Shown here: positions 1 through 64,000 of the stretch, in pieces
How positions within the stretch are numbered: position 1 is the first letter of the stretch
Layout: each line of letters starts with the position of its first letter
Assembly (NCBI GenBank): GCA_963762565.1
Contig: CAVXLD010000001.1
Location: forward strand, 832,001 to 896,000
Reading direction: 5' to 3'
From: an uncultured Verrucomicrobiae bacterium
GTDB taxonomy: Bacteria > Verrucomicrobiota > Verrucomicrobiia > Chthoniobacterales > JAFAMB01
Length of the DNA: 64,000 bases
Program-made: the position numbers and the translations under genes
The notes under the pieces: generated by a model
The model's database searches: none
What the model saw: the letters and a program-made list of their open reading frames with translations, nothing else
What the model was told of the DNA's origin: nothing

Positions 1-42
1 AGCTCTGGTAGTTTCATTCGCGAAGACACTGAAAGCCCAAAA

Positions 43-696
43 TTAAAGGAGTCCGACCAGCTGCTCAAGGGATAACACCTTTGCGGATGGAACCACCAGG
101 TCTGCGACCGATAGATCCTGGCGCTCACTAAACTGGTTCGGGACTACCACCGCCCGCATTCCAGCCGCCTTCGCCGCGCGACAGCCTGGTTCAGAATCTT
201 CCAACGCAACAGAGAAAGCGGGCGACACCTGCAGAGTTTCGGCTGCCTTTAGATAGACATCCGGCGCTGGCTTTGGATTGAGCACCATATCTCGGGTCAC
301 AATCGCCCTGACAAAGTTGCGTAACCCCAATCGTTCCAACCCATCATTAACCCATCCAAAACCGGAATTGCTGGCTACCCCTACAGGAATGTCCGCATCC
401 GCTGCGGCGAGCATCAACTCCCGAATCCCAGGGAGCACGCCTTGCTTAAGAGTTAAGTCCCAATTTCTGGCATCTCTTCTAGGAGCCAGATTCTGCCAAT
501 CCAGCTTTCGTCCAAGTAAAGTCTCTAGGTGAGCTCCCGGATCGAATCCGCCAACATAGCCAGTGGCTCCCCTCCAATCATCCAGGGTTAGGCTTTGACC
601 GAAATCGGCGTAGATCTCGTTCCAGCTATCAAAGCCGGGCTTCTCGGTGTCTACAATGAGACCGTCGAAATCGAATATTAGCGATTGCAGGTTCAA
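43..696 (-). CDS. HAD-IA family hydrolase (phosphatase / beta-PGM-like)
   Basis: DFDGLIVDT motif I, VASNS motif II, KPAPDVY and EDS..G motifs. Confidence 0.9.
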   Translation of the reverse strand: MNLQSLIFDFDGLIVDTEKPGFDSWNEIYADFGQSLTLDDWRGATGYVGGFDPGAHLETLLGRKLDWQNLAPRRDARNWDLTLKQGVLPGIRELMLAAADADIPVGVASNSGFGWVNDGLERLGLRNFVRAIVTRDMVLNPKPAPDVYLKAAETLQVSPAFSVALEDSEPGCRAAKAAGMRAVVVPNQFSERQDLSVADLVVPSAKVLSLEQLVGLL

Positions 697-733
697 GGTT
701 TGCGAATTTCACCACAGAGTCACAGAGAAAATG

Positions 734-903
734 GTGAAAAGTGAAAGGTGAAAAGCGATTCGACCAGCGCTCGGAGGGGTCACAGTATGGGCAAACAACT
801 CAGTCCATCTTATTAAGCGATCCAGGTGATGTAAATCTTAGCGGACCGAAGCCCCCAAGTGCCCGCCCCACTACCTTTCACTTGTCACTTTTCACCTTTC
901 ACC
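734..903. repeat. Inverted arrays of heptamer GTGAAAR / YTTTCAC flanking a ~120 nt spacer
   Basis: gtgaaaa gtgaaag gtgaaaa at 734-755; tttcact tgtcact tttcacc tttcacc at 876-903. Confidence 0.8.
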
Positions 904-933
904 ATCGCTGCCCTCGGTGGTGAAAGTTTGGCT

Positions 934-1368
934 CTACCTCTTAAGCGCCTCCTCGAACAGCTCCAAGTCGGAGAAAAAACGCTTCACTTCAATCGCGGCA
1001 TTCTCCGGAGAGTCTGAACCGTGAATCACGTTCATCATCGCGTCTTTGCCCAAGTCCCCTCGGATCGTCCCTTTGGCCGCCTTTCGCGAGTCTGTGGGTC
1101 CCATTAGATCCCGAACCCTTTTCACCGCGTCTTTGCCGTTTAAAGCGAAAGCGATTACCGGGCTTTGTTGCATGAACGAGCGCAATTCGGGGTAAAATGG
1201 ACGATCAGCGACGTGAGCATAATGTTCCGCGAGTACTTCTTCGGACAACAGCAGCATTTTGCACCCCACGATCTCGAGCCCGGCTCGCTCAAACCGGCTA
1301 ATGACCTCACCGCAATGCTTTTGCGCAATACAGTCCGGCTTCAGCAAAACTAAAGTAGTTTCCACCAT
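934..1368 (-). CDS. ndk: Nucleoside diphosphate kinase
   Basis: TLVLLKPD, EHYAH..RPFY, GTIRGD, NVIHGSDS catalytic His motif. Confidence 0.97.
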   Translation of the reverse strand: MVETTLVLLKPDCIAQKHCGEVISRFERAGLEIVGCKMLLLSEEVLAEHYAHVADRPFYPELRSFMQQSPVIAFALNGKDAVKRVRDLMGPTDSRKAAKGTIRGDLGKDAMMNVIHGSDSPENAAIEVKRFFSDLELFEEALKR

Positions 1369-1439
1369 AGGTATGTGACAGCCCTATCGGTACTATCAGA
1401 ATGACAAATGACAAATAACAAATGACAGATGGCTCCAAG

Positions 1440-1562
1440 CCGTGGAGCGCTGCCTTCCCGCGGCCGCGGGACGAGGCCGTAGCAAAACCAGAGAGGGATC
1501 ACAGGATCGGTAGGGCGAAAACCCGACTTCGTCTCGCGGCGCCGGAAGGCAGCGCTCCACGG
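1440..1562. repeat. REP-like inverted repeat family A (CCGTGGAGCGCTGCC...)
   Basis: ccgtggagcgctgccttcc / ggaaggcagcgctccacgg; same family at 4972-5161, 28750, 33134-33162, 52511-52565. Confidence 0.8.
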
Positions 1563-1595
1563 GCGTTTACCCGCATTTCGGAATACATTGTTTGC

Positions 1596-2684
1596 ATGCC
1601 GCGCCACTCAGACACCGCGCCCCCCTCAAAAAACCAACCCCTTATTCGAGACCTACAGATCGACGAAGTCGCATTTGGCGGAGCCGGCATCGGCCGTTCG
1701 GACGGAAAGGTAATCTTTGTGCCTTTCACCATCGATCAAGAGATCGTCGATGTTCGACTTCATACGGTTCGTCGGAGCTACAGTGTCGGGCAGGTAACGG
1801 CTATCCGCCAACCCTCCCCGCACAGAATCATAGCTCCGTGCCCATTCTTTCAGAATTGTGGGGGCTGCGATTATCAACACATCGCTTACGCTCACCAGCT
1901 CACTATCAAACAAAGCCAGGTCGAACAAACGCTGAGGCGAATCGCCAAGCTGTCTGATTGTGAAGTTCACCCGATCAGGCCCAGCCCAAACCCCTTCGGT
2001 TATCGCAACCGCATCTCAATTCATAGTGACGGCGATAAAATCGGATTTTTCCAGAAAGGCAACCGTACCGTGGTCGACGTCTCGCATTGCCTGATCGCAT
2101 CCGAGACTGTGAATGCCAGGCTTTCCGCGTTCCGGGGCACTCGACCACCGGCAGGCGCGCATGCCACCTTGCGAGAAAACGAAGGAGTTACCACTTTCTC
2201 ACAAACCAACGATGAAGTTGCTCGTCTTTTGGTCGAATTTGTTAAAAGCCAAGTCAAAGGACCGGTCTTGGTAGATGGTTACTGTGGATCCGGCTTCTTT
2301 GCCCATCACCTGGCAGCTGAAGTTGAGAAGGTTATTGGGATAGACTGGAATCAACCAGCTATCAGGCAAGCCCAGAAAAAGGCGGGCCCGAACGAGACCT
2401 ATCTGTGCGGTGACTTGAGCGAACTATTGGATCGGGTCCTCGCAACAGAGACCCCTGATACGGTAATTCTCGATCCATCTGCAACTGGGCTCGACGACGA
2501 AGTTGTCGCCACCTTGGTTAGCCGGGTTCCATCAACTCTAATCTACGTGTCATGCAACCCGGCGACATTTGCTAGAGACCTAAACCGGGTCTCCCATCGC
2601 TTCCGGATTCGGGAGATTCAACCATTCGATATGTTTCCACAGACCGCTGCAATCGAAGTTGTCGGTGTATTGGGACGAATCTAA
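1596..2684 (+). CDS. TRAM-domain class I SAM-dependent RNA (uracil-C5) methyltransferase, RlmD/TrmA family
   Basis: TRAM N-terminus, CPFFQNCGGCDYQH Fe-S motif, DGYCGSG, YVSCNPAT, DMFPQT; start taken at ATG 1596 because the ORF extension to 1422 runs through repeats. Confidence 0.9.
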   Translation: MPRHSDTAPPSKNQPLIRDLQIDEVAFGGAGIGRSDGKVIFVPFTIDQEIVDVRLHTVRRSYSVGQVTAIRQPSPHRIIAPCPFFQNCGGCDYQHIAYAHQLTIKQSQVEQTLRRIAKLSDCEVHPIRPSPNPFGYRNRISIHSDGDKIGFFQKGNRTVVDVSHCLIASETVNARLSAFRGTRPPAGAHATLRENEGVTTFSQTNDEVARLLVEFVKSQVKGPVLVDGYCGSGFFAHHLAAEVEKVIGIDWNQPAIRQAQKKAGPNETYLCGDLSELLDRVLATETPDTVILDPSATGLDDEVVATLVSRVPSTLIYVSCNPATFARDLNRVSHRFRIREIQPFDMFPQTAAIEVVGVLGRI

Positions 2685-2708
2685 CTTTTCTGGCAAACTC
2701 TTTCGGGT

Positions 2709-3476
2709 CTACATGCTGCCGAGTAGAATCCCAGTTAGAAAAACTAGGATACCGCCGATGACAACCTGAAAGAGAGCCTTGAGCAATGGAGTATCCATGT
2801 ACCGCTTGCGAATCCACGCAATGGCAGCCAACTCAATGCCTACCACCGCAATAGCAATCCACATTGCTATATAAAACTGCGGTATCAAAAATGGCAGGGT
2901 ATGGCCGATCCCGCCTAAGAAAGTCATCATACCGCATACGCTTCCGCGAAGCCACGGTTGGCCGCGGCCGCTGATCACGCCGTCATCGGACAGAGCCTCC
3001 GAGAAGCCCATGCTGATTCCAGCACCCACAGAAGCGGCTAGCCCGATGATGAACGCGGTGAATGAATTGTGGGTGGCGAACGCAGCTGCGAACACCGGCG
3101 CCAATGTCGACACCGACCCGTCCATCAACCCAGCCAGAGCAGGCTGGACCACGTGAAGCACAAACAATTTCCTTTTTACATGAGGATCATCGGCCGATTT
3201 GCTCGCTGAACGTTTAGCCGCTTCTTCATCTTCACTGCGGCGTCTATTATTCTCAACCGTCTTGGCCAATACCGCTCGAGACGACAGCCCATAGACACAC
3301 ATTAATTGTCGTAGCTGGGCCGATTGCCGCTGCCGCATGGTTAACAAAATCGACGCTGTTTCCGGACTCTCCGCGCGAATCCGGTCTGCCAGCGCGGCGT
3401 ACGCCCGTCCATGCTCTTCTTGGAGTGCCAGAGCGGCTGCAAAAGGAGCACTTGGAGAGTCTACTTGGGATGACAT
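2709..3476 (-). CDS. MbfA-like iron exporter (degenerate ferritin-like N-domain plus VIT1/CCC1 domain)
   Basis: VQPALAGLMDGSVSTLAPVFAAA, SMGFSEALSDDG, GGIGHTLPF are MbfA/VIT1 hallmarks. Confidence 0.85.
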   Translation of the reverse strand: MSSQVDSPSAPFAAALALQEEHGRAYAALADRIRAESPETASILLTMRQRQSAQLRQLMCVYGLSSRAVLAKTVENNRRRSEDEEAAKRSASKSADDPHVKRKLFVLHVVQPALAGLMDGSVSTLAPVFAAAFATHNSFTAFIIGLAASVGAGISMGFSEALSDDGVISGRGQPWLRGSVCGMMTFLGGIGHTLPFLIPQFYIAMWIAIAVVGIELAAIAWIRKRYMDTPLLKALFQVVIGGILVFLTGILLGSM

Positions 3477-3652
3477 AATCACACGGTTTAAGAATGTTCT
3501 TAGTACACCAACCGGAAGCTCGATTCCACTCATTCTCCCGTGGCGTCGCACTAGCTAACCTGGTTCCGGTCCGTTTGCTACTATCTTATGGCTTCGCTCT
3601 AAAATTGAGAAAGACTCACAGTTGCAAGTTTCTGCGACCAACGCCACGGCCT

Positions 3653-3869
3653 GGTAGGGCGAGGCTCCGGAACGACCTAGACACTTTCGCGAAGCTCAAT
3701 CGCTCGACCTCCTTGATGAATGTGTTACCCCGAAATGCCGCCGAGCCGGCACCCAACGCGTGCCATGTTCTTAACCTCGACAAACAAGTCTGCGATAGCG
3801 CACGTTCGAAGGCGACAATCTATATCCGTTGCGTTAGCTCACCCGGTAATTCCGGAGCCTCGCCCTACC
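3653..3869. mobile_element. REP-derived MITE-like element family B
   Basis: Terminal inverted repeats ggtagggcgaggctccgga / tccggagcctcgccctacc. Confidence 0.7.
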
Positions 3870-3874
3870 AACAA

Positions 3875-4933
3875 CTACACCAGCCCTCGATCAGTGAGCT
3901 CTTGCTTCAGATACGCGTAATAGATCGGCGCGACCACCAGGCCGCCTAACCCGAAAGCGGCTTCCATGAAAAGAATCGCAATCATAACCTCCCACGGCTT
4001 GGCTTTTATCTCCGAAGCCACAATACGGGCATTCAGGAAGTACTCCAGCTTATGGATAACGATAAGAAAAACACCGGAGAGAATGGCTGCCAATGGTGAA
4101 ACCGATAGGCTCGCGATCACAATCAATGAGTTTGAAACGATGTTCCCGAAGATCGGCAGCAATCCGCAAAAGAAAGTCACCACCACCAGAATCTTTGAGA
4201 ATGGAAGATTGATCCCGATCGCCGGCAAGAACACCAGAAGATAGATTGCTGTGAGCGCCGTGTTGATGGCAGAAATCCGGATCTGAGCAAAGGCAAATTG
4301 GCGGAAGGCCGTGGCAAACCGGGACACTCTGACGATCACCGCCGCGGCCAGAGGTTGTTGAAGTCTGCCGGGCGAAATTTGGAACAGAGACACTAACGCC
4401 CCAATCACCATGCCGATGAACCCACGCACAAAAAGGTGCAAAGTCTCCCTTCCGAAAGTCTGCACCTCCCTAGAGTGCTGGCCCAGCCAGCTGGAAATGA
4501 AAGTCTTGAGGTCGTCGACTGTACCCGGCATATAATCTTGGACTGCGGGTGGCAGCTTATCCCGGGCATCGACCAAGATGTGTTGGAGCTTGTCGGAGAA
4601 GACTTGTGGGCTGCCAGCATCGCTCTTCAGAAATGCGATTGTGCCGAGAACCAAGCCGGTAACGATAGCAATAATCAATATTGCCAGGCTGACCACCGCG
4701 AATCCTCTCGACCAACGGTTGATTAAGTGGCGCTCAATGATCGGCGCAATCAGGCCAATCAATTCGTAGACCAAGAAAGCACCCAGTAAAGCAGAGACCA
4801 GATGGGCAACAACAATCGCCGCAAGCGCTAAGCCAGTTAGCACCCACGAGGCGATCAGCGAGCCAGTAATCGGTTCGTCTGCCCCGGCCAACGGCGCAGT
4901 CACTGTTTCGGTCGGGCGAACGGTTTGGCTCAC
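3875..4933 (-). CDS. AI-2E family transporter
   Basis: Multi-TM protein; AQIRISAINT, LLPIFGNIVSN, IHKLEYFLNARIV motifs. Confidence 0.88.
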   Translation of the reverse strand: MSQTVRPTETVTAPLAGADEPITGSLIASWVLTGLALAAIVVAHLVSALLGAFLVYELIGLIAPIIERHLINRWSRGFAVVSLAILIIAIVTGLVLGTIAFLKSDAGSPQVFSDKLQHILVDARDKLPPAVQDYMPGTVDDLKTFISSWLGQHSREVQTFGRETLHLFVRGFIGMVIGALVSLFQISPGRLQQPLAAAVIVRVSRFATAFRQFAFAQIRISAINTALTAIYLLVFLPAIGINLPFSKILVVVTFFCGLLPIFGNIVSNSLIVIASLSVSPLAAILSGVFLIVIHKLEYFLNARIVASEIKAKPWEVMIAILFMEAAFGLGGLVVAPIYYAYLKQELTDRGLV

Positions 4934-4971
4934 AGGCTGAAGTCTCGATCTCTAAGAATGAATTGCAAGGC

Positions 4972-5161
4972 CCGTGGAGCGCTGCCTCGCTCGCGAGGCC
5001 GTGGTTAGCAAGGCTAAAGACGCAACAGACGCATCAGCCGCCTGCGCTCTAGTGCGTGTGAAGATGGCGGAAATATTAATACAGAGCGATGACAGCAATG
5101 AGGCGTGATCACATAATTCCCCTGGTCACCACGGCCTCGCAAGCGAGGCAGCGCTCCACGG
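4972..5161. repeat. REP doublet family A
   Basis: ccgtggagcgctgcctcgctcgcgaggccgtgg ... ccacggcctcgcaagcgaggcagcgctccacgg. Confidence 0.85.
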
Positions 5162-5218
5162 CTGGCGACTCCTAGGTTCGCCAAGCTGCCTCGCCGCCCA
5201 CCAATCACCAATCACTAA

Positions 5219-6106
5219 TCACCTCTCACCCTCAGCATCCCTCCCAGTAATTCGTTCCAACCACGATCGTGGTCGCTGGCCGCCGAAGCCGGACGCGACC
5301 ACCAAAACCGGACGCGGAACCCAATTCACGAGCCGCCGGGTCATGTTCCCAAGCAGATAATCGCTGAATACGTCTCGGCTGGGTTTTGATCCCAGCACCA
5401 CTAGATCATAATCGCCAGTTTCGATTTCCGCGGCGATCTCCGCAGCGACCAGGCCCGAGCGCACTCGGACTTCAGTGGGAATCCCCGCCGCCTCAATCAT
5501 CTCTTTTTCAGCCCGGAGATTGCGCCCCAACACAGAGTCGGAGGCTAGCAAGGCAGAAACATTCACATCAGGTTCCGAGCGGTCGGAAACCATCACCGGC
5601 GCCTCCGGAAGAGCGGTAAATAAGGTCACAGAGGCACCGAGTCTCGGCGCAAACTCGATCACTAATTTTACTGCTGCCTCAATGTACGTTCCGCCCCCGC
5701 TGCAAATCAGGATCCGACGTATCTCCGGCCTTGAGACCGGAACCACCAGCACCGGCCGAAGCAGTATTTCAATAATCTCGTACGCCTTTTGAGAAAGAAC
5801 CGAGATCTGACCGCTCGGCTTGGCTTCACCCCCGATCACAATTAGATCGTAGTTTCCTTCAACCGCCCGCTTCTCGATCTCGGCTATCGGATCACCAAAC
5901 TTCGAGAGAATCTCGACGCTCACTCCTTGAGTCATAAACGCATGTTGCGTTCGCCGGATCGCTTCCAACAATGCAAGCTCGTCCGCCTCTAACTCAGTAA
6001 CTCCAAAGATAGTGACCTCGGACCGGGTAGCTGCCGCGATCTTCAGACAAAGCTGGATCGCGCTCTCGGATCGCTCAGTTCCTTCAGAGCAAAGAAGAAT
6101 TCTCAT
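5219..6106 (-). CDS. Tandem universal stress protein (two USP domains)
   Basis: Two repeats of G....I......YDL(I/V)V(I/L)G ... PVLVV. Confidence 0.88.
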   Translation of the reverse strand: MRILLCSEGTERSESAIQLCLKIAAATRSEVTIFGVTELEADELALLEAIRRTQHAFMTQGVSVEILSKFGDPIAEIEKRAVEGNYDLIVIGGEAKPSGQISVLSQKAYEIIEILLRPVLVVPVSRPEIRRILICSGGGTYIEAAVKLVIEFAPRLGASVTLFTALPEAPVMVSDRSEPDVNVSALLASDSVLGRNLRAEKEMIEAAGIPTEVRVRSGLVAAEIAAEIETGDYDLVVLGSKPSRDVFSDYLLGNMTRRLVNWVPRPVLVVASGFGGQRPRSWLERITGRDAEGER

Positions 6107-6120
6107 CGAGTCGGGCCAGA

Positions 6121-6211
6121 AAATAGCCAATAGCCTATAGCCAATAACATATCGAGATCCGTTTCCTTGGACATCATCATCTGAAAATTGGCTATCGGCT
6201 ATTGGCTATTC
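6121..6211. repeat. Inverted arrays of heptamer AATAGCC / GGCTATT
   Basis: aatagccaatagcctatagcc ... ggctatcggctattggctatt. Confidence 0.8.
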
Positions 6212-6212
6212 T

Positions 6213-7124
6213 TCAGTGGTGCCCGGTGATTAACGTGACCGCCACCAGGATAGCGCCAAGTAGAGGCAACGGGGCGAATGCCAGGCGAATCCACGGCCCA
6301 CTGAAATATTGGGTCAATCGAGCGCCAAGTTGGGCGCCAACTGCCGCTCCGGTATGCATCACTAAAGCGACTAGAATATCAACGTTTCCATTCATGGCAT
6401 GTCGGATGGCCCCGTAACCTGCCGAAATGATAATCTCAAAGAGGTCTGTGCCCACTGCGATATGGGTAGGAACCCCGAGAAGATAGACCATGGCCGGCAT
6501 CCGGATATATCCTGCACCGCCTCCAAGAAAGCCGCTGAAGAAGCCGCCAATCAATGAAACCAGTAAAATCGACCAAATCGAGATCTTCGCGATGCCGGAC
6601 TGCTTCAAGCTGATTTTTGGCCCGAGCGGGAAACCTTGAAAAGCTTTGGCCAAGCTGTTGAACACTAAAACGTCCGTTCTTGGACCGCCGGCTTCACTGG
6701 TCGATTCCCTAGATTTTCTCAAAGCCTGCCAACTCTCCCATCCCCCGAGGATCGAAATCACGGTGAAGACGATGATCGCGGTGAGACCAACAACTAGATT
6801 CACTTCCTTCAACTGTTTAAGCGCTTCGATCGCATCCACGCCGCCTTCGGAGCCGACCAACGTTCCGATCACCATCACCGCGGCCAGCTTCAGATCAATA
6901 TGACCGAGTATCCGGTGCTGGCGCGCTGCCACAATGGATTTACCCACGATGTGGATCAAATCCGTCCCCACGACAAAGTGATACGGCATCCCCAAACTGA
7001 ACAACGACGGGCCGGATAAGAAGCTGCCGCCCACGCCGAAGAATCCCCCAAGGATACCTATCACCAGACCCAGGATGGCCAACAGAAGCGGATTAATATG
7101 AACTCCGGAGATCGGAAAGAACAT
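6213..7124 (-). CDS. Sulfite exporter TauE/SafE family protein
   Basis: Two repeats GFFGVGGSF / GFLGGGAGY with VGTDL motifs. Confidence 0.88.
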   Translation of the reverse strand: MFFPISGVHINPLLLAILGLVIGILGGFFGVGGSFLSGPSLFSLGMPYHFVVGTDLIHIVGKSIVAARQHRILGHIDLKLAAVMVIGTLVGSEGGVDAIEALKQLKEVNLVVGLTAIIVFTVISILGGWESWQALRKSRESTSEAGGPRTDVLVFNSLAKAFQGFPLGPKISLKQSGIAKISIWSILLVSLIGGFFSGFLGGGAGYIRMPAMVYLLGVPTHIAVGTDLFEIIISAGYGAIRHAMNGNVDILVALVMHTGAAVGAQLGARLTQYFSGPWIRLAFAPLPLLGAILVAVTLITGHH

Positions 7125-7126
7125 GT

Positions 7127-7369
7127 CTATTTCTTTCCGCTCCGAATCGCATAGCTCAGCGCAGTTATCAGCCTTTCGAGCCCGATTGCTTGCCCAACCA
7201 TAAGGAGCACGGAGGCCACAACGTAGTAGGTCCGCTGTTCATTAAACAGCCCATCCAACCAGGAACTTAAAAACCGGAGCACGAGATAAAAATAAATGAC
7301 CGCTACGACTGCGTACGCGGTCAGCTCAAAGGCGAGATATCTAAGGACTTTTTGGATGGGCTCTTTCAT
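7127..7369 (-). CDS. Small two-TM hypothetical membrane protein
   Basis: Two hydrophobic segments; ends 2 nt before the TauE start (operon). Confidence 0.6.
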   Translation of the reverse strand: MKEPIQKVLRYLAFELTAYAVVAVIYFYLVLRFLSSWLDGLFNEQRTYYVVASVLLMVGQAIGLERLITALSYAIRSGKK

Positions 7370-7475
7370 TTAGTGGATTCGCCGCGGAGGCCGGCATGGC
7401 GATCAATTGAGTAGGAAATTGGTATAGTAGACTGAGCGGGTAGTGAAGAGGGTTCGTCAAGACAAAATGCACGAG

Positions 7476-7503
7476 TTGACAAAGAAGGTTCCGTGGCTAT
7501 GCA
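7476..7503 (+). promoter_or_regulatory. Putative sigma70 promoter of the LacI operon
   Basis: TTGACA at 7476 and TATGCA 16 nt downstream, abutting the operator. Confidence 0.5.
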
Positions 7504-7575
7504 TTAGATCGATCTAATGATTTTGGTGCAGGTAACGAGTGGAGCTTGAGCGCCAAAAATGTTAGATCGATCTAG
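7502..7575. promoter_or_regulatory. Two LacI-type operators (TTAGATCGATCTAA)
   Basis: Perfect 18-bp palindrome CATTAGATCGATCTAATG at 7502-7519; second copy TTAGATCGATCTAG at 7562-7575 just before the lacI ATG; central CG typical of LacI sites. Confidence 0.85.
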
Positions 7576-7577
7576 TT

Positions 7578-8597
7578 ATGATTGATGCTCCCTCCAGAGA
7601 CCGCATCACCTTGCTCGATATCGCTTCCGATGCGGGTGTCTCGCGCGCCACCGTCTCGCTCGTCCTTCGTAACGTCCCTTCTGTCGCACCCTCCACCCGA
7701 AAACGAGTTCTACAGTCTATCGACCGCCTCGGATACGTATACCATCGCGGAGCAGCCAACCTCCGTACCCAACGTTCACACGCCATAGGGCTGATTGTTT
7801 CGGATATCAGCAATCCGTTCTTTGCCGAGATTATCGTGGCAATCGAAGACTCGCTCGGTTCCGCCGGCTTGGTCACGATTCTAGGCAATACTTCTGAAAA
7901 TCCGGAAAAGCAGCAGCGCCTGCTCAAGTCGCTTTCCGAATACCCGGCTGACGGGATCTTGATCTGTCCGACTCAAGGCTCAATCCGGGGAGCCGGGAAC
8001 TCGGCGAGCCGCCTGCCGCCTGTGGTCGCGTTTACCCGTCCAATGAGCGGCGTAGACTACGCTGGCGTCGACAACGTAACCGGCTCGGAGCTCGCCATCG
8101 ACCATCTCGCAGGATTGGGCCATCGCCATATCGCCTTTATCGGAGGTCCATCTCAACTCTCCACCGCCCAACAGCGCTCTCTCGGCTACCGACAAGGTTT
8201 AGAGAAAAATGGGATTCCTTTTCGAGAAGATCTTTTTATCGAACAAGCGCCGAACCGAAAAGGCGGTTTCCAGGGACTGATGGCAGGATTGAGTCGTTCC
8301 CCAGCGCCAACGGCTGCCGTCTGTTTTAACGATGTCGTTGCCCTAGGAGCGATTGAAGCACTTCGCTCCTGCGGTAAACACCCCGGCAAAGATTTCTCGA
8401 TCGTCGGGTTTAACAATATCGCCGACGCCAATTTTGGAGGTTTAACCACCGTTGACACCAGCCCGGCTAAGATCGGCGAAGCAGCCGCAGACCTGTTGCT
8501 GCACCGGATTAAAGAACCCACTGCCCCCCTGCGCCAAGTCATCCTGACCCCGCGCCTGATCGTCCGAGAATCCACTGCCCGGGCACAGAATGAATAG
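7578..8597 (+). CDS. LacI family transcriptional regulator
   Basis: TLLDIASDAGVSRATVSLVL HTH plus periplasmic-binding-like domain. Confidence 0.95.
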   Translation: MIDAPSRDRITLLDIASDAGVSRATVSLVLRNVPSVAPSTRKRVLQSIDRLGYVYHRGAANLRTQRSHAIGLIVSDISNPFFAEIIVAIEDSLGSAGLVTILGNTSENPEKQQRLLKSLSEYPADGILICPTQGSIRGAGNSASRLPPVVAFTRPMSGVDYAGVDNVTGSELAIDHLAGLGHRHIAFIGGPSQLSTAQQRSLGYRQGLEKNGIPFREDLFIEQAPNRKGGFQGLMAGLSRSPAPTAAVCFNDVVALGAIEALRSCGKHPGKDFSIVGFNNIADANFGGLTTVDTSPAKIGEAAADLLLHRIKEPTAPLRQVILTPRLIVRESTARAQNE

Positions 8598-8768
8598 CAA
8601 ATAGCAAATAGCAGATAGCAAATGGCTCTCGCAACAAACCTCACCCTCAGTTCCCCACCGACCACCCGCCACTGCTTACTGCTAACTGCTTACTGCGCCT
8701 GCTGCCCCCAACGCCACTGACCACGCAAGCGCCCCACAAATCACCAATCACCAATCACCTCTCACCTC
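8593..8768. repeat. Cluster of heptamer tandem repeats (AATAGCA, ACTGCTT, TCACCAA/TCACCTC)
   Basis: Read directly in the lacI-afr intergenic region. Confidence 0.8.
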
Positions 8769-8771
8769 CTC

Positions 8772-9815
8772 ATGCCCCCCTCCCTTCCTCCGCTCAAATG
8801 GGGCCTAATCGGCGCCAGCGATATTGCCAAGACTCGGATGATTCCGGCCATTCGCTCCCAGGCGGATTCCGCGATCACGGCTGTACTTAGCAGCAGCGCA
8901 GAACGCGCCAGGAGTTATGCGGCGGAGAGCACGATTCCGAAGGCTTATCACGACCTGGATGACTTCCTCCGAGACCCAGACATCAACGTGGTCTACATCA
9001 GTACGACAAACGAACTGCACGCATCCCAAGCAATCGCCGCCGCCAAAGCCGGGAAGCATATCTTATCTGATAAACCTCTAGCGCTGACGCTGGCGGATGC
9101 TGAGGCCATGGTGAACACAGCCAAGGAGAAAAGCCTCGTCTTTGGCACCAACCATCATCTCCGTAACGCTGTCACCCATCGCACCATGCGCCGCCTGATC
9201 AAAGAAGGTGCGATAGGTAAACCGCTAGCAGCTCGAGTCTTTCATGCGGTCTATCTACCCCCGCGCCTGCAAGGGTGGCGGCTCAACCGTCCGGAAGCCG
9301 GAGGAGGCGTCATCCTGGATATAACGGTCCATGATGCGGATACCCTGCATTTCCTTTTGGACGACGACGTTCAAGACGTGGTTGCACGTTCGGCTCAACA
9401 AGGGCTGAGTCAGGGCGACCTAGCTGATGCCGTTATGGGAGTGATGTATTTCCGAAATGGAACCCTGGCGATGTTCCACGACGCTTACACGATTAAGCAT
9501 ACCCAAACCGGCCTCGAAGTTCACGGAACCGAAGGCTCATTGATCGCCAAGAATGTGATGACCCAAGAGCCGGTTGGTGAAGTTTTTCTGTCCAGAGATG
9601 GCGTCGTTTCCGAAGTCGCCCTGGGAACGCGGGAAGACCTGTACGCCCACATCGTGCGCCACTTCAATGACGCCGTCCAAGGCCACGGCCAACCATTCGT
9701 CACCGGCGAAGACGGCATCCGCTCTTTAGCCGTCGGATTAGCAGTACAAGAATCCGCTCATACCGGCCAACGTGTGCCGGTGACGTACTCGTCCGGAGTA
9801 CGAAATAGCAAATAG
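8772..9815 (+). CDS. afr: 1,5-anhydro-D-fructose reductase-like Gfo/Idh/MocA oxidoreductase
   Basis: WGLIGAS, STTNELH, GTNHHLRNA, ARVFHAVYLPP.LQGWRL.RPEAGGGVILDITVHDADTL match Afr as recalled from Ensifer/Sinorhizobium. Confidence 0.85.
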   Translation: MPPSLPPLKWGLIGASDIAKTRMIPAIRSQADSAITAVLSSSAERARSYAAESTIPKAYHDLDDFLRDPDINVVYISTTNELHASQAIAAAKAGKHILSDKPLALTLADAEAMVNTAKEKSLVFGTNHHLRNAVTHRTMRRLIKEGAIGKPLAARVFHAVYLPPRLQGWRLNRPEAGGGVILDITVHDADTLHFLLDDDVQDVVARSAQQGLSQGDLADAVMGVMYFRNGTLAMFHDAYTIKHTQTGLEVHGTEGSLIAKNVMTQEPVGEVFLSRDGVVSEVALGTREDLYAHIVRHFNDAVQGHGQPFVTGEDGIRSLAVGLAVQESAHTGQRVPVTYSSGVRNSK

Positions 9816-9895
9816 CAAATAGCAAATGTCACGCCCCCATCGCCTTTTTCCTCCTGCAACTCCTTGAACTCCTGAACTCCTGAACTCCTTAAAGA

Positions 9896-11485
9896 ATGCC
9901 TCGCGCCCGTTTCATCTCCCTTCAAGAAGTCGGCTCCCTGATCCCAGACAACGCAGTGGTATCAGTCAGCTCATCCAGCGGACTCGCTTGTCCTGACGCT
10001 ACCCTCAAAGCGATCGGAGACCATTATCGGCAGACCAACCGGCCGCGCGGATTAACGTCGATTCATCCGATCGCTGCCGGGGATATGTACGGGATCGGCG
10101 GGATCGATCACCTGGCCCAACCCGGCCTCCTGAGAAGAGTGGTGGCCGGCTCACTGCCCAGTGGTCCTAGTTCCATGCCGTCACCTGAGATTTGGAAGTT
10201 GATCATTGAAGATCGCATTGAGGCCTACAACCTGCCGAGTGGGCTCATCTTTCATATGCATCGTGAGGGCGCAGCCCGCCGGCCCGGCGTGCTAAGTAAA
10301 GTCGGGCTGAATACCTTCGTTGACCCACGTCTGCAAGGGGGCGCGATGAACAAATCAACACCGAAAGACTATGTTCAGCTCACCGAGTTTCGCGGTGACG
10401 AATGGCTATTTTATCCGGCTATTTCACCAGACGTTGCCATCATTCGTGGCACTACCGCCGACGAGCGTGGAAATATTTCGATGGAAAACGAAGGCGCCTA
10501 CCTTGGCGCGCTGGATCAAGCGATTGCCGCGCGCAACGCCGGAGGCATTATCATCGCGCAAGTCAAACGCTTGTGTGCGAATGGCACATTGAAGCCGCAA
10601 ACCGTCAGAGTTCCCGGCATGTTGGTCGACTACGTGGTGGTCGATCCGGAACAGAAACAAACCACGCAGACTGTCTATGACCCGGCGATCAGCGGCGAAA
10701 TTTTCCGGCCGGAGAGCAGCTTCAAAGAGACAGAATGGGGACTAGACAAAGTGATTGCCCGCCGGGCCGCCATGGAGCTGGTACAAGATGATGCCGTCAA
10801 CCTTGGCTTCGGCATCTCGGCGCTGGTGCCGCGCATTTTGTTGGAAGAAGGACTTCATGGCGAGGTGACCTGGGTAATCGAACAAGGGCCGGTCGGCGGC
10901 ATGCCGCTTCTGGGGTTCGCTTTCGGTTGCGCATCGAACGCTGATGCTATTATGGCGTCGCCAGATCAATTCACTTACTTCCAAGGCGGCGGCTTTGATC
11001 GAAGCTACCTCTCTTTTCTACAGGTCGACGGCGAGGGGAACGTCAACGTCTCGCGCTTAGCCTCCCGGCCCCACGTCACTGCGGGAGTCGGCGGGTTTAT
11101 TGATATCACCGCACATGCCAAAGCCATTGTGTTTTGCGGGTATTTTACAGCGGGCGGAATCGACCAACAGATTGAAGCCGGCCAACTGCGGATTCGAAAA
11201 GAAGGCAAGAGCCGTAAGTTCGTCGAGCAGGTAGAGCACGTCACCTTCAGCGGGAAGCGAGCCCGGCAACAGGGGCAGGAGGTTCTCTTCGTAACGGAGC
11301 GAGCAGTGTTAGAGCTCCAACCGGAAGGACTGACCGTCGTCGAAATTGCACCGGGTATCGATCTGAAACGCGACGTTCTACAACAGGCTGATACCAAGTT
11401 ACGAGTCAGTCCTAATCTGAAGGTAATGGATCCGGAACTATTCGAGCCGAAAAAGCTCGGACTGCAACTGAGGGCACGGAAATGA
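9896..11485 (+). CDS. Acyl-CoA:acetate/3-ketoacid CoA transferase (YdiF/Pct-type, fused alpha-beta)
   Basis: GLNTFVDPR, RGTTADERGN, VNLGFGI, catalytic EQG, GNVNVS, GGFIDI. Confidence 0.9.
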   Translation: MPRARFISLQEVGSLIPDNAVVSVSSSSGLACPDATLKAIGDHYRQTNRPRGLTSIHPIAAGDMYGIGGIDHLAQPGLLRRVVAGSLPSGPSSMPSPEIWKLIIEDRIEAYNLPSGLIFHMHREGAARRPGVLSKVGLNTFVDPRLQGGAMNKSTPKDYVQLTEFRGDEWLFYPAISPDVAIIRGTTADERGNISMENEGAYLGALDQAIAARNAGGIIIAQVKRLCANGTLKPQTVRVPGMLVDYVVVDPEQKQTTQTVYDPAISGEIFRPESSFKETEWGLDKVIARRAAMELVQDDAVNLGFGISALVPRILLEEGLHGEVTWVIEQGPVGGMPLLGFAFGCASNADAIMASPDQFTYFQGGGFDRSYLSFLQVDGEGNVNVSRLASRPHVTAGVGGFIDITAHAKAIVFCGYFTAGGIDQQIEAGQLRIRKEGKSRKFVEQVEHVTFSGKRARQQGQEVLFVTERAVLELQPEGLTVVEIAPGIDLKRDVLQQADTKLRVSPNLKVMDPELFEPKKLGLQLRARK

Positions 11486-11761
11486 AGATGCGCCTGCAAC
11501 TCCACTGGGGAGGGATCGCGTCCCGACTTCGCAAGGCCTACGTCGCGGCCAGGTCCAATGGTGTCATTGAACCAGAGGCCAGGGCGCGCCATAGCGAAGC
11601 GGCGGCGGCCTTGCGATCCTCGAATAGAGCTAGAATTGTCGACATAACCACGCGCTCGACCGGAGCTATAAATCGGTTCCGCAGACATCGGCGCGCGAGG
11701 ATGCGCGCTCTTCCCAGGTTGCATCGCCAATGCCCTCACATCGCTATCTACCCCACCTAAC

Positions 11762-14014
11762 ATGATCAAATCTTCCCCAGGACGGACCGCCTTAAATCCG
11801 CACGACGCCGGGACCTTGGACGCGGTTTTCGAACGGATGTTCCCTGCTGATAACGATGGTCCGGGAGCCACTGAAATTGGAGTTACCGACTATGTAGATA
11901 AGGCGCTCACCACCGCTTATTCTCATCTCCAACCCCTGTATAGGGCGGGGCTAGTCGCGCTCGACCGCGAGACGCTCGCCCGGTCGGGAAAGCCCTTCAA
12001 GGCAGCCAGTCCGACCGAGCAAGACCAGATCATCCAAGCTCTAGAAAGAAATGACCTTCAGTCTTGCCCGGATTTCCTCGCCAGAGAGTTCTACGAAACT
12101 TTGCGCACCCATTTGCAAGAAGGTTTGTTTGCCGATCCGATGCACGGTGGTAACAAAGAAAAATCCGGTTGGAAGCTCATAAAGCATCCCGGTGTTTGGC
12201 TCGAGAATTCGGCGGAAGAGAACCTGATGGAAACCGCTGCCAATAAGGGCGGTCGCTATCAATCTTTGTCCGACCTAGGTTCGAGTTGGCAAATACCGGC
12301 TCCTGATATCCCTGGGTTCGATCCGTTAAGAGGCCAAGCTCCGCCCGCGAAAGAGGTTGACGTCATTCTCGTCGGCGTAGGTTCCATGAACTCGATTGTG
12401 GCGCCGATACTGGCTGAGGCCGGTCTAAAAGTGATCGGCCTTGAGCCCGGGCCTTTCCGCTGTGGGGCCGACTATTTCCCTGACGAGCTGGGGTCGGCTT
12501 ACTATTGCCGGGCATTAATGGGGCCAAAGTTCGGCGCTGAGATCCCGCGCTGGCGGAGAAATGATTTAGAACCCACTCGCGAAGCCACCTTCTCTTTGGG
12601 GCGGATGATGAACAGCGTCGGAGGCTCGATCATCCATTACGGAGCTTGGATGCGCCGCTTTCATCGGCATCATTTCCGGATGCGCAGCTATGTCGTGGAT
12701 CGTTGGGGTGCAAATGCGATACCGGCCGGCTGTTCGCTGACAGACTGGCCAGTTTCATACGAAGACCTCGAACCGTTCTATTGTGATCTAGAGCACGCCA
12801 TCGGTATCGCCGGAGACGAAACCAATCCGTTCGTCAAACGTTCGCGATCGCTACCAATGCCGCCCATGCGACCGTTCCGGCTAGGAGAAATTTTTAGCCG
12901 CACAACCCGATCCCTAGGTTTGCACCCGCACCCGGTCGGCGCAGGCATGAATACGGTCCCCTATCGAGGCCGGCCAGCTTCGACTTACACCGCATGGAAT
13001 AACGGGTTCGGCTCATCCACCGGGGACAAATGGGATCCGTCGCTGGATTGTGTGCCCCGTGCTTTGGCCACCGGAAATTTCGACCTACGAACCGGCTGCC
13101 GCGTGATCAGGGTCCTGACAGACGAGACCGGTCATGCTGCCGGAGTGGATTATGTCGATGCTTTAGGACGCCACCAAACTCAGCCCGGGCGCACTGTCAT
13201 CCTCGGCGCGTATACCTTCGAGAATATCCGCCTGATGTTTTTGTCAGGCGGCGGAAAACATCCGACCGGCATTGGCAATCAGCGCAGCCAGCTTGGGCGC
13301 TATTTCATGACCAAGATGTTCGCTCACGTCGACGGCTTCTTCCCAAACACCATTTTTAATCGGCACACCGGACCCGCCGCCCAAGGAGTTGTGTTGGACG
13401 ATTTTTTGTCCCCAGATTTTGATTCGCTAAATGAAGGCTTTATCGGCGGAGCCACCCTAGGCGCAGAACAGCAATTCCTTCCGATCCAGATCAGCCGGGA
13501 AGCGCTTCCCAGCGATGTTAAGGCCTGGGGTCAGTCCTATCGCGACCACCTGAAACAGTGGCAACATTTCGGAGTAGTTCGTATCCAGCCCGACGCGCTG
13601 CCTTATCACACGAATTACCTCGCCCTTGACCCGGTGCATCGAGACAAGAGCGGGCTCGGACTTCCGGTCTTACGGATCACCTACGATCTTCAACAGAACG
13701 AGCGGAAGCTGGCAGACTGGATGGAACGCAAGTCGGAGGAAATTCTGCGAGCGATGGGCGCAACCAAGACCTGGCGTGGCGCCAGCTTTACCGGGGTTGG
13801 CAGTAGCCATGACTTTGGCGGAGCTAGAATGGGCGAGAACCCTGAAACCAGCGTCGTGAACCGCGACCTGGAAGTTCATGATGCTCCGGGCGTGTACGTT
13901 TTCAGCGGGGCGACTTTTCCGACCTGCATTGGGATCAACCCGACGCTAACTCTGGCCGCCGTCTGCTGCCGAGCGGCCACTCAGCTTGTTAAGAAACTGA
14001 AAGGATGGCAATGA
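11762..14014 (+). CDS. Fusion of gluconate 2-dehydrogenase subunit-3-like domain and GMC flavoprotein
   Basis: N-terminal PGATEIGVTDYVD...EGLFADPMHGGN; C-terminal GMC motifs VGGSIIHY, DWPVSYEDLEPFY, HDFGGARMG, NPTLT. Confidence 0.85.
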   Translation: MIKSSPGRTALNPHDAGTLDAVFERMFPADNDGPGATEIGVTDYVDKALTTAYSHLQPLYRAGLVALDRETLARSGKPFKAASPTEQDQIIQALERNDLQSCPDFLAREFYETLRTHLQEGLFADPMHGGNKEKSGWKLIKHPGVWLENSAEENLMETAANKGGRYQSLSDLGSSWQIPAPDIPGFDPLRGQAPPAKEVDVILVGVGSMNSIVAPILAEAGLKVIGLEPGPFRCGADYFPDELGSAYYCRALMGPKFGAEIPRWRRNDLEPTREATFSLGRMMNSVGGSIIHYGAWMRRFHRHHFRMRSYVVDRWGANAIPAGCSLTDWPVSYEDLEPFYCDLEHAIGIAGDETNPFVKRSRSLPMPPMRPFRLGEIFSRTTRSLGLHPHPVGAGMNTVPYRGRPASTYTAWNNGFGSSTGDKWDPSLDCVPRALATGNFDLRTGCRVIRVLTDETGHAAGVDYVDALGRHQTQPGRTVILGAYTFENIRLMFLSGGGKHPTGIGNQRSQLGRYFMTKMFAHVDGFFPNTIFNRHTGPAAQGVVLDDFLSPDFDSLNEGFIGGATLGAEQQFLPIQISREALPSDVKAWGQSYRDHLKQWQHFGVVRIQPDALPYHTNYLALDPVHRDKSGLGLPVLRITYDLQQNERKLADWMERKSEEILRAMGATKTWRGASFTGVGSSHDFGGARMGENPETSVVNRDLEVHDAPGVYVFSGATFPTCIGINPTLTLAAVCCRAATQLVKKLKGWQ

Positions 14015-14781
14015 GCATCGCGCCAAAAATCCTTCTGCAAATGGAAGGAGCGATCGGACGGATCACCCTTAACCGGTCGGAAAAGTTGAACGCACTGGAT
14101 CCTGAGATGCTGACCCAGCTGGAAGTCGCGGCCAACACACTGGAAGCGAGTCCGGAAGTGCGAGTCGTGATACTCGACAGTGCCAGCGAACGCGCTTTCT
14201 GCGTTGGCGCAGATATTGGCGCCTGGACCGCTCTCACCCCGCTCGAAATGTGGTCCACTTGGAATCGGAGAGGACACCAGGTGTTCGACCGGCTCGCACA
14301 ACTTCGCCAACCTGTGATTGCTTTGTTGCGAGGATTCGCATTCGGCGGCGGGCTTGAGCTCGCACTCACAGCCGATATCCGAATCGCAACCGAACAGGCG
14401 ACATTTGCCATGCCTGAAGTCAAACTAGCCACCGTCCCCGGCTGGGCCGGCACTTTTCGTTTGCCGCAAATCATTGGCCGCCCTCGCGCCAAGCAAATGA
14501 TCTTCTCCGGCGCCCCGATCGGTGCACACCGGGCTGAACAATGGGGCCTCGTCAACGAGGTGGTATCCGATCCTGACGCTCGAGGCCGAGAACTTAGTGA
14601 TCTGATCTGCCACAATGCGCCGATCTCTGTACAAATCGCGAAACAACTGGTGAATAGCGACGCGTCCAACGCGCTGGCGCTTGAATCCTTGGCCGGAGCA
14701 GTCACAGCCGCCACTGCCGACGCCGCTGAAGGACTAGCGAGTTTCCAGGAAAAACGACCTCCTCAGTTCAAAGGAAATTAA
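14005..14781 (+). CDS. Enoyl-CoA hydratase/isomerase family protein
   Basis: AFCVGADI, GGGLELAL.ADIRIA, MPEVKL; both catalytic Glu present. Confidence 0.93.
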   Translation: MAMSIAPKILLQMEGAIGRITLNRSEKLNALDPEMLTQLEVAANTLEASPEVRVVILDSASERAFCVGADIGAWTALTPLEMWSTWNRRGHQVFDRLAQLRQPVIALLRGFAFGGGLELALTADIRIATEQATFAMPEVKLATVPGWAGTFRLPQIIGRPRAKQMIFSGAPIGAHRAEQWGLVNEVVSDPDARGRELSDLICHNAPISVQIAKQLVNSDASNALALESLAGAVTAATADAAEGLASFQEKRPPQFKGN

Positions 14782-14828
14782 GCGAACGACAGAAAATGAA
14801 TAGCCCCAAAAGAGCGCAAACGAATTTT

Positions 14829-15073
14829 GGTAGGGCGAGGCTCCCAAATAACCCCGATCCTAAGCAAGGGCCTGCGCACATTTTTAAACTGGCGTGCGCA
14901 TCGACTAAAATCTCGCCGAGCCGTGGCATCGCTGTCTCCTGGGTTGTGCGTAGACGATTCTCGCGGCGAAATCAGGGGAACGGCTCGGCAGCGCTCGACA
15001 TCGGACGCCATGGATCCTACCCGGCGTTGTTCGTTGCGAAACCTTTTCGAACGTTCCGGAGCCTCGCCCTACC
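14829..15073. mobile_element. REP-derived MITE-like element family B
   Basis: ggtagggcgaggctcc / ggagcctcgccctacc with inner gccgagccg / cggctcggc. Confidence 0.7.
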
Positions 15074-15090
15074 AAACCCCACCTCCTCCC

Positions 15091-16587
15091 ATGACTAACT
15101 TACTACCCGAAACCCATTTCACCTACTCAATGTGGATCGATGGCCGGGCTACGCCGGCCCAGAGTGGTCAAACATTCAGTCGCGAAAGCCCGGCCCATGG
15201 GGTCAAGATCGGTGAATACCCTTTGGCTGCCGCGGCTGATGTAGATGCTGCTGTCGCCGCAGCTCGGCGTGCTTTTGACATCGGCTCATGGCCACACTTG
15301 CCTGGGGCTGAACGCGCGAAAGTGCTCTTGCGCGTGGCCGAGTTAATTCGCGCCAACAAAGAGGAATTCGCCCTCATTGAAACCCTGGAAAGCGGCAAAC
15401 CGATAAAACAAGCTCGAGATGAAATGGAATGGAGCGCCGCCCTGTGGGACTACGCCGCCGCGCTCTGCCGCCATCTTCATGGAGATAGCTACAATACCCT
15501 TGGCGCCCAGGTGCTGGGATTAACTATCCGGGAACCAATCGGTGTAGTTGGGATGATTACACCATGGAATTTTCCGTTATTGATCATCAGCCAGAAACTG
15601 CCTTTCGCGCTGGCTGCGGGTTGCACCTGCGTTGTCAAACCCAGTGAACTCACTCCGGGTACTACCTTGCGATTGGGAGCGCTTCTGACCGAAGCAGGGT
15701 TACCTGCCGGAGCACTGAGTATCATCAGCGGTTACGGCGAGCCCGCCGGCGCCCGGTTATCAGAACATCCGGATATCGATATGATCTCGTTTACCGGTTC
15801 CACCGAGGTCGGCAAAGCGGTGGTTGGCTCTTCGAAAAGCAACCTGAAGAAGGTCGAACTGGAGCTTGGCGGCAAGAATCCCCATATCGTCTTTGCCGAT
15901 GCCGACCTGGAAGCCGCTCTTGATGCAGTGGTGTTCGGCGTCTGCTTCAACATGGGCGAATGCTGTAACAGCGGTAGCCGCTTACTCGTCCAACGTTCGA
16001 TTGCGGACGATTTTATAAATCGTGTGATCGAAACCGCTAAGAAGATACCGGTTGGCGACCCGCTCGATGAGCAAACCAAGATCGGCGCCATCATCGATGG
16101 AAACCAATTTGAAAAGATCCTTGGTTACATCGAGTCGGGGAGTCGGGACGGCGCCCGATTGAGGTTAGGCGGAAAAGCATTGAACCGCGAAGACGGCCGG
16201 TTCGTCGAAGCCACCATCTTCGACGAAGTGCGACCGGAAATGCCGATCGCTAAAGAGGAGATTTTCGGCCCGGTATTATCAATTCTGACCTTCGATACCA
16301 CAGAAGAAGCGATTCGGATCGCCAATGATACCATCTACGGTCTTTCTGCCGGGGTTTGGACCCGGGACATCGACACTGCGTTTACCGTCAGCCGTAGAAT
16401 TCGAGCTGGTACCATCTGGATCAACACCTTTATGGATGGTTACCCGGAGCTCTGCTTTGGCGGATTCAACCAAAGCGGCTTAGGTCGCGAGCTCGGCAGA
16501 TTCTCGATCGAAGAATTCACTGAACTGAAAACCGTCCAGGTCCATCTCGGACCGAGGACCAGCTGGTGGGCTAAAGGAACGCCGTGA
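15091..16587 (+). CDS. NAD(P)-dependent aldehyde dehydrogenase (sorbosone dehydrogenase-like)
   Basis: ITPWNFP, FTGSTEVG, LELGGKNP, FNMGECCNSGSR, EEIFGPV; start at ATG 15091 after the MITE. Confidence 0.92.
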   Translation: MTNLLPETHFTYSMWIDGRATPAQSGQTFSRESPAHGVKIGEYPLAAAADVDAAVAAARRAFDIGSWPHLPGAERAKVLLRVAELIRANKEEFALIETLESGKPIKQARDEMEWSAALWDYAAALCRHLHGDSYNTLGAQVLGLTIREPIGVVGMITPWNFPLLIISQKLPFALAAGCTCVVKPSELTPGTTLRLGALLTEAGLPAGALSIISGYGEPAGARLSEHPDIDMISFTGSTEVGKAVVGSSKSNLKKVELELGGKNPHIVFADADLEAALDAVVFGVCFNMGECCNSGSRLLVQRSIADDFINRVIETAKKIPVGDPLDEQTKIGAIIDGNQFEKILGYIESGSRDGARLRLGGKALNREDGRFVEATIFDEVRPEMPIAKEEIFGPVLSILTFDTTEEAIRIANDTIYGLSAGVWTRDIDTAFTVSRRIRAGTIWINTFMDGYPELCFGGFNQSGLGRELGRFSIEEFTELKTVQVHLGPRTSWWAKGTP

Positions 16588-17702
16588 ATTCTAACGACCT
16601 AACGTTCCAAGCTACCCGCGCTTTCGAATTTGCGGAGACTCAGCTCCGTAAACTGGTCACAAATCACCCCGGCTATTTCCCGCTCTTTACTAAGGCAGGC
16701 AAATGGAGACATGAATCCGAGAGCTGGACGAACTGGTGTGAAGGCTTTCTGGGAGGAATGCTCTGGATACTAGCAAGGCGAACCGGAGAGACCTGGTGGC
16801 GGACCAAGGCGGAAGAGTATTCCAGGTTAATTGAGGATCGGAAATTTGATCGCACGGTGCATGACCTTGGTTTCCTATTCTTACCAACGTGGAAGGTTTG
16901 GTATGAGCAAACCGGAGACAAAAACATTCGCAGCACGGTGCTGACCGCGGGCGAAACCCTGGCCGGCAGGTTTCAAGAAAAGGGCGGATATCTGTGCTCA
17001 TTTGTAGCGCCGGAAAGCCTGTTCATCGACATCATGATGAACGTCGAGATTATTTTCTATGCAGCTCAGGAGCTGGGCGATCAAAGACTCAAAGAGATCG
17101 CGTTAAAACATTGTCTAACCACCCGCCGCTTTCTAGTCCGCGGCGACGGCAGCACAGCGCACGAAGGGATCTTTGATTTAAACTCCGGCGCATTTTTGTG
17201 CCAGAGCACGCACCAAGGCTGGCGGGGTGATTCGAGCTGGGCACGTGGACAGGCCTGGGCCATGGGCGGGTTCACCGCGGCATTTAAATACACTAGAGAC
17301 CCTAGGTTCCTGGATACCGCTATCGCGACAGCTAACTATTTCATTCAGCGCACCCCGGCCCACGGTGTTCCTCCCAATGATTGGGATCAACCAGTCCCCC
17401 AAATACCCTACGAAAGCTCCGCTGCAGCTATTGCCGCCGGAGGCCTTCTAGATTTGGCTCAGCAAGTGCCTGATTCCAGCCTGGCCCAACGGTATCGTGA
17501 ACGAGCCAAGCAGACCTTGACTACCCTGTTAAGCAAGGAATTTCTCGCGACCGATCACCCCGAATGGGAAGGGATCCTTCTGCACGGTATCTATCACGAA
17601 CGCAAAGGGTTAGGTGTTGATGAAAGCGTGATGTGGGGTGATTACTTTTTTCTCGCCGCTTTAGATAAGCTGCTGCAGAATGCCGATTCTTCGTCGGTTT
17701 GA
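16584..17702 (+). CDS. Glycoside hydrolase family 88 (unsaturated glucuronyl hydrolase-like)
   Basis: WCEGF, HDLGF, IDIMMN, SSWARGQAW, ESSAAAI, WGDYFF motifs. Confidence 0.9.
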   Translation: MNSNDLTFQATRAFEFAETQLRKLVTNHPGYFPLFTKAGKWRHESESWTNWCEGFLGGMLWILARRTGETWWRTKAEEYSRLIEDRKFDRTVHDLGFLFLPTWKVWYEQTGDKNIRSTVLTAGETLAGRFQEKGGYLCSFVAPESLFIDIMMNVEIIFYAAQELGDQRLKEIALKHCLTTRRFLVRGDGSTAHEGIFDLNSGAFLCQSTHQGWRGDSSWARGQAWAMGGFTAAFKYTRDPRFLDTAIATANYFIQRTPAHGVPPNDWDQPVPQIPYESSAAAIAAGGLLDLAQQVPDSSLAQRYRERAKQTLTTLLSKEFLATDHPEWEGILLHGIYHERKGLGVDESVMWGDYFFLAALDKLLQNADSSSV

Positions 17703-17735
17703 ACAAAACCGCCCCCAAAAGCAAAACCCCCAAGA

Positions 17736-19007
17736 ATGAAAATAAATAAGTATCTCCCCTTAACAAAGCTCGCCACTGCGCTGGCTCTGTTAGTACCCTT
17801 CGCCGCGTTTGCGGATAACGCCAAGAAACTGGAAGTCTTTTCTTGGTGGACATCCGGAGGCGAGGCAGCCGCGCTCGATGCCTTATTCAAGGTCTACAAA
17901 GAGCATAACCCCGGAGTCGAAATCATTAACGCCACGGTTGCCGGCGGCGGTGGTTCCGCTGCCCGTGCCGTCCTGCAAACTAGACTCGCCGGCGGCAACC
18001 CGCCAGACACATGGCAATCTCACCCAGGTTGGGAACTCTTGGGACAATATGTCGACCCTGGCTATTGCGAGCCGCTCAACGACATCTACCAAGCTGAGAG
18101 TTGGCAAAAGGTTTTACCAGCCCAGCTGATTACGCTGCTTACTAAGGATGGCAAACAATGGTGCGTTCTGGCCGGCGTCCATCGCGGGAACGATCTCTGG
18201 TACAATAAGAAAGTTCTGGATAAGGCTGGTATCAAGATCGGCGACAAGATCAGCATTGATGAATTCTTGGCCGATTGCGCCAAACTAAAAGCGGCCGGCG
18301 TAACCCCCCTCGCGGTTGGAGATTCGGGCATCTGGGCTACTGCCCAGCTTTTTGAGAATACGCTGCTCGGCACGGTTGGACCGGACGGCTGGACGGCTTT
18401 GTTCAGCGGGAAGATGTCCTTCGACGATCCAAAAGTGAAACAGGCCGCCCAGAGCTACGCCAAAATACTGGAGTATCAGAATGCGGATCATTCGGCGCTG
18501 ACCTGGGACCAGGCTATCAAAGCGGTTGAGGAAGGCCGTTGTGCGTTTTCGTCGATGGGAGACTGGGCGCACGGCGAATTCACCAAAGCTAACCTTAAAG
18601 ATAACGTTGATTTCGGTTGGGTCTCGCATCCGGGCACGAGCGGCGGATTCATCGTCGTGGCCGACGGTTTCACTCTCGCCAAGAATGCGCCCCACAAGGC
18701 CGAGACAGTCGCTTGGCTGAAAAGCCTCGGCAGCAAACAGTCGCAGGAGGAATTCAATCCCCTGAAGGGCTCGATTCCGGTTCGAACTGATGTCGATAAG
18801 AGCAAGTTCGGGCCTTACCATCAATGGTCGATGAAGTCTTTCTCTTCCGACGCATTGCTTGCCAGTTGTGTCCATGGTGAAGCCGCACCGGCTGCATTCC
18901 AGCAATCGTTAAATGACGCGATCACGCAGTTCGTAGTCGATAAGAATGTAGATGCCTTTTGTTCGGCTTTAGTCCAGGCGGCTAAAGACTCTAACATGGT
19001 GAAGTAG
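17736..19007 (+). CDS. Sugar ABC transporter substrate-binding protein (glucose/mannose-type)
   Basis: Signal peptide, SWWTSGGEAAAL, GGNPPD, MGDWA, FNPLKGSIP. Confidence 0.92.
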   Translation: MKINKYLPLTKLATALALLVPFAAFADNAKKLEVFSWWTSGGEAAALDALFKVYKEHNPGVEIINATVAGGGGSAARAVLQTRLAGGNPPDTWQSHPGWELLGQYVDPGYCEPLNDIYQAESWQKVLPAQLITLLTKDGKQWCVLAGVHRGNDLWYNKKVLDKAGIKIGDKISIDEFLADCAKLKAAGVTPLAVGDSGIWATAQLFENTLLGTVGPDGWTALFSGKMSFDDPKVKQAAQSYAKILEYQNADHSALTWDQAIKAVEEGRCAFSSMGDWAHGEFTKANLKDNVDFGWVSHPGTSGGFIVVADGFTLAKNAPHKAETVAWLKSLGSKQSQEEFNPLKGSIPVRTDVDKSKFGPYHQWSMKSFSSDALLASCVHGEAAPAAFQQSLNDAITQFVVDKNVDAFCSALVQAAKDSNMVK

Positions 19008-19024
19008 CGCCCTCACTCACGAAC

Positions 19025-19046
19025 GGAGTGGGCATCTGCCCACTCC
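19025..19046 (+). other. GC-rich stem-loop between SBP and permease (mRNA stabiliser or partial terminator)
   Basis: ggagtgggca-tc-tgcccactcc. Confidence 0.55.
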
Positions 19047-19080
19047 TCTGTGGGTCTCACCCTTACTCAGGGATCCAGCA

Positions 19081-20154
19081 ATGAATCCGCTGCCAGCGAC
19101 GAATAGTGGAGGTACCCAGCGGGTCTCCAACCAGCTAAATCAGAACCAAGAGACCGGTCGCCCACTCCGGCTGACACGTCGCCTCTCTGATCGGATCTTA
19201 TCGCCGGCCATCTTGTCTCCAGCGATGATTTTGATCGTGCTCTTTGTCTATGTGTTCATCGCGATCACGATCTGGGTCTCGCTGTCGAATTGGCACACTT
19301 TGAAGATCGACATGACCTTACGTCAGCCGATCTGGGCTACCTATCAACAGATGTTCGTGATGCCGCGTTGGCATGCTGACTTGCGGAACGTTTTTATTTT
19401 CACGACGCTCTTCCTTACTTTTTCCCTCGGGCTAGGGCTGGTGCTCGCCTTGTTATTAGATCGCAAACTCCTTGGGTACACGATCTTCAGAAACGTCTTT
19501 CTGTTTCCTTATTCTCTCTCTTTTATTGTTACTGGTATCGCCTGGCGCTGGATCTTCAATCCGGAGACAGGCATTAACGTCCTTATTGATGCACTCGGGA
19601 TTAACAAGTTGATTACGGGATTAGGAGGTCCAGCCCTGCATCCCGGCTGGACGACGGACCCATCGGTTCTTCTACCGCTAAACAACTGGCTGGGGGCCAT
19701 TTTTCCACCGGTTACGAGTCTCAGCGTTCAATTGGGCATTCCGATGGCCCTGATCCCGGTCGTGATTGCGGCAACCTGGCAACTAACCGGCTTCGCGATG
19801 TCCATGTACATTGCCGGCCTTGCGACCGTCCCTCACGAATTACGCGAAGCCGCCAGGATTGATGGAGCCACAGAATTTCAGGTCTACACCAGAGTCATTA
19901 TACCGCAGTTGCGTCCCGTGACGGTTAGTACCGCGATCATCCTTGGTCATGTCTCCCTTAAGATTTTCGACCTGATTTTTGCGATGACCGGTGTCGGTCC
20001 CGGTTTCGCCACGGATGTACCCGGCATCTTCGTTTTTGAGCAGACTTTCAAGGCTACTCGCTACAATTTGGGGGCGGCAGCATCAATAGTAATGCTATTG
20101 CTCGTCAGCATGATCATTGTTCCCTACCTCTGGACAAATCTTAGGAAACGCTAA
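19081..20154 (+). CDS. Sugar ABC transporter permease
   Basis: EAARIDGA (EAA motif), multiple TM segments. Confidence 0.93.
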   Translation: MNPLPATNSGGTQRVSNQLNQNQETGRPLRLTRRLSDRILSPAILSPAMILIVLFVYVFIAITIWVSLSNWHTLKIDMTLRQPIWATYQQMFVMPRWHADLRNVFIFTTLFLTFSLGLGLVLALLLDRKLLGYTIFRNVFLFPYSLSFIVTGIAWRWIFNPETGINVLIDALGINKLITGLGGPALHPGWTTDPSVLLPLNNWLGAIFPPVTSLSVQLGIPMALIPVVIAATWQLTGFAMSMYIAGLATVPHELREAARIDGATEFQVYTRVIIPQLRPVTVSTAIILGHVSLKIFDLIFAMTGVGPGFATDVPGIFVFEQTFKATRYNLGAAASIVMLLLVSMIIVPYLWTNLRKR

Positions 20155-20156
20155 CT

Positions 20157-21017
20157 ATGGCTGCTCGCACTTTCTCTTTTCCGATTCGGGCTAATTTACC
20201 TAAGAAACGGGGCGACTATTTCACTCTGGTCTTTCTGCTGCTTTGCCTAGGTTTCTTTCTCATGCCGATCTACGTGATGCTAGTTACTGGTTTGAAGGAA
20301 GCCACTAGCGTCAGCCTGTCGACCATGTGGAACTTGCCCACTCGGCTTAGCGGTGGCGGATTCATGGAGGCATTCGAACGGCTCCGACCGAACATGGGAA
20401 ACAGTCTGATGATTGCTATCCCGGCAACTATCATCTCGGCCTGTTGGGGATCGGTTAATGGCTACTTGTTTGCGAAATGGAAATTTCGAGGATCGAATAT
20501 TCTTTTTGCTATACTCGTCTTTGGTATGTTCATCCCCTATCAGAGTATTCTGATTCCTCTGATTCAATTTCTCGAGATTTTGAAGTTATACGGGACTATT
20601 CCAGGCCTAGTCGCCGTTCATGTAATTTACGGTTTACCCATCGTCAGCCTGATTTTCCGCAATTACTTCGCCAATATACCGGACGAAATGATTGAAGCGG
20701 CCCGCATTGACGGCGCCGGACTCATCCGAATCTTTACCCGGGTCATGTTACCGCTTTCGATGCCCGCTTTCGTCGTGGTGGCTATCTTTCAGTTCACTAA
20801 CATCTGGAATGACTTTCTGTTCGGCGTAACGATCCTACCCAACCCACAATCACAGCCAGTGACAGTGGCCGTAAACAACCTTTCCGGATCGTTTTCGGTG
20901 GATTGGAACGTGGTGATGGCGGGTTCGATCACCGCGGCGCTGCCGACAGCCCTGATCTACATCTTGCTTGGCCGATTCTTTATCCGCGGCCTGCTCGCCG
21001 GGTCTGTTAAGGGGTAA
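20157..21017 (+). CDS. Sugar ABC transporter permease
   Basis: EAARIDGA, WNDFLF, GLLAGSVKG terminus. Confidence 0.93.
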   Translation: MAARTFSFPIRANLPKKRGDYFTLVFLLLCLGFFLMPIYVMLVTGLKEATSVSLSTMWNLPTRLSGGGFMEAFERLRPNMGNSLMIAIPATIISACWGSVNGYLFAKWKFRGSNILFAILVFGMFIPYQSILIPLIQFLEILKLYGTIPGLVAVHVIYGLPIVSLIFRNYFANIPDEMIEAARIDGAGLIRIFTRVMLPLSMPAFVVVAIFQFTNIWNDFLFGVTILPNPQSQPVTVAVNNLSGSFSVDWNVVMAGSITAALPTALIYILLGRFFIRGLLAGSVKG

Positions 21018-21026
21018 GCGCTGCGC

Positions 21027-21172
21027 GAATAGCGAATAGCCAATAGCCAATAGCAGAGCAGAGATACATACATGTAACATGCTCGGATCAGGAGGAGTCA
21101 TGCTTGTAGCCATCGCAGAGCGTTTAGCGTTCACCGTCCCACCTTGGCTATCGGCTATCGGCTATTGGCTAT
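21027..21172. repeat. Inverted heptamer arrays (AATAGCS / GGCTATY)
   Basis: gaatagcgaatagccaatagccaatagc ... ggctatcggctatcggctattggctatt. Confidence 0.8.
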
Positions 21173-21179
21173 TCCCCGC

Positions 21180-22688
21180 ATGAGCCCGCCGCGTTACGAC
21201 CTTGTCATCATCGGGACCGGCATGGGTGGAGGTGTCTTAGCCTACGCGCTCAAAGACACTGGAATCAAAATTCTGCTGATTGAACGGGGCGATTTTCTGC
21301 CTCAGGAGCCGGAGAACTGGAGTCCGGAAGCGGTGTTCGATCATAAACGCTATAAACCGCAAGAAACCTGGTATGATGCGACCGAGAAACCTTTCTCTCC
21401 GGGCGTCCATTATTTCGTCGGCGGGAACACGAAGGTTTATGGCGCGGCTCTTCCTCGGCTCAGAAAGGAAGACTTTGGCGAGCTCGAACACGAAGAAGGG
21501 GTGTCTCCGGCCTGGCCCATCACGTACGAACAACTCGAACCCTACTACGAGCAGGCGGAACAACTGCTATCGGTCCACGGCTCATCCGGCGAAGATCCGA
21601 CCGATCCACCGAGAAAAAATCCGTTCCCGTTTCCGCCGGTACCCCATGAAGCCTATATCGAAGACCTTAAGGGACGGATTCAACGCCAAGGGTTACATCC
21701 TTCTTTTCTACCCATGGGAGTCGACCTTCGTGAAGGCGGTCGTTGTATTCGTTGTAAGACTTGTGATGGCTTCCCATGCCAAGTGCATGCCAAGAGTGAA
21801 GCCGATATCTGCTGTGTGCGGCCTGCTGTTTTATCGGAAAACGTGACCTTGATGACCCGCACCTTTGCCCGTCGTCTGCAGACGGATCCTAGCGGTAAGA
21901 AGACAGAAGCAATCGAAGTAGAACAGAATGGCACTATAACCCTCATCCACGCGGACCGATTTGCGGTCTCCTGTGGCGCCGTGAACTCCTCCGCTTTGTT
22001 GCTGCGATCCGCTTCAACTGCTCATCCCGACGGGCTGGCAAACTCTTCGGGCTTGGTCGGCTGTAACTATATGGTCCACAATAATACGGCTTTGATGGCG
22101 GTAGCACCGGGCCGTATCAATCCGACTACGTTTCAGAAAACCATGGTAGTAAATGATTACTATTTTCGCGGGCCTAACGATTGGAAGTACCCGCTAGGTA
22201 ATCTACAGCTCTTAGGCAAACTCCAGGCCGGAATGTTAACCGCTAGCAAGCCGCTGATCCCGCGGTTTTTATTAAAAGCACTAGCTGACCGCAGTGTCGA
22301 TTGGTGGGTGATGTCGGAGGATTTACCAAGGCCCGAAAATCGAGTGGTGGTGAGCGGTCGCGGCCGGATCAACATACATTGGACACCAACCAACCGCCGG
22401 ACGCATTATCGCCTGATATGCGCCGCGAGAACCATGATGAAGCGAGCCGGCTACCCGATTGTCCTGACTCAAACCATGGGGATCGAAACGAACTCACACC
22501 AGTGCGGTACCGCCCGGTTTGGTAATGACCCTCGTAGCTCGGTGTTAGATCCTTTCTGTCGCACCCACGACGTCGAGAACCTTTACGTTGTCGATAGTTC
22601 GTTCTTCCCGTCTTCAGCCGCCTCCAACCCGGCGCTGACGATTGCGGCTCAGGCATTACGGGTGGCAGAGAAGCTCTCGACTGCTTAG
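21180..22688 (+). CDS. GMC family oxidoreductase
   Basis: GTGMGG Rossmann motif, VGGNTKVYG, CIRCKTCDGFPC, SHQCGT, NPALTI. Confidence 0.93.
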   Translation: MSPPRYDLVIIGTGMGGGVLAYALKDTGIKILLIERGDFLPQEPENWSPEAVFDHKRYKPQETWYDATEKPFSPGVHYFVGGNTKVYGAALPRLRKEDFGELEHEEGVSPAWPITYEQLEPYYEQAEQLLSVHGSSGEDPTDPPRKNPFPFPPVPHEAYIEDLKGRIQRQGLHPSFLPMGVDLREGGRCIRCKTCDGFPCQVHAKSEADICCVRPAVLSENVTLMTRTFARRLQTDPSGKKTEAIEVEQNGTITLIHADRFAVSCGAVNSSALLLRSASTAHPDGLANSSGLVGCNYMVHNNTALMAVAPGRINPTTFQKTMVVNDYYFRGPNDWKYPLGNLQLLGKLQAGMLTASKPLIPRFLLKALADRSVDWWVMSEDLPRPENRVVVSGRGRINIHWTPTNRRTHYRLICAARTMMKRAGYPIVLTQTMGIETNSHQCGTARFGNDPRSSVLDPFCRTHDVENLYVVDSSFFPSSAASNPALTIAAQALRVAEKLSTA

Positions 22689-22718
22689 GCGGTTACATAG
22701 GCGATCAACAGCGACTCT

Positions 22719-23057
22719 TTGACCATGAAATGGTCCGACAGAACAGCCCAGGGCTTTAGCCCTGGGTAACGACGTAACGGCGTGCGCCCTGAAAGTGGCG
22801 CCCGAAGGAGGTGCGCGACCCCGGAGACGATTCCGTACCCACAACGTCTGGATTGCTCAAAACCACTTTGCAATAACACTTATTTTTGATGTTATTATCT
22901 CAATGGATCAGTCCCTTCATCGAACGGCCTTCGATGAGCGCTACGTTTGGGATTAGGAAACGCCGACCCTCGGGCGCCACTTTCAGGGCGCGGTCTTAGG
23001 GGCAAGTTACCCAGGGCTAAAGCCCTGGGCTGTTCTGTACCACCATTTCATAGTCAA
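22719..23057. mobile_element. Long inverted-repeat REP/REPIN-like element (CCCAGGGCTAAAGCCCTGGG family)
   Basis: ~85 bp imperfect inverted arms including acagaacagcccagggctttagccctgggtaac / gttacccagggctaaagccctgggctgttctgt and cgccctgaaagtggcgcccga / tcgggcgccactttcagggcg. Confidence 0.8.
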
Positions 23058-23098
23058 GACCCGCAGGTTTCCCAACGACAAACCGACGGTCTTCACCC

Positions 23099-23527
23099 TT
23101 ATCCCAACAACTTCTTCACCGCCGCATTATGTGCCGCCTGAGGATACATTTTAACAAGTTCTTTATGCAACCGTTCCCGAAACGACTTCGCGGCTTCTGA
23201 CAATGCTGTCAGGGAGTTCTCGCCTACCCCTTCCCCATAACTGGTCGTCACCAAAACCTTTTCGCCTTTTCGCTCAAAACGAATCCAGGCATCTGACTCG
23301 GTGAACTCGAACGTCTCGCTCTGGGTACCACCCTCTAATTTCCTCAGGATCTCCCTGAAACTGGCGGCCAGGTCAATTAATGGGATCCACCCCCACGCCG
23401 CGCTGAAATCCTTCTGCCCAATATGGAAAATCAGATCGCCCAATGCGACCCGGTATCGCAGATCCTCCTCGGTGACGGCAGACCAATCTGTTTCCCGATC
23501 TTCTTTTAAGTGGAAGTCCAAGTGCAT
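23099..23527 (-). CDS. Putative immunity protein for the upstream toxin
   Basis: Small cytoplasmic protein with an acidic N-terminal half, 4 nt downstream of a toxin-like gene; DLRY..LGD..F, WGWIPLID, FEFTESD resemble CdiI-like immunity proteins. Confidence 0.55.
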   Translation of the reverse strand: MHLDFHLKEDRETDWSAVTEEDLRYRVALGDLIFHIGQKDFSAAWGWIPLIDLAASFREILRKLEGGTQSETFEFTESDAWIRFERKGEKVLVTTSYGEGVGENSLTALSEAAKSFRERLHKELVKMYPQAAHNAAVKKLLG

Positions 23528-23531
23528 AGCT

Positions 23532-23930
23532 CTAGAACGGGAATGCCGTGATCACTTCGTTTCGATTGCTGACTACTACCCGGAGGCGAGTCGCGGGCCC
23601 TCCATCGATCGTCGTTCCGATCTGATGCTGAAAATCGTATTCATAGATCGTTCCGGGACGCCCATGAGTGTTGTGGCGGGCGTGTCCGCTACGGACTGCC
23701 TCATTGATCATGTCGCGGAGATTGGCCTCAGTGATTCCGGCCTGGAACTTGCCGGCACCGGTTGCCGTACTATCGGGCCAATGCCGGGCCATAATATGCT
23801 GCAGTGACCAGCGTGTCAGCGTTACCTGACCGGCTCCGTTTTGGACCTGCGCCGTCTGAGCCATGGTTAAGCCCGGCGTCACTAAGAAACCGCAGGCCAC
23901 AAACAAAACAGTTATAAAGCGAAAATTCAT
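23532..23930 (-). CDS. Secreted protein with putative BECR-fold RNase toxin domain
   Basis: Sec-type signal (MNFRFITVLFVACGFLVTPGLTMA) then HIxxRH..KF..YDF..IGT..LRVVV..VITAFP, a pattern seen in polymorphic toxin C-termini. Confidence 0.6.
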   Translation of the reverse strand: MNFRFITVLFVACGFLVTPGLTMAQTAQVQNGAGQVTLTRWSLQHIMARHWPDSTATGAGKFQAGITEANLRDMINEAVRSGHARHNTHGRPGTIYEYDFQHQIGTTIDGGPATRLRVVVSNRNEVITAFPF

Positions 23931-24586
23931 GCTAGTCCTCGCAGCTCAGTGATCACCGTAGCAGGGTCGATCGCGTGAAATACCGCAGTGCCCGCCACTA
24001 AGACATTAGCTCCAGCTTCAATCGCCGTCCGGGCCGTATTCTGGTGAATACCGCCGTCCACTTCGATGTGAAAATCGAGCTGTTGTTCCTCTCGGATCTT
24101 TCTCGCAGCTCTCACTTTTTCCATCATTTCGGGTATAAAAGCCTGCCCGCCGAAACCGGGATTAACGGTCATCACTAGCAGTAGATCAATCTCGCTCAGG
24201 AAAGGCTCGACTTCGCTGAACGGGGTTGGCGGTTTAATGGCGAGCCCAGCCGTCCGTCCGCTGGCGCGAATCGCAGCAGCGGTCGCTCGGACATCGCAGG
24301 GCGCTTCCACATGAAAAGTAATATTCCGAACGAACGGCTGAAACCGAGGGAAAAAATGATCCGGCCTATCAATCATCAAATGGACGTCCAATGGCACCCT
24401 GGCAACTTTGAAGATCGATTCCGCGATGTCCGGGCCCATGGATAAGTTATCTACAAAGTGACCATCCATGATATCGATGTGGAACCAGTCGGCGCCGGCC
24501 TTTTCCATCCGAACGATTTCCTCGCCTATTCTCGAAAAATCGCACGCTAGGACTGAGGGTGCGATGATGATCGGCTTCGTGCTCAC
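23927..24586 (-). CDS. rpe: Ribulose-phosphate 3-epimerase
   Basis: IAPSVL, HIDIMDGHFV, DVHLM, MTVNPGFGGQ, VDGGI. Confidence 0.97.
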   Translation of the reverse strand: MSTKPIIIAPSVLACDFSRIGEEIVRMEKAGADWFHIDIMDGHFVDNLSMGPDIAESIFKVARVPLDVHLMIDRPDHFFPRFQPFVRNITFHVEAPCDVRATAAAIRASGRTAGLAIKPPTPFSEVEPFLSEIDLLLVMTVNPGFGGQAFIPEMMEKVRAARKIREEQQLDFHIEVDGGIHQNTARTAIEAGANVLVAGTAVFHAIDPATVITELRGLA

Positions 24587-24648
24587 GTTGCTACCTGGAT
24601 TTTCACCACAAGGTCACAAAGACACAAAGCAGCGTGACCGCAATCAAA

Positions 24649-24851
24649 ACTAGTAGCTAGGAGCTAGAATCTAGGAGCTAGGAGGGAATGGATGCGCGTT
24701 GTTCGAGAGCTCCGGAATCAGTCCACCTGTCCACTTGGTCCACCCTGTCCACTCAGTCCACTCAGTCCACTCAGTCCACTGGCGTTTCGGATCCTCCCTT
24801 GACGTGCCTTACCTTGCCCTCCTAGCTCCTAGATTCTAGCTCCTAGCTCCT
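24649..24851. repeat. Inverted heptamer arrays (CTAGGAG / CTCCTAG) enclosing a 9-mer array (GTCCACTCA)n
   Basis: ctagtagctaggagctagaatctaggag ... gtccactca repeats 24721-24780 ... ctcctagctcctagattctagctcctag. Confidence 0.8.
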
Positions 24852-24916
24852 CCTGAAATGATTTGTCTTTGTAGCTTGGATGCATTTTGTGTGCGATCCA
24901 GGCAAACCAGGTACCA

Positions 24917-25384
24917 ATGTTGGATTTCGAGAGCGACACGTATTTCATGGGAGAAGCGCTTCGCCAGGCACGAAGAGCGTTGGCGGCGGAAGAGGTGCCG
25001 GTCGGCGCGGTCGTAGTATCAGGAGGCAATATCATTGCTCGCGCTTGGAACCAAGTTGAGACCCTTAAGGATGCAACTGCCCATGCCGAAATCCTGGCGA
25101 TCACGCAAGCCGAGAGCGCGATCGGCGACTGGCGCCTCAACGATTGTGATCTGTATGTCACTAAGGAACCTTGCCCCATGTGCGCGGGAGCGATCGTTCA
25201 CGTTCGGCTCCGCCGAGTGATCTTCGGTTGCCCAGATGCGAAAGGAGGCGCCGCCGGCAGCATGATCAATCTTTTGCAAATGCCTCAACTGAACCACCGC
25301 TGTTTGATCACCGCAGGTGTCCGCGAGGAGGAATGCCGCCAACTTCTCCAAGACTTCTTCCGCGATAAACGGGCTAGTGAATAA
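24917..25384 (+). CDS. tadA: tRNA adenosine(34) deaminase
   Basis: EVPVGAV, AHAEI, LYVTKEPCPMCAGAI, D.KGGA. Confidence 0.95.
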   Translation: MLDFESDTYFMGEALRQARRALAAEEVPVGAVVVSGGNIIARAWNQVETLKDATAHAEILAITQAESAIGDWRLNDCDLYVTKEPCPMCAGAIVHVRLRRVIFGCPDAKGGAAGSMINLLQMPQLNHRCLITAGVREEECRQLLQDFFRDKRASE

Positions 25385-25577
25385 ATAGCTGGCCGCCGCG
25401 CCGAGCGAGCTTCTGGCGGCCGGCAATCATCGCCGCTGCTTCATCGGCTGCGACTTTTGCAACCTCACGACTCCCATAGGTCCTATACGTCCCATAGGTC
25501 CCATCCGTTCCCGAGCCCCTGACGATCTACCGCTTCATCGGCTGACCGCCGGCCGTCAACCGCAAACGGCCCCGCCT

Positions 25578-26558
25578 TCACCGAATTAGCATGCAATCAC
25601 CGTAGCTGAAGAACCGGTACTTTGATGCCACTGCTTCCCGATACGCCTCCAGAATAAAATCTCGGCCGGCAAAGGCTGCCACTAACATCAACAACGTGGA
25701 TTTCGGGAGATGAAAGTTCGTCAACAGACTATCCACGCGCCGGAACTCAAAGGGAGGATAGATAAAGATATCGGTCGCCGCCAGACCAGGAACAATCCGC
25801 TGCTTCCGAAGCATCACGGTTTCCAACGTTCTTACCGTGGTTGTACCCACGGCGATTACCCGCTTTGCCGTAGCAATCCGGCCCGCGGCCTCGTTCTCAA
25901 TTTCGAACCACTCCTCATGCATAGGATGCTCGCGAATATCCTCGGTCTTAACCGACAGGAAGGTCCCGATCCCAACTCTTAATGTGATAAACGCATGGGG
26001 AAGAGCAGCCAATAGCTCCGGCGTGAAATGCAAGCCGGCGGTCGGCGCCGCCACGGCTCCGGGCTTGGCGGCAAATACCGTCTGATACCGTTCCGTATCC
26101 TCCGGCTCCGTCTCCCGGTGGATGTAAGGTGGTAACGGCATTTCACCTACGCGAGAAAAATCAATCGGGTCATCGAACTGGATGACTCGTTCCCCCGACG
26201 GTTCAACCTTAAGGACGCTGCCGGAAACAGGTCCATCAGAGAACCGCTTGCCATCTCGGAACCAATGTCCCGGTCGAACCAGGCATCGCCAAGTCCTTGG
26301 GTCGAGCTGCTCCAACAGCAAGAGTTCGGCTTTCCTTTCTCGGAACCGAATTCGAGCCGGAATCACCTTGGTGTTATTGAGGACTAACAACTCCTCAGGT
26401 CCAACAAACTCCGGAATATCGCAGAACAAATGATGAGTGATACTTTGTTTCTCCCGATCAAGCACCATCATCTTGGCCTGATCCCGGACCGGCGCCGGAC
26501 GCGAGGCAATCAGCCCCGGAGGCAATTTGTAATCGTAGTCTGCAGTCAGGAAACTCAT
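25578..26558 (-). CDS. queA: S-adenosylmethionine:tRNA ribosyltransferase-isomerase
   Basis: NNTKVIPAR, PLPPYI, YQTVFA..PGAVAAPTAGLHFT, TNFHLPKSTL, YRFFSYGD. Confidence 0.97.
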   Translation of the reverse strand: MSFLTADYDYKLPPGLIASRPAPVRDQAKMMVLDREKQSITHHLFCDIPEFVGPEELLVLNNTKVIPARIRFRERKAELLLLEQLDPRTWRCLVRPGHWFRDGKRFSDGPVSGSVLKVEPSGERVIQFDDPIDFSRVGEMPLPPYIHRETEPEDTERYQTVFAAKPGAVAAPTAGLHFTPELLAALPHAFITLRVGIGTFLSVKTEDIREHPMHEEWFEIENEAAGRIATAKRVIAVGTTTVRTLETVMLRKQRIVPGLAATDIFIYPPFEFRRVDSLLTNFHLPKSTLLMLVAAFAGRDFILEAYREAVASKYRFFSYGDCMLIR

Positions 26559-26729
26559 GCTAACGGATCAGTCACTAAATGAAACGCGAACCGTGAATAA
26601 ATGCCACCGAGAACGGACCAGATAAAACGCGAATAAACACGAACGGAAAGGAATAGAATTTCTTCAGGCGCTCACAAAGGACCTAGGCAATGCTGGACTG
26701 TTCGGGCCGAGGCGAAACAATAAAACGAA

Positions 26730-27071
26730 CCGCAGATGAACGCAGATTTTACGCAGATACGAGGCATAAACCGGGCGAAACACGATTGTCCATTGGCGAT
26801 CCGAGGACACTAAGAGGGTAATATCCGCAGATTACACAGATTACGCAGATTACGATTTAAGGTTTGAGCGGGCTTTTTGGGGAAACGAAACCGTCACTAG
26901 GCGGTGTTTAGCTCACGACCCGTATTAAGGCTCCAGACGAAATCTGCGTAATCTGCGTAATCTGCGGATAATTCATCTCAGGAAAACGTTAGTCCAAGTA
27001 GGCTAGGCTGCTCCAGCGCGTCGCCTGTCGGGGTGTCTTCCCGGTTCATTTTATCTGCGTTAATCTGCGGT
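26730..27071. repeat. Nested inverted 9/10-mer arrays (CGCAGATTA / TAATCTGCG)
   Basis: Outer ccgcagatgaacgcagat ... atctgcgttaatctgcgg; inner atccgcagattacacagattacgcagatt ... aatctgcgtaatctgcgtaatctgcggat; same family at 63715-63849. Confidence 0.85.
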
Positions 27072-27090
27072 TGAATGTTCTCGGTGGCCG

Positions 27091-27792
27091 TCATTCGCCC
27101 TCCCAAATCATCTTTTGGGCTCCCGCCGCGATCTCACGTACTGTCTCTTCCGCGGTTTCGTTGCGGCGCAAAAAGCGATCTACTTCATGTGAGACCAGAT
27201 AAGATAGCCGGTTGTAGTTAGCCCCTAGAACATTAGAGGGTCTGGCCACCGCCCGGTCGAAACTCTCAGGCAGTTTCCCAAACCATGAAAGATAGCGTAG
27301 AAACGGGATCACGGATTTCCCAGGGCTGAAGCCCTGGGCTATTCTCCATTATCACGTGTAAGGTGGATGGGAAAATACATACTTTTTTAGCAGGTAGGTA
27401 AGGTAATAAAGCAAACTGACATCCACTGAAGTCGGAATAGAAACCAGTTTCCCATCTACGCTATTGTTCTTAATGACCTGCGGAAAATAGGCGCTGAGTT
27501 TTTCCGGGCTGAAATATCTCGTAAGATAGATGGCGTGCGGCGAGGCTGTCGGCTGCCAAGTCGTATCAATGGAATACACATCGATATCGGATGTCCGAGC
27601 TGCCCAATCGACGAGGAACTCTCCGAGCGCAGTCTCGTACGAGGGCGGTTTCGACACGTACACAACCTGATTACCAGTCTTGCTAGCCCATGCGTCCACC
27701 AGACGACGAGTAACTCTTCCGGCGTCACCAAACTCAGATGAACTCAGCAGGCCGATGGTAACCGCGCGACAATCCGCACCGAATAACAGCAT
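27091..27792 (-). pseudogene. Fragmented sugar ABC substrate-binding protein (trehalose/maltose-type)
   Basis: N-part (DIDVYSID, GKLVSIP, LLKKY..HPP.T*) and C-part (AVARPS..GANYN) with the middle missing; a REP sits at the junction. Confidence 0.75.
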
Positions 27793-27985
27793 GAGGCCCA
27801 GGAAAAAAAGTGGGTTCAGTCTGCGGAACTGTACATAGCGGCGCTCAAGCCATTGACTCGCACAGATTGTTCTGGTTGTTTCTTAGGGCTGCAATCAGCG
27901 TTCCCCTATATCCACGTTTGATTTGTGTGCCCCCTGGTCGACATAGCTAAAAAGGGGCGAGGGGCGAAGTCTGCCGGCTTCAATC

Positions 27986-28732
27986 ATGCGACTATTGCTT
28001 ACAGCCGAACTGCATTACCGCCTATCATGGTTCAAATGGCTGGAAGCGCAAGCCGTTCATTACGAGGCGATCGCGATCTGCGGTGACCTGCTGGACGTGT
28101 TTTACAAGGAGCCGCTAAAGCGTCAAGTACAACGGACAACGAGTTGGCTCCGCGGCCTGGCGGCAAAAACCAGCGTGATCCTTTGTTCAGGTAATCATGA
28201 CACAATCGATATCCCTGTGGAACGCTCTTCCGGTCCGATGCTCACCTGGTTAGCGGACTTAGAATCGGTCGTCACTGTTGATGGCGGCACCAGGGTGATT
28301 TCTGATCAAGTCGTGATTACGAGCCTAGGCTTTGTCGCAACCGCCGCCAAAAAACGCCCGACTTTGGCTAACGGCCATCGATTGCGAAGCGAAAAAGTAC
28401 TGCCTTGGATTGTCCTGCATCATCATCCGCCTTCGTTCCATCAAGGAATCGGGCCCGAGGAGTTAACTGCAGGCAGCCTGATCAAAGAGTTTGCACCAGA
28501 CTTCTGGGCATCAGGGCGGCTTTACGGTCAAGAACTCTTTGTTAAGAGGCGCGGTTGGGTTCAGCGGATAGGCAGCTCAATCGTGTTGAATACCCCACAA
28601 TCGTATGTAGGACAGCAATTGTTAGATGGCTCTTTCCCAAATCACATTGTTCTTGATTTAGCGGCACGACAACTAACTTGGTACTGTGCCTATCAAGAGA
28701 AAGTTGATCAAGAAGCGTTTGATCACGGTTAG
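27986..28732 (+). CDS. Metallophosphoesterase-fold protein with degenerate metal motifs
   Basis: AELH (for DxH), GDLLD, GNHD, HHPP; final GHxH replaced by GRLY. Confidence 0.7.
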   Translation: MRLLLTAELHYRLSWFKWLEAQAVHYEAIAICGDLLDVFYKEPLKRQVQRTTSWLRGLAAKTSVILCSGNHDTIDIPVERSSGPMLTWLADLESVVTVDGGTRVISDQVVITSLGFVATAAKKRPTLANGHRLRSEKVLPWIVLHHHPPSFHQGIGPEELTAGSLIKEFAPDFWASGRLYGQELFVKRRGWVQRIGSSIVLNTPQSYVGQQLLDGSFPNHIVLDLAARQLTWYCAYQEKVDQEAFDHG

Positions 28733-28808
28733 TTCCCAAGATCGCTCAAGCCGTGGAGCGCTGCCTCCATTGAGCTCGTCGAGATGCTCAGGACAGGCCT
28801 CTCAAAAG

Positions 28809-28889
28809 AAAAAGGAGCGCCTCGCTTGCCTTAGAAGCGGAGGCACCCGTCAACTAGTCTGGTTAGTTTCCCCAAACCACCAGACTAAA
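28809..28889 (-). ncRNA. Conserved two-hairpin RNA element, copy 1 (G-loop hairpin plus intrinsic terminator)
   Basis: UAGUCUGGUGGUUU-GGGG-AAACUAACCAGACUA, then GGGUGCCUCCGCUU-CUAAGGC-AAGCGAGGCGCUCCUUUUU; 3' of the porin pseudogene. Confidence 0.65.
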
Positions 28890-28930
28890 CTTGTACAGTC
28901 TTAGGTTCCGCTGATAGAGGCGGAAACTAA

Positions 28931-30803
28931 TTAGAAGTACCATTCAACCTGGGTGCCAAACAGCCACCCGTGATTTGTATTGCCGTTGTAAGGCGGCATG
29001 AATGGGGTACCAAATTCTCCATTCGGCGTGGTCAATCCTTTAAGCGAATCAGACCAAATGGCGTATGTCGCAAAGAAACGCAGTTCAGGTCTGGTGTAGT
29101 AACCACCATTCGGCTTGATCACAGGACCAAAGTCGAAGACTCGCAACCAACCATGTTGGGCGCCAAACCAGGAGTACCGTTAGCGTTACTATTATCTTGG
29201 TTACTCTCCCATATGCGCGCGAATTGCTCTTGGAACGCAATATTGTCTGTAATCCAGATGGCAGGGCGCATACCGAAGTCAACATCGTGGACGTGGAGGT
29301 AACGATTTTCGACACGGGAACCGTGTTGGGATTAATCACGTTCCCGCCGGCGTCGCTGCCGCCGGGTCCAGTCCCGGTTGTTCCGCCTACCGCTGAGCGA
29401 CCGTAAGTCTCCTCTCAGTTAGCCCATAACCCAATGGAAAACCATGGAAGCTCTGGAGCCGGAGCAGGTGCCGGCGCGGCCATCGTTTTGCCGTCCTTAG
29501 ACATCCCAGCGACTGGAGCAGGTTCGGAGTGATACCAGGGCAGAGCAAAATAAGCCTGGAAACCAGCCCTATACTCGAACGAATGATCAATAACATGACC
29601 TACGTTGATGGTTTGTACGGCCGGAGTTGTTGGGTTTCGGAAAAGATCAGGTTCTCAGCGTTTTGTACCGAAGAAGTGATCACCGGCACTGAAGTTTGTC
29701 GCACCTCTACCGAATAAGGCATAAGCAGTGAACGAGTTGTTACCGCCCCAGGTCCGAACTTAACGTTATAGATGGCGCCACCGCCGATACCCCAGGCGGA
29801 TGGTGTATGCACTGGGTTGGTTAGCGCCGTCACGTTGCCGTTACTATCGTAACCTTGCGTGAACGTGCCGCCCTTTTCCACGTTGCCGATCAAGACCAGC
29901 GCTAGGCTACCGGGGACCGGGCCAAGAGCGATATCCTTCAACCGGAGGTCAAAGGTGTGCTTGAAGAAGGTGCCGATACTCGGAGATATAAAGCCATTTC
30001 ATGGCAAAATCAGAAAGCCAGAAAGCAGTTTACTAACCCTATCACTCCATGACATAGACACCTCTCCATAACGGAATCATCAACCAGAAATAATCATCTG
30101 GATCAGTATTGAACCGGTCATAGAAGCGTTCACCACCCCAGAACGTAATCTCAGGTGCGCCTTTGAAGACATTCTTCATTTCCAGGAAGGCCTGGCGAAG
30201 AACGAAGTCAAAGTCGTTACCGCTGTTCTCAATCCCGCCGTGGCTGCCCGTGAAAGTGCTGCGGCTCTGGACGTAACGAATCGCCGGGGTGAACGTCATT
30301 GAAACATCCATGACGTCCGGGCTATCACCCAACATGTGGGCCTGCATCCAGGTCAACTCCATGTACGTATCGTTTTCGTTACCGAGACGCTCAAGACCGA
30401 AATGCGGGAAGTTAGGCACGTTGAAGTTGAAGTTGCCGCCGCCACGTTGCCGTTGAACTGGAACAAGGCACGAACGTAGGCAGAGAATGTGAAGTTCCGG
30501 GTCAAGGACTTGAGGAAGGACTCGTCTAGCGGCGCCTCCGAGACTCCTTGCATCGGCATCGGTTAGGATGTGGGTATTCAGGATCGAGCCGCTGTCAGCT
30601 TTGGATTCCAAAAACTTCATTTCGGCTTCCATCGCAGTAATACGATCTTCGTACTCCTTCTGCATCTTCTGCATTTGGGTCTTCAATGCAGAAACATCAT
30701 TGCTATTGTTACTGTTGTCCTGGGCCAAGCAAACCGACCCGGTCAATAGAAAGGCGATAGCCAGCTGCGCATAGAAGAATCCTGTGGGGGGACGTAACTT
30801 CAT
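28931..30803 (-). pseudogene. Frameshifted LamB/maltoporin-like carbohydrate porin, paralog of 33163-35040
   Basis: Several ORF fragments align with the intact paralog (MKLRPPTG..., RLGNENDTYMELTW, FGTQVEWYF) across multiple frames. Confidence 0.9.
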
Positions 30804-30895
30804 GCTGTTTTATGTTCCTTTGGGGTAAGAGTTAAGGCTCGAGCTCAAGCCGGCACCTACCAGCACGAGGTCGATGACGGCTCTCTTAGGAACAG
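30804..30895 (-). promoter_or_regulatory. Structured 5' leader sequestering the SD of the porin pseudogene
   Basis: UGUUCCU/AGGAACA and AAGAG/CUCUU stems enclosing an inner hairpin; homologous to 35041-35130. Confidence 0.6.
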
Positions 30896-30905
30896 CTGGA
30901 TACAA

Positions 30906-30964
30906 AGTCGAGACGAAGGTCCCCAGATAGGACGCCTGGATAAATTCACATGACGATTTGATAA
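30906..30964 (-). promoter_or_regulatory. Putative AraC-dependent promoter (21-bp-spaced half-sites plus -10)
   Basis: + strand GGATA(30938)-N16-TGATA; -10-like TCGACT at the same offset as in the paralog. Confidence 0.5.
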
Positions 30965-31088
30965 GCCGCGTCCCGATCCACCGTCCATCGAGCAGCTCAG
31001 TCTGGTCGGGGGCAGTAAGCAGTAAGCAGTAAGCAGTAAGCAATGAGTCAGTGATCAACCTGCTGGCGGCTTTCGAAGTGCTTACCGC

Positions 31089-31984
31089 TCACTGCTCACT
31101 TCTCTCTGCCGGGGTTTCCCCCAAGATTGAATGATAAAGATCGCCGGCGAAACTAGAGCGGTCCCTGCGGCGGATTTCTTTAAAGACGCGAGAAAAATGT
31201 TGGATGGTGGCAAACCCGCATTCGAGAGCGATATCGCCGATTGGTAGATCGGAACTCAACAGCAAAGCTTCCGCGTGACGAATTCGTACTTTGGTTAGCT
31301 GCTTATGCATAGAGCTCCCTGCTTCCTGGCTGAAAAGCGCGGCTAATCTCCCACGGGAGAGTCCAACCTCTTCTGCTAACGTGCGTAGGGTCCAGTCTTC
31401 TCTAAAACGGCCCTCAAGAATTCTCAGTGCTCTCGAAAGCGCCGGGTGCAGAGCGGCCGGGGAGGGTTCCGGTTTCGAGTTTTCCATCGCTCGCACGACT
31501 TCAAGGACGAGCGCATCCAGCGCCAAACGCAACCCAGCGGCCTGATGCACAGAGCTTGTTGTGTCTTCTCGAATGATCTGCAGGAAATGACGTTCCAAGT
31601 GAGGTGAGCCAACTAGCGACAACGTGCTTTTAAGAGATTCTAACGCCTTCCACTCCGGATGACGATTTTCCACCGCTCGTAAATCAAACCCTACCCAAAG
31701 CAGGTGATGTTTTGGTTCCGGTCCGTGCTCCACCCAGTGATTCAGATTCGGAGGAAAACACCAAAGCGAGCCGGCTTTAAAAAGATCTCTCGTTCGCCCA
31801 TGAGTCCCATTCGCGTGGTCCCCTTTACAACGTAGCCGATCTCCCAATGGCGATGCAGGTGGGGACCCACTCGATATCTCGGCGCTTCCCAATGTTCGCC
31901 GGAGTCGATCACCTCCGGCAGAATCCTATCGAGTCCGACCGCCCAAAACCCAGCCAGAGGTCCTCTAGTTTTCAAAATCTGCAT
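31089..31984 (-). pseudogene. Frameshifted AraC family regulator
   Basis: N-part MQILKTRGPL..EVIDSGEH in one frame, C-part (ECGFATIQHFSRVFKE) in another; shift near 31780; paralog of 35546-36442. Confidence 0.85.
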
Positions 31985-32063
31985 AAGCCGTCCTTGAGGG
32001 GAGAAATCGATTCCTGGAGCTCTTGTAGCTTGTAACACTTAGAAATGCGAAAGTGCAAGCTGC

Positions 32064-32834
32064 ATGGAGCGAATGGCGGCAGAATGCAGCAAATCAATGA
32101 GCCAGCTCGTTCAAATCGGCCAGACCGTGCGTCGTCCGGTTCATCAGAACACGCCCATCGTTCAAGCGTTATTAAAACATCTCGAGGCAATGGCTTTTGA
32201 TGGAGCACCCAGGGCCCTTGGCATCGATCAAGAGGGTCGCGAGATGGTGGATTACATCTCCGGCGAGGCCGGTCATTATCCACTTAAGCCGTATGTATTA
32301 TCGGAATCGACACTGATTTAGCTTGGCCGTCTGCTCCGGCGCTTTCATGACGCGACGGTCAGCTTTTCACCGCCAAAAAATCTCGTTTGGCATAACATCG
32401 TCGACGGGCCATGCGGGGTTATTTGTCACAGCGATGCCGGTCCCTACAATATCATCTTTCGCAACGGTAACCCAGTTGCACTGATCGACTTCGAACGAGC
32501 AGCGCCAGGCCCTCGGGTTTGGGACATCGCATTTGTAGTTTATCGATTTGCTCCTCTCTGTGATTTGCGAGAGCAAGGACTCACTCAGACCTTTCTCAGA
32601 CACATCGCTCGCCGAATCCGGATTTTGCTACACGCTTACGGTTGCTCCCGACAGGATGACCTATTCGATTGGATCCAGATACGGCTAAGGACTGAGATCG
32701 GCTTATTCGAAGCCCCGGAAAAGGATGTCATAGGTGGACGTCGGCAGAAAATCGAGGAGGGCCATCTCGATCTCTATAAGCGCGACCTCCGTCTGATTGA
32801 GCAGGTGTCCGGAGCATTGCGGAAGTTGATTTAG
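32064..32834 (+). pseudogene. Aminoglycoside-phosphotransferase-like kinase interrupted by an in-frame TAG at 32319
   Basis: GQTVRRP..LLKHLE..GAPRALG, then *LGRLLRRFHDA..CHSDAGPYN..LIDFE..GPRVWDIA continuing in the same frame to 32834. Confidence 0.8.
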
Positions 32835-33000
32835 GTAAACGCGAGAAGCTCCCTCATGGCACAGTATAGAACGTGAATCGCAATTAGATTTCGCTCCTAC
32901 GGTAGCTGGCCTCTTTTTTGCCTCTCGGGCTATAAAGATCCGGCTCCTACGGAGCCGTTTTTGAACAGCCTGCGACGTTGCGCGGCCCACCAATGACCTC

Positions 33001-33043
33001 TCACCAATCACCTCTCACCTCTCACTCACCTCTCACTTCTCAC
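33001..33043. repeat. Heptamer array TCACCWC
   Basis: tcaccaatcacctctcacctctcac... Confidence 0.7.
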
Positions 33044-33046
33044 AAC

Positions 33047-33128
33047 AAAAGGAGCGCCTCCGCTTGCCTTAGAAGCGGAGGCACCCTTCAACTAGTCCGG
33101 TTAGTTTCCCCAAACCACCAGACTAAAA
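33047..33128 (-). ncRNA. Conserved two-hairpin RNA element, copy 2
   Basis: UAGUCUGGUGGUUU-GGGG-AAACUAACCGGACUA plus GGGUGCCUCCGCUU-CUAAGGC-AAGCGGAGGCGCUCCUUUU, 3' of the intact porin. Confidence 0.7.
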
Positions 33129-33162
33129 TCGGTCGGCCTCGCAAGCGAGGCACGCTCCACGG

Positions 33163-35040
33163 TTAGAAGAACCACTCAACCTGGGTACCGAACAACCAGC
33201 CATGGTTGGTGTTGCCATTGTATGGCGCCGCGAAACCACCGCCGCCGCCGGAACCTTCTTCGATGGGAGTCGTCATCCCCTTGAGCGAGTCTGACCAAAT
33301 GGCGTAGGTAGCGAAGAACCGGATCTCGGGTTTGGTATAGTAACCACCCTTTGGTTTGATCACCGGTCCAACGTCAAAGACTCCCAACCACCCGGATTTT
33401 CCGAAGCCGGGATAGCCGGCGATGTTGTTATTGCTCTCGTATTGCCCACTGAACTGGCCTTGGAGAGCGATATTGTCTGCTACCCAAAAGGCGGGACGAG
33501 TACCGAACTGAACATCGTGGACGTGCCCGGAAACAACTTTGCTCACGATGGGCTCAGTGGGATTAACTACGTTTCCGCCTTGGCCAAGACCAGGTCCGGT
33601 AGTCCCTCCAAAAGCAAAACCACTATATGAGTCTTCCCAGTCGCCGAAGAAGGCAACGGAGAACCAGGGAAGCGCTGGAGCAGCCGCCGGCGCCGGCGCC
33701 GCTACGCCCTTACCGTCTTTGGACGTCCCAGCCACCGCGGGCGCGGGTTCAGAATGGTACCAGGGCAGGGCTACGTACAGCTGGAAGCCCGCTCGATAAG
33801 TGAATCCGTGGTTGAGGGCGTCACCAACATTAACTTCCCCCGTGTATCCCGGATGACGGAAGAGGAATAAGTTTTCCGCCCCCTGGACGCTGCCAAGATC
33901 GGAGCCGCTGCTGAAATTCGTCACGCCCCTACCAAAGAGTGCATAAGCGGTGAACGAATTATTGCCGCCGCCGGGACCGAACTTAACATTGTAAATGAGA
34001 CCGCCACCAATACCCCACGCAGAATCGGTGTGGAGTGGATTCGTCAAATCGACGATATTGCCAGCGGAGTCGTAGTCTTGGGTAAAGGTCCCACCCTTTT
34101 CGTAGTTGCCGATCAGGACTAAGGCAATGGTTCCGGGGATCGGTCCGAGTTGAATATTCTTCAACCGCGCGTCGAATGTCTGCTTGAACTCAGAGCCGAT
34201 ACCCGGGGATATGTCTTGCGCGTTCAGACCACCAAGCCAGGCGAAATTGAGTTGGCCGATTCCCAGGTCGATGTTTTCAACACCAGCGCCGTACCCGGAA
34301 GTGTCTAACCAGAAGTAATCTTCCGGATCCGTGTTGTAACGGTCATAGAAGCGAACACCACTCCAGAAAGTGATCTCAGGGGCGGCCTTGAAAACGTTCT
34401 TCGCCTCCAGGTAAGCCTGGCGAAGAATGAAATCGAAGTCGTTGCCGCTACGAGTCACGTTGTTTTGAGCGTCGAAGCTCGCTCGGTTTTGCACGTAGCG
34501 GATAGCCGGCGTGAAGGTCATCGATACATCCATCACATCCGGGCTATCACCCAGCATATGGGCCTGCATCCAGGTCAACTCCATGTAGGTATCGTTTTCG
34601 TTACCCAGACGCTCACGACCCTCTCCCGGAAAGTTCGGCAGCTCAAAACTGAAGTTGCCGCCTCCACCGTTTCCATTGAATTGGAAGCCCGCCCGGATGT
34701 ATGCCGAGAACGTAAAATTCCGGGTCAACGACTTTAAGAAAGATTCGTCAAGGGTTGGCGCCGCTGACACCTCTGTTCCGTTCGCATCGGTCAGGATGCG
34801 GGTATTCAAGATGGAGCCGGAGTCAGCTCTGGATTCCAAGCTTTTCATCTCCGCTTCCATCGAAGTGATGCGGTCTTGATATTGCTGTTGCTGCTTCTGC
34901 AAGCTCTCGATCTGGGCTTTCAGAGCAGAGACATCATTATTGTTACTACTGTTGTCCTGGGCTAGAGCGATCGACCCAGTAAATAAAAAGGCGGCAGCCA
35001 CCTTCGCACACAGGGGACCTGTGGGGGGACGTAACTTCAT
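33163..35040 (-). CDS. LamB/maltoporin-like carbohydrate porin with N-terminal coiled coil
   Basis: Signal peptide, coiled-coil extension, YIRAG, RLGNENDTYME, WSGVRFY.R, KPEIRFFATYA, C-terminal FGTQVEWFF. Confidence 0.9.
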   Translation of the reverse strand: MKLRPPTGPLCAKVAAAFLFTGSIALAQDNSSNNNDVSALKAQIESLQKQQQQYQDRITSMEAEMKSLESRADSGSILNTRILTDANGTEVSAAPTLDESFLKSLTRNFTFSAYIRAGFQFNGNGGGGNFSFELPNFPGEGRERLGNENDTYMELTWMQAHMLGDSPDVMDVSMTFTPAIRYVQNRASFDAQNNVTRSGNDFDFILRQAYLEAKNVFKAAPEITFWSGVRFYDRYNTDPEDYFWLDTSGYGAGVENIDLGIGQLNFAWLGGLNAQDISPGIGSEFKQTFDARLKNIQLGPIPGTIALVLIGNYEKGGTFTQDYDSAGNIVDLTNPLHTDSAWGIGGGLIYNVKFGPGGGNNSFTAYALFGRGVTNFSSGSDLGSVQGAENLFLFRHPGYTGEVNVGDALNHGFTYRAGFQLYVALPWYHSEPAPAVAGTSKDGKGVAAPAPAAAPALPWFSVAFFGDWEDSYSGFAFGGTTGPGLGQGGNVVNPTEPIVSKVVSGHVHDVQFGTRPAFWVADNIALQGQFSGQYESNNNIAGYPGFGKSGWLGVFDVGPVIKPKGGYYTKPEIRFFATYAIWSDSLKGMTTPIEEGSGGGGGFAAPYNGNTNHGWLFGTQVEWFF

Positions 35041-35130
35041 GTCTTGGTATTATTCCTTTGAGGTAAGAGTTAAGGCCGGTACCGGGTCATCAACATCAAC
35101 GCGGCACCGATGTAAGCTCTCTTAGGAATT
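35041..35130 (-). promoter_or_regulatory. Structured 5' leader sequestering the porin SD
   Basis: AUUCCU/AGGAAU, AAGAG/CUCUU and CGGUGCCG/CGGUACCG stems. Confidence 0.6.
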
Positions 35131-35141
35131 TGAGTTAACAA

Positions 35142-35199
35142 AGTCTAGCCGTAAAACTTCGAATCGGAAATACGGATAAATTTTTCCGATGGTTAGATA
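35142..35199 (-). promoter_or_regulatory. Porin promoter with tandem AraC-type half-sites
   Basis: -10 TAGACT (35147-35142); TATCT-N16-TATCC on the minus strand just upstream of the -35 position. Confidence 0.55.
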
Positions 35200-35295
35200 A
35201 CCGGATAACTGCGCCTACAGCCGGCGTTGCCATACGCAAACCATCTTGCATTCGGACTGAGAATCCTTTACAACAGCCGAACCAGCCGCAGTTAG

Positions 35296-35383
35296 TATCT
35301 AATTTTAAAATCGGCTTATCTGTTCGTCCGAATGTTGTGTCCAACCGTTCCGATTACTTATCTGTTAGTCCGATTTCTAGTCC
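35296..35383 (+). promoter_or_regulatory. Array of four 21-bp-periodic AraC-type half-sites
   Basis: TATCT 35296, TATCT 35317, TGTCC 35338, TATCT 35359; three units also carry TCCGA. Confidence 0.6.
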
Positions 35384-35545
35384 TTTTTAGACCGCGTGTT
35401 AGTTATTAATGTCAGTAAATTACCAAGATGAGTAATAGTTGGCGAACAGTATCGCAATTTACTGTCTACTTTACCTTGACTTTATTGGATCCGACGAAGA
35501 GATAAAGCCGGTTAGTCGTTCAGGTCAGCCAGGGCCAGCACGGAT

Positions 35546-36442
35546 ATGCAGATTCTTAGAGCAAGAGGAGCGTTGCCAGGATTGAAGGTGGTTAATGTGG
35601 AGAAGATTCTCCCGGAGGTCATCGATTTGGGTGAACATCGAGAAGCAGCGAATCGGCGTTATCGGGATCACTCACCAAATCATTGGCTCCTCATGTACCT
35701 GATCGAAGGTACCAGCCGGGTCGGACTAGAAGGAGAGCCAGAGGTCTCGCTGCGTGCTGGTTCGATCGCGTGCGTCCCACCCAATTCAAGTCGTTCGTGG
35801 CAATACGGTCCGGAACCGAAGCACCATGTATTGTGGCTTGCTTTTGAGTTGCGAGCTATTCAAAGTCGTTACCCCGAATGGAAGCTTGCTCAGGCTTTGC
35901 ATCGCGTTCACTTCGCTCACGATCTGATGCATCTGGAACGCTACTTTCTTCAGGTGATACGAGAGGCAACCACGCCTTGCCTTCACCAGGCATGCGGGCT
36001 GCAACTGGCACTCGATAGCTTGGTCTTGGAAGTGGTCCGAGCCTTCACCGAACCAAGAAAAATTCTGTCTCTAGTCTCGGTTCATCCGGCTATTTCCAAG
36101 GCTCTAGGAATGCTCCAGACCAGATTCAGGAAGAATTGGACCTTGAACGAACTAGCCGGGGAAGTTGGACTCTCCCGAAGCCGGCTCGCCGAGCTCTTCA
36201 ATCTCGAGGCGGGCTGCACGATCCACAAATATCTTACTAAAGTAAGAGTCCGGCATGCGGAAACTCTGCTAAGCCATTCAGTCCTGCCGATCGGCGAAAT
36301 CGCCTCGGAGTGCGGCTTCGCCACGATCCAACATTTTTCTCGCGTTTTCAAAGAGGTGAACGGCCACGCTCCGATGATCTTTCGTCGCCGATGCGAGGAC
36401 CGTGACTTTGGAGAACCTTTGCTGCTGCCCTCGGCATCGTGA
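35546..36442 (+). CDS. AraC family transcriptional regulator
   Basis: Cupin-like N-domain; LAGEVGLSRSRLAELF...ECGFATIQHFSRVFKEV.G..P double HTH. Confidence 0.93.
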   Translation: MQILRARGALPGLKVVNVEKILPEVIDLGEHREAANRRYRDHSPNHWLLMYLIEGTSRVGLEGEPEVSLRAGSIACVPPNSSRSWQYGPEPKHHVLWLAFELRAIQSRYPEWKLAQALHRVHFAHDLMHLERYFLQVIREATTPCLHQACGLQLALDSLVLEVVRAFTEPRKILSLVSVHPAISKALGMLQTRFRKNWTLNELAGEVGLSRSRLAELFNLEAGCTIHKYLTKVRVRHAETLLSHSVLPIGEIASECGFATIQHFSRVFKEVNGHAPMIFRRRCEDRDFGEPLLLPSAS

Positions 36443-36513
36443 GACACCTGTATCTTAGTTCTTGCGCTCGCAACAGACTGGAATACCCGACCAAACGTGC
36501 GGCCGGCGTCGCC

Positions 36514-36724
36514 TGGAGGGGAGCCGCTTTGTAGGTTGGCAACTAAATCGGTTGGCAGCAGGCGGCTCCCGGGAGCGACCCTTGGTAATGTTTTGTCCAG
36601 CGCCTCGGCTACCTGGCCTGTCGATTCCGGCAAAGGAGATAGATCTGCGACACGTGGAGTTATTCGCGGGAGCCGCCTGCTAGCAACTTCAAGAGCTGCC
36701 AGCCTACAAAGCGGCTCCCCTCCA
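36514..36724. mobile_element. REP-derived MITE-like element family C
   Basis: tggaggggagccgctttgt / acaaagcggctcccctcca termini; homolog at 60430-60733. Confidence 0.7.
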
Positions 36725-36787
36725 AAGCTGGGCGGCGACGCACATATCACGGGCTACAAAACCTTCGAACACGAGGATGAATCGGCT

Positions 36788-37273
36788 CTACTCCCTATCG
36801 ACTCGGCACGCGTAACATCCCGGCTTGGCAAAGTGTACGTGCAAAAACAGGACGGCCGGATTTTCGAAGAACTTGGCAATGATTTCCTCGGCTCGGTTCC
36901 CTTCGATTACATCAGCGCCAACCAACATATCGTTCCCGTCGAAAGCCCGGATCGATAACAAGCGGCTTCTCAGCATTTCCGGGAGCGAATCGGAGTAGGA
37001 CGCTGCCGTCGTTGCCGCTCTGCGAACATAGACCGCGTGGGTGCTACGATATGGAGATTCCGACGGTAGATGCACAAAGTTAGTCAGGATCACTTCATCC
37101 CCCGCTTCGGCATCTTGCAATGACACTCGACATGGGAAACCGGGTTTAGTATCGGCCACCAGCCGTCGGGTGAGCCGCTTTTCTAATTGGTCGTCCGACA
37201 AGTTGAATAAGGCTTCAAACGGTTCCGGAGAAAGCCCACGGACTGTGAAATGAACTGATTCGGTCTTAGTCAT
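36788..37273 (-). CDS. DUF1203 domain protein
   Basis: PGFPCRVSL.DA..G, SPY....VYV, LSIRAFD, LHVHFAKPGCYAC. Confidence 0.88.
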   Translation of the reverse strand: MTKTESVHFTVRGLSPEPFEALFNLSDDQLEKRLTRRLVADTKPGFPCRVSLQDAEAGDEVILTNFVHLPSESPYRSTHAVYVRRAATTAASYSDSLPEMLRSRLLSIRAFDGNDMLVGADVIEGNRAEEIIAKFFENPAVLFLHVHFAKPGCYACRVDRE

Positions 37274-37368
37274 GGACCAATCTCGGTCCCCACACCCACA
37301 AAACGACCCGATTCTTGCTCCAGCCTGCGCCTCTAAAAAATGCGCAGGCATTCTTTTGGAGGCGCAGG

Positions 37369-38892
37369 CTACAGCGGCACGCTGAGCTGAACTCCTAACA
37401 CAACCTCGTTTGTAGCGTTATGGTAGCCGCCGGGATTGATAATCCACTGAAGATCCGGCTGAATGTTTGCCCCGTGGAAAACGTCGAACGAGTAGAAAAT
37501 TTCCTCTACCCATTCGTTATTTTGTACGTCGAAGCCAGAACCAGGATGAGTGTTGATGTATTCCCTCTCGGCGTTCCGTACACTGCCGGAAACGCGGTTC
37601 CAACCCGTTGCTATGCCAACGGAATCGTAGGGTCGCTTCGACCAAGGACCCCAGTAGTAGAGTCCAGTGAATATTTGGCCCTGTTGAAACGAGGTCCGAG
37701 GATCTAGCCAAATAGTCCCTGCAAAGGCACTCAAACCAGTCTTTGGTCGACTCGGATCCGGAGCAGTAAGCTGTTGGAAAACACTAGCATAAACACCCCA
37801 GTCTCCTGTGAACGTGCTGCCCAGGAGGGCCGCCGAACCCGGTGCACCGGCGAGCACGCTTTTGGCGGCTCCGGTGGTTTCTGTATGGTTTGTATTCCCG
37901 AAGGCTCCCAGCACCCAAAATCCCGGTAGCTTTTGCCCGCAAATATCCACTTTCGGTTTCCAATCGATTTCGAACGGGATAATGGCTCCGCTGGTCCCGC
38001 CCGGATTATCGACTCGAAGGTAGTATTGGCTGGAAATCCAATAGTTGTTGAAAGCAAAGAGGCCAACTCTGAAGGATAAGTCCTTGGTGGCGTTCCACTG
38101 GAAATCCGTTCCCCATTGGCTCACCGGCCAAGTGAACATGCTATAACCCGCCACGTTACCGGTGATCCCTGCTGTGAACGTCAGGTTTTCAAATGGGAAA
38201 GCGTAATAGCCTCCGAATTCCTGACTCATGTTCATCAAACCGACTTTAAATTCGAACGTGTCACTAAGCAGGGTCTGTTTGAACCACATGCTGGTGATGC
38301 GCCAGGTTTGGCCTCGTCCCCACACTTCCTGAATCAGTTGGATGGTATTGGGATTCTGGATATTGCCCAGATTGTTTCCAGTACGCTTGGTGACATAGAA
38401 CTCGAAACTGCCGCCTTCCCAACAGAGCAATTTTTCTAAATTTAAATCGATTCCGAAAAGGGCCTGATCCGTATAAGCCCATGCCTGACCACTGTTTTTC
38501 GCATTACCGGCGAAAGTGTCCTTACCTCCGCTGACGTTGCTGGCCGTCTCACTGAAATAATCGATGTTAAAATCGACACCCCAGTTGTGGAGAAGGGTAC
38601 GCAATCCCCACCAGTCGCCGGTCACGTATCTATCCCAATACTCCCTACCTTCTTCCGGCGTCAGATGCATCGAGGGATCAAAGGCGATAGGATTGGCAGG
38701 CGCGGTGCCGGAAGAAATCGCGTTTGCAGCCGACATTGGGGGCGGTGGAGGAGAGGGAGGGTTGGTGACAGAGGGAGGGTTGGTTTGACTTGAATCGTCA
38801 GCCGCAAAAGCGGGTAGGGAACAGATACAGAGCAACCCGATGGCAATAGGAACCGCTCTGTCAGTCAGCGGTGAAACTGAATTCCTTTTCAC
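37369..38892 (-). CDS. OprB family carbohydrate porin
   Basis: TGDWWGLRT.L...GV, QEVWGRGQTWR, WPVSQWG, QPDLQWIINPGG. Confidence 0.9.
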   Translation of the reverse strand: MKRNSVSPLTDRAVPIAIGLLCICSLPAFAADDSSQTNPPSVTNPPSPPPPPMSAANAISSGTAPANPIAFDPSMHLTPEEGREYWDRYVTGDWWGLRTLLHNWGVDFNIDYFSETASNVSGGKDTFAGNAKNSGQAWAYTDQALFGIDLNLEKLLCWEGGSFEFYVTKRTGNNLGNIQNPNTIQLIQEVWGRGQTWRITSMWFKQTLLSDTFEFKVGLMNMSQEFGGYYAFPFENLTFTAGITGNVAGYSMFTWPVSQWGTDFQWNATKDLSFRVGLFAFNNYWISSQYYLRVDNPGGTSGAIIPFEIDWKPKVDICGQKLPGFWVLGAFGNTNHTETTGAAKSVLAGAPGSAALLGSTFTGDWGVYASVFQQLTAPDPSRPKTGLSAFAGTIWLDPRTSFQQGQIFTGLYYWGPWSKRPYDSVGIATGWNRVSGSVRNAEREYINTHPGSGFDVQNNEWVEEIFYSFDVFHGANIQPDLQWIINPGGYHNATNEVVLGVQLSVPL

Positions 38893-39354
38893 GAGGTAGA
38901 TCTCCTTGGTTAGGGTCAGCCCAGGGTCCTGCTCGACCTGAGCCAGGTCTCCCGATCGCTGGGCCGAGAAAGTTTCGGACTCACTTTGGTTAATTTCAAC
39001 TACTTAAATACGAACTACTTAAAATCGCTCTGTGCCTGCCCATACATTCCCCGCTGACTCCAAGGCGTAGTTCTGCTGCCCCCCCGGATGGGTGCCGCCT
39101 GTACTAAGGAACAGTCCGCTTCCCCGGCCACACCGATAGAGGTCTTGCTCCATTACCGAGCAATTTTCCTCTCGAAGAGACGTCCTAATTCGCCGGTCTG
39201 TGCTCGCATATCAGACTTCGCCAGATTTTACCAATCAGCTTTCCCCCCTTCGACGCGCCTGGCTTGAGCTTGTCGAAAGCAAACGCGGGGCTGCATTGAG
39301 CTCGTCGAGATGCCTGCATCGAGCTCGTCGAGATGCTCAGGGTAGGCTTCCCAC

Positions 39355-39434
39355 AAAAAGAGCGCCTCCACTTGCCTTCAAAGCGGAGGCGCCCGTCAAT
39401 AGCCCGGTTAGTTTCCCCAAACCACCAGACTAAA
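39355..39434 (-). ncRNA. Conserved two-hairpin RNA element, copy 3 (stand-alone; candidate sRNA 3' part)
   Basis: UAGUCUGGUGGUUU-GGGG-AAACUAACCGGGCUA plus GGGCGCCUCCGCUU-UGAAGGC-AAGUGGAGGCGCUCUUUUU; no porin CDS directly upstream. Confidence 0.7.
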
Positions 39435-39532
39435 TTGTCCATCCTGGCACTGCATTCTGTGGTCAGCTAAAACCCAAATAAAGTTCGAATTTAACCGAAC
39501 AGTACCTGACCGTTCTCAACTCATTTCTGGGC

Positions 39533-39592
39533 ATTGTCGAGTGCTGCAGGGTGGTTTCAGACGGATAGACACTTTTTCCCGATGATTAGATA
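39533..39592 (-). promoter_or_regulatory. Putative AraC-type promoter homologous to the porin promoter
   Basis: AGACACTTTTTCCCGATGATTAGATA vs GGATAAATTTTTCCGATGGTTAGATA at 35174; gtcga at the same -10 offset. Confidence 0.55.
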
Positions 39593-39679
39593 CAAAGCAT
39601 TAATGCAGCAATACTTATACAAATCAGGTATCAATTTTCACAGAAAATATAAATCGCATTTCCATTGATAGATCGACCA

Positions 39680-40600
39680 TTAGCCGGCAGGCGTTGTCCT
39701 GGCGGCGGCTGTGTCGGATGGGGTCAAAATCTGCCCATTAATGCGCAACGACCAATCCCGACGGTATTCTGCGGCCGTCGATCCGGATTGTTGACGAAAA
39801 ATCCGAGCGAAATGCTGGCTGGTTGCAAAACCGCAATCCTCAGCAATCTCGCCGATACTCAGGCTCGACTCCTTCAACAACGTCTGAGCATGCTCCACCC
39901 GGACCTTATTGAGGACCTTGTGAATCGAGCTGCCGACCTGTCGACAAAACAATTGGGCTAAACGGGACCGAGACATTCCCGACTCGCTGGCCAGCCGCTC
40001 GAGGGACCAATTCTCCCGGAACCGTGTCTGCAGAAGGTTCAAAGCGCGCGAAACCGCCGGATGCACGACAACATTTGCCGCTCTTCTATCCCCGTCAGTG
40101 CCAGCTCTGACAATCTCTAGAAGCAAAGCGTCCACGCCCAGGCGGAGCGCTGCCGCTTGATAGTGAGATGGGGTAGCGGCTTCAGTGACGATCCGGGCAA
40201 ACAGCTGTTCAAACTGATAGACCTCGTGAAGAACCACAACTTCTCGCAAAAGGCCTCTCAAGTTCCACTCGGAATGCCGAGCGATGATGGCGGGAAAATG
40301 CAAACCAAGGCAGAGACGACGATGGCGCGCTTCGGTTCCTTGGCGAAGCCAATGCTCGGTCCCGGTAGTCACGCTCCAAAACGACCCGGCGCTCAGCTGG
40401 AACCCGCGCCCTCCGGTGACATAAAGCTCGCTGGTTCCTTCGGCGACGTAACCTACTTCCCAGTAACGATGTTGATGTCCCTCCTCTTGCCATCCAGGCG
40501 ACTCTCGGTGCTCGCCGAAATCTACTACCTCAGAAACTATCTGATTTAGCGCAACGGCATGAAAGCCGTTGATTACTCCTTTGGGCGTAACAGTTTGCAT
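39680..40600 (-). CDS. AraC family transcriptional regulator (paralog of 35546)
   Basis: EVVDFGEHRE, HPAVSRALNLLQTRFRENW, DCGFATSQHFARIF. Confidence 0.93.
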   Translation of the reverse strand: MQTVTPKGVINGFHAVALNQIVSEVVDFGEHRESPGWQEEGHQHRYWEVGYVAEGTSELYVTGGRGFQLSAGSFWSVTTGTEHWLRQGTEARHRRLCLGLHFPAIIARHSEWNLRGLLREVVVLHEVYQFEQLFARIVTEAATPSHYQAAALRLGVDALLLEIVRAGTDGDRRAANVVVHPAVSRALNLLQTRFRENWSLERLASESGMSRSRLAQLFCRQVGSSIHKVLNKVRVEHAQTLLKESSLSIGEIAEDCGFATSQHFARIFRQQSGSTAAEYRRDWSLRINGQILTPSDTAAARTTPAG

Positions 40601-41223
40601 TCTGCCGGTCTTACCGCACCCACCAGTTACCGCGGGGATACGGTGATCACCTCCGCGACGGGCTCCAGGACTGGTTTAGCAGAATCTGTTCCTGACTCGG
40701 TTACAAACAAGTCTCACCTTCATGTCAGAGCATTTCCTCCATCGTAAGCTGGTCCGCTACGACCCGGTTTGTCGAAAACCCAGACAGCAGCGGTTCTGTT
40801 CAAATAGGTTTAACAAATCAGCCCGCTCGTCAAGTTTCGCGGATTCAGATTGCTAACTGCATTCTGGAATTAGCTATTTGCAAAACGAAATGCAGGGAAA
40901 CTTTTTGGAGCGGCCATCTATAGCGGCCCGGCGGCTGCAGTTGCCGCGAAGCGGCTTAAGATCATAGCCCAGGGCCGAAAGCGCGCCGCGAGGACGTGTT
41001 ACAACCCTTAGGGTGCGTTTTCGCTCGCGATCGTAATACGTCCTCAACTTCGGTAACAACGGATCGCGAGGACGCGATCCCTCCCGGGCGATGGGCCTAC
41101 ACACAATGCGACCCGCGCCTGGCACAATCTCAAACCAAAAAATTCTTGTCCAAATTGCGCCGGCTCATTCGTCGCAATCTGAAAGCTACTGGCCATTGGC
41201 CGCTAACTAAAAGGACAAACCTC

Positions 41224-42021
41224 ATGATCGCCACTGAGACTGATATCAATTTTCGCAACGTCGTTTCCCGAACCGAGTGGCTTAAAGCCCGACTCGAACT
41301 ACTCGAGAAAGAGAAAACGCTAACGCGCACCCGAGACCAGATTAATACGGCGCGGCGCGAGTTGCCAATGGTCCGGATCGACGAGAATTACGTCTTCAAC
41401 AGTACTGACGGCCCGAAATCTCTATCGGACTTGTTCGAGGGACGTTTACAGCTCGTTGTGTACCACTTCATGTGGCATTGGGAAAACGGCCAGGCGCTGA
41501 ACGACCCATGCCCGGGTTGCTCAGGCTGGGCCGACCAGGTCACCCGTGGTCACTTCAATATTTTACACTCACGCAATACCACCTTAGCGCTCATTTCGCG
41601 GGCTCCACTCGCGACGATCTTGGCTTTCAAGGAGCGCATGGGCTGGACCATACCCTGGTACTCTTCTTTCGGGAGCTCGTTCAACTACGATTTTCACGTT
41701 AGCCTCGACGAGGCCGTCACTCCCATGACCTACAACTATCGCACACCAGAGGAACACGAACGCGCTGGCACATCGGGTTACCTTGAGGGCCAGCAACCGT
41801 TTGATTTACCCGGGATCAGCTGTTTTCTCCGCATGGATATCGAAGTTTTTCACAGTTATTCCAGCTACGGTCGCGGGAGCGAAGCGGCAGGCGGCGGAGC
41901 GTATCTCCTCGATCTGACAGCCCTTGGCCGACAGGAAGACTGGGAAGAGCCTCAGGGAAGATCGGTTGGCAAGAGCCTACCGCCAAGGCCCGACCTGAAC
42001 CCTTATCCCGATCAATATTAA
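41224..42021 (+). CDS. DUF899 family thioredoxin-like protein
   Basis: EW..AR..LL.KEK.LTR..D....RRELP, DLFEGR.QL.VYHFM, CPGCS, MGW..PWYSS, LDLT..GRQE.WE. Confidence 0.9.
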   Translation: MIATETDINFRNVVSRTEWLKARLELLEKEKTLTRTRDQINTARRELPMVRIDENYVFNSTDGPKSLSDLFEGRLQLVVYHFMWHWENGQALNDPCPGCSGWADQVTRGHFNILHSRNTTLALISRAPLATILAFKERMGWTIPWYSSFGSSFNYDFHVSLDEAVTPMTYNYRTPEEHERAGTSGYLEGQQPFDLPGISCFLRMDIEVFHSYSSYGRGSEAAGGGAYLLDLTALGRQEDWEEPQGRSVGKSLPPRPDLNPYPDQY

Positions 42022-42165
42022 CGAGGGGGAACGCCGCGAACGCACGTGACCGCCGCGAACCCGGTAGGGCGAACTTCTCGGCGCGCCCAGGATTCTGAAC
42101 TCAGACTGGAAAAAATCGCGCCGGTTTTGAGCCGTTCCGTGAAGCTGTTACACGCACGGCGCGGC

Positions 42166-44061
42166 TCACACGGAGCGTCGCATCCAAACCTGCATCTCGC
42201 CAGGTTCACGATTTGCCCAGGCGTAGTACGGAATCGCACACAGCTCGACCGGCTCGGTCGTAGGAGGATGCTCGGTGTAAAGCGCGTCTGGACCATTCGT
42301 TTCCTTAACAGCGCCCCCTTTCAATACGGTGATGCCACCCAACAAATCATTGGCTTCAACTGGGCGGAAGTCCGCTTCTGAGGGCAGCACGTACCGATCC
42401 AGATCCGGCCCATTATCCGCCTGCTCAATACAGTAGACCAGCGGCCCTCGAGTTAAAGCCGTGCGCCCTCGATCGGCTTCGACGTCAAAGCGGGCAAACT
42501 TCTGGCGTACCGGCATTTCGAAATCTAATTCGATCCTGTCACCGTTGTTCCAGACTCTACGCAAATACACATAACCCTTCTCAGCTTCGGTGCTTTGGGA
42601 TTGACCGTTGATTTTGAGCGCGGTTTTGCCGGACCATCCCGGAACCCGAAGCACAAGTGTTTTGTCACTCGGAGCTTCGGTAGCAATCTCGATAGAATTG
42701 TGACCCGCGAACGGTAGACCGCTTTGAATCGATAGACGAATACCGGGGAACGAAGCCTCACAACTCACATACTGGTGTATCGCGATTCCTTCTGATCCTT
42801 CGCTCAGGAGATAGCCGGAAAGCGAGCTAATTACCCGCGCCAAATTCTGCGGGCAACACGGGCACCACCACGGCCAAGCAACCCGGTGATGTGCTCCCCG
42901 GCTCGTCAGTGGATTGTCATAAAAGAAGGATTCACCATCCAGGCCGACCCCGGAAAGGATACAATTGTAAAGCGCCAGCTCCATGACATCGGTGAACTCC
43001 GAATCCAGCCGGGTCTGTACCAGCCGATGGCCGAACAGGAATAACCCAATCGAAGCGCACGTTTCGGCATAGGCTTTTTCGTTTGGAAGATCGAAATCGC
43101 GCGTAAAACCCTCATTTTCGGACGCGGACCCGATACCGCCGGTCAAGTAGAGCTTCGTATCAATCACATCACGCCAGAGACGTTCAGCAGTCTCTAACAG
43201 GCTCGCATCCTTGGTCGCTACGCCGACATCGACTACCGCCGACAACAGATACATGGCCCGCACCGCATGACCGACCACCTTGGTCTGCTGGCGGATCGGC
43301 TCATGTGCTTGCATGTAGGCATAGGGCGAACCCGGATGGTTCGGACGAAATTCGCGTCTATCCAATCGTTCAATCGCTTCGCGCTCGAAGTAGTTAGGGG
43401 ACGCACCTCTCTCGTCGATAAAGAATCGACTCAGTTCAAGATAGCGAACGTCACCGGTCAATCGATACAGCCGCATCAAAGCGAGCTCGATCTCGGGATG
43501 GCCGCAGTACCCATTCATCTTACCCGGGCCCTTACCAAAGCGCTCACACAAGAGATCTGCATAGCGCCGAGCGATACTCAACAAAGTATCCTTCCCGGTC
43601 GCTTCGTGGTGGACTACGGCCGCTTCAATCAAGTGCCCGGCACAATAAAGTTCGTGTAAATCTCGTAGATTCTTGAACCGGTGACGAGGGCGCCAGGTGA
43701 GAATATGGCTATTAACATAGCCGTCCGGCTGCTGAGCCCGCTCGAATCGCGCGATAATGTCATCCACCAGTTTTTCCAATTCCGGATCCTGCGTCTGCTG
43801 GAGCCGGGCCGCAGCGGCTTCCAACCACTTCGCCAAATCGGAATCCCAGAAAATGCTCCCGCCCCAATACCAATCATCACCGACAGCGCGACCCCGATGC
43901 ATCTTCTGATCCAGAGCCAACGCATCTATTTGACCTTCGCCCTGGAGCTGGCGGAATTCATGAAAAAGCGTGGTGCTCCCTATTAAGTCCCTCCACCGTT
44001 TCCAAAAGCCGTCGACGATCGTAACTCTGCTAGGGGGGACCGGAGACCAACTCGCTTCCAT
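42166..44061 (-). CDS. Glycoside hydrolase family 127 (beta-L-arabinofuranosidase-like)
   Basis: WDSDLAKWLEA, HELYCAGHLIEAAV, GHAVRAMYL, YAETCASIG, CPCC, PYYAWANR. Confidence 0.93.
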   Translation of the reverse strand: MEASWSPVPPSRVTIVDGFWKRWRDLIGSTTLFHEFRQLQGEGQIDALALDQKMHRGRAVGDDWYWGGSIFWDSDLAKWLEAAAARLQQTQDPELEKLVDDIIARFERAQQPDGYVNSHILTWRPRHRFKNLRDLHELYCAGHLIEAAVVHHEATGKDTLLSIARRYADLLCERFGKGPGKMNGYCGHPEIELALMRLYRLTGDVRYLELSRFFIDERGASPNYFEREAIERLDRREFRPNHPGSPYAYMQAHEPIRQQTKVVGHAVRAMYLLSAVVDVGVATKDASLLETAERLWRDVIDTKLYLTGGIGSASENEGFTRDFDLPNEKAYAETCASIGLFLFGHRLVQTRLDSEFTDVMELALYNCILSGVGLDGESFFYDNPLTSRGAHHRVAWPWWCPCCPQNLARVISSLSGYLLSEGSEGIAIHQYVSCEASFPGIRLSIQSGLPFAGHNSIEIATEAPSDKTLVLRVPGWSGKTALKINGQSQSTEAEKGYVYLRRVWNNGDRIELDFEMPVRQKFARFDVEADRGRTALTRGPLVYCIEQADNGPDLDRYVLPSEADFRPVEANDLLGGITVLKGGAVKETNGPDALYTEHPPTTEPVELCAIPYYAWANREPGEMQVWMRRSV

Positions 44062-44090
44062 GAAACACTTTTCATTGCGAGACATGGAAC

Positions 44091-44131
44091 CACAACTTAA
44101 CTGATCCGTAGAAAGGCGGCACAATTCCGAC
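44091..44131 (-). promoter_or_regulatory. Shared regulatory site upstream of GH127 (also at 49879-49919)
   Basis: cacaac-N10-cgtagaaaggcggcacaattccgac vs cacaac-N10-cgtagaaaaaccggacaattccgac. Confidence 0.65.
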
Positions 44132-44190
44132 CTCAGCAAACCAGGGGCTGGGAGCTAGAATCTTGGAGCTAGGAGGGGCGGGTGGGCGTT

Positions 44191-44480
44191 GGTGGGGCGA
44201 GGCTCCCGAATGGCCTGAAACATCAAGCGAAGATCCGGATTTGGTGAAACCGATGAGTGTGCTTCACCAACTGGCGTGCCGAGCCGCGTCCCAGCATCCG
44301 CCATGCTACGGGCGTAGCGAAAAGCTCGGCGAATGGTCGACTCAGTAGGAGGGCGGTATACGGGCCCAGGTGGCAAACGCTCGACACGGCTCGGCAGCGC
44401 ACAGACACAATGCACCGATGATTTCGGCATACTCAGTCCCCGGCGAAACGTTTCAGGCCTCCAGGGAGCCTCGCCCCACC
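44191..44480. mobile_element. REP-derived MITE-like element family B
   Basis: ggtggggcgaggctccc / gggagcctcgccccacc; internal homology to 49949-50240 in inverted orientation. Confidence 0.75.
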
Positions 44481-44578
44481 AGAGTTGACGCCAATGGCCC
44501 CGTGCCGGACGATCTCCCTGAACCCAGCCACCTTTCACCTTTCACTATCACTTCCCTTCACCCCCCTTCCCCCTCCCA

Positions 44579-45442
44579 ATGCCCGCTCCACCGAACCAGC
44601 TGGTGATATCAACTCAAACGGCACTCTCGGCCTCAAACGGCGGACTGTTCATTGCGCCTGGTTACGTTTTACATCCAGAGCGCGAATTGGCTTCGTTCGA
44701 GCTGATCTTTGTTCGTTCCGGTGTCCTCCGGCTGTGGGAGCGGTCCCACGCTCTCGCGCCCCACGGAGAGAGTCAGAATCGATTCGAAATTTCGCCTGGC
44801 CATACTTTGATCTTGTGGCCCGGCCGGAGACACGGACCCAGCACGCCGTACGAGCCAAAGACATCATTTTATTGGCTACATTTCGAAGTCGACTCTGCGC
44901 CCGCGGCAGCCGGCGCCGTGGTACCTCAGGTTGCAAACGTCCCTCGGCCGTTACGGCTAGTCGAATTATTCAGGCGATTTCTTGACGACCAAGAGAACGA
45001 CGATTTGGAACCGAACTATGCCGCAACGCTGGTAAAGCTGATGTTGCTGGAGATTGCCCAACAGGATCGCGCGAAACACGGGAAACGCGGGCAACTGCCC
45101 GCGCGCAAACTAGCCGCCACCGCCCAAGTCGCGATTGGTAAGAGATTTCGAGAACCGATCACAACTTCGGAGATCGCCCGGACTCTGCATTGCAACCCGG
45201 ACTACCTGGGCCGGGTCTATCGGGAAACATTTGGGCATAGCCTTACGACCGGAATCCACCAAGCGCGGATGCATCACGCCAAGAATCTTTTATTGCTCAG
45301 CTCACTAAACGTGAAAGAGATCTCCGCAGCCTGCGGTTACGAGAACCCGGATTATTTCAGGCGCATGTTCCGCCGATTTTTCGATATGCAACCGAACCAG
45401 TTCCGGTCGTTGCATCCGCGGCAGCATACGAACGCGGCTTAG
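44579..45442 (+). CDS. AraC family transcriptional regulator
   Basis: HPERELASFELIFV N-domain; CNPDYLGRVYR and ACGYENPDYFRRMF HTHs. Confidence 0.92.
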   Translation: MPAPPNQLVISTQTALSASNGGLFIAPGYVLHPERELASFELIFVRSGVLRLWERSHALAPHGESQNRFEISPGHTLILWPGRRHGPSTPYEPKTSFYWLHFEVDSAPAAAGAVVPQVANVPRPLRLVELFRRFLDDQENDDLEPNYAATLVKLMLLEIAQQDRAKHGKRGQLPARKLAATAQVAIGKRFREPITTSEIARTLHCNPDYLGRVYRETFGHSLTTGIHQARMHHAKNLLLLSSLNVKEISAACGYENPDYFRRMFRRFFDMQPNQFRSLHPRQHTNAA

Positions 45443-45451
45443 CCGCGTTCG

Positions 45452-45552
45452 GTGATGAGAAGTGAGAAGTGATTAGTGAGAGGTGATTGGTAGCAGCGGT
45501 CGCGCTACTTCTCACTTCTCACCTCTCACCAATCATTTCTCACCTCTCACCT
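45452..45552. repeat. Inverted heptamer arrays (GTGAGAR / YTCTCAC)
   Basis: gtgatgagaagtgagaagtgattagtgagaggtg ... cttctcacttctcacctctcacc; overlaps the 3' end of the gfo gene. Confidence 0.8.
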
Positions 45553-46567
45553 CCACCCACCTCCCCTGCTCGGCACTCTCAATCGCCGCCAAGACCATCG
45601 CTAGGCTGTGAATGTTGTCGGAGGAGCGAGTCTCCGGAGGCGGCCCACCATCGAGTGCCGATATAAATTGGTGCATCACACTGAAGTGACCGCGCGTTTG
45701 GGTTGGATCTGGTTCGACGGATGGGAGCACTGTTTCCATCTCTTTCAGGAACGCGTTGGGTTGGGCTGTCAGATGATCTGCTGGCAGTCTTTCGGCCTTT
45801 AGGTCTTCGCCTCCGTCCCAAATCAAAGTTCCTTTGGCGCCGATAACTCGCCAAACGCCTTCCCACGAAGTCCGGAACCCATCGGCACACCAGCTAGCAC
45901 GGTAGGAAAACCGGACACCTCCGCTCATCCGAAACACCGCGACTACGGAAGGTCCGCTCGCGTACCAGGAATTCTTGGGGATCCACTCTTCGCAGAACAC
46001 GGCTTCGGCGTTTAGCCCGGTTACAAATCGCGCCGCGTCAAATGCATGAATGGCCATATCGGCCAGGAGAACATGAGGCATGACCTCCCGAAAACCGCCA
46101 AAATGAGGAGCAATAAAAAAATCGACGTGAACAGTGGTCAATTCTCCGATGGCCCCTTGAAGCAACATCTCGCGCAGCTGCCTTATCCGGCGATTGAAAC
46201 GGCGGTTCTGGAGAACGACGTGCAGCTTTCCGGCGTTCTCAGCCAATGCGACTAGGTCCGCTGCGTCTTGAAAGTTTAAGGCCAAAGGCTTCTCCTCGAG
46301 CACATGCAATCCGGCAGTCAGCGCGGCGGAGGACACTTCTTTGTGCGCGGCTGGGATGGTGCAATCAAACAAAGCATCGGCCGGAACCTCCCGAATTGCA
46401 GTCTTAAGGTCGGTGTAGACCGGCACATCCAAGTTGAATTCTTGGGCTCGAAGCCGGGCATTCTTCTCTTCGATGTCGACCAAGGCCCTGATTTGGATGC
46501 CCAACTCAGCCGCCGGCCGGAGCCAATTTGGGCTCATCGCCCCACAACCGACATGGATAGCACGCAT
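45533..46567 (-). CDS. Gfo/Idh/MocA family oxidoreductase
   Basis: VGCGAM, HVLEEKPLA, QNRRF, DMAIHAFD. Confidence 0.92.
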   Translation of the reverse strand: MRAIHVGCGAMSPNWLRPAAELGIQIRALVDIEEKNARLRAQEFNLDVPVYTDLKTAIREVPADALFDCTIPAAHKEVSSAALTAGLHVLEEKPLALNFQDAADLVALAENAGKLHVVLQNRRFNRRIRQLREMLLQGAIGELTTVHVDFFIAPHFGGFREVMPHVLLADMAIHAFDAARFVTGLNAEAVFCEEWIPKNSWYASGPSVVAVFRMSGGVRFSYRASWCADGFRTSWEGVWRVIGAKGTLIWDGGEDLKAERLPADHLTAQPNAFLKEMETVLPSVEPDPTQTRGHFSVMHQFISALDGGPPPETRSSDNIHSLAMVLAAIESAEQGRWVEVRGEK

Positions 46568-46573
46568 GACTGA

Positions 46574-46698
46574 GTTTTAAGTTATAGGTTTTAAGTTTCA
46601 GGTTTTAAGTTCGGGGGCGCAGACCGGAAGGGTAGGTCGCGCAGTAAGAGCCTCTTAACGTAAAACTTACAACCTAAAACCTAAAAACTCGTAACTTG
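46574..46698. repeat. Inverted heptamer arrays (GTTTTAA / TAAAACY)
   Basis: gttttaagttataggttttaagtttcagg ... taaaacttacaacctaaaacctaaaaac. Confidence 0.75.
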
Positions 46699-46702
46699 TA
46701 AG

Positions 46703-46756
46703 TGGGAACCGGCGATGAGCAGACTCCCCCAAAAACAGCATCACCACCGGTTCCCA
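46703..46756 (-). other. 3' UTR hairpin with a UUUGGGGG loop after the SBP gene
   Basis: UGGGAACCGGUGGUGAUG-CUGUUUUUGGGGGAGUCUGCU-CAUCGCCGGUUCCCA. Confidence 0.6.
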
Positions 46757-46775
46757 AGGCTAAGGATGACAGCAA

Positions 46776-48020
46776 TTACTTCTTCGCTGCAAGTGGCTTA
46801 ATCTTGGCAGCTGCTTCCGCTAGGGCGGCATCGACGGTTTTCTGGCCGGTAAGCGCTTGCTGGATAGCCGTGCGCGCGTCCAGAGAAACTTTAGTGTAGG
46901 CCGCTCCGCCTTCTTCCGGCCGGGCGCGAGCTGTATCCATTTGCAGAACAAAAGGCTGTAATTCGGGATTCGCCTCACCCTGTTTTTGGGCCACGGTGCG
47001 CACAGAAGAAATGTAATTGAATGTATTACACAATTTCTCCAGGCGATCCGCATCCTGAACAAACTCGATGAATTTCATGGCTGCCGCTTCCACCTTCGGG
47101 TCGCCCTTCATGACACACCACACCTCGCCTCCCAACGGGACCACCGGTTTCCCGCCTTCTTTCGGCACTGGGATTGGGGTGACCTCGAAGTCAAGTCCGC
47201 TCTTGTGCACTTGGCCTAGCATCCACGGGCCCATCACCATCATCGCTGCTTGCCCGCTGATGAACTGGTTGGCCACATCTCCTTGGTTCCAATTCACTAC
47301 GTCCTTGGATACCGACCCTTTTTGCACGAGATCAACCCAAAGCTGTAATGCTTGCTTAGCCGGTGCTGCGTTTAGGTCGAGTAGGCTACCGCCGTTGCTC
47401 CATAGAAATGGTTCCCATTGCCAGGTGGCTTCTTCGGTGTTCGTTGCCGAAAACACCAGGCCATAAACCGGGCTCTTGGTGAGCTTAGCGGCGTCTGCCG
47501 TCAATTCGTCCCAGGTCTTGGGCGGGTCCGTAATCTCGGCGTCGCTCAGCATCTTCTTATTGGAGAAAATAGCGAGACTGTTACTGCCGATCGGTACCCC
47601 GTAAACCTTTTCGCCTTCGGTGACCGAATGTTTCGGCCCGGGGTAGGTGTCCTTCCAGGTTGGCAACTTCGCGACACTTGCGCTGATGTCCTTCAGGACG
47701 CCAGACTTGGCAATGAACCTGACATCCGGGTTATCAATACAAGAAATCCCTGGCGGCTTGTGCACGGCGGCCATCTGCAGGGTGCGGCTGACCAGTTCCG
47801 CAAATGGGATGTAAGTGAACTTAATTTTGATATCAGGGTTGGCCGCCTCGAAATCCTTTTGGATATCGGCCAAACCTTGGAGCTGGTCCGGGACGTTGAA
47901 GTAATGGACGATTTCAACCGTGGTTTCCGCTCGCGCGGCGCCAAGGCAGACAAGGACGGAGCTACAAATCAGAAATCTCCGCCAGAGCGGAAATGTTCTA
48001 GAGGGTGGTTTTAGGGGCAT
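46776..48020 (-). CDS. Sugar ABC transporter substrate-binding protein
   Basis: Signal peptide; NPDIKI, YGVPIGSNSLA, PPKTWDEL, AMMVMGPW, LGGEVW. Confidence 0.92.
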   Translation of the reverse strand: MPLKPPSRTFPLWRRFLICSSVLVCLGAARAETTVEIVHYFNVPDQLQGLADIQKDFEAANPDIKIKFTYIPFAELVSRTLQMAAVHKPPGISCIDNPDVRFIAKSGVLKDISASVAKLPTWKDTYPGPKHSVTEGEKVYGVPIGSNSLAIFSNKKMLSDAEITDPPKTWDELTADAAKLTKSPVYGLVFSATNTEEATWQWEPFLWSNGGSLLDLNAAPAKQALQLWVDLVQKGSVSKDVVNWNQGDVANQFISGQAAMMVMGPWMLGQVHKSGLDFEVTPIPVPKEGGKPVVPLGGEVWCVMKGDPKVEAAAMKFIEFVQDADRLEKLCNTFNYISSVRTVAQKQGEANPELQPFVLQMDTARARPEEGGAAYTKVSLDARTAIQQALTGQKTVDAALAEAAAKIKPLAAKK

Positions 48021-48068
48021 TTTATCGGGTATTTTTGATGTTTGGGGGAAAGTGGTTTGGAGTACGTC

Positions 48069-49010
48069 TTATCTTCGCTGCAGGAAGAGCTGGAACAGGT
48101 TCAAACTGAGGATTAAGGCAACAATCACGGTGGCGATAGCGGCGGCTTGTCCAAAATTCAAGATCGAAAAACCAACTTGATAGGCGTAGGTCGAAAGCAG
48201 ATGGCTCGTGTTGGCCGGCCCGCCGCCCGTCATGATCCAGACCAGATCAAACACCTTAACGGTGTAGATGGTGCCTAACATCAGTACCGCCACCGTCACC
48301 GGTTTCAAGATCGGCAAGGTAATGTGACCAACCCGGCGCCAGTAACTCGCCCCGTCAATACGAGCCGCTTCGTAGATCTCCAGCGGAACATTGCAGACGC
48401 CTGAGTACAGCAAGATAAAATTGAATGGGAACCCGATCCAAATGTTCGCCACGATGGTGGCAGCTAATGCGAACCCGGGTGACGCCAACCAGGCAACCGT
48501 TGGAAGTCCAAGTAAATGCGCGATTTGGTTAATCGGGCCAACCTCATTGAACAAACCCTTGAAAGTATTGGCCGCCGTTAGAACTGGTGCGATCCAAGGA
48601 ATCAGCAGCAACGCAACCAACACGTTCTTGAGCGGGAACCGATTCTGAAAAAACAGCGCAAGCAGGAAGCCGATCGTGAATTGAAAAAGAATGCTGCAAA
48701 AAGTGAAGATGACCGTGTTCTCAAGCGCCTGCCAAAAAGTGGAGCTGGTAAGAACCTGCTGGTAGTTGCTGAGGCCATTGAACGGCATATCGCCGCTCAC
48801 AAACGTTTCTACGGTGGCGTCACGAAAGCTGAGCGCCAAGCTGTACAAAACGGGATAAACGAGCAGCAAGAGACCAAATACGGCGATCGGCAGAATAAAA
48901 GTGTAGGAGGCCAGAGCGCGTCGCCAGGGAGCTCGGCGCCGCGGAACTATTCGAGCTTCGGTCCCGGGGACAACCGCCGTGCGCGCTTCAATGGCCTCCA
49001 ATTGTTTCAT
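48069..49010 (-). CDS. Sugar ABC transporter permease
   Basis: YEAARIDGA, FDLVWIMTGGGP. Confidence 0.93.
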   Translation of the reverse strand: MKQLEAIEARTAVVPGTEARIVPRRRAPWRRALASYTFILPIAVFGLLLLVYPVLYSLALSFRDATVETFVSGDMPFNGLSNYQQVLTSSTFWQALENTVIFTFCSILFQFTIGFLLALFFQNRFPLKNVLVALLLIPWIAPVLTAANTFKGLFNEVGPINQIAHLLGLPTVAWLASPGFALAATIVANIWIGFPFNFILLYSGVCNVPLEIYEAARIDGASYWRRVGHITLPILKPVTVAVLMLGTIYTVKVFDLVWIMTGGGPANTSHLLSTYAYQVGFSILNFGQAAAIATVIVALILSLNLFQLFLQRR

Positions 49011-49022
49011 AGATCCCTTTGC

Positions 49023-49847
49023 CTAGTGCAACGCGCCGCGGGTGAAACCAGCCACAATGAACCGACTGGCGGCTATCACAAAAAACGCTGCTGGAAGAGC
49101 CGTCAACAAACTGCCAGGCAACAGGAAACTCCAATCGATGCCATATACGCCGACAGCTTTGTACAACTCGAGGGTGAGCGGTTGTAACCCGGATTCGGTA
49201 ATCAGACTCAAAGCGAAAATCAGATCGCCCCACGGCATCAAGAAGCTAAAGATGGCGACCGTAATCATGCCGGTCATCGTAACCGGCATAACGATCGAGA
49301 AAAACGCGCGCCATTGTCCCGCCCCGTCGACCTGCGCCGCTTCAACCAACTGATAAGGAAACTCACGGAGATAAGCGCCCAGCATGATGAGCGCAAACGG
49401 GACCGTGAAAGTCATGTCCCCCAGAATCAGGCCCGGTAAGGTGTTGACCAGGTCCGTCCGGGAAAAGAGAACGAACAACGGGATAACAAAAACAATTGCC
49501 GGGAGCATTTGGCTCGTCAGCATGAAAGAGAGAATGGCGCCGCGGCCACGAACTTTTAGCCACACTATCGCGTAGGCAGCAGGGGCAGTGATGAGCAGCG
49601 TTAAAGCTGAGGTGCAAACGCTAACGATGGCGCTGGTAGCGAAGTGCGGCAAAAGCCTAACGACGGCGTTTGACCAATTCTGAAACATGAACTGGTGGGG
49701 CCAAATAGAGAAATGCGGGCTAAACAGCTCGCGTTGGGTCATGAAACTTCCCGATAGAACCCAGTAAAGCGGCGAAAGCAAGATCACCGTAATGACGACG
49801 CCCACGACGGTATATGACCAAGGTGACCTAAGTGCCGGGGGACGCAT
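49023..49847 (-). CDS. Sugar ABC transporter permease
   Basis: EAAQVDGA, SQMLP, multiple TM segments. Confidence 0.93.
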   Translation of the reverse strand: MRPPALRSPWSYTVVGVVITVILLSPLYWVLSGSFMTQRELFSPHFSIWPHQFMFQNWSNAVVRLLPHFATSAIVSVCTSALTLLITAPAAYAIVWLKVRGRGAILSFMLTSQMLPAIVFVIPLFVLFSRTDLVNTLPGLILGDMTFTVPFALIMLGAYLREFPYQLVEAAQVDGAGQWRAFFSIVMPVTMTGMITVAIFSFLMPWGDLIFALSLITESGLQPLTLELYKAVGVYGIDWSFLLPGSLLTALPAAFFVIAASRFIVAGFTRGALH

Positions 49848-49878
49848 CGTGTATATGTACGCCAGTAAAAACTGTAGT

Positions 49879-49919
49879 CACAACCTTATTAGAGCGTAGA
49901 AAAACCGGACAATTCCGAC
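49879..49919 (-). promoter_or_regulatory. Shared regulatory site upstream of the ABC operon
   Basis: 21/25 match to 44107-44131; TACAGT -10-like element just downstream on the minus strand. Confidence 0.65.
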
Positions 49920-49948
49920 TCGCTGTCGGCGTGTGGGCGAACAAACGT

Positions 49949-50240
49949 GGTGGGGCGAGGCTCCCGAATTACCTCAAACGTCCAAACAGAGAGGCACGTT
50001 TGCCTAAAGCGAGAATGTACTTCACCGACTGACGTGCCGAGCCGCTCCCAGCGTGAGCCACGGTCCCTGATCGTTGGAATATTTGAGAGCTCAGTTGAAA
50101 TCGTCGGGGGCGCTGCCGATGAGAGGGTAGCACGCCCTGGGACACGGCTCGGCACGCCAGTTGGCACAGCCCACCCTCGGTTTTAGCCAAATCGAAGTCT
50201 TCGTTTGAACTTTGGCGTGATTCGGGAGCCTCGCCCCACC
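49949..50240. mobile_element. REP-derived MITE-like element family B
   Basis: ggtggggcgaggctcccgaa / ttcgggagcctcgccccacc with inner gccgagccg / cggctcggc. Confidence 0.75.
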
Positions 50241-50246
50241 AACGCA

Positions 50247-50873
50247 TCACGCTCCCCAAATCCTCCTCAACGGACCATCCGCTCCATACACAGGGTCGTT
50301 ATCCGGGACCGGTAGAGCAGCGATGTTTCTGTCCGCTTGTGGCCGTTCTCCCGGTTTGCCGGTCAACAAATCCCAATGACGGCCGTCAGGGTAGGCGCCG
50401 ACCACGCCGAAGTCGTCGCTGGCGCCAAGATTCTTATGCCCAACGCCGGCCGGGATCACGATCACGTCCCCTGCTCGTACCTCAAAATCTTCCCCTTGCT
50501 CTCCACCAAGCCGAACCTTGGCTGAACCGGAGTACACACCTAATACTTCGTGGCTGGTGCTGTGATAATGATGAAACGGGTAAATACCGTTTCGCCAGGA
50601 GTTGGTCCAATTATTGGCCGCAAACAGTTGCACGACTCGCGTTGCCGGCTCGTTGTCGCCGGTCGGCAGAACTCCCTGGTACAAAAGCAGGTGGAGTCGA
50701 TTGTTCGGAATTACGCCATCGTCTTTAAAGAGCGCAGTCTCAGGTTGTTTCATCATGCTTCCCTGTGCCAAAGCTCGCCGAACCGTTTGCAATGATCCAA
50801 GAGCAAGCATAACGGCCATCTTGAATGATTTCGTCAAGAATTGCCGGCGATAGGTCCCACGTCGGTCTTCCAT
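50247..50873 (-). CDS. Cupin domain protein (YjlB-like) with possible Tat leader
   Basis: IPNN, W.NGIYPFHHYHSTSHEVL, GDVIVIPAGVGH, VVGAYP; N-terminal RRQFL. Confidence 0.85.
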   Translation of the reverse strand: MEDRRGTYRRQFLTKSFKMAVMLALGSLQTVRRALAQGSMMKQPETALFKDDGVIPNNRLHLLLYQGVLPTGDNEPATRVVQLFAANNWTNSWRNGIYPFHHYHSTSHEVLGVYSGSAKVRLGGEQGEDFEVRAGDVIVIPAGVGHKNLGASDDFGVVGAYPDGRHWDLLTGKPGERPQADRNIAALPVPDNDPVYGADGPLRRIWGA

Positions 50874-51114
50874 TCCAAACCAAGATAATGCGAACGGAAA
50901 TCTTGGCCAGCATTGGGTTATCCTACGAACCGGCGACGCGGGGGTACCCGAATGGGCGAGCGGGCGAAACGGCGAAGGGGCGACCTCACGGCTGAGCGCG
51001 TCTTTCACAACCCCCGGCTCGGCGGCTTTCAGGTGTTGCATCTCATTTGCCCATGAACCATCATTCCGCCCTGCGAGTCCCTTTAGGTTATCCGGGAGCC
51101 TCGCCCTACCGCAC

Positions 51115-51753
51115 ATGAGCTCAATCGAATTGTTGCTGGAAAACAATCGCACTTGGTCGCAGAGCATGACTTCAGATAAGCCCGATTACTTTCGTCGACT
51201 GGCAAAGCAGCAGTCCCCAAAATTCCTTTGGATCGGATGCGCTGACAGCAGAGTACCGGCAAACGAGGTCGTTGGTCTAATGCCCGGTGAATTGTTTGTC
51301 CATCGAAACGTAGCCAACTTGGTCTATGCGTCAGATCTAAACTGTCTTTCGGTCGTTCAATACGCGGTGGCAGTTCTTAAAGTAGAACATATCATCGTTT
51401 GCGGCCATTACGGTTGCGGCGGCGTCAAAGCAGCCATGTCCACCCAGCATCATGGTCTCATCGATAGTTGGCTCTCGAAGATTAAAGACTTATACGTCCG
51501 GAACCATAAGCATCTCGATTGTATCCCGGACCAGGAAGCCAGATCTGACCAGCTGTGCGAATTGAATGTGGTAGAACAAGTCGAAGCACTCAGCCGCACC
51601 GCGATTGTCCAAGATGCATGGTTCAGCGGACAAACCGTGGCCATCCATGGGTGGATCTACGGATTGAAGGATGGCCTGATCAAGGACCTCGGCGTCCGGA
51701 TCAATCACCTCGAACAAGTTCCAGAACCCTATCGATTCCAGCGAGACGGGTGA
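51115..51753 (+). CDS. can: Beta-class carbonic anhydrase
   Basis: WIGCADSRVP, FVHRNVAN, CGHYGCGG, LCELNV. Confidence 0.95.
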   Translation: MSSIELLLENNRTWSQSMTSDKPDYFRRLAKQQSPKFLWIGCADSRVPANEVVGLMPGELFVHRNVANLVYASDLNCLSVVQYAVAVLKVEHIIVCGHYGCGGVKAAMSTQHHGLIDSWLSKIKDLYVRNHKHLDCIPDQEARSDQLCELNVVEQVEALSRTAIVQDAWFSGQTVAIHGWIYGLKDGLIKDLGVRINHLEQVPEPYRFQRDG

Positions 51754-51805
51754 GCGCTCGCAATGTGGACGGCGAGCTGTTTATGTCGTGAGGGCAGGCG
51801 CGGCA

Positions 51806-51936
51806 GGCGATACGGCGAAAGGGCGAAAGGGCGCGCGAAGCGCTGAAAGTGCGAAAGAATCGAGCTCTACTGAACGCGCCGCCTACGTCCACTACCTACG
51901 CGCCCATTCGCCCATTCGCCGTTTCGCCCTCTCGCC
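51806..51936. repeat. Inverted 7/8-mer arrays (GGCGAAAG / TTCGCC)
   Basis: ggcgatacggcgaaagggcgaaagggcg ... cgcccattcgcccattcgccgtttcgccc. Confidence 0.7.
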
Positions 51937-51951
51937 GGTTCGCACACATCC

Positions 51952-52437
51952 CTAATCATTCCTTCCGCTTCTTCCCTTCCCCTTCGACGGGGTCGCTTTC
52001 TGTTTCGGGGTTGGCTTTGGGGGTGGAGGCGCTTTAACGATCGTGGCGCTCACGAGTTTTCCGGAGCTATCCACCACCGCGGTAAAATCGAATTCTCGAT
52101 CCGAATCTCCGAGATTAACTGCACCCGCGCAGACAATCTGCAGCTGAGCGTTAGAAAGCCATTTGGCGGATTTGTAAGTGGGCAGCGTTATTTTGCCCAA
52201 TTTTGACGCGGAAACACCGAAGGACTTAGCCAGGTAGGGTTTCAAAGCATCGATATCATCATAGAAAAGCCGGACCACTTTCACTCCGGTGCGTAATTGG
52301 AGAACATCACGCCGGCCGGATTTATCGATCATGAGAGAGTTAGAGTTATCCGGTGAAGGCACCTGCAATATTTCGACTGCGGGCGCCGGCGCCAAAAGGC
52401 AGACAAGCAAAAGGCTAATGAAACAACAGGCTTTCAT
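51952..52437 (-). CDS. Hypothetical secreted protein with Pro/Lys-rich tail
   Basis: Signal peptide; no recognised domain. Confidence 0.65.
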   Translation of the reverse strand: MKACCFISLLLVCLLAPAPAVEILQVPSPDNSNSLMIDKSGRRDVLQLRTGVKVVRLFYDDIDALKPYLAKSFGVSASKLGKITLPTYKSAKWLSNAQLQIVCAGAVNLGDSDREFDFTAVVDSSGKLVSATIVKAPPPPKPTPKQKATPSKGKGRSGRND

Positions 52438-52644
52438 AAAATGAGAGTGGACTGGGGATGCAATAGAGCATTTTGCCGAACCAGTAGCCGTCTGGAAATA
52501 TTAAATATCACCGTTGAGCGCTGCCTCGCTCACCACGGCCTCGCAAGCGAGGCAGCGCTCCACGGTTCCGACCTGGAAAACGGAAAGGGCGCACGAAACC
52601 GTGCGCCTTCCATCCTCAGTTCTAACGCCTGGCCTACTTTCCGT

Positions 52645-54306
52645 TCACCGGCCGTTTTCTCCTCCACGTTTCTTCAACGTACGCGGCGGCGTTGGGGAGC
52701 TTGAGGGCTTTAAAGGCGCCGGGCGATGACCCGTGTTGTTGTGCGTAGACTTATGGCCTTCGTTTTCCCCGCCCCCTCTGTGTGGATCGTAGACATGGGT
52801 CGTCTCCGTCGTCCCACTATGATGGCCCTCGTTGTGGCCTTCGCTACGATGGTGCGTAGGCGTAGGAGTAGGTTTGCTTCGATGGGCTATCTGGATTTGT
52901 GGAGGGGTCGGCGTCGGCTTTGGTGTCGGACTCGGCGTTGGCCGCGGAGTCGGGCTTGGCGTTGGCCGTGGGGTTGGTGTAGTCCGAGGCGTCGGGGTTG
53001 GTCGAGGAGTCGGAGTACTACCAGGACGTGGCGGCGTTGGCCAACGCGGAGTGGGTGTAGGATGTGGCCGTCTCGGAGGAGTTGGCCACGGATGGGGATG
53101 ATGATGCCACGGCGGCCGCCACAAATTAGGCGGACAGAACCAGCCCGCACCAACCCAAACTACCCCAGTAACATCACCTGAATCAAAGACCGGAGCATCG
53201 GGTCCGCCAGGAGGGTCTGCGGTTACTCCAACCGGAATCGCTAAAAAAGCGGCTATCCGTCCATCTAAGGTGGTGCCAAAACCGACAATCCAACCTTGAT
53301 TGTTAATACCATCCGCCACGTCCAACGCCGAAAACCCAGCTTTCCTCAGGTTGATTGCCGCCCGGGTCAGATCGAGCATGTTGCCATCGGTGTACACAAA
53401 GGCTCGCTTCTGATTCTCGCTATCGCTCTCACCCACAATCTGGCCGCTGTCGTTCAACGCTCGGGCATAACTGCATTTTTCAAATCCGTTCAGCGTGCCC
53501 AGATCCTGTATGGAATTACCCTTGAAGACAAAGGCATGCGTTGAACCGTTGCCGGTTTCGCTGTCACCAACAACTAAACCGTTCTGGTTAATCCCTAATG
53601 CTTCGCTCCCGGCGCCTCCCAACGTGCCGAGGTCGGTAAGATGACCGGAAACAAGTAGAAACGCATGCGTCGAACCGTCGTCTAAGTCGTATCGCCCTAC
53701 AATCTGTCCGCCGGCATTAATCCCGTACGCGGTCTTTAAGGTGTCGGAGTTCTTGGCCGAGATCCCCAAGTCTTGTACACTGTCACCGCTAAAAAGCGCG
53801 GGCCGATGACTATCGCCATCCCCCTGGCTATCTCCCACAATTTGGCCAGACGCATTGATCGCAAAGGCCTCACTATTACTTCCACCAGGGAGAGTGCCTA
53901 GCGACGTGATCCCTTGATTTTGCGTATACAAGAATGCCAGCACATTATTATTACCATCTGCGCTGTAACCGACTATCTGGTTAGCATTGTTAATTGCGGT
54001 CGCGGCAGTTGCTTGTCCGCCTAACGAACCAAGATCCTTTATCGTACCGTCAAAATAGCTATACAAAAACGCATTGGATTCATTGTTCTGATAGCAGAAT
54101 CCGACCACGTCGGCGTGATCATTCAATCCTAATGCCGTGCTGTTGCAGCTGTCCGGCGTGGGGATATGAATAATCTGGTATCGAGTTTGAGCCTGGGCAG
54201 CTCCCATCAATAAGCCGGCTAGAAGTAGTGAGCCCACACTCGCGGGCAGAAGCGTCAAAGCGCAAAGAACGGGGGTGATTATAGAAAAGAGAGGGCTCGT
54301 TCGCAT
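52645..54306 (-). CDS. Extracellular HAF-repeat (beta-propeller) protein with Pro/Thr-rich tail
   Basis: About seven repeats of DLGTL.G..S.A..IN..GQIVG......HAFL; (PT)n tail. Confidence 0.9.
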   Translation of the reverse strand: MRTSPLFSIITPVLCALTLLPASVGSLLLAGLLMGAAQAQTRYQIIHIPTPDSCNSTALGLNDHADVVGFCYQNNESNAFLYSYFDGTIKDLGSLGGQATAATAINNANQIVGYSADGNNNVLAFLYTQNQGITSLGTLPGGSNSEAFAINASGQIVGDSQGDGDSHRPALFSGDSVQDLGISAKNSDTLKTAYGINAGGQIVGRYDLDDGSTHAFLLVSGHLTDLGTLGGAGSEALGINQNGLVVGDSETGNGSTHAFVFKGNSIQDLGTLNGFEKCSYARALNDSGQIVGESDSENQKRAFVYTDGNMLDLTRAAINLRKAGFSALDVADGINNQGWIVGFGTTLDGRIAAFLAIPVGVTADPPGGPDAPVFDSGDVTGVVWVGAGWFCPPNLWRPPWHHHPHPWPTPPRRPHPTPTPRWPTPPRPGSTPTPRPTPTPRTTPTPRPTPSPTPRPTPSPTPKPTPTPPQIQIAHRSKPTPTPTHHRSEGHNEGHHSGTTETTHVYDPHRGGGENEGHKSTHNNTGHRPAPLKPSSSPTPPRTLKKRGGENGR

Positions 54307-54736
54307 CGTAATTACGTGCCTTAGAATGTCGGCCCAGGCGTCTTACGGGGCGGGAATGGTTGTGGATTGATGAACGGGTTTCCGCTGAAACGAACCGGCT
54401 TGTTCGGTACGCCCCGCGCATGGACCGGACCGGCGCCGGCAAACGGTGTTAAGCTTGCAAGCGGAACATCTGAAACTAGTGATCGACGATATAGTTTCAT
54501 GATTGGTTAGTTCTTTTTTCTGGTAATGCTCGGGATGCCTAGACATAGGATTTCACTGACTGCGATGGGTCATTTGCCTGTTAAGCAGGTGCAATGCCGC
54601 AGTGTTAGAGAGAAGGCGTTTCCCCTCGGCAGATAACATATTTCGGAAAGGAAGGCGCGGTTTCCGCCGTTCCGAAATTGGCACGGACGTCCCAGATCCA
54701 GGACTCAGAGGCGCTAACTCGCCGTAGGCTCGTCAG

Positions 54737-54849
54737 CAATAGCAAATAGCAAATAGCAAATAGCAGATAGCAAATAGCAAATGCTCGCAGAAACAGCATC
54801 CGGCCGTTCGCGCTTCAATCTGCTATTTGCTACTTTCTATTTACTATTC
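54737..54849. repeat. Inverted heptamer arrays (AATAGCA / TGCTATT)
   Basis: (aatagca)x6 ... tctgctatttgctactttctatttactatt; overlaps the EamA stop. Confidence 0.85.
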
Positions 54850-55850
54850 CGAACGAGCCCAAGGCGAGTTGGGCGCTTGCCAGGCGCATCGGTCACCACA
54901 GTTCTGTTGCGCCGATTCGCGAACACCACAATAATAACGACTGCCACTAAAATGACGGCAGCGCCCAAGACGGTGCGACTATCCAGGGTTTCACCGGCGA
55001 TCGCCCAACCGAGTAGAACGGCTACCGCCGGGTTCACGAACGCATAGGTCCCAACCAGAGCGGGTGAACAAACTCGAACCAGCCAGATATAAGCCGTAAA
55101 TGCGATGATCGCGCCAAACACCACTATATAGAGCCACGCAAGCGATGATTCAGCAGTGACGCGGCTCCAGTTGAACCGGGCGGCTTCACCGGTCGAAACA
55201 CTAACCAGGAGCAACAACGCGCCTCCACAAATCATTTGAATGCCGACGGCGACGATCGCGGATGAAGGGCGCGCAGCTTTTCTGGAATAAAGCGAACCGC
55301 CCGCCCAAACTGCAGCCGCCACGAGTAAAACGACAATTCCCGTGTACCAATTGAATCGGTCAGCCGGAGAAAGGTTCGCGTGGGTGCTGGGCCGAGATAA
55401 TATCGACACTCCCAGCAATCCCAACCCCAACCCTACACAAATCATCCCGCTCGGACGCGGACCGGCTTTAGTGACCCACGCAAAGACGGTGAGGAAAACC
55501 GGAACGGTAGCAACGAGCAGCGCCGCAGTTCCCGAGGGCACATATTGTTCCGCAAAAGTAACGCCGCCGTTGCCCACCAGCAGCAAGCAACCGCCCACGA
55601 TGACCGCTTCGCGCCATTCAACCAGCGAGGGCAATTTTGCGCCGCGTAAGAGCGCGAACAGAAACATCGCGCCTCCAGCCGCCAGATAACGAGTCCCGGC
55701 CATAAAAAAAGGAGGAATTGACGCAATCGCCAACCGGATCCCGAGATAGGTCGAACCCCAGATGACGTAGACCGTCAAGAGCGCGGTCAGTACCAGGACT
55801 GGATTCGGACTCGTTGTCTGTAAGGAAGAGGCTGACTTCGTGGTGCTCAT
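54837..55850 (-). CDS. EamA/DMT family transporter (YedA-like)
   Basis: VYVIWGSTYLGIR, PSGTAALLVATVP, YAFVNPAVAVLLG. Confidence 0.92.
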   Translation of the reverse strand: MSTTKSASSLQTTSPNPVLVLTALLTVYVIWGSTYLGIRLAIASIPPFFMAGTRYLAAGGAMFLFALLRGAKLPSLVEWREAVIVGGCLLLVGNGGVTFAEQYVPSGTAALLVATVPVFLTVFAWVTKAGPRPSGMICVGLGLGLLGVSILSRPSTHANLSPADRFNWYTGIVVLLVAAAVWAGGSLYSRKAARPSSAIVAVGIQMICGGALLLLVSVSTGEAARFNWSRVTAESSLAWLYIVVFGAIIAFTAYIWLVRVCSPALVGTYAFVNPAVAVLLGWAIAGETLDSRTVLGAAVILVAVVIIVVFANRRNRTVVTDAPGKRPTRLGLVRNSK

Positions 55851-56014
55851 GATTAGGAACGTCGTGTTCGCCGACCGGACCGGCTGTCCTCCGGCCAAAT
55901 TCGGACCGCTGAGTCTCAAAACTACATTCTGGCAATTGAATAGATAGCCGAATGCGATTAATGTCTACAGGCTTTATCAGAATATCATTAAGAACGAACT
56001 CGGTTCAATCACCC

Positions 56015-56473
56015 ATGCTGCAACGTATGCCACCCGATGACCTCAACCGAAAGCTATTAACGTTGCTTCGTGAAGATGCACGGACCAAATACGTCGAGCT
56101 GGGACGTACAGTTCACTTGTCGCCTCCGGCTGTCTTCGAACGAGTCAGGAAACTCGAAAAGTCGGGGACCATTCTTCGGTACACCGTCGACCTCGACCCG
56201 AAACTGCTTGAGTTGAGCATATGCGCGTTTGTCCAGATCCGGATCCTTGATGACGTCACCTCTGAAGAGGTGGCAGAGCGGCTAACCGCGTATCGTGAAG
56301 TCGAGGAATGCCATTCGATCGCGGGAGAAGATTGTTTATTGACCAAGGTCAGAACAACGGACACCGCCGCCCTGACCCGCCTTCTCGTCGAAATGAAAAA
56401 GATACCTGGCGTACAACGAACGCTGACCACGATTGTGCTATCGACTCATTTCGAGCGCGGGATACAGCCGTGA
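56015..56473 (+). CDS. Lrp/AsnC family regulator divergent from EamA
   Basis: LL.LLREDAR....LG..V.LS..AV.ERVRKLE..G.I; ECHSIAGED. Confidence 0.92.
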   Translation: MLQRMPPDDLNRKLLTLLREDARTKYVELGRTVHLSPPAVFERVRKLEKSGTILRYTVDLDPKLLELSICAFVQIRILDDVTSEEVAERLTAYREVEECHSIAGEDCLLTKVRTTDTAALTRLLVEMKKIPGVQRTLTTIVLSTHFERGIQP

Positions 56474-56480
56474 CCAACGA

Positions 56481-56716
56481 GGAGCTAGGAGCGTGCTGCC
56501 CGGAGCGATGGCAATCGTCGTCGTCCTCGTCCTCGAAAAGCGATTCTTTCCCACGGCGTGGCAAAACCTTGGAATCTCGGCCGCTGGGGAAAATTCACTC
56601 TAAGGACCGATGCAAATCAGCGAGCTAACACGCTACTTTCGAGGACGAGGACGAGAACGATTGCGATAGAGCCACGACGCAACGTCCTGGCTCCTAGATT
56701 CTAGCTCCCAGCTCCT
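56481..56716. repeat. Nested inverted short repeats (GGAGCTA outer; TCGTCC hexamer inner)
   Basis: ggagctaggagc; aatcgtcgtcgtcctcgtcctcgaaa ... tttcgaggacgaggacgagaacgatt; gctcctagattctagctcc. Confidence 0.75.
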
Positions 56717-56745
56717 ATGTTCTCATCAATCGCTTGTACGCACCC

Positions 56746-57381
56746 TCACCCCTCAACCCATTCTCCATCGCGACGGTTATATTCCTTCTCCAAAGGCTTC
56801 ACTTCTTTGATTGTCCGCTCCAGTTCTTCGGCGGCGTTCGCTTCCGGCATAGCATCGGTTACGAACCCGTCCTGATTAAAGAAAGCCTGTTCTTGTCGTT
56901 CGATGGCAGCCCTATCCCCTGGAGCCGCTTCATCAGCGATTCCAGTGTCCTGCGGCAACGCTTCTTCCGGGCGTACGTCTTTGATAGCACTGACCCGGTG
57001 TAGCGGAATAGAAACACCGTAATAAGCATTGATTGCCTGTTTTTCGACGTCGGACAGCTCGGCTTTCGGGTTATATCGAGGCGCCTGTTTTAAAAATTCG
57101 GCAGGAAATTCTACTCGAACAACCGCCTGACCTTGATCAACCTGGACATTGCGTGCCGGTATCAAATGGGTGCTACGAAAAAGCCAGCCGCTCCTCAGTC
57201 CCATGAATTCCACGCGACGTGTGCTCGGATCAACCCAGGTTCCGGCAATAGAACCGATTCTCTCTCCCTGCTCATCCACGACGTTTAGTCCGATCAAACC
57301 GCGCGCTTCGCGCTCAGCAAATGAGTCCAGACCTTTCATTTCAAGACTAGTTCGCATCTCGGCCTCGGCTGGGTTTTCCAA
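56746..57381 (-). CDS. PRC-barrel domain protein
   Basis: LIGLNVVDEQGERIGSI..WVD......EF...SGWLF; LKQAPRY; start uncertain (57381/57357). Confidence 0.8.
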   Translation of the reverse strand: MENPAEAEMRTSLEMKGLDSFAEREARGLIGLNVVDEQGERIGSIAGTWVDPSTRRVEFMGLRSGWLFRSTHLIPARNVQVDQGQAVVRVEFPAEFLKQAPRYNPKAELSDVEKQAINAYYGVSIPLHRVSAIKDVRPEEALPQDTGIADEAAPGDRAAIERQEQAFFNQDGFVTDAMPEANAAEELERTIKEVKPLEKEYNRRDGEWVEG

Positions 57382-57485
57382 CGAATTTCAGCACAGAGAC
57401 AAAGAGATCACGGAGAAGTCTAACAAAGATTTGATTTTGGGTTGCTCTCTATGTCCTTTGTGTCTCTGTGGTGAATTTAAGCCCC

Positions 57486-57887
57486 ATGAGCTTCTCCATC
57501 GACACCATCGACCATCTAGTTCTAAACGTTAAGGATGTTGAAGAGAGCGCCGCGTGGTACGTCCGCGCGCTTGGCATGCAACGTATCACCTTCGAATCGG
57601 GATCAGGCGTACGCGTAGCCCTGCAGTTCGGTAATCACAAAATCAATCTACGACCTGCTGACTTCGATACAGTCACGTGGTTCACCAGTGCGGCTCCAGC
57701 GACTGGAAGCGCCGACCTCTGCTTCGTGACCAAATCAGGCCCGGCGACAGTGAAGGCACACTGGATCGAACAAAGTATTGCGATAGAGGAAGGGCCAGTA
57801 AAACGCGCCGGCGCACGCGGCTCGATGACGTCAGTGTATTGCCGCGATCCCGACGGGAACCTAATCGAGGTGGCAAGTTACGGATGA
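57486..57887 (+). CDS. VOC (glyoxalase-like) family protein
   Basis: IDHLVLNVKD, FGNHKINL, GSADLCF, SVYCRDPDGNLIE. Confidence 0.92.
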   Translation: MSFSIDTIDHLVLNVKDVEESAAWYVRALGMQRITFESGSGVRVALQFGNHKINLRPADFDTVTWFTSAAPATGSADLCFVTKSGPATVKAHWIEQSIAIEEGPVKRAGARGSMTSVYCRDPDGNLIEVASYG

Positions 57888-57889
57888 TT

Positions 57890-58127
57890 GTAGGGCGAGG
57901 CTCCCTAACGACCGCACAATTTCGCAGCGCTCGTGTCGCATTCGTATCCGCGACGTTTTGGGCCGCCAAACCGCCGAGCCGCGGGTTGAGGTGTACCATC
58001 CAGGATCTCTCACGTTAGCAACACGCTGGTCCCGGCTCGGCGCGCGCAAAGGTATACAAAACCCAGTCGTGTTAGAGAGCGTAAATCCTCCGCGATAATC
58101 ATGGGATGTTCGGGAGCCTCGCCCTAC
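57890..58127. mobile_element. REP-derived MITE-like element family B
   Basis: gtagggcgaggctccc / gggagcctcgccctac. Confidence 0.7.
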
Positions 58128-58143
58128 CACTCCTGCCACCACT

Positions 58144-58914
58144 TCACTTCTCATCTTTCTTGAAATACGGCGCAAACAAATCAATCGGAATCGGCAGAAA
58201 CGTGGTGGTATTATGTTCACTGGAGATCTCTTTCATCGTTTGCAGATACCGAAGTTGCAGAGCAATCGGCTGAGCCGAGATCATCGCTGCGGCTTGCACC
58301 AGTTTTTCGGCGGCTTGAAATTCTCCTTCGGCGCTAATGATCTTGGCCCGGCGTTCTCGTTCAGTTTCTGCTTGTCGGGCCATAGCCCGCTTCATCCCAT
58401 CCGGTAAAACGACGTCTTTGACTTCTACACCCGTGACTTTGATACCCCAGGGATCCGTATGCCGATCAATGATCTCCTGCAAGGTGAGATTGATCTTGTC
58501 CCGTTGAGCCAAGAGTTCATCGAGTTCTGCCTGGCCTAGAACACTCCGCAAGGTGGTTTGAGAAATTAGGGACGTGGTTCTGAGATAGTTCTCGACACGA
58601 ACTACAGCTGCTTCCGGAACAACCACTCGGAAATAAACGACGGCATCGACCGTGATAGGAACATTATCCCGAGTCATCGCCTCTTGCCTGGAGACATCAA
58701 TCGTGACGACCCTTAGGTCTATTTTCACCATCCGATCCACGATCGGGATGAGCAGGATCAATCCGGGTCCCTTTGTGCCCAACAATTTTCCTAACCGAAA
58801 AATCACGCCCCGCTCATACTCCCGCAGAATTCTCACCATTTGCGGCAGCAGGATTAGCCCGATAACAATCAGGGCAACGATCCAAGCGAACAATACAGTG
58901 AATGTTTCAAACAT
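58144..58914 (-). CDS. Slipin / SPFH (band 7) family protein
   Basis: [47 protein letters not shown]. Confidence 0.95.
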
Positions 58915-58916
58915 GA

Positions 58917-60200
58917 CTAGACTTTAGGAGTTACCTTAGCGGTTAATCCTTCGATCGCTCGGATTAATACGGCTTCCCCCATTTTTACCGGAACTTCACT
59001 GACAGCATTCCAATATTCTCCTTCAAAAAGCATTTTACCTCCAGAAACATCTATTGCCGTCAAAGCGCTGCCAGTTTTTCCGATCATGGTTTCTTTTCCC
59101 GTTTTTACCGGTAGTCGTTGTGCGCGAACACCCTTGCCTACTACCAGCACAAAAAAGGCGGCTGTGAGTACCACTCCCGGAATAATGTATTGCAGTGAAA
59201 GCCGAAAGACCGGGTCCCTGGGATCGAATAACATCAGAGAACCGATGAAAAAAGATATTATGCCGCCGGCGGTTAAGACGCCATGGGTTGGGGCGTAGAC
59301 ATCGATAATAAACAGCGCCACTGCGGTAGCAATCAGAAGCAAACCAGTGACGCTAACCGGGAGAGCAGCAGCCATATACAGGGCGAGCAATAATGCAATA
59401 GCGCCGGCTACACCGGGAAGAATCGCCCCCGGAGTCGTGATCTCTCCGATGATTCCGTACATGGCCACTAGCAAGAGTAGAAACATGACCTCCGGCCGCC
59501 AAGCAGCCTGAAAGATCGATTCTGCTGCCGACATTTTGATTTCTGCGATCTGTGCGCCGGCGGTCTTTAGCGGTTTATCGTTTACGATTCGCCCGTCCAG
59601 TTGCCGTAATAAATCGTCCAGCGTCGGCGCGATAATTTCGACCACTTTCAGTTCGAGCGCTTTCTCAGAAGTAATGGAAGCGCTGTCCCGCACGGCGGTT
59701 TCCGCCCAGGCCACATTCCGGCTCCGCTTCGCCGCGATAGCCTGAATATAACTAACCGCAAAGTTCTCCACTTTCTTAGTCATCGTGGGATCGGACTTGG
59801 AATCCTGGCTACCCGTTAACCCTAACGAAACCGGATGGGCAGCGCCGATCGTGGTAGCCGGCGCCATGGCCGCGATATCCGCAGCCAAAGTAATAAAACA
59901 ACCGGCGCTAGCTGCTGTGCCTCCGGTCGGAGAAACGTAAACAACGACGGGAATCGGCGATCCTAACAGCTTCTGCACAATGTGCTCCATTGAATCCAGT
60001 AGACCACCCGGAGTATTCAGCCTGATAATCAAACACTGGCTATTTTGGCGAGCAGCTTCATCGACAGCTCTGGAGACATAACTAGCGGTTGCGGGACCAA
60101 TCGCACCATCAACGGTAATCAAAGAAACAGTCTCACTCGTAGCTAGAGCCGGAACTAGGCTCAGCCAGAACAAGGCCGCTAAACCCGCCAACTTGGTCAT
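58917..60200 (-). CDS. nfeD: NfeD membrane-bound serine protease (long form)
   Basis: [28 protein letters not shown]-terminal OB-fold GEYWNA; paired with slipin. Confidence 0.92.
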
Positions 60201-60429
60201 CGCATTCGAGGTTCTCCGGAAGTCTATCACGGGTTCAACGGAATGCGAAACTTGGTAGGGCGAGGCATCCTAAGATACGCAACCTTGGTGGGGCGAGGCT
60301 CCTGTATAACCCAAGCCTCTTCGCGAAGATTTGCGCTGCTCACGACAAATGGCATCCGCTGGACCTTTTCGCTGCCGAGCCGTTCCCAGGACTTCGCAGT
60401 TACAGATCGGTGGCGCGCCCTGGAACGCC

Positions 60430-60733
60430 TGGAGGGGAGCCGCTTTGGCCCGCTGCGAAATGACCGGATGTATCTTCTTGCACGGCGCGAAACGTCCCGA
60501 TCGCAACGCAACAGGCGGCTCCCGGGAACGGCCCCTGACGTATTCTTTACTCGGGTTTTCAGGGGTTTTTAGAATCGTCACCGAACCATGCGATAAAACC
60601 GAGAGCGCCCTTGGTTACATCTTCGCGCTGGGTAATTCCCGGGAGCCGCCTGCTGCACCGCGGTCGGGTTGAGCCGTGTTGATTGACGAACAACAGTCGT
60701 TGACGTTCGATGCGACAAAGCGGCTCCCCTCCA
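60430..60733. mobile_element. REP-derived MITE-like element family C
   Basis: tggaggggagccgctttg ... ggcggctcccggga; tcccgggagccgcc ... caaagcggctcccctcca. Confidence 0.7.
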
Positions 60734-60756
60734 AACGTTGCCGGCACTCGAAACCT

Positions 60757-63711
60757 GTGGCTAGATCTACTGTGCCCCTGCAGCCTGACTGGAACCAACT
60801 CGCATCCGAACTCGACGGTGATCTGTACTTCGATGATTTGATGCGGACGCTCTATGCGACCGACGCTTCTGTCTATCGCGAGATACCGCAGGCAGTCGCT
60901 CTTCCAAAGAACGAAACGGACATCTGTAAGCTCGTGCGATTCGCACACAAAAATCGGACTTCATTGATCCCTAGAACCGCAGGCACATCGTTAGCCGGAC
61001 AAGTCGTGGGGCCAGGGATTGTGGTGGACGTGTCCCGGTATCTGAATCGTATCCTGGAGATCGACCCGGACCGGCGCCGGGTTCGGGTACAGCCCGGGGT
61101 TGTTCGTAACGAGCTTAATCTCGCCCTTGCTCCACATAAGCTCTTTTTTGCGCCAGAAACATCGACCCAGAACCGGGCGATGATCGGCGGCATGGTCGGC
61201 AACAATTCTTGTGGCGCCAACTCGGTGATTTACGGGAGCACCCGAGACCACCTTATTTCCGTGCGGGCAGTGATGAGCGACGCTTCTATCGCCGAATTCG
61301 GCCCGTTGTCCCCGGCCGAGCTAGAGGAAAAATGCGTCGGCAATACGCTGGAGGCGGCGGTCTACCGGCATTTGCTCGACTTGCTCGGCAACAAAGAGAA
61401 CCAGGGCGAAATCGCACGCGAATTCCCCAAACCCTCGATTCATCGCCGCAACACCGGCTACGCGCTCGATTCGTTGGCAAAATGTGCTCCGCTTATTCCG
61501 GACGGTCCACCATTCAATCTTTGCCGGCTGTTGGCGGGCTCTGAAGGGACACTCGCTTTTTCAGTAGAGATAACGCTCGCTTGCGACCCATTGCCGCCCC
61601 CGGTGGCCGCGTTGGTCTGTGTCCACTGCCGCACCATCGATGAAGCACTCAGAGCCAACCTGACTGCTCTGAAATTTAAACCGCGTTCCTGCGAGTTGAT
61701 CGACGATCGGATCCTGGAATGTACCAAATTGAACCTGGAACAACGTCAGAATCGATTCTTTGTGCAGGGTGATCCGGGGGCGATTCTGGCGATAGAGCTG
61801 GCGGGTCCGAACAAGGAAACGGTAACCAACATAGTTGCACAAGTAGAATCGGACCTACGCGCTGCCGGTGAGGGTTACTATTATCCTGTAGTTTGGGGCG
61901 CCGACCAAAACCGCGTCTGGAACCTGCGTAAAGCCGCGCTCGGTCTCCTGTCCAACATACCCGGCGACCGTAAACCAGTTGCGGTCATCGAAGACACCGC
62001 GGTTGATCCTGCCGACCTGCCCGGGTTTGTGGCCGATTTTGACAAGCTTTTGGAGCACCATCGTTTGTCCGCAGTTCATTATGGACATGCTGCATCCGGC
62101 GAATTGCACCTGCGTCCAATCTTGAATCTGAAGACCCCGGACGACCGACGCCTGTTCCGCGCCCTGGCAACGGAAGTAGCGCAGTTGGTCAAACAATATC
62201 ACGGGTCATTGAGCGGCGAGCACGGAGATGGCCGGCTCCGGGGTGAGTTCCTTCCATTCATGGTCGGTAAAAGGAATTACGCTCTGATCCGTTCGATTAA
62301 ACAAAGCTGGGATCCAGAGCGAATTTTGAATCCGGGCAAGATTACAGATACGCCGCCGATGGATACCGGACTTCGTTATGAGCCAGGGCAAACCACTCGG
62401 GAACTGCGGACCGTGCTCAACTTCTCAGCTGCCGGCGGCATCCTGCGAGCAGCGGAACAATGTAACGGATCGGGTGATTGCCGGAAAAGTCATCTCATGG
62501 GCGGGACGATGTGCCCGAGCTTCATGGCCACCCGGAACGAACGAGATACCACCCGGGCCCGAGCGAACATTCTGCGCGAGGTTCTTACTCATTCCAACAA
62601 AGCGAACCCGTTCGAAAGCGACGAAGTGGCGGCGGCCATGGATCTCTGTCTTTCCTGCAAGGGATGTAAAGCCGAATGTCCCTCCAACGTGGACGTAGCC
62701 CGGCTCAAGGCGGAATGGTTGCAGCAGGTTTACGACACCAAAGGCGTACCGCTGCGGTCCCGGATTATTGGTAACTTCTCGACTACGATGAAGGTCGCTT
62801 CCGTTGTGCCAGCCATCTATAACTTTCTGGCAGGCAACCCGGTCACGGCCCCATTGATCAAAGAACTGGCTGGGTTTGCTCCAAAACGTTCGTTGCCTGA
62901 ACTTGGTAAGACCACGGTTCGCCGTTGGTTTCAGCAGAACGCTTCTAAGGGCCGTTCTTTTCCAAACGGACGCGTGTATCTGTTTTGCGATGAATTCAGC
63001 AATTTCAACGACGTGGAGCTCGGGATTAAAGCAGTGCAACTACTTAACCGGCTTGGCTACGAGGTGGTGATTCCCGAGCATTTCGATAGTGGACGCGCTC
63101 AAATCTCAAAAGGATTGCTCCGGGAGGCTCAGCGACTAGCAATCCGTAACGTCGAATTGCTAAAGGACGTCGTCACTAGCGAAACCCCGCTAATTGGAAT
63201 CGAACCGTCCGCCATCTTGGGCTTTAGAGACGAAATACCGGACCTGGTATCGAAGGATCTGATTCCATCGGCCGAAGATCTCGCCAAGAACGCATTGTTG
63301 ATCGACGAATTCATCGCGCGCGAAGCCGATCGAGACCGGATTAAAAGCGACGCATTTATCCAGGCGCCACGCCGTATCAAGCTACACGGCCATTGCCATC
63401 AAAAAGCGCTGAGTTCAGTGGCCGCCACTGTTAAATCGTTGAGTTTACCGGCGAATTACCAGGTAGAAGTCATTCCATCAGGCTGTTGTGGTATGGCCGG
63501 TTCTTTCGGATATGAGAAAGAACATTGGACCGTCTCCCAACAGATCGGTGAGCTAGTTTTGTTCCCGGCCGTGCGTTCGACAACCGCAGATACCATTATT
63601 GCGGCACCGGGCACCAGTTGCCGTCATCAGATCAAGGACGCCACCGGTCGCGTAGCGTTACACCCCGCCGAGATCCTGGCCGACGCACTGGTGAAAAACG
63701 AAGAGGTTTAA
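60757..63711 (+). CDS. FAD-binding and Fe-S-binding oxidoreductase (D-lactate/glycolate dehydrogenase-like)
   Basis: YATDASVY, AGTSLAGQ, GSEGTL, SGEHGDGR, CNGSGDC, CLSCKGCKAECPS, HGHCHQ, GCCGMAGSFG; start uncertain (GTG 60757/60772). Confidence 0.92.
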   Translation: MARSTVPLQPDWNQLASELDGDLYFDDLMRTLYATDASVYREIPQAVALPKNETDICKLVRFAHKNRTSLIPRTAGTSLAGQVVGPGIVVDVSRYLNRILEIDPDRRRVRVQPGVVRNELNLALAPHKLFFAPETSTQNRAMIGGMVGNNSCGANSVIYGSTRDHLISVRAVMSDASIAEFGPLSPAELEEKCVGNTLEAAVYRHLLDLLGNKENQGEIAREFPKPSIHRRNTGYALDSLAKCAPLIPDGPPFNLCRLLAGSEGTLAFSVEITLACDPLPPPVAALVCVHCRTIDEALRANLTALKFKPRSCELIDDRILECTKLNLEQRQNRFFVQGDPGAILAIELAGPNKETVTNIVAQVESDLRAAGEGYYYPVVWGADQNRVWNLRKAALGLLSNIPGDRKPVAVIEDTAVDPADLPGFVADFDKLLEHHRLSAVHYGHAASGELHLRPILNLKTPDDRRLFRALATEVAQLVKQYHGSLSGEHGDGRLRGEFLPFMVGKRNYALIRSIKQSWDPERILNPGKITDTPPMDTGLRYEPGQTTRELRTVLNFSAAGGILRAAEQCNGSGDCRKSHLMGGTMCPSFMATRNERDTTRARANILREVLTHSNKANPFESDEVAAAMDLCLSCKGCKAECPSNVDVARLKAEWLQQVYDTKGVPLRSRIIGNFSTTMKVASVVPAIYNFLAGNPVTAPLIKELAGFAPKRSLPELGKTTVRRWFQQNASKGRSFPNGRVYLFCDEFSNFNDVELGIKAVQLLNRLGYEVVIPEHFDSGRAQISKGLLREAQRLAIRNVELLKDVVTSETPLIGIEPSAILGFRDEIPDLVSKDLIPSAEDLAKNALLIDEFIAREADRDRIKSDAFIQAPRRIKLHGHCHQKALSSVAATVKSLSLPANYQVEVIPSGCCGMAGSFGYEKEHWTVSQQIGELVLFPAVRSTTADTIIAAPGTSCRHQIKDATGRVALHPAEILADALVKNEEV

Positions 63712-63714
63712 TTG

Positions 63715-63849
63715 TCCGCAGATTACGCAGATTTCGTTTAGAGGCCAAGCATCGACAGGGAGACTACGACACGCGCTTCCCGCCGATGCGGCTCCCCTAA
63801 GTCTATCGCGAGATCCGTTGCAAACCGAAATCTGCGTAATCTGCGGATA
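63715..63849. repeat. Inverted 9-mer arrays (CGCAGATTA)
   Basis: tccgcagattacgcagattt ... aaatctgcgtaatctgcgga. Confidence 0.8.
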
Positions 63850-63924
63850 TTTACCTTCTTCGTTTCCTTCTGCGGAGATCCCCTCTGTTCTTAGCCGCGG
63901 CTTTCGGTTATACCTGAGGTCTCT

Positions 63925-64000
63925 ATGTCTGGGAACCCGTTAGTCGCCCATTCCATGCCGGAGCATCAGCGGAAAGGACTGGCATGGTTCGTTGCCGGGG
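63925..64000 (+). CDS. Possible start of a CDS running off the window
   Basis: Open frame MSGNPLVAHSMPEHQRKGLAWFVAG; too short to assign. Confidence 0.3.
   Translation, partial: MSGNPLVAHSMPEHQRKGLAWFVAG

Follow-up and report, generated by a model that had tools for sequence, protein, structure and literature searches.

The analysed window, 64,000 nucleotides from an uncultured Verrucomicrobiae bacterium, carries two copies of a LamB-family porin gene on the minus strand. Copy A (33163..35040) is an intact ORF of 625 aa with a Pfam LamB match (PF02264, E 1.2e-53), and the proteins 100% identical to its product are named carbohydrate porin, from a Chthoniobacterales MAG. Copy B (28931..30803) is a pseudogene split into several ORFs; tblastn with protein A recovers it in six pieces, in frames 2, 3, 3, 2, 1 and 3, and leaves residues 246-276 of protein A unmatched. 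An earlier note on this DNA, which had proposed that the RNA ends of "both LamB paralogs" pair with each other, described letters that are present in both copies, but its wording is inexact since copy B, judged by its tblastn frames, is a pseudogene. Two separate conserved RNA elements, a leader and a 3' element, flank the porin gene.

Leader A (35041..35130, minus strand) has a predicted fold of -24.0 kcal/mol (z -2.29), and leader B (30804..30892, minus strand), aligned with leader A, one of -30.2 kcal/mol (z -2.53). The outer helix of leader A, UUCCU/AGGAA plus AAGAG/CUCUU, is predicted to occlude the SD-like GGAA at 35056-35053, and the inner hairpin is variable. GCCUUA (35076-35071) and CCUCAAA (35063-35057) are unpaired according to the predicted pairing probabilities. 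The 3' end of leader A reads GCCUUAACUCUUACCUCAAAGGAA (35076-35053, minus strand) and that of leader B GCCUUAACUCUUACCCCAAAGGAA (30838-30815, minus strand), with GCCUUA at 30838-30833 and CCCCAAA at 30825-30819. The GG of the SD-like GGAA has a predicted pairing probability of at least 0.85 in 8/8 leaders. The outer helix is paired in 93.8% of 80 cells, compared with 36-62% when it is slid, and no pair is changed on both sides. From the end of GGAA to the AUG are 10-12 nt in the seven leaders that include the AUG. On these models, the leader is a conserved structured 5' UTR with an outer helix predicted to occlude the SD-like GGAA.

The unpaired leader motifs (GCCUUAAC and the C-run) may tentatively be assigned to some other factor: a different G-rich sRNA, an RNA-binding protein, or cis anti-SD pairing of CCUU with AAGG. 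They recur in the leaders of LamB homologs as distant as 44-55% identity that have no 3' element in their 3' UTRs, and CCUU(C)AAC and the C-run are also kept in the leaders of paralogs without it. The minimum-energy fold of one leader (L007) pairs CCUU with AAGG of the SD region, and CCTTAAC occurs nine times in the window against 5.3 expected, a count of at least nine being reached in only 4 of 100 shuffles. The analysis brought no such factor to light. The explanation covers the leader only and is compatible with an antisense role for the 3' element.

A conserved hairpin-terminator module

The 3' element is a module of about 80 nt in which an imperfect hairpin with a GGGG tetraloop, three G-U pairs and a single bulge is followed by a short linker and then by an intrinsic terminator. 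Element A (33044..33131, minus strand), the candidate sRNA module behind copy A, has a predicted fold of -60.3 kcal/mol (z -5.54), which none of 200 shuffles equalled, and a covariance-model match of 109.9 bits. Its hairpin 1 spans 33126-33092 with the GGGG tetraloop at 33111-33108, followed by the linker UUGAAGGG (33091-33084) and a terminator stem (33086-33052; 14 pairs in the terminator scan) with loop CUAAGGC and a U-run. Element B (28807..28893, minus strand; 99.3 bits, and by alignment) has an intact hairpin 1, an A to C change in the linker and one base lost from the terminator stem. Element C (39352..39438, minus strand), found by an exact 14-mer match and scoring 96.2 bits, is an orphan with no porin CDS in front; it has an AraC-type gene (39680-40600) on one side and an OprB porin gene (37369-38892) on the other, both by Pfam. 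Despite the absent CDS it retains hairpin 1 and a terminator (loop UGAAGGC, 14 pairs in the scan); its linker, as in element B, is altered, and its homology to B extends about 50 nt beyond the terminator. Upstream of element C, a stretch at 39561..39592 (minus strand) shows a weak likeness to the sequence preceding LamB A (TATCTAAYCATCGG(G)AAAAA...TATCCG; blastn 81% over 32 nt, E 0.04), with the distance to the CTCGAC box estimated by eye; it may be a leftover promoter or operator. Over 12 kb, no terminator-like site is stronger than the terminators of A and C.

Elements A and B start about 35-40 nt after the LamB stop codons and end with the terminator hairpin and U-run, and copies in other MAGs (L001, L003 and L007) have the same position and ending. 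Element A is identical to these three at 74-76 of 82 nt (90-93%), while in the same genes fourfold-degenerate sites are 49-56% identical and the spacer between stop and hairpin 44-49%. The top of hairpin 1 is invariant across seven copies, and the stem changes among copies are U-G/U-A swaps plus one C-G compensation in copy C. A search of the whole window with Rfam 15 gave no matches to covariance models at gathering score; at E up to 5, the region 28600-35400 gave only two chance matches to miRNA families (31010-31111), far under their gathering scores. No sigma-70 consensus promoter was found near the 3' elements. In common with 3'-UTR-derived sRNAs in general, the element lies at an mRNA 3' end and shares its intrinsic terminator, and computationally it pairs near the ribosome-binding region of a target, paralog-2 (below). 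As a strongly conserved module that is also a nearly perfect antisense match to the start of another porin gene in related genomes, the 3' element is probably a small regulatory RNA.

A paralogous porin mRNA as candidate partner

Paralog-2 is another LamB paralog, 72% identical, present at loci L004, L005 and L006 in three related genomes. Hairpin 1 is exactly antisense to a CCCC-loop hairpin in codons 4-10 of paralog-2, with 16 nt of perfect complementarity and a 20-bp helix when G-U pairs are counted. The target hairpin, at +10..+29, is predicted to be its mirror image with a CCCC tetraloop, and the 15-mer CCGGTTAGTTTCCCC occurs exactly on the coding strand of all three loci; as these are about 94% identical, they are not three independent confirmations. 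Of 173 natural 5' regions, two reach a perfect complement of 16 nt to the element, and in the remaining 171 no perfect complement exceeds 9 nt. In addition, the linker pairs with the paralog-2 leader over 10 bp. The main helix with paralog-2 has an accessible energy of -13.6 to -14.5 kcal/mol, as opposed to -2.6 to -5.5 kcal/mol with the own leaders; the linker site contributes -4.2 to -6.1 kcal/mol in three of the four pairings with an intact linker and is absent from the top sites of L006 x L001. When 20 3' UTRs were scored against 23 5' regions, each of the 15 combinations of an A/B-type 3' UTR with a paralog-2 5' region came to -13.6, and the best of the other 445 scored -9.6. Three MAGs contain both element and target (L003 with L004, L001 with L006, and L007 with L005); the 3' arm of L007 has an A to G change, and this G retains its pairing with the U of L005. 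In the more distant genomes L012, L014 and L017 the target site has diverged, and a matching partner was not found in the few kb covered for them.

These comparisons make paralog-2 mRNA, not the own leader, the best-supported partner of the 3' element. The earlier note's suggestion of a regulatory RNA that works by base pairing, as 3'-UTR sRNAs do, survives in spirit, and a loop-loop start is possible, but the strong partner is the start-region hairpin and leader of a different LamB paralog. Conservation, the folds and the complementarity are what the analysis shows; accumulation of the RNA, pairing in vivo and the direction of the effect are inferred. We suggest that the element acts as an antisense sRNA carried in a 3' UTR, cross-regulating a paralogous porin much as MicF or MalH do. 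We give this reading a probability of about one half. Transcription of the porin gene, or of orphan copy C, would release the 3' module. First contact would be made between GGGG and CCCC, after which the weaker intramolecular stems would give way to a perfect helix between the two RNAs (16 Watson-Crick pairs, or 20 bp counting G-U), and the linker GUUGAAGGGU would clamp GCCCUUCAAC, which lies in the open loop of the leader of paralog-2. SD and AUG would then lie between the two duplexes, and translation of the competing porin would drop. The apical loops are complementary on mirror-image hairpins, both predicted and each of 4 nt. Against the reading count the small size of a 4-nt loop for kissing, the cost of 14-15 kcal/mol for opening hairpin 1 and the altered linkers of copies B and C.

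Alternatively, the element could be a mere 3'-end module, that is, a terminator with a stabilising or protein-binding hairpin, whose antisense likeness is a relic (for example of an inverted duplication of the porin 5' end) with no regulatory role. Consistent with this, a 3'-UTR hairpin-plus-terminator with a G-rich hairpin loop is also found in the distant paralogs L015 and L020 (28.4 and 28.0 bits against model R1); their hairpin sequences differ, so the layout is older than the complementarity to paralog-2. There is no double-sided covariation between element and target, and the 64-kb window has no target gene: its matches to the 15-mer target with up to three mismatches are the three elements and three 3-mismatch sites only. 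A stabiliser, however, needs structure and not sequence, yet nearly all bases of hairpin 1, loop and bulge are fixed, against an identity of about 50% at neutral sites. One contiguous span over SD and AUG would be the expectation for a relic; instead, two blocks flank them, in accessible parts of both RNAs. We regard a mere 3'-end module as unlikely.

A third explanation, put forward in the earlier note, is that the 3' element touches its own leader at two sites (UAAGGC/GCCUUA and UUUGGGG/CCYCAAA), as a cis fold or as a trans-acting autoregulatory sRNA, thereby opening or locking the SD helix. The letters are indeed collinear in both window copies, with UUUGGGG (A 33114-33108, B 28876-28870) followed by UAAGGC (A 33071-33066, B 28833-28828) in the correct antiparallel order, and both leader sites are mostly unpaired in the predicted folds. 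AAGGC of the terminator loop is invariant in all seven copies with a terminator, as is GCCUU in 8/8 leaders, and the C/U changes in the leader retain G-C or G-U pairing with the G-run. Within UUUGGGG, however, only GGGG is a loop; the UUU lies in the apical stem GGUUU/AAACU, and opening all 7 nt costs 4.8 kcal/mol. Moreover, the C-run of codons 5-6 pairs with GGGG equally well or better.

A specific two-loop kissing contact with the own leader does not hold up, the complementarity being at chance level and the accessible energies only -2.6 to -5.5 kcal/mol (site 1, -3.8 to -4.9; site 2, +0.2 to -3.8). Dinucleotide shuffles of the 3' element, scored for a collinear match of at least 6 Watson-Crick bp plus at least 7 bp with at most one G-U, matched the hand-picked 24-nt leader piece in 170/2000 (A) and 120/2000 (B) cases, or 6-8.5%, and the whole leader in 915/2000 (A) and 976/2000 (B), about 47%. 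A perfect 6-7-nt complement to the element is present in 135 of 173 natural 5' regions. Speaking for the contact, when 59 upstream regions of the window were ranked by two-site accessible energy, leader B came first (-10.9 kcal/mol) and leader A fifth (-9.6 kcal/mol), with unrelated regions at -10.0, -9.8 and -9.7 kcal/mol. Among the 23 porin 5' regions, by contrast, the own leader ranks 19th (A) and 10th (B) as target of its own 3' UTR, and in none of the other paralog groups does it come out on top (ranks 2 to 23 of 23). With RNAcofold, which cannot draw loop-loop kissing contacts, both RNAs stay in their own folds. Loop and leader show no covariation but vary independently, the outcome that had been named beforehand as speaking against the contact: the U of the terminator loop is G (GAAGGC) in four other MAGs (L001, L003, L007 and the start of L009) and copy C has UGAAGGC, while GCCUUA is invariant in 8/8 leaders; conversely, five variants of CCYCAAA occur among the leaders, with UUUGGGG unchanged in 7/7 copies. 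Together with the retention of CCUU(C)AAC and the C-run in paralogs without the element, this makes contact with the own leader very unlikely. The simplest account of the 6-7-nt matches is chance, or else a trace of the kinship between the two paralogous leaders.

Comparison with known systems and wider reading

In hok and aapA, the analogy drawn in the earlier note, a 3' segment of the mRNA pairs with the 5' end and controls access to the SD. The mRNAs in question encode toxins, are short and have long 5'-3' helices kept by covariation, whereas here an mRNA of about 2 kb offers only two 6-7-nt matches, loop and leader vary independently and RNAcofold, blind to loop-loop contacts, draws no joint fold; a long-range fold of this type was rejected. 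CopA/CopT is an antisense pair with a loop-loop pairing mechanism, and the mirror-image hairpins with complementary loops (GGGG and CCCC) are similar in that pairing could begin at the loops and spread into the stems; systems of that type are, however, cis-encoded on opposite strands of one locus with 6-7-nt loops, and here the loci differ and the loops are of 4 nt. MicF and MicC form an extended, nearly contiguous duplex with the translation-initiation region of a porin mRNA. As in the enterobacterial pairs MicF/ompF and MicC/ompC, an sRNA linked to one porin gene would here pair with the start region of the mRNA for another porin. The likeness lies in function alone, with no kinship to MicF in sequence or structure (no Rfam match). 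Unlike MicF, which has a divergent gene of its own, the RNA here lies inside a porin 3' UTR, its target is a paralog within the LamB family, and the phylum is Verrucomicrobiota.

MicF and MicC modulate OmpF and OmpC (PMC5745476). Two further reports give precedents, describing 3'-UTR sRNAs that act on their own or on other mRNAs (PMC7398697; PMC8081044). MalH, which comes from the 3' end of a sugar-uptake mRNA (malG of E. coli), lowers other outer-membrane porins and shifts the porin mix (PMC8081044), and is in this respect alike: a 3'-UTR-derived RNA from a sugar-uptake mRNA acting on other porins. MalH originates from an ABC-transporter operon and uses short seed pairing, whereas the host gene here is itself a porin and the match a 20-bp hairpin-to-hairpin one that is computational only. 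OppZ and CarZ of Vibrio cholerae, autoregulatory 3'-UTR sRNAs that pair with their own transcripts (PMC7398697), have the same 3'-UTR location and shared terminator and provide a precedent for self-regulation in trans. They are defined by own-transcript pairing; here that match is at chance, the own leaders rank 19th and 10th of 23 and covariation is lacking, and this class was likewise rejected.

In a wider and doubtful extension of the antisense reading, the 3' UTRs of LamB-family porins in Chthoniobacterales would carry antisense hairpins against the start hairpins and C-rich leader loops of sister porins, forming an RNA-level network of porin exclusion in which the 3' module may outlive a decayed (B) or deleted (C) porin as a free-standing sRNA gene. 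The weak own-leader matches could add mild self-limitation to such a network. If this were true, transcribing one porin would automatically silence its competitor, and the window would have caught in the act the birth of an sRNA from a dying porin gene.

The LamB locus and its 3' elements

The host of the window belongs to the Chthoniobacterales (Verrucomicrobiota), and proteins 100% identical to its intact LamB-family ORF are named carbohydrate porin in such MAGs. This ORF, copy A (33163-35040, minus strand; 625 aa), matches Pfam PF02264 with an E-value of 1.2e-53. Copy B (28931-30803, minus) is a pseudogene, which tblastn with protein A recovers in six pieces (frames 2, 3, 3, 2, 1 and 3) with one stretch absent. 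At least five frame changes and a replaced segment are found in copy B, its direct upstream neighbor, an AraC-type gene, is broken into the overlapping ORFs 31089-31892 and 31742-32038 (minus), and leader B and 3' element B are nearly intact despite the decay of the gene. The neighbors of the LamB copies include three AraC-type regulator genes (one split) and OprB porin, DUF1203 and GH127 glycosidase genes; the region is a carbohydrate-uptake locus. One genome scan with the LamB alignment yielded 22 LamB-like loci in related genomes (L001-L022). At least two other MAGs (end of L002 with start of L009; L003 6780-6875) keep the tandem arrangement in which an A-type gene is followed by a 3' element, about 2.5 kb of sequence and a B-type gene; L002 and L009, which overlap by linker sequence, look like neighboring contigs.

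The search for sigma-70 consensus promoters found none ahead of the porin genes. Upstream of copy A, a palindrome (ATCGGAAA-N12-TTTCCGAT; 35163-35190, minus) that is conserved in L001, L002, L003 and L007 is a candidate operator for one of the neighboring regulators, AraC-type or other. Short heptamer tandem repeats adjoin the terminators on their downstream side in the window, L001, L003, L007, L004 and L005. The plus-strand units in the window are ACCTCTC (7.3 copies, 32996-33043), GCAGTAA (4.4 copies, 31012-31042) and TGCTCAC (4.4 copies, 31079-31109), and those in the related loci are GTGAGAG/GTGAAAA or ATAGCAA.

The 3' element is predicted to fold into a hairpin with a GGGG tetraloop (hairpin 1), joined by a short linker to an intrinsic terminator. 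Folding energies of the two LamB-linked window copies are -60.3 and -50.1 kcal/mol (z of -5.5 and -4.2), values that 0 of 200 shuffles equaled. Hairpin 1 contains three G-U pairs and one bulge. Six complete copies were compared (window A, B and C; L001, L003 and L007), together with two overlapping halves from one MAG (end of L002, start of L009). Between copy A and its orthologs, 74-76 of the 82 nt of the element are identical, as are 49-56% of fourfold-degenerate sites and 44-49% of the spacer between stop codon and hairpin 1. Changes in the stems are U-G/U-A swaps, with one C-G compensation, in copy C; the linkers are altered in copies B and C. We conclude that the leader (the structured porin 5' UTR) and the 3' element are both under selection. 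Rfam, in gathering and E-value modes, returned no family membership for the 3' element.

Copy C (39352-39438, minus) is an orphan element flanked by an AraC gene and the OprB gene, with no porin coding sequence in front of it. Its homology to copy B extends about 50 nt past the terminator. Two repeats of a 23-nt unit (CTGCATCGAGCTCGTCGAGATGC) lie directly downstream (39291-39336), and one unit is also found downstream of element B. About 100 nt upstream of copy C, positions 39561-39592 (minus) show slight similarity to the sequence upstream of LamB A (E = 0.04). Copy C and this stretch may be a porin gene reduced to a promoter and an sRNA module.

Complementarity to a sister porin

A covariance-model search with the 3' element gave weak reverse-strand matches at the start codons of L004, L005 and L006. 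These loci share their MAGs with L003, L007 and L001, and they carry a LamB paralog, paralog-2, that is 72% identical. Its coding strand contains, without mismatch, a 15-mer reverse-complementary to the loop and 3' arm of hairpin 1. The window and all loci supplied 173 natural 5' regions (-110 to +60). Perfect complements to the element reach 16 nt in L004 and L005 and no more than 9 nt in the remaining 171; L006 was left out because its ORF runs off the locus. At +10 to +29, the paralog-2 site is itself predicted to fold into a CCCC-tetraloop hairpin that mirrors hairpin 1. The match is not trivial palindrome likeness: the two loops are complementary (GGGG and CCCC) and not identical.

The resulting helix of 15-20 bp is calculated at -13.6 to -14.5 kcal/mol, opening costs included. 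A further -4.2 to -6.1 kcal/mol comes from the linker GUUGAAGGGU against GCCCUUCAAC in a large open loop of the paralog-2 leader, an energy that holds in three of four intact-linker pairings. The helix site and the linker site flank the SD and AUG of paralog-2, and their order is antiparallel. When 20 3' UTRs were set against 23 porin 5' regions in an energy matrix, all 15 pairs of A/B-type 3' UTRs with paralog-2 5' regions came to -13.6 kcal/mol, and the best of the other 445 pairs to -9.6 kcal/mol. With some 94% identity among them (L004, L005 and L006), the target loci are not independent, and no compensatory change was seen between the element and the paralog-2 site. For the diverged target sites of L012, L014 and L017, no covarying partner of at least 11 nt on the right strand was found in loci of the same MAGs; the L012-type site is CCGGCUAGUUUUCCCCGACU, and a matching partner would read ...GGGGAAAACUAGCCGG. 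The 64-kb window itself holds no paralog-2 target gene.

The most economical reading, to which we assign a probability of about one half, is that the 3' element is a candidate antisense sRNA, borne by a porin 3' UTR and directed against the sister porin. Pairing could start at the loops or at the linker, and a perfect intermolecular duplex could displace hairpin 1, which should be displaceable because of its three G-U pairs and bulge. The main rival reading, which we consider rather unlikely, treats the element as a 3'-end stabilizer or protein site and its complementarity to paralog-2 as a relic; it is favored by the distant 3' UTRs of L015 and L020, which share the hairpin-plus-terminator layout with a G-rich loop. 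Judged from sequence, the element and paralog-2 are a credible candidate sRNA-target pair, in a phylum with few annotated.

The 5' leader and pairing with its own 3' element

The predicted leader fold buries the SD-like GGAA in an outer helix (UUCCU/AGGAA plus AAGAG/CUCUU) that surrounds a variable inner hairpin, and leaves GCCUUA and CCYCAAA unpaired. The structures of leader and 3' element described in an earlier note are only partly borne out, and covariation does not prove the outer helix. Over eight leaders (window A, window B, L001, L002, L003 twice, L007 and L009), 93.8% of outer-helix cells are paired vs 36-62% in slid controls, with no double-sided pair change, and the data are consistent with this helix. 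RNAalifold on the MAFFT leader alignment recovered the outer helix and missed the inner hairpin, owing to a register shift of the inner stem between A-type and B-type leaders; the inner-hairpin changes CGGU/ACCG, UCGA/UCGA and UUGAU/AUCGA are an uncounted reading by eye.

A series of CCUU(C)AAC(C), C-run and SD-like AAGGAG/GGAA recurs in LamB-homolog leaders (L004-L022) down to 44% identity, with the SD-like box unusually distant from the AUG (10-18 nt). CCUU(C)AAC and the C-run are also present in leaders of paralogs that have no 3' element, and a similar CCCUAACCAAGGAG lies upstream of the window OprB gene (38893-38925, minus). The motif CCCTTCAAC gave no signal in the window, with 20 matches at one mismatch or fewer vs 16.7 expected.

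The earlier note had proposed that two loops of the 3' element, UUUGGGG and UAAGGC, kiss CCYCAAA and GCCUUA in the leader of the same porin gene. These strings occur at the positions claimed and in antiparallel order, and they are present in both LamB copies, but copy B is a pseudogene. Of the two proposed loops, UAAGGC is indeed part of the 7-nt terminator loop, whereas UUUGGGG consists of three stem bases and the GGGG tetraloop. The specific double complementarity is not above chance, and as written the finding is unsupported. After dinucleotide shuffling of the 3' element, collinear matches of at least 6 Watson-Crick bp plus at least 7 bp with no more than one G-U were obtained with a hand-picked 24-nt leader piece in 170 (copy A) and 120 (copy B) of 2000 shuffles, and with the whole leader in 915 and 976 of 2000, respectively.

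With opening costs included, pairing with the own leader amounts to -3.8 to -4.9 kcal/mol at site 1 and +0.2 to -3.8 kcal/mol at site 2, and GGGG pairs as well or better with the C-run of codons 5-6 in the same mRNA. In RNAcofold both RNAs stay in their own folds, with trivial end contacts only (ddG of -0.3 to -3.5 kcal/mol); an accessibility-corrected helix scan was added because RNAcofold cannot model loop-loop or kissing contacts. Full-length RNAduplex energies for leader and element (-43 to -58 kcal/mol) were rejected as meaningless because all internal structure is ignored. Also rejected was the linker as a seed for the own leader (GUUGAAGGG vs GCCUUAAC, 3 + 4 bp around a bulge, by eye), which is absent from the top own-leader sites.

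GCCUUA is invariant in eight of eight leaders, and the loop base opposite its A is U only in window A and B and is G in L001, L003, L007 and L009; the copy C terminator loop reads UGAAGGC. UUUGGGG is invariant in seven of seven copies, and its leader partner takes five forms (CCUCAAA, CCCCAAA, CCCAAA, CCUCAA and CCUUAAA). With invariance on one side and change on the other, loop and leader vary independently, a pattern that the earlier note had itself named as contradicting its model. Five to seven pairs are still possible in every variant because C/U changes opposite G are tolerated.

A two-site energy ranking of 59 window upstream regions favors the own-leader model, placing leader B first and leader A fifth with margins below 1 kcal/mol. 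The 20 x 23 matrix puts the own leader in 19th place for A and in 10th place for B among the 23 porin 5' regions. In the other paralog groups of this matrix, own 5' and 3' ends show no preference for each other, with own-leader ranks of 2 to 23 of 23 and no enrichment. Action of the 3' element on its own leader would be marginal at most, and we regard this model as quite improbable.

The distant 3' UTRs at L015 (4271-4350), L020 (4172-4252) and L016 (3686-3770) start at the stop codon with a relative of hairpin 1 (UAGUCCGGAAAUUGGGUUAAUUUCCUGAC). The GGGUUAA loop of this group is complementary over 7 nt to UUAACCC in its own leaders, and, extended to GGGUUAAUU, complements AAUUAACCC over 9 nt in the leader of L012, a locus from the same MAG. 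These matches are not outstanding in the 20 x 23 energy matrix.

Known systems and significance

The literature search found no paper on Chthoniobacter sRNAs or RNA motifs, on Verrucomicrobia porin regulation, or on such an element. In function, the element and its sister porin resemble MicF/ompF. Plasmid antisense RNAs are closer in the hairpin-to-hairpin geometry of element and paralog-2. A functional resemblance also extends to MalH, from the malG 3' UTR (PMC8081044), and an autoregulatory variant of the sRNA reading would resemble OppZ/CarZ (PMC7398697). For the Planctomycetes-Verrucomicrobia-Chlamydiae group, annotated regulatory sRNAs are few: one table of a 2022 survey gives 8 distinct sRNAs vs 345 in Proteobacteria (PMC9029176).

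Short complementarities that resemble SD and anti-SD (AAGG/CCUU, G-run/C-run) are poor evidence alone. If confirmed, the element and paralog-2 would be a clean, readily testable sRNA-target pair in abundant soil bacteria, and the exchange of one porin for another, the principle behind MicF and MalH, would have been invented independently.
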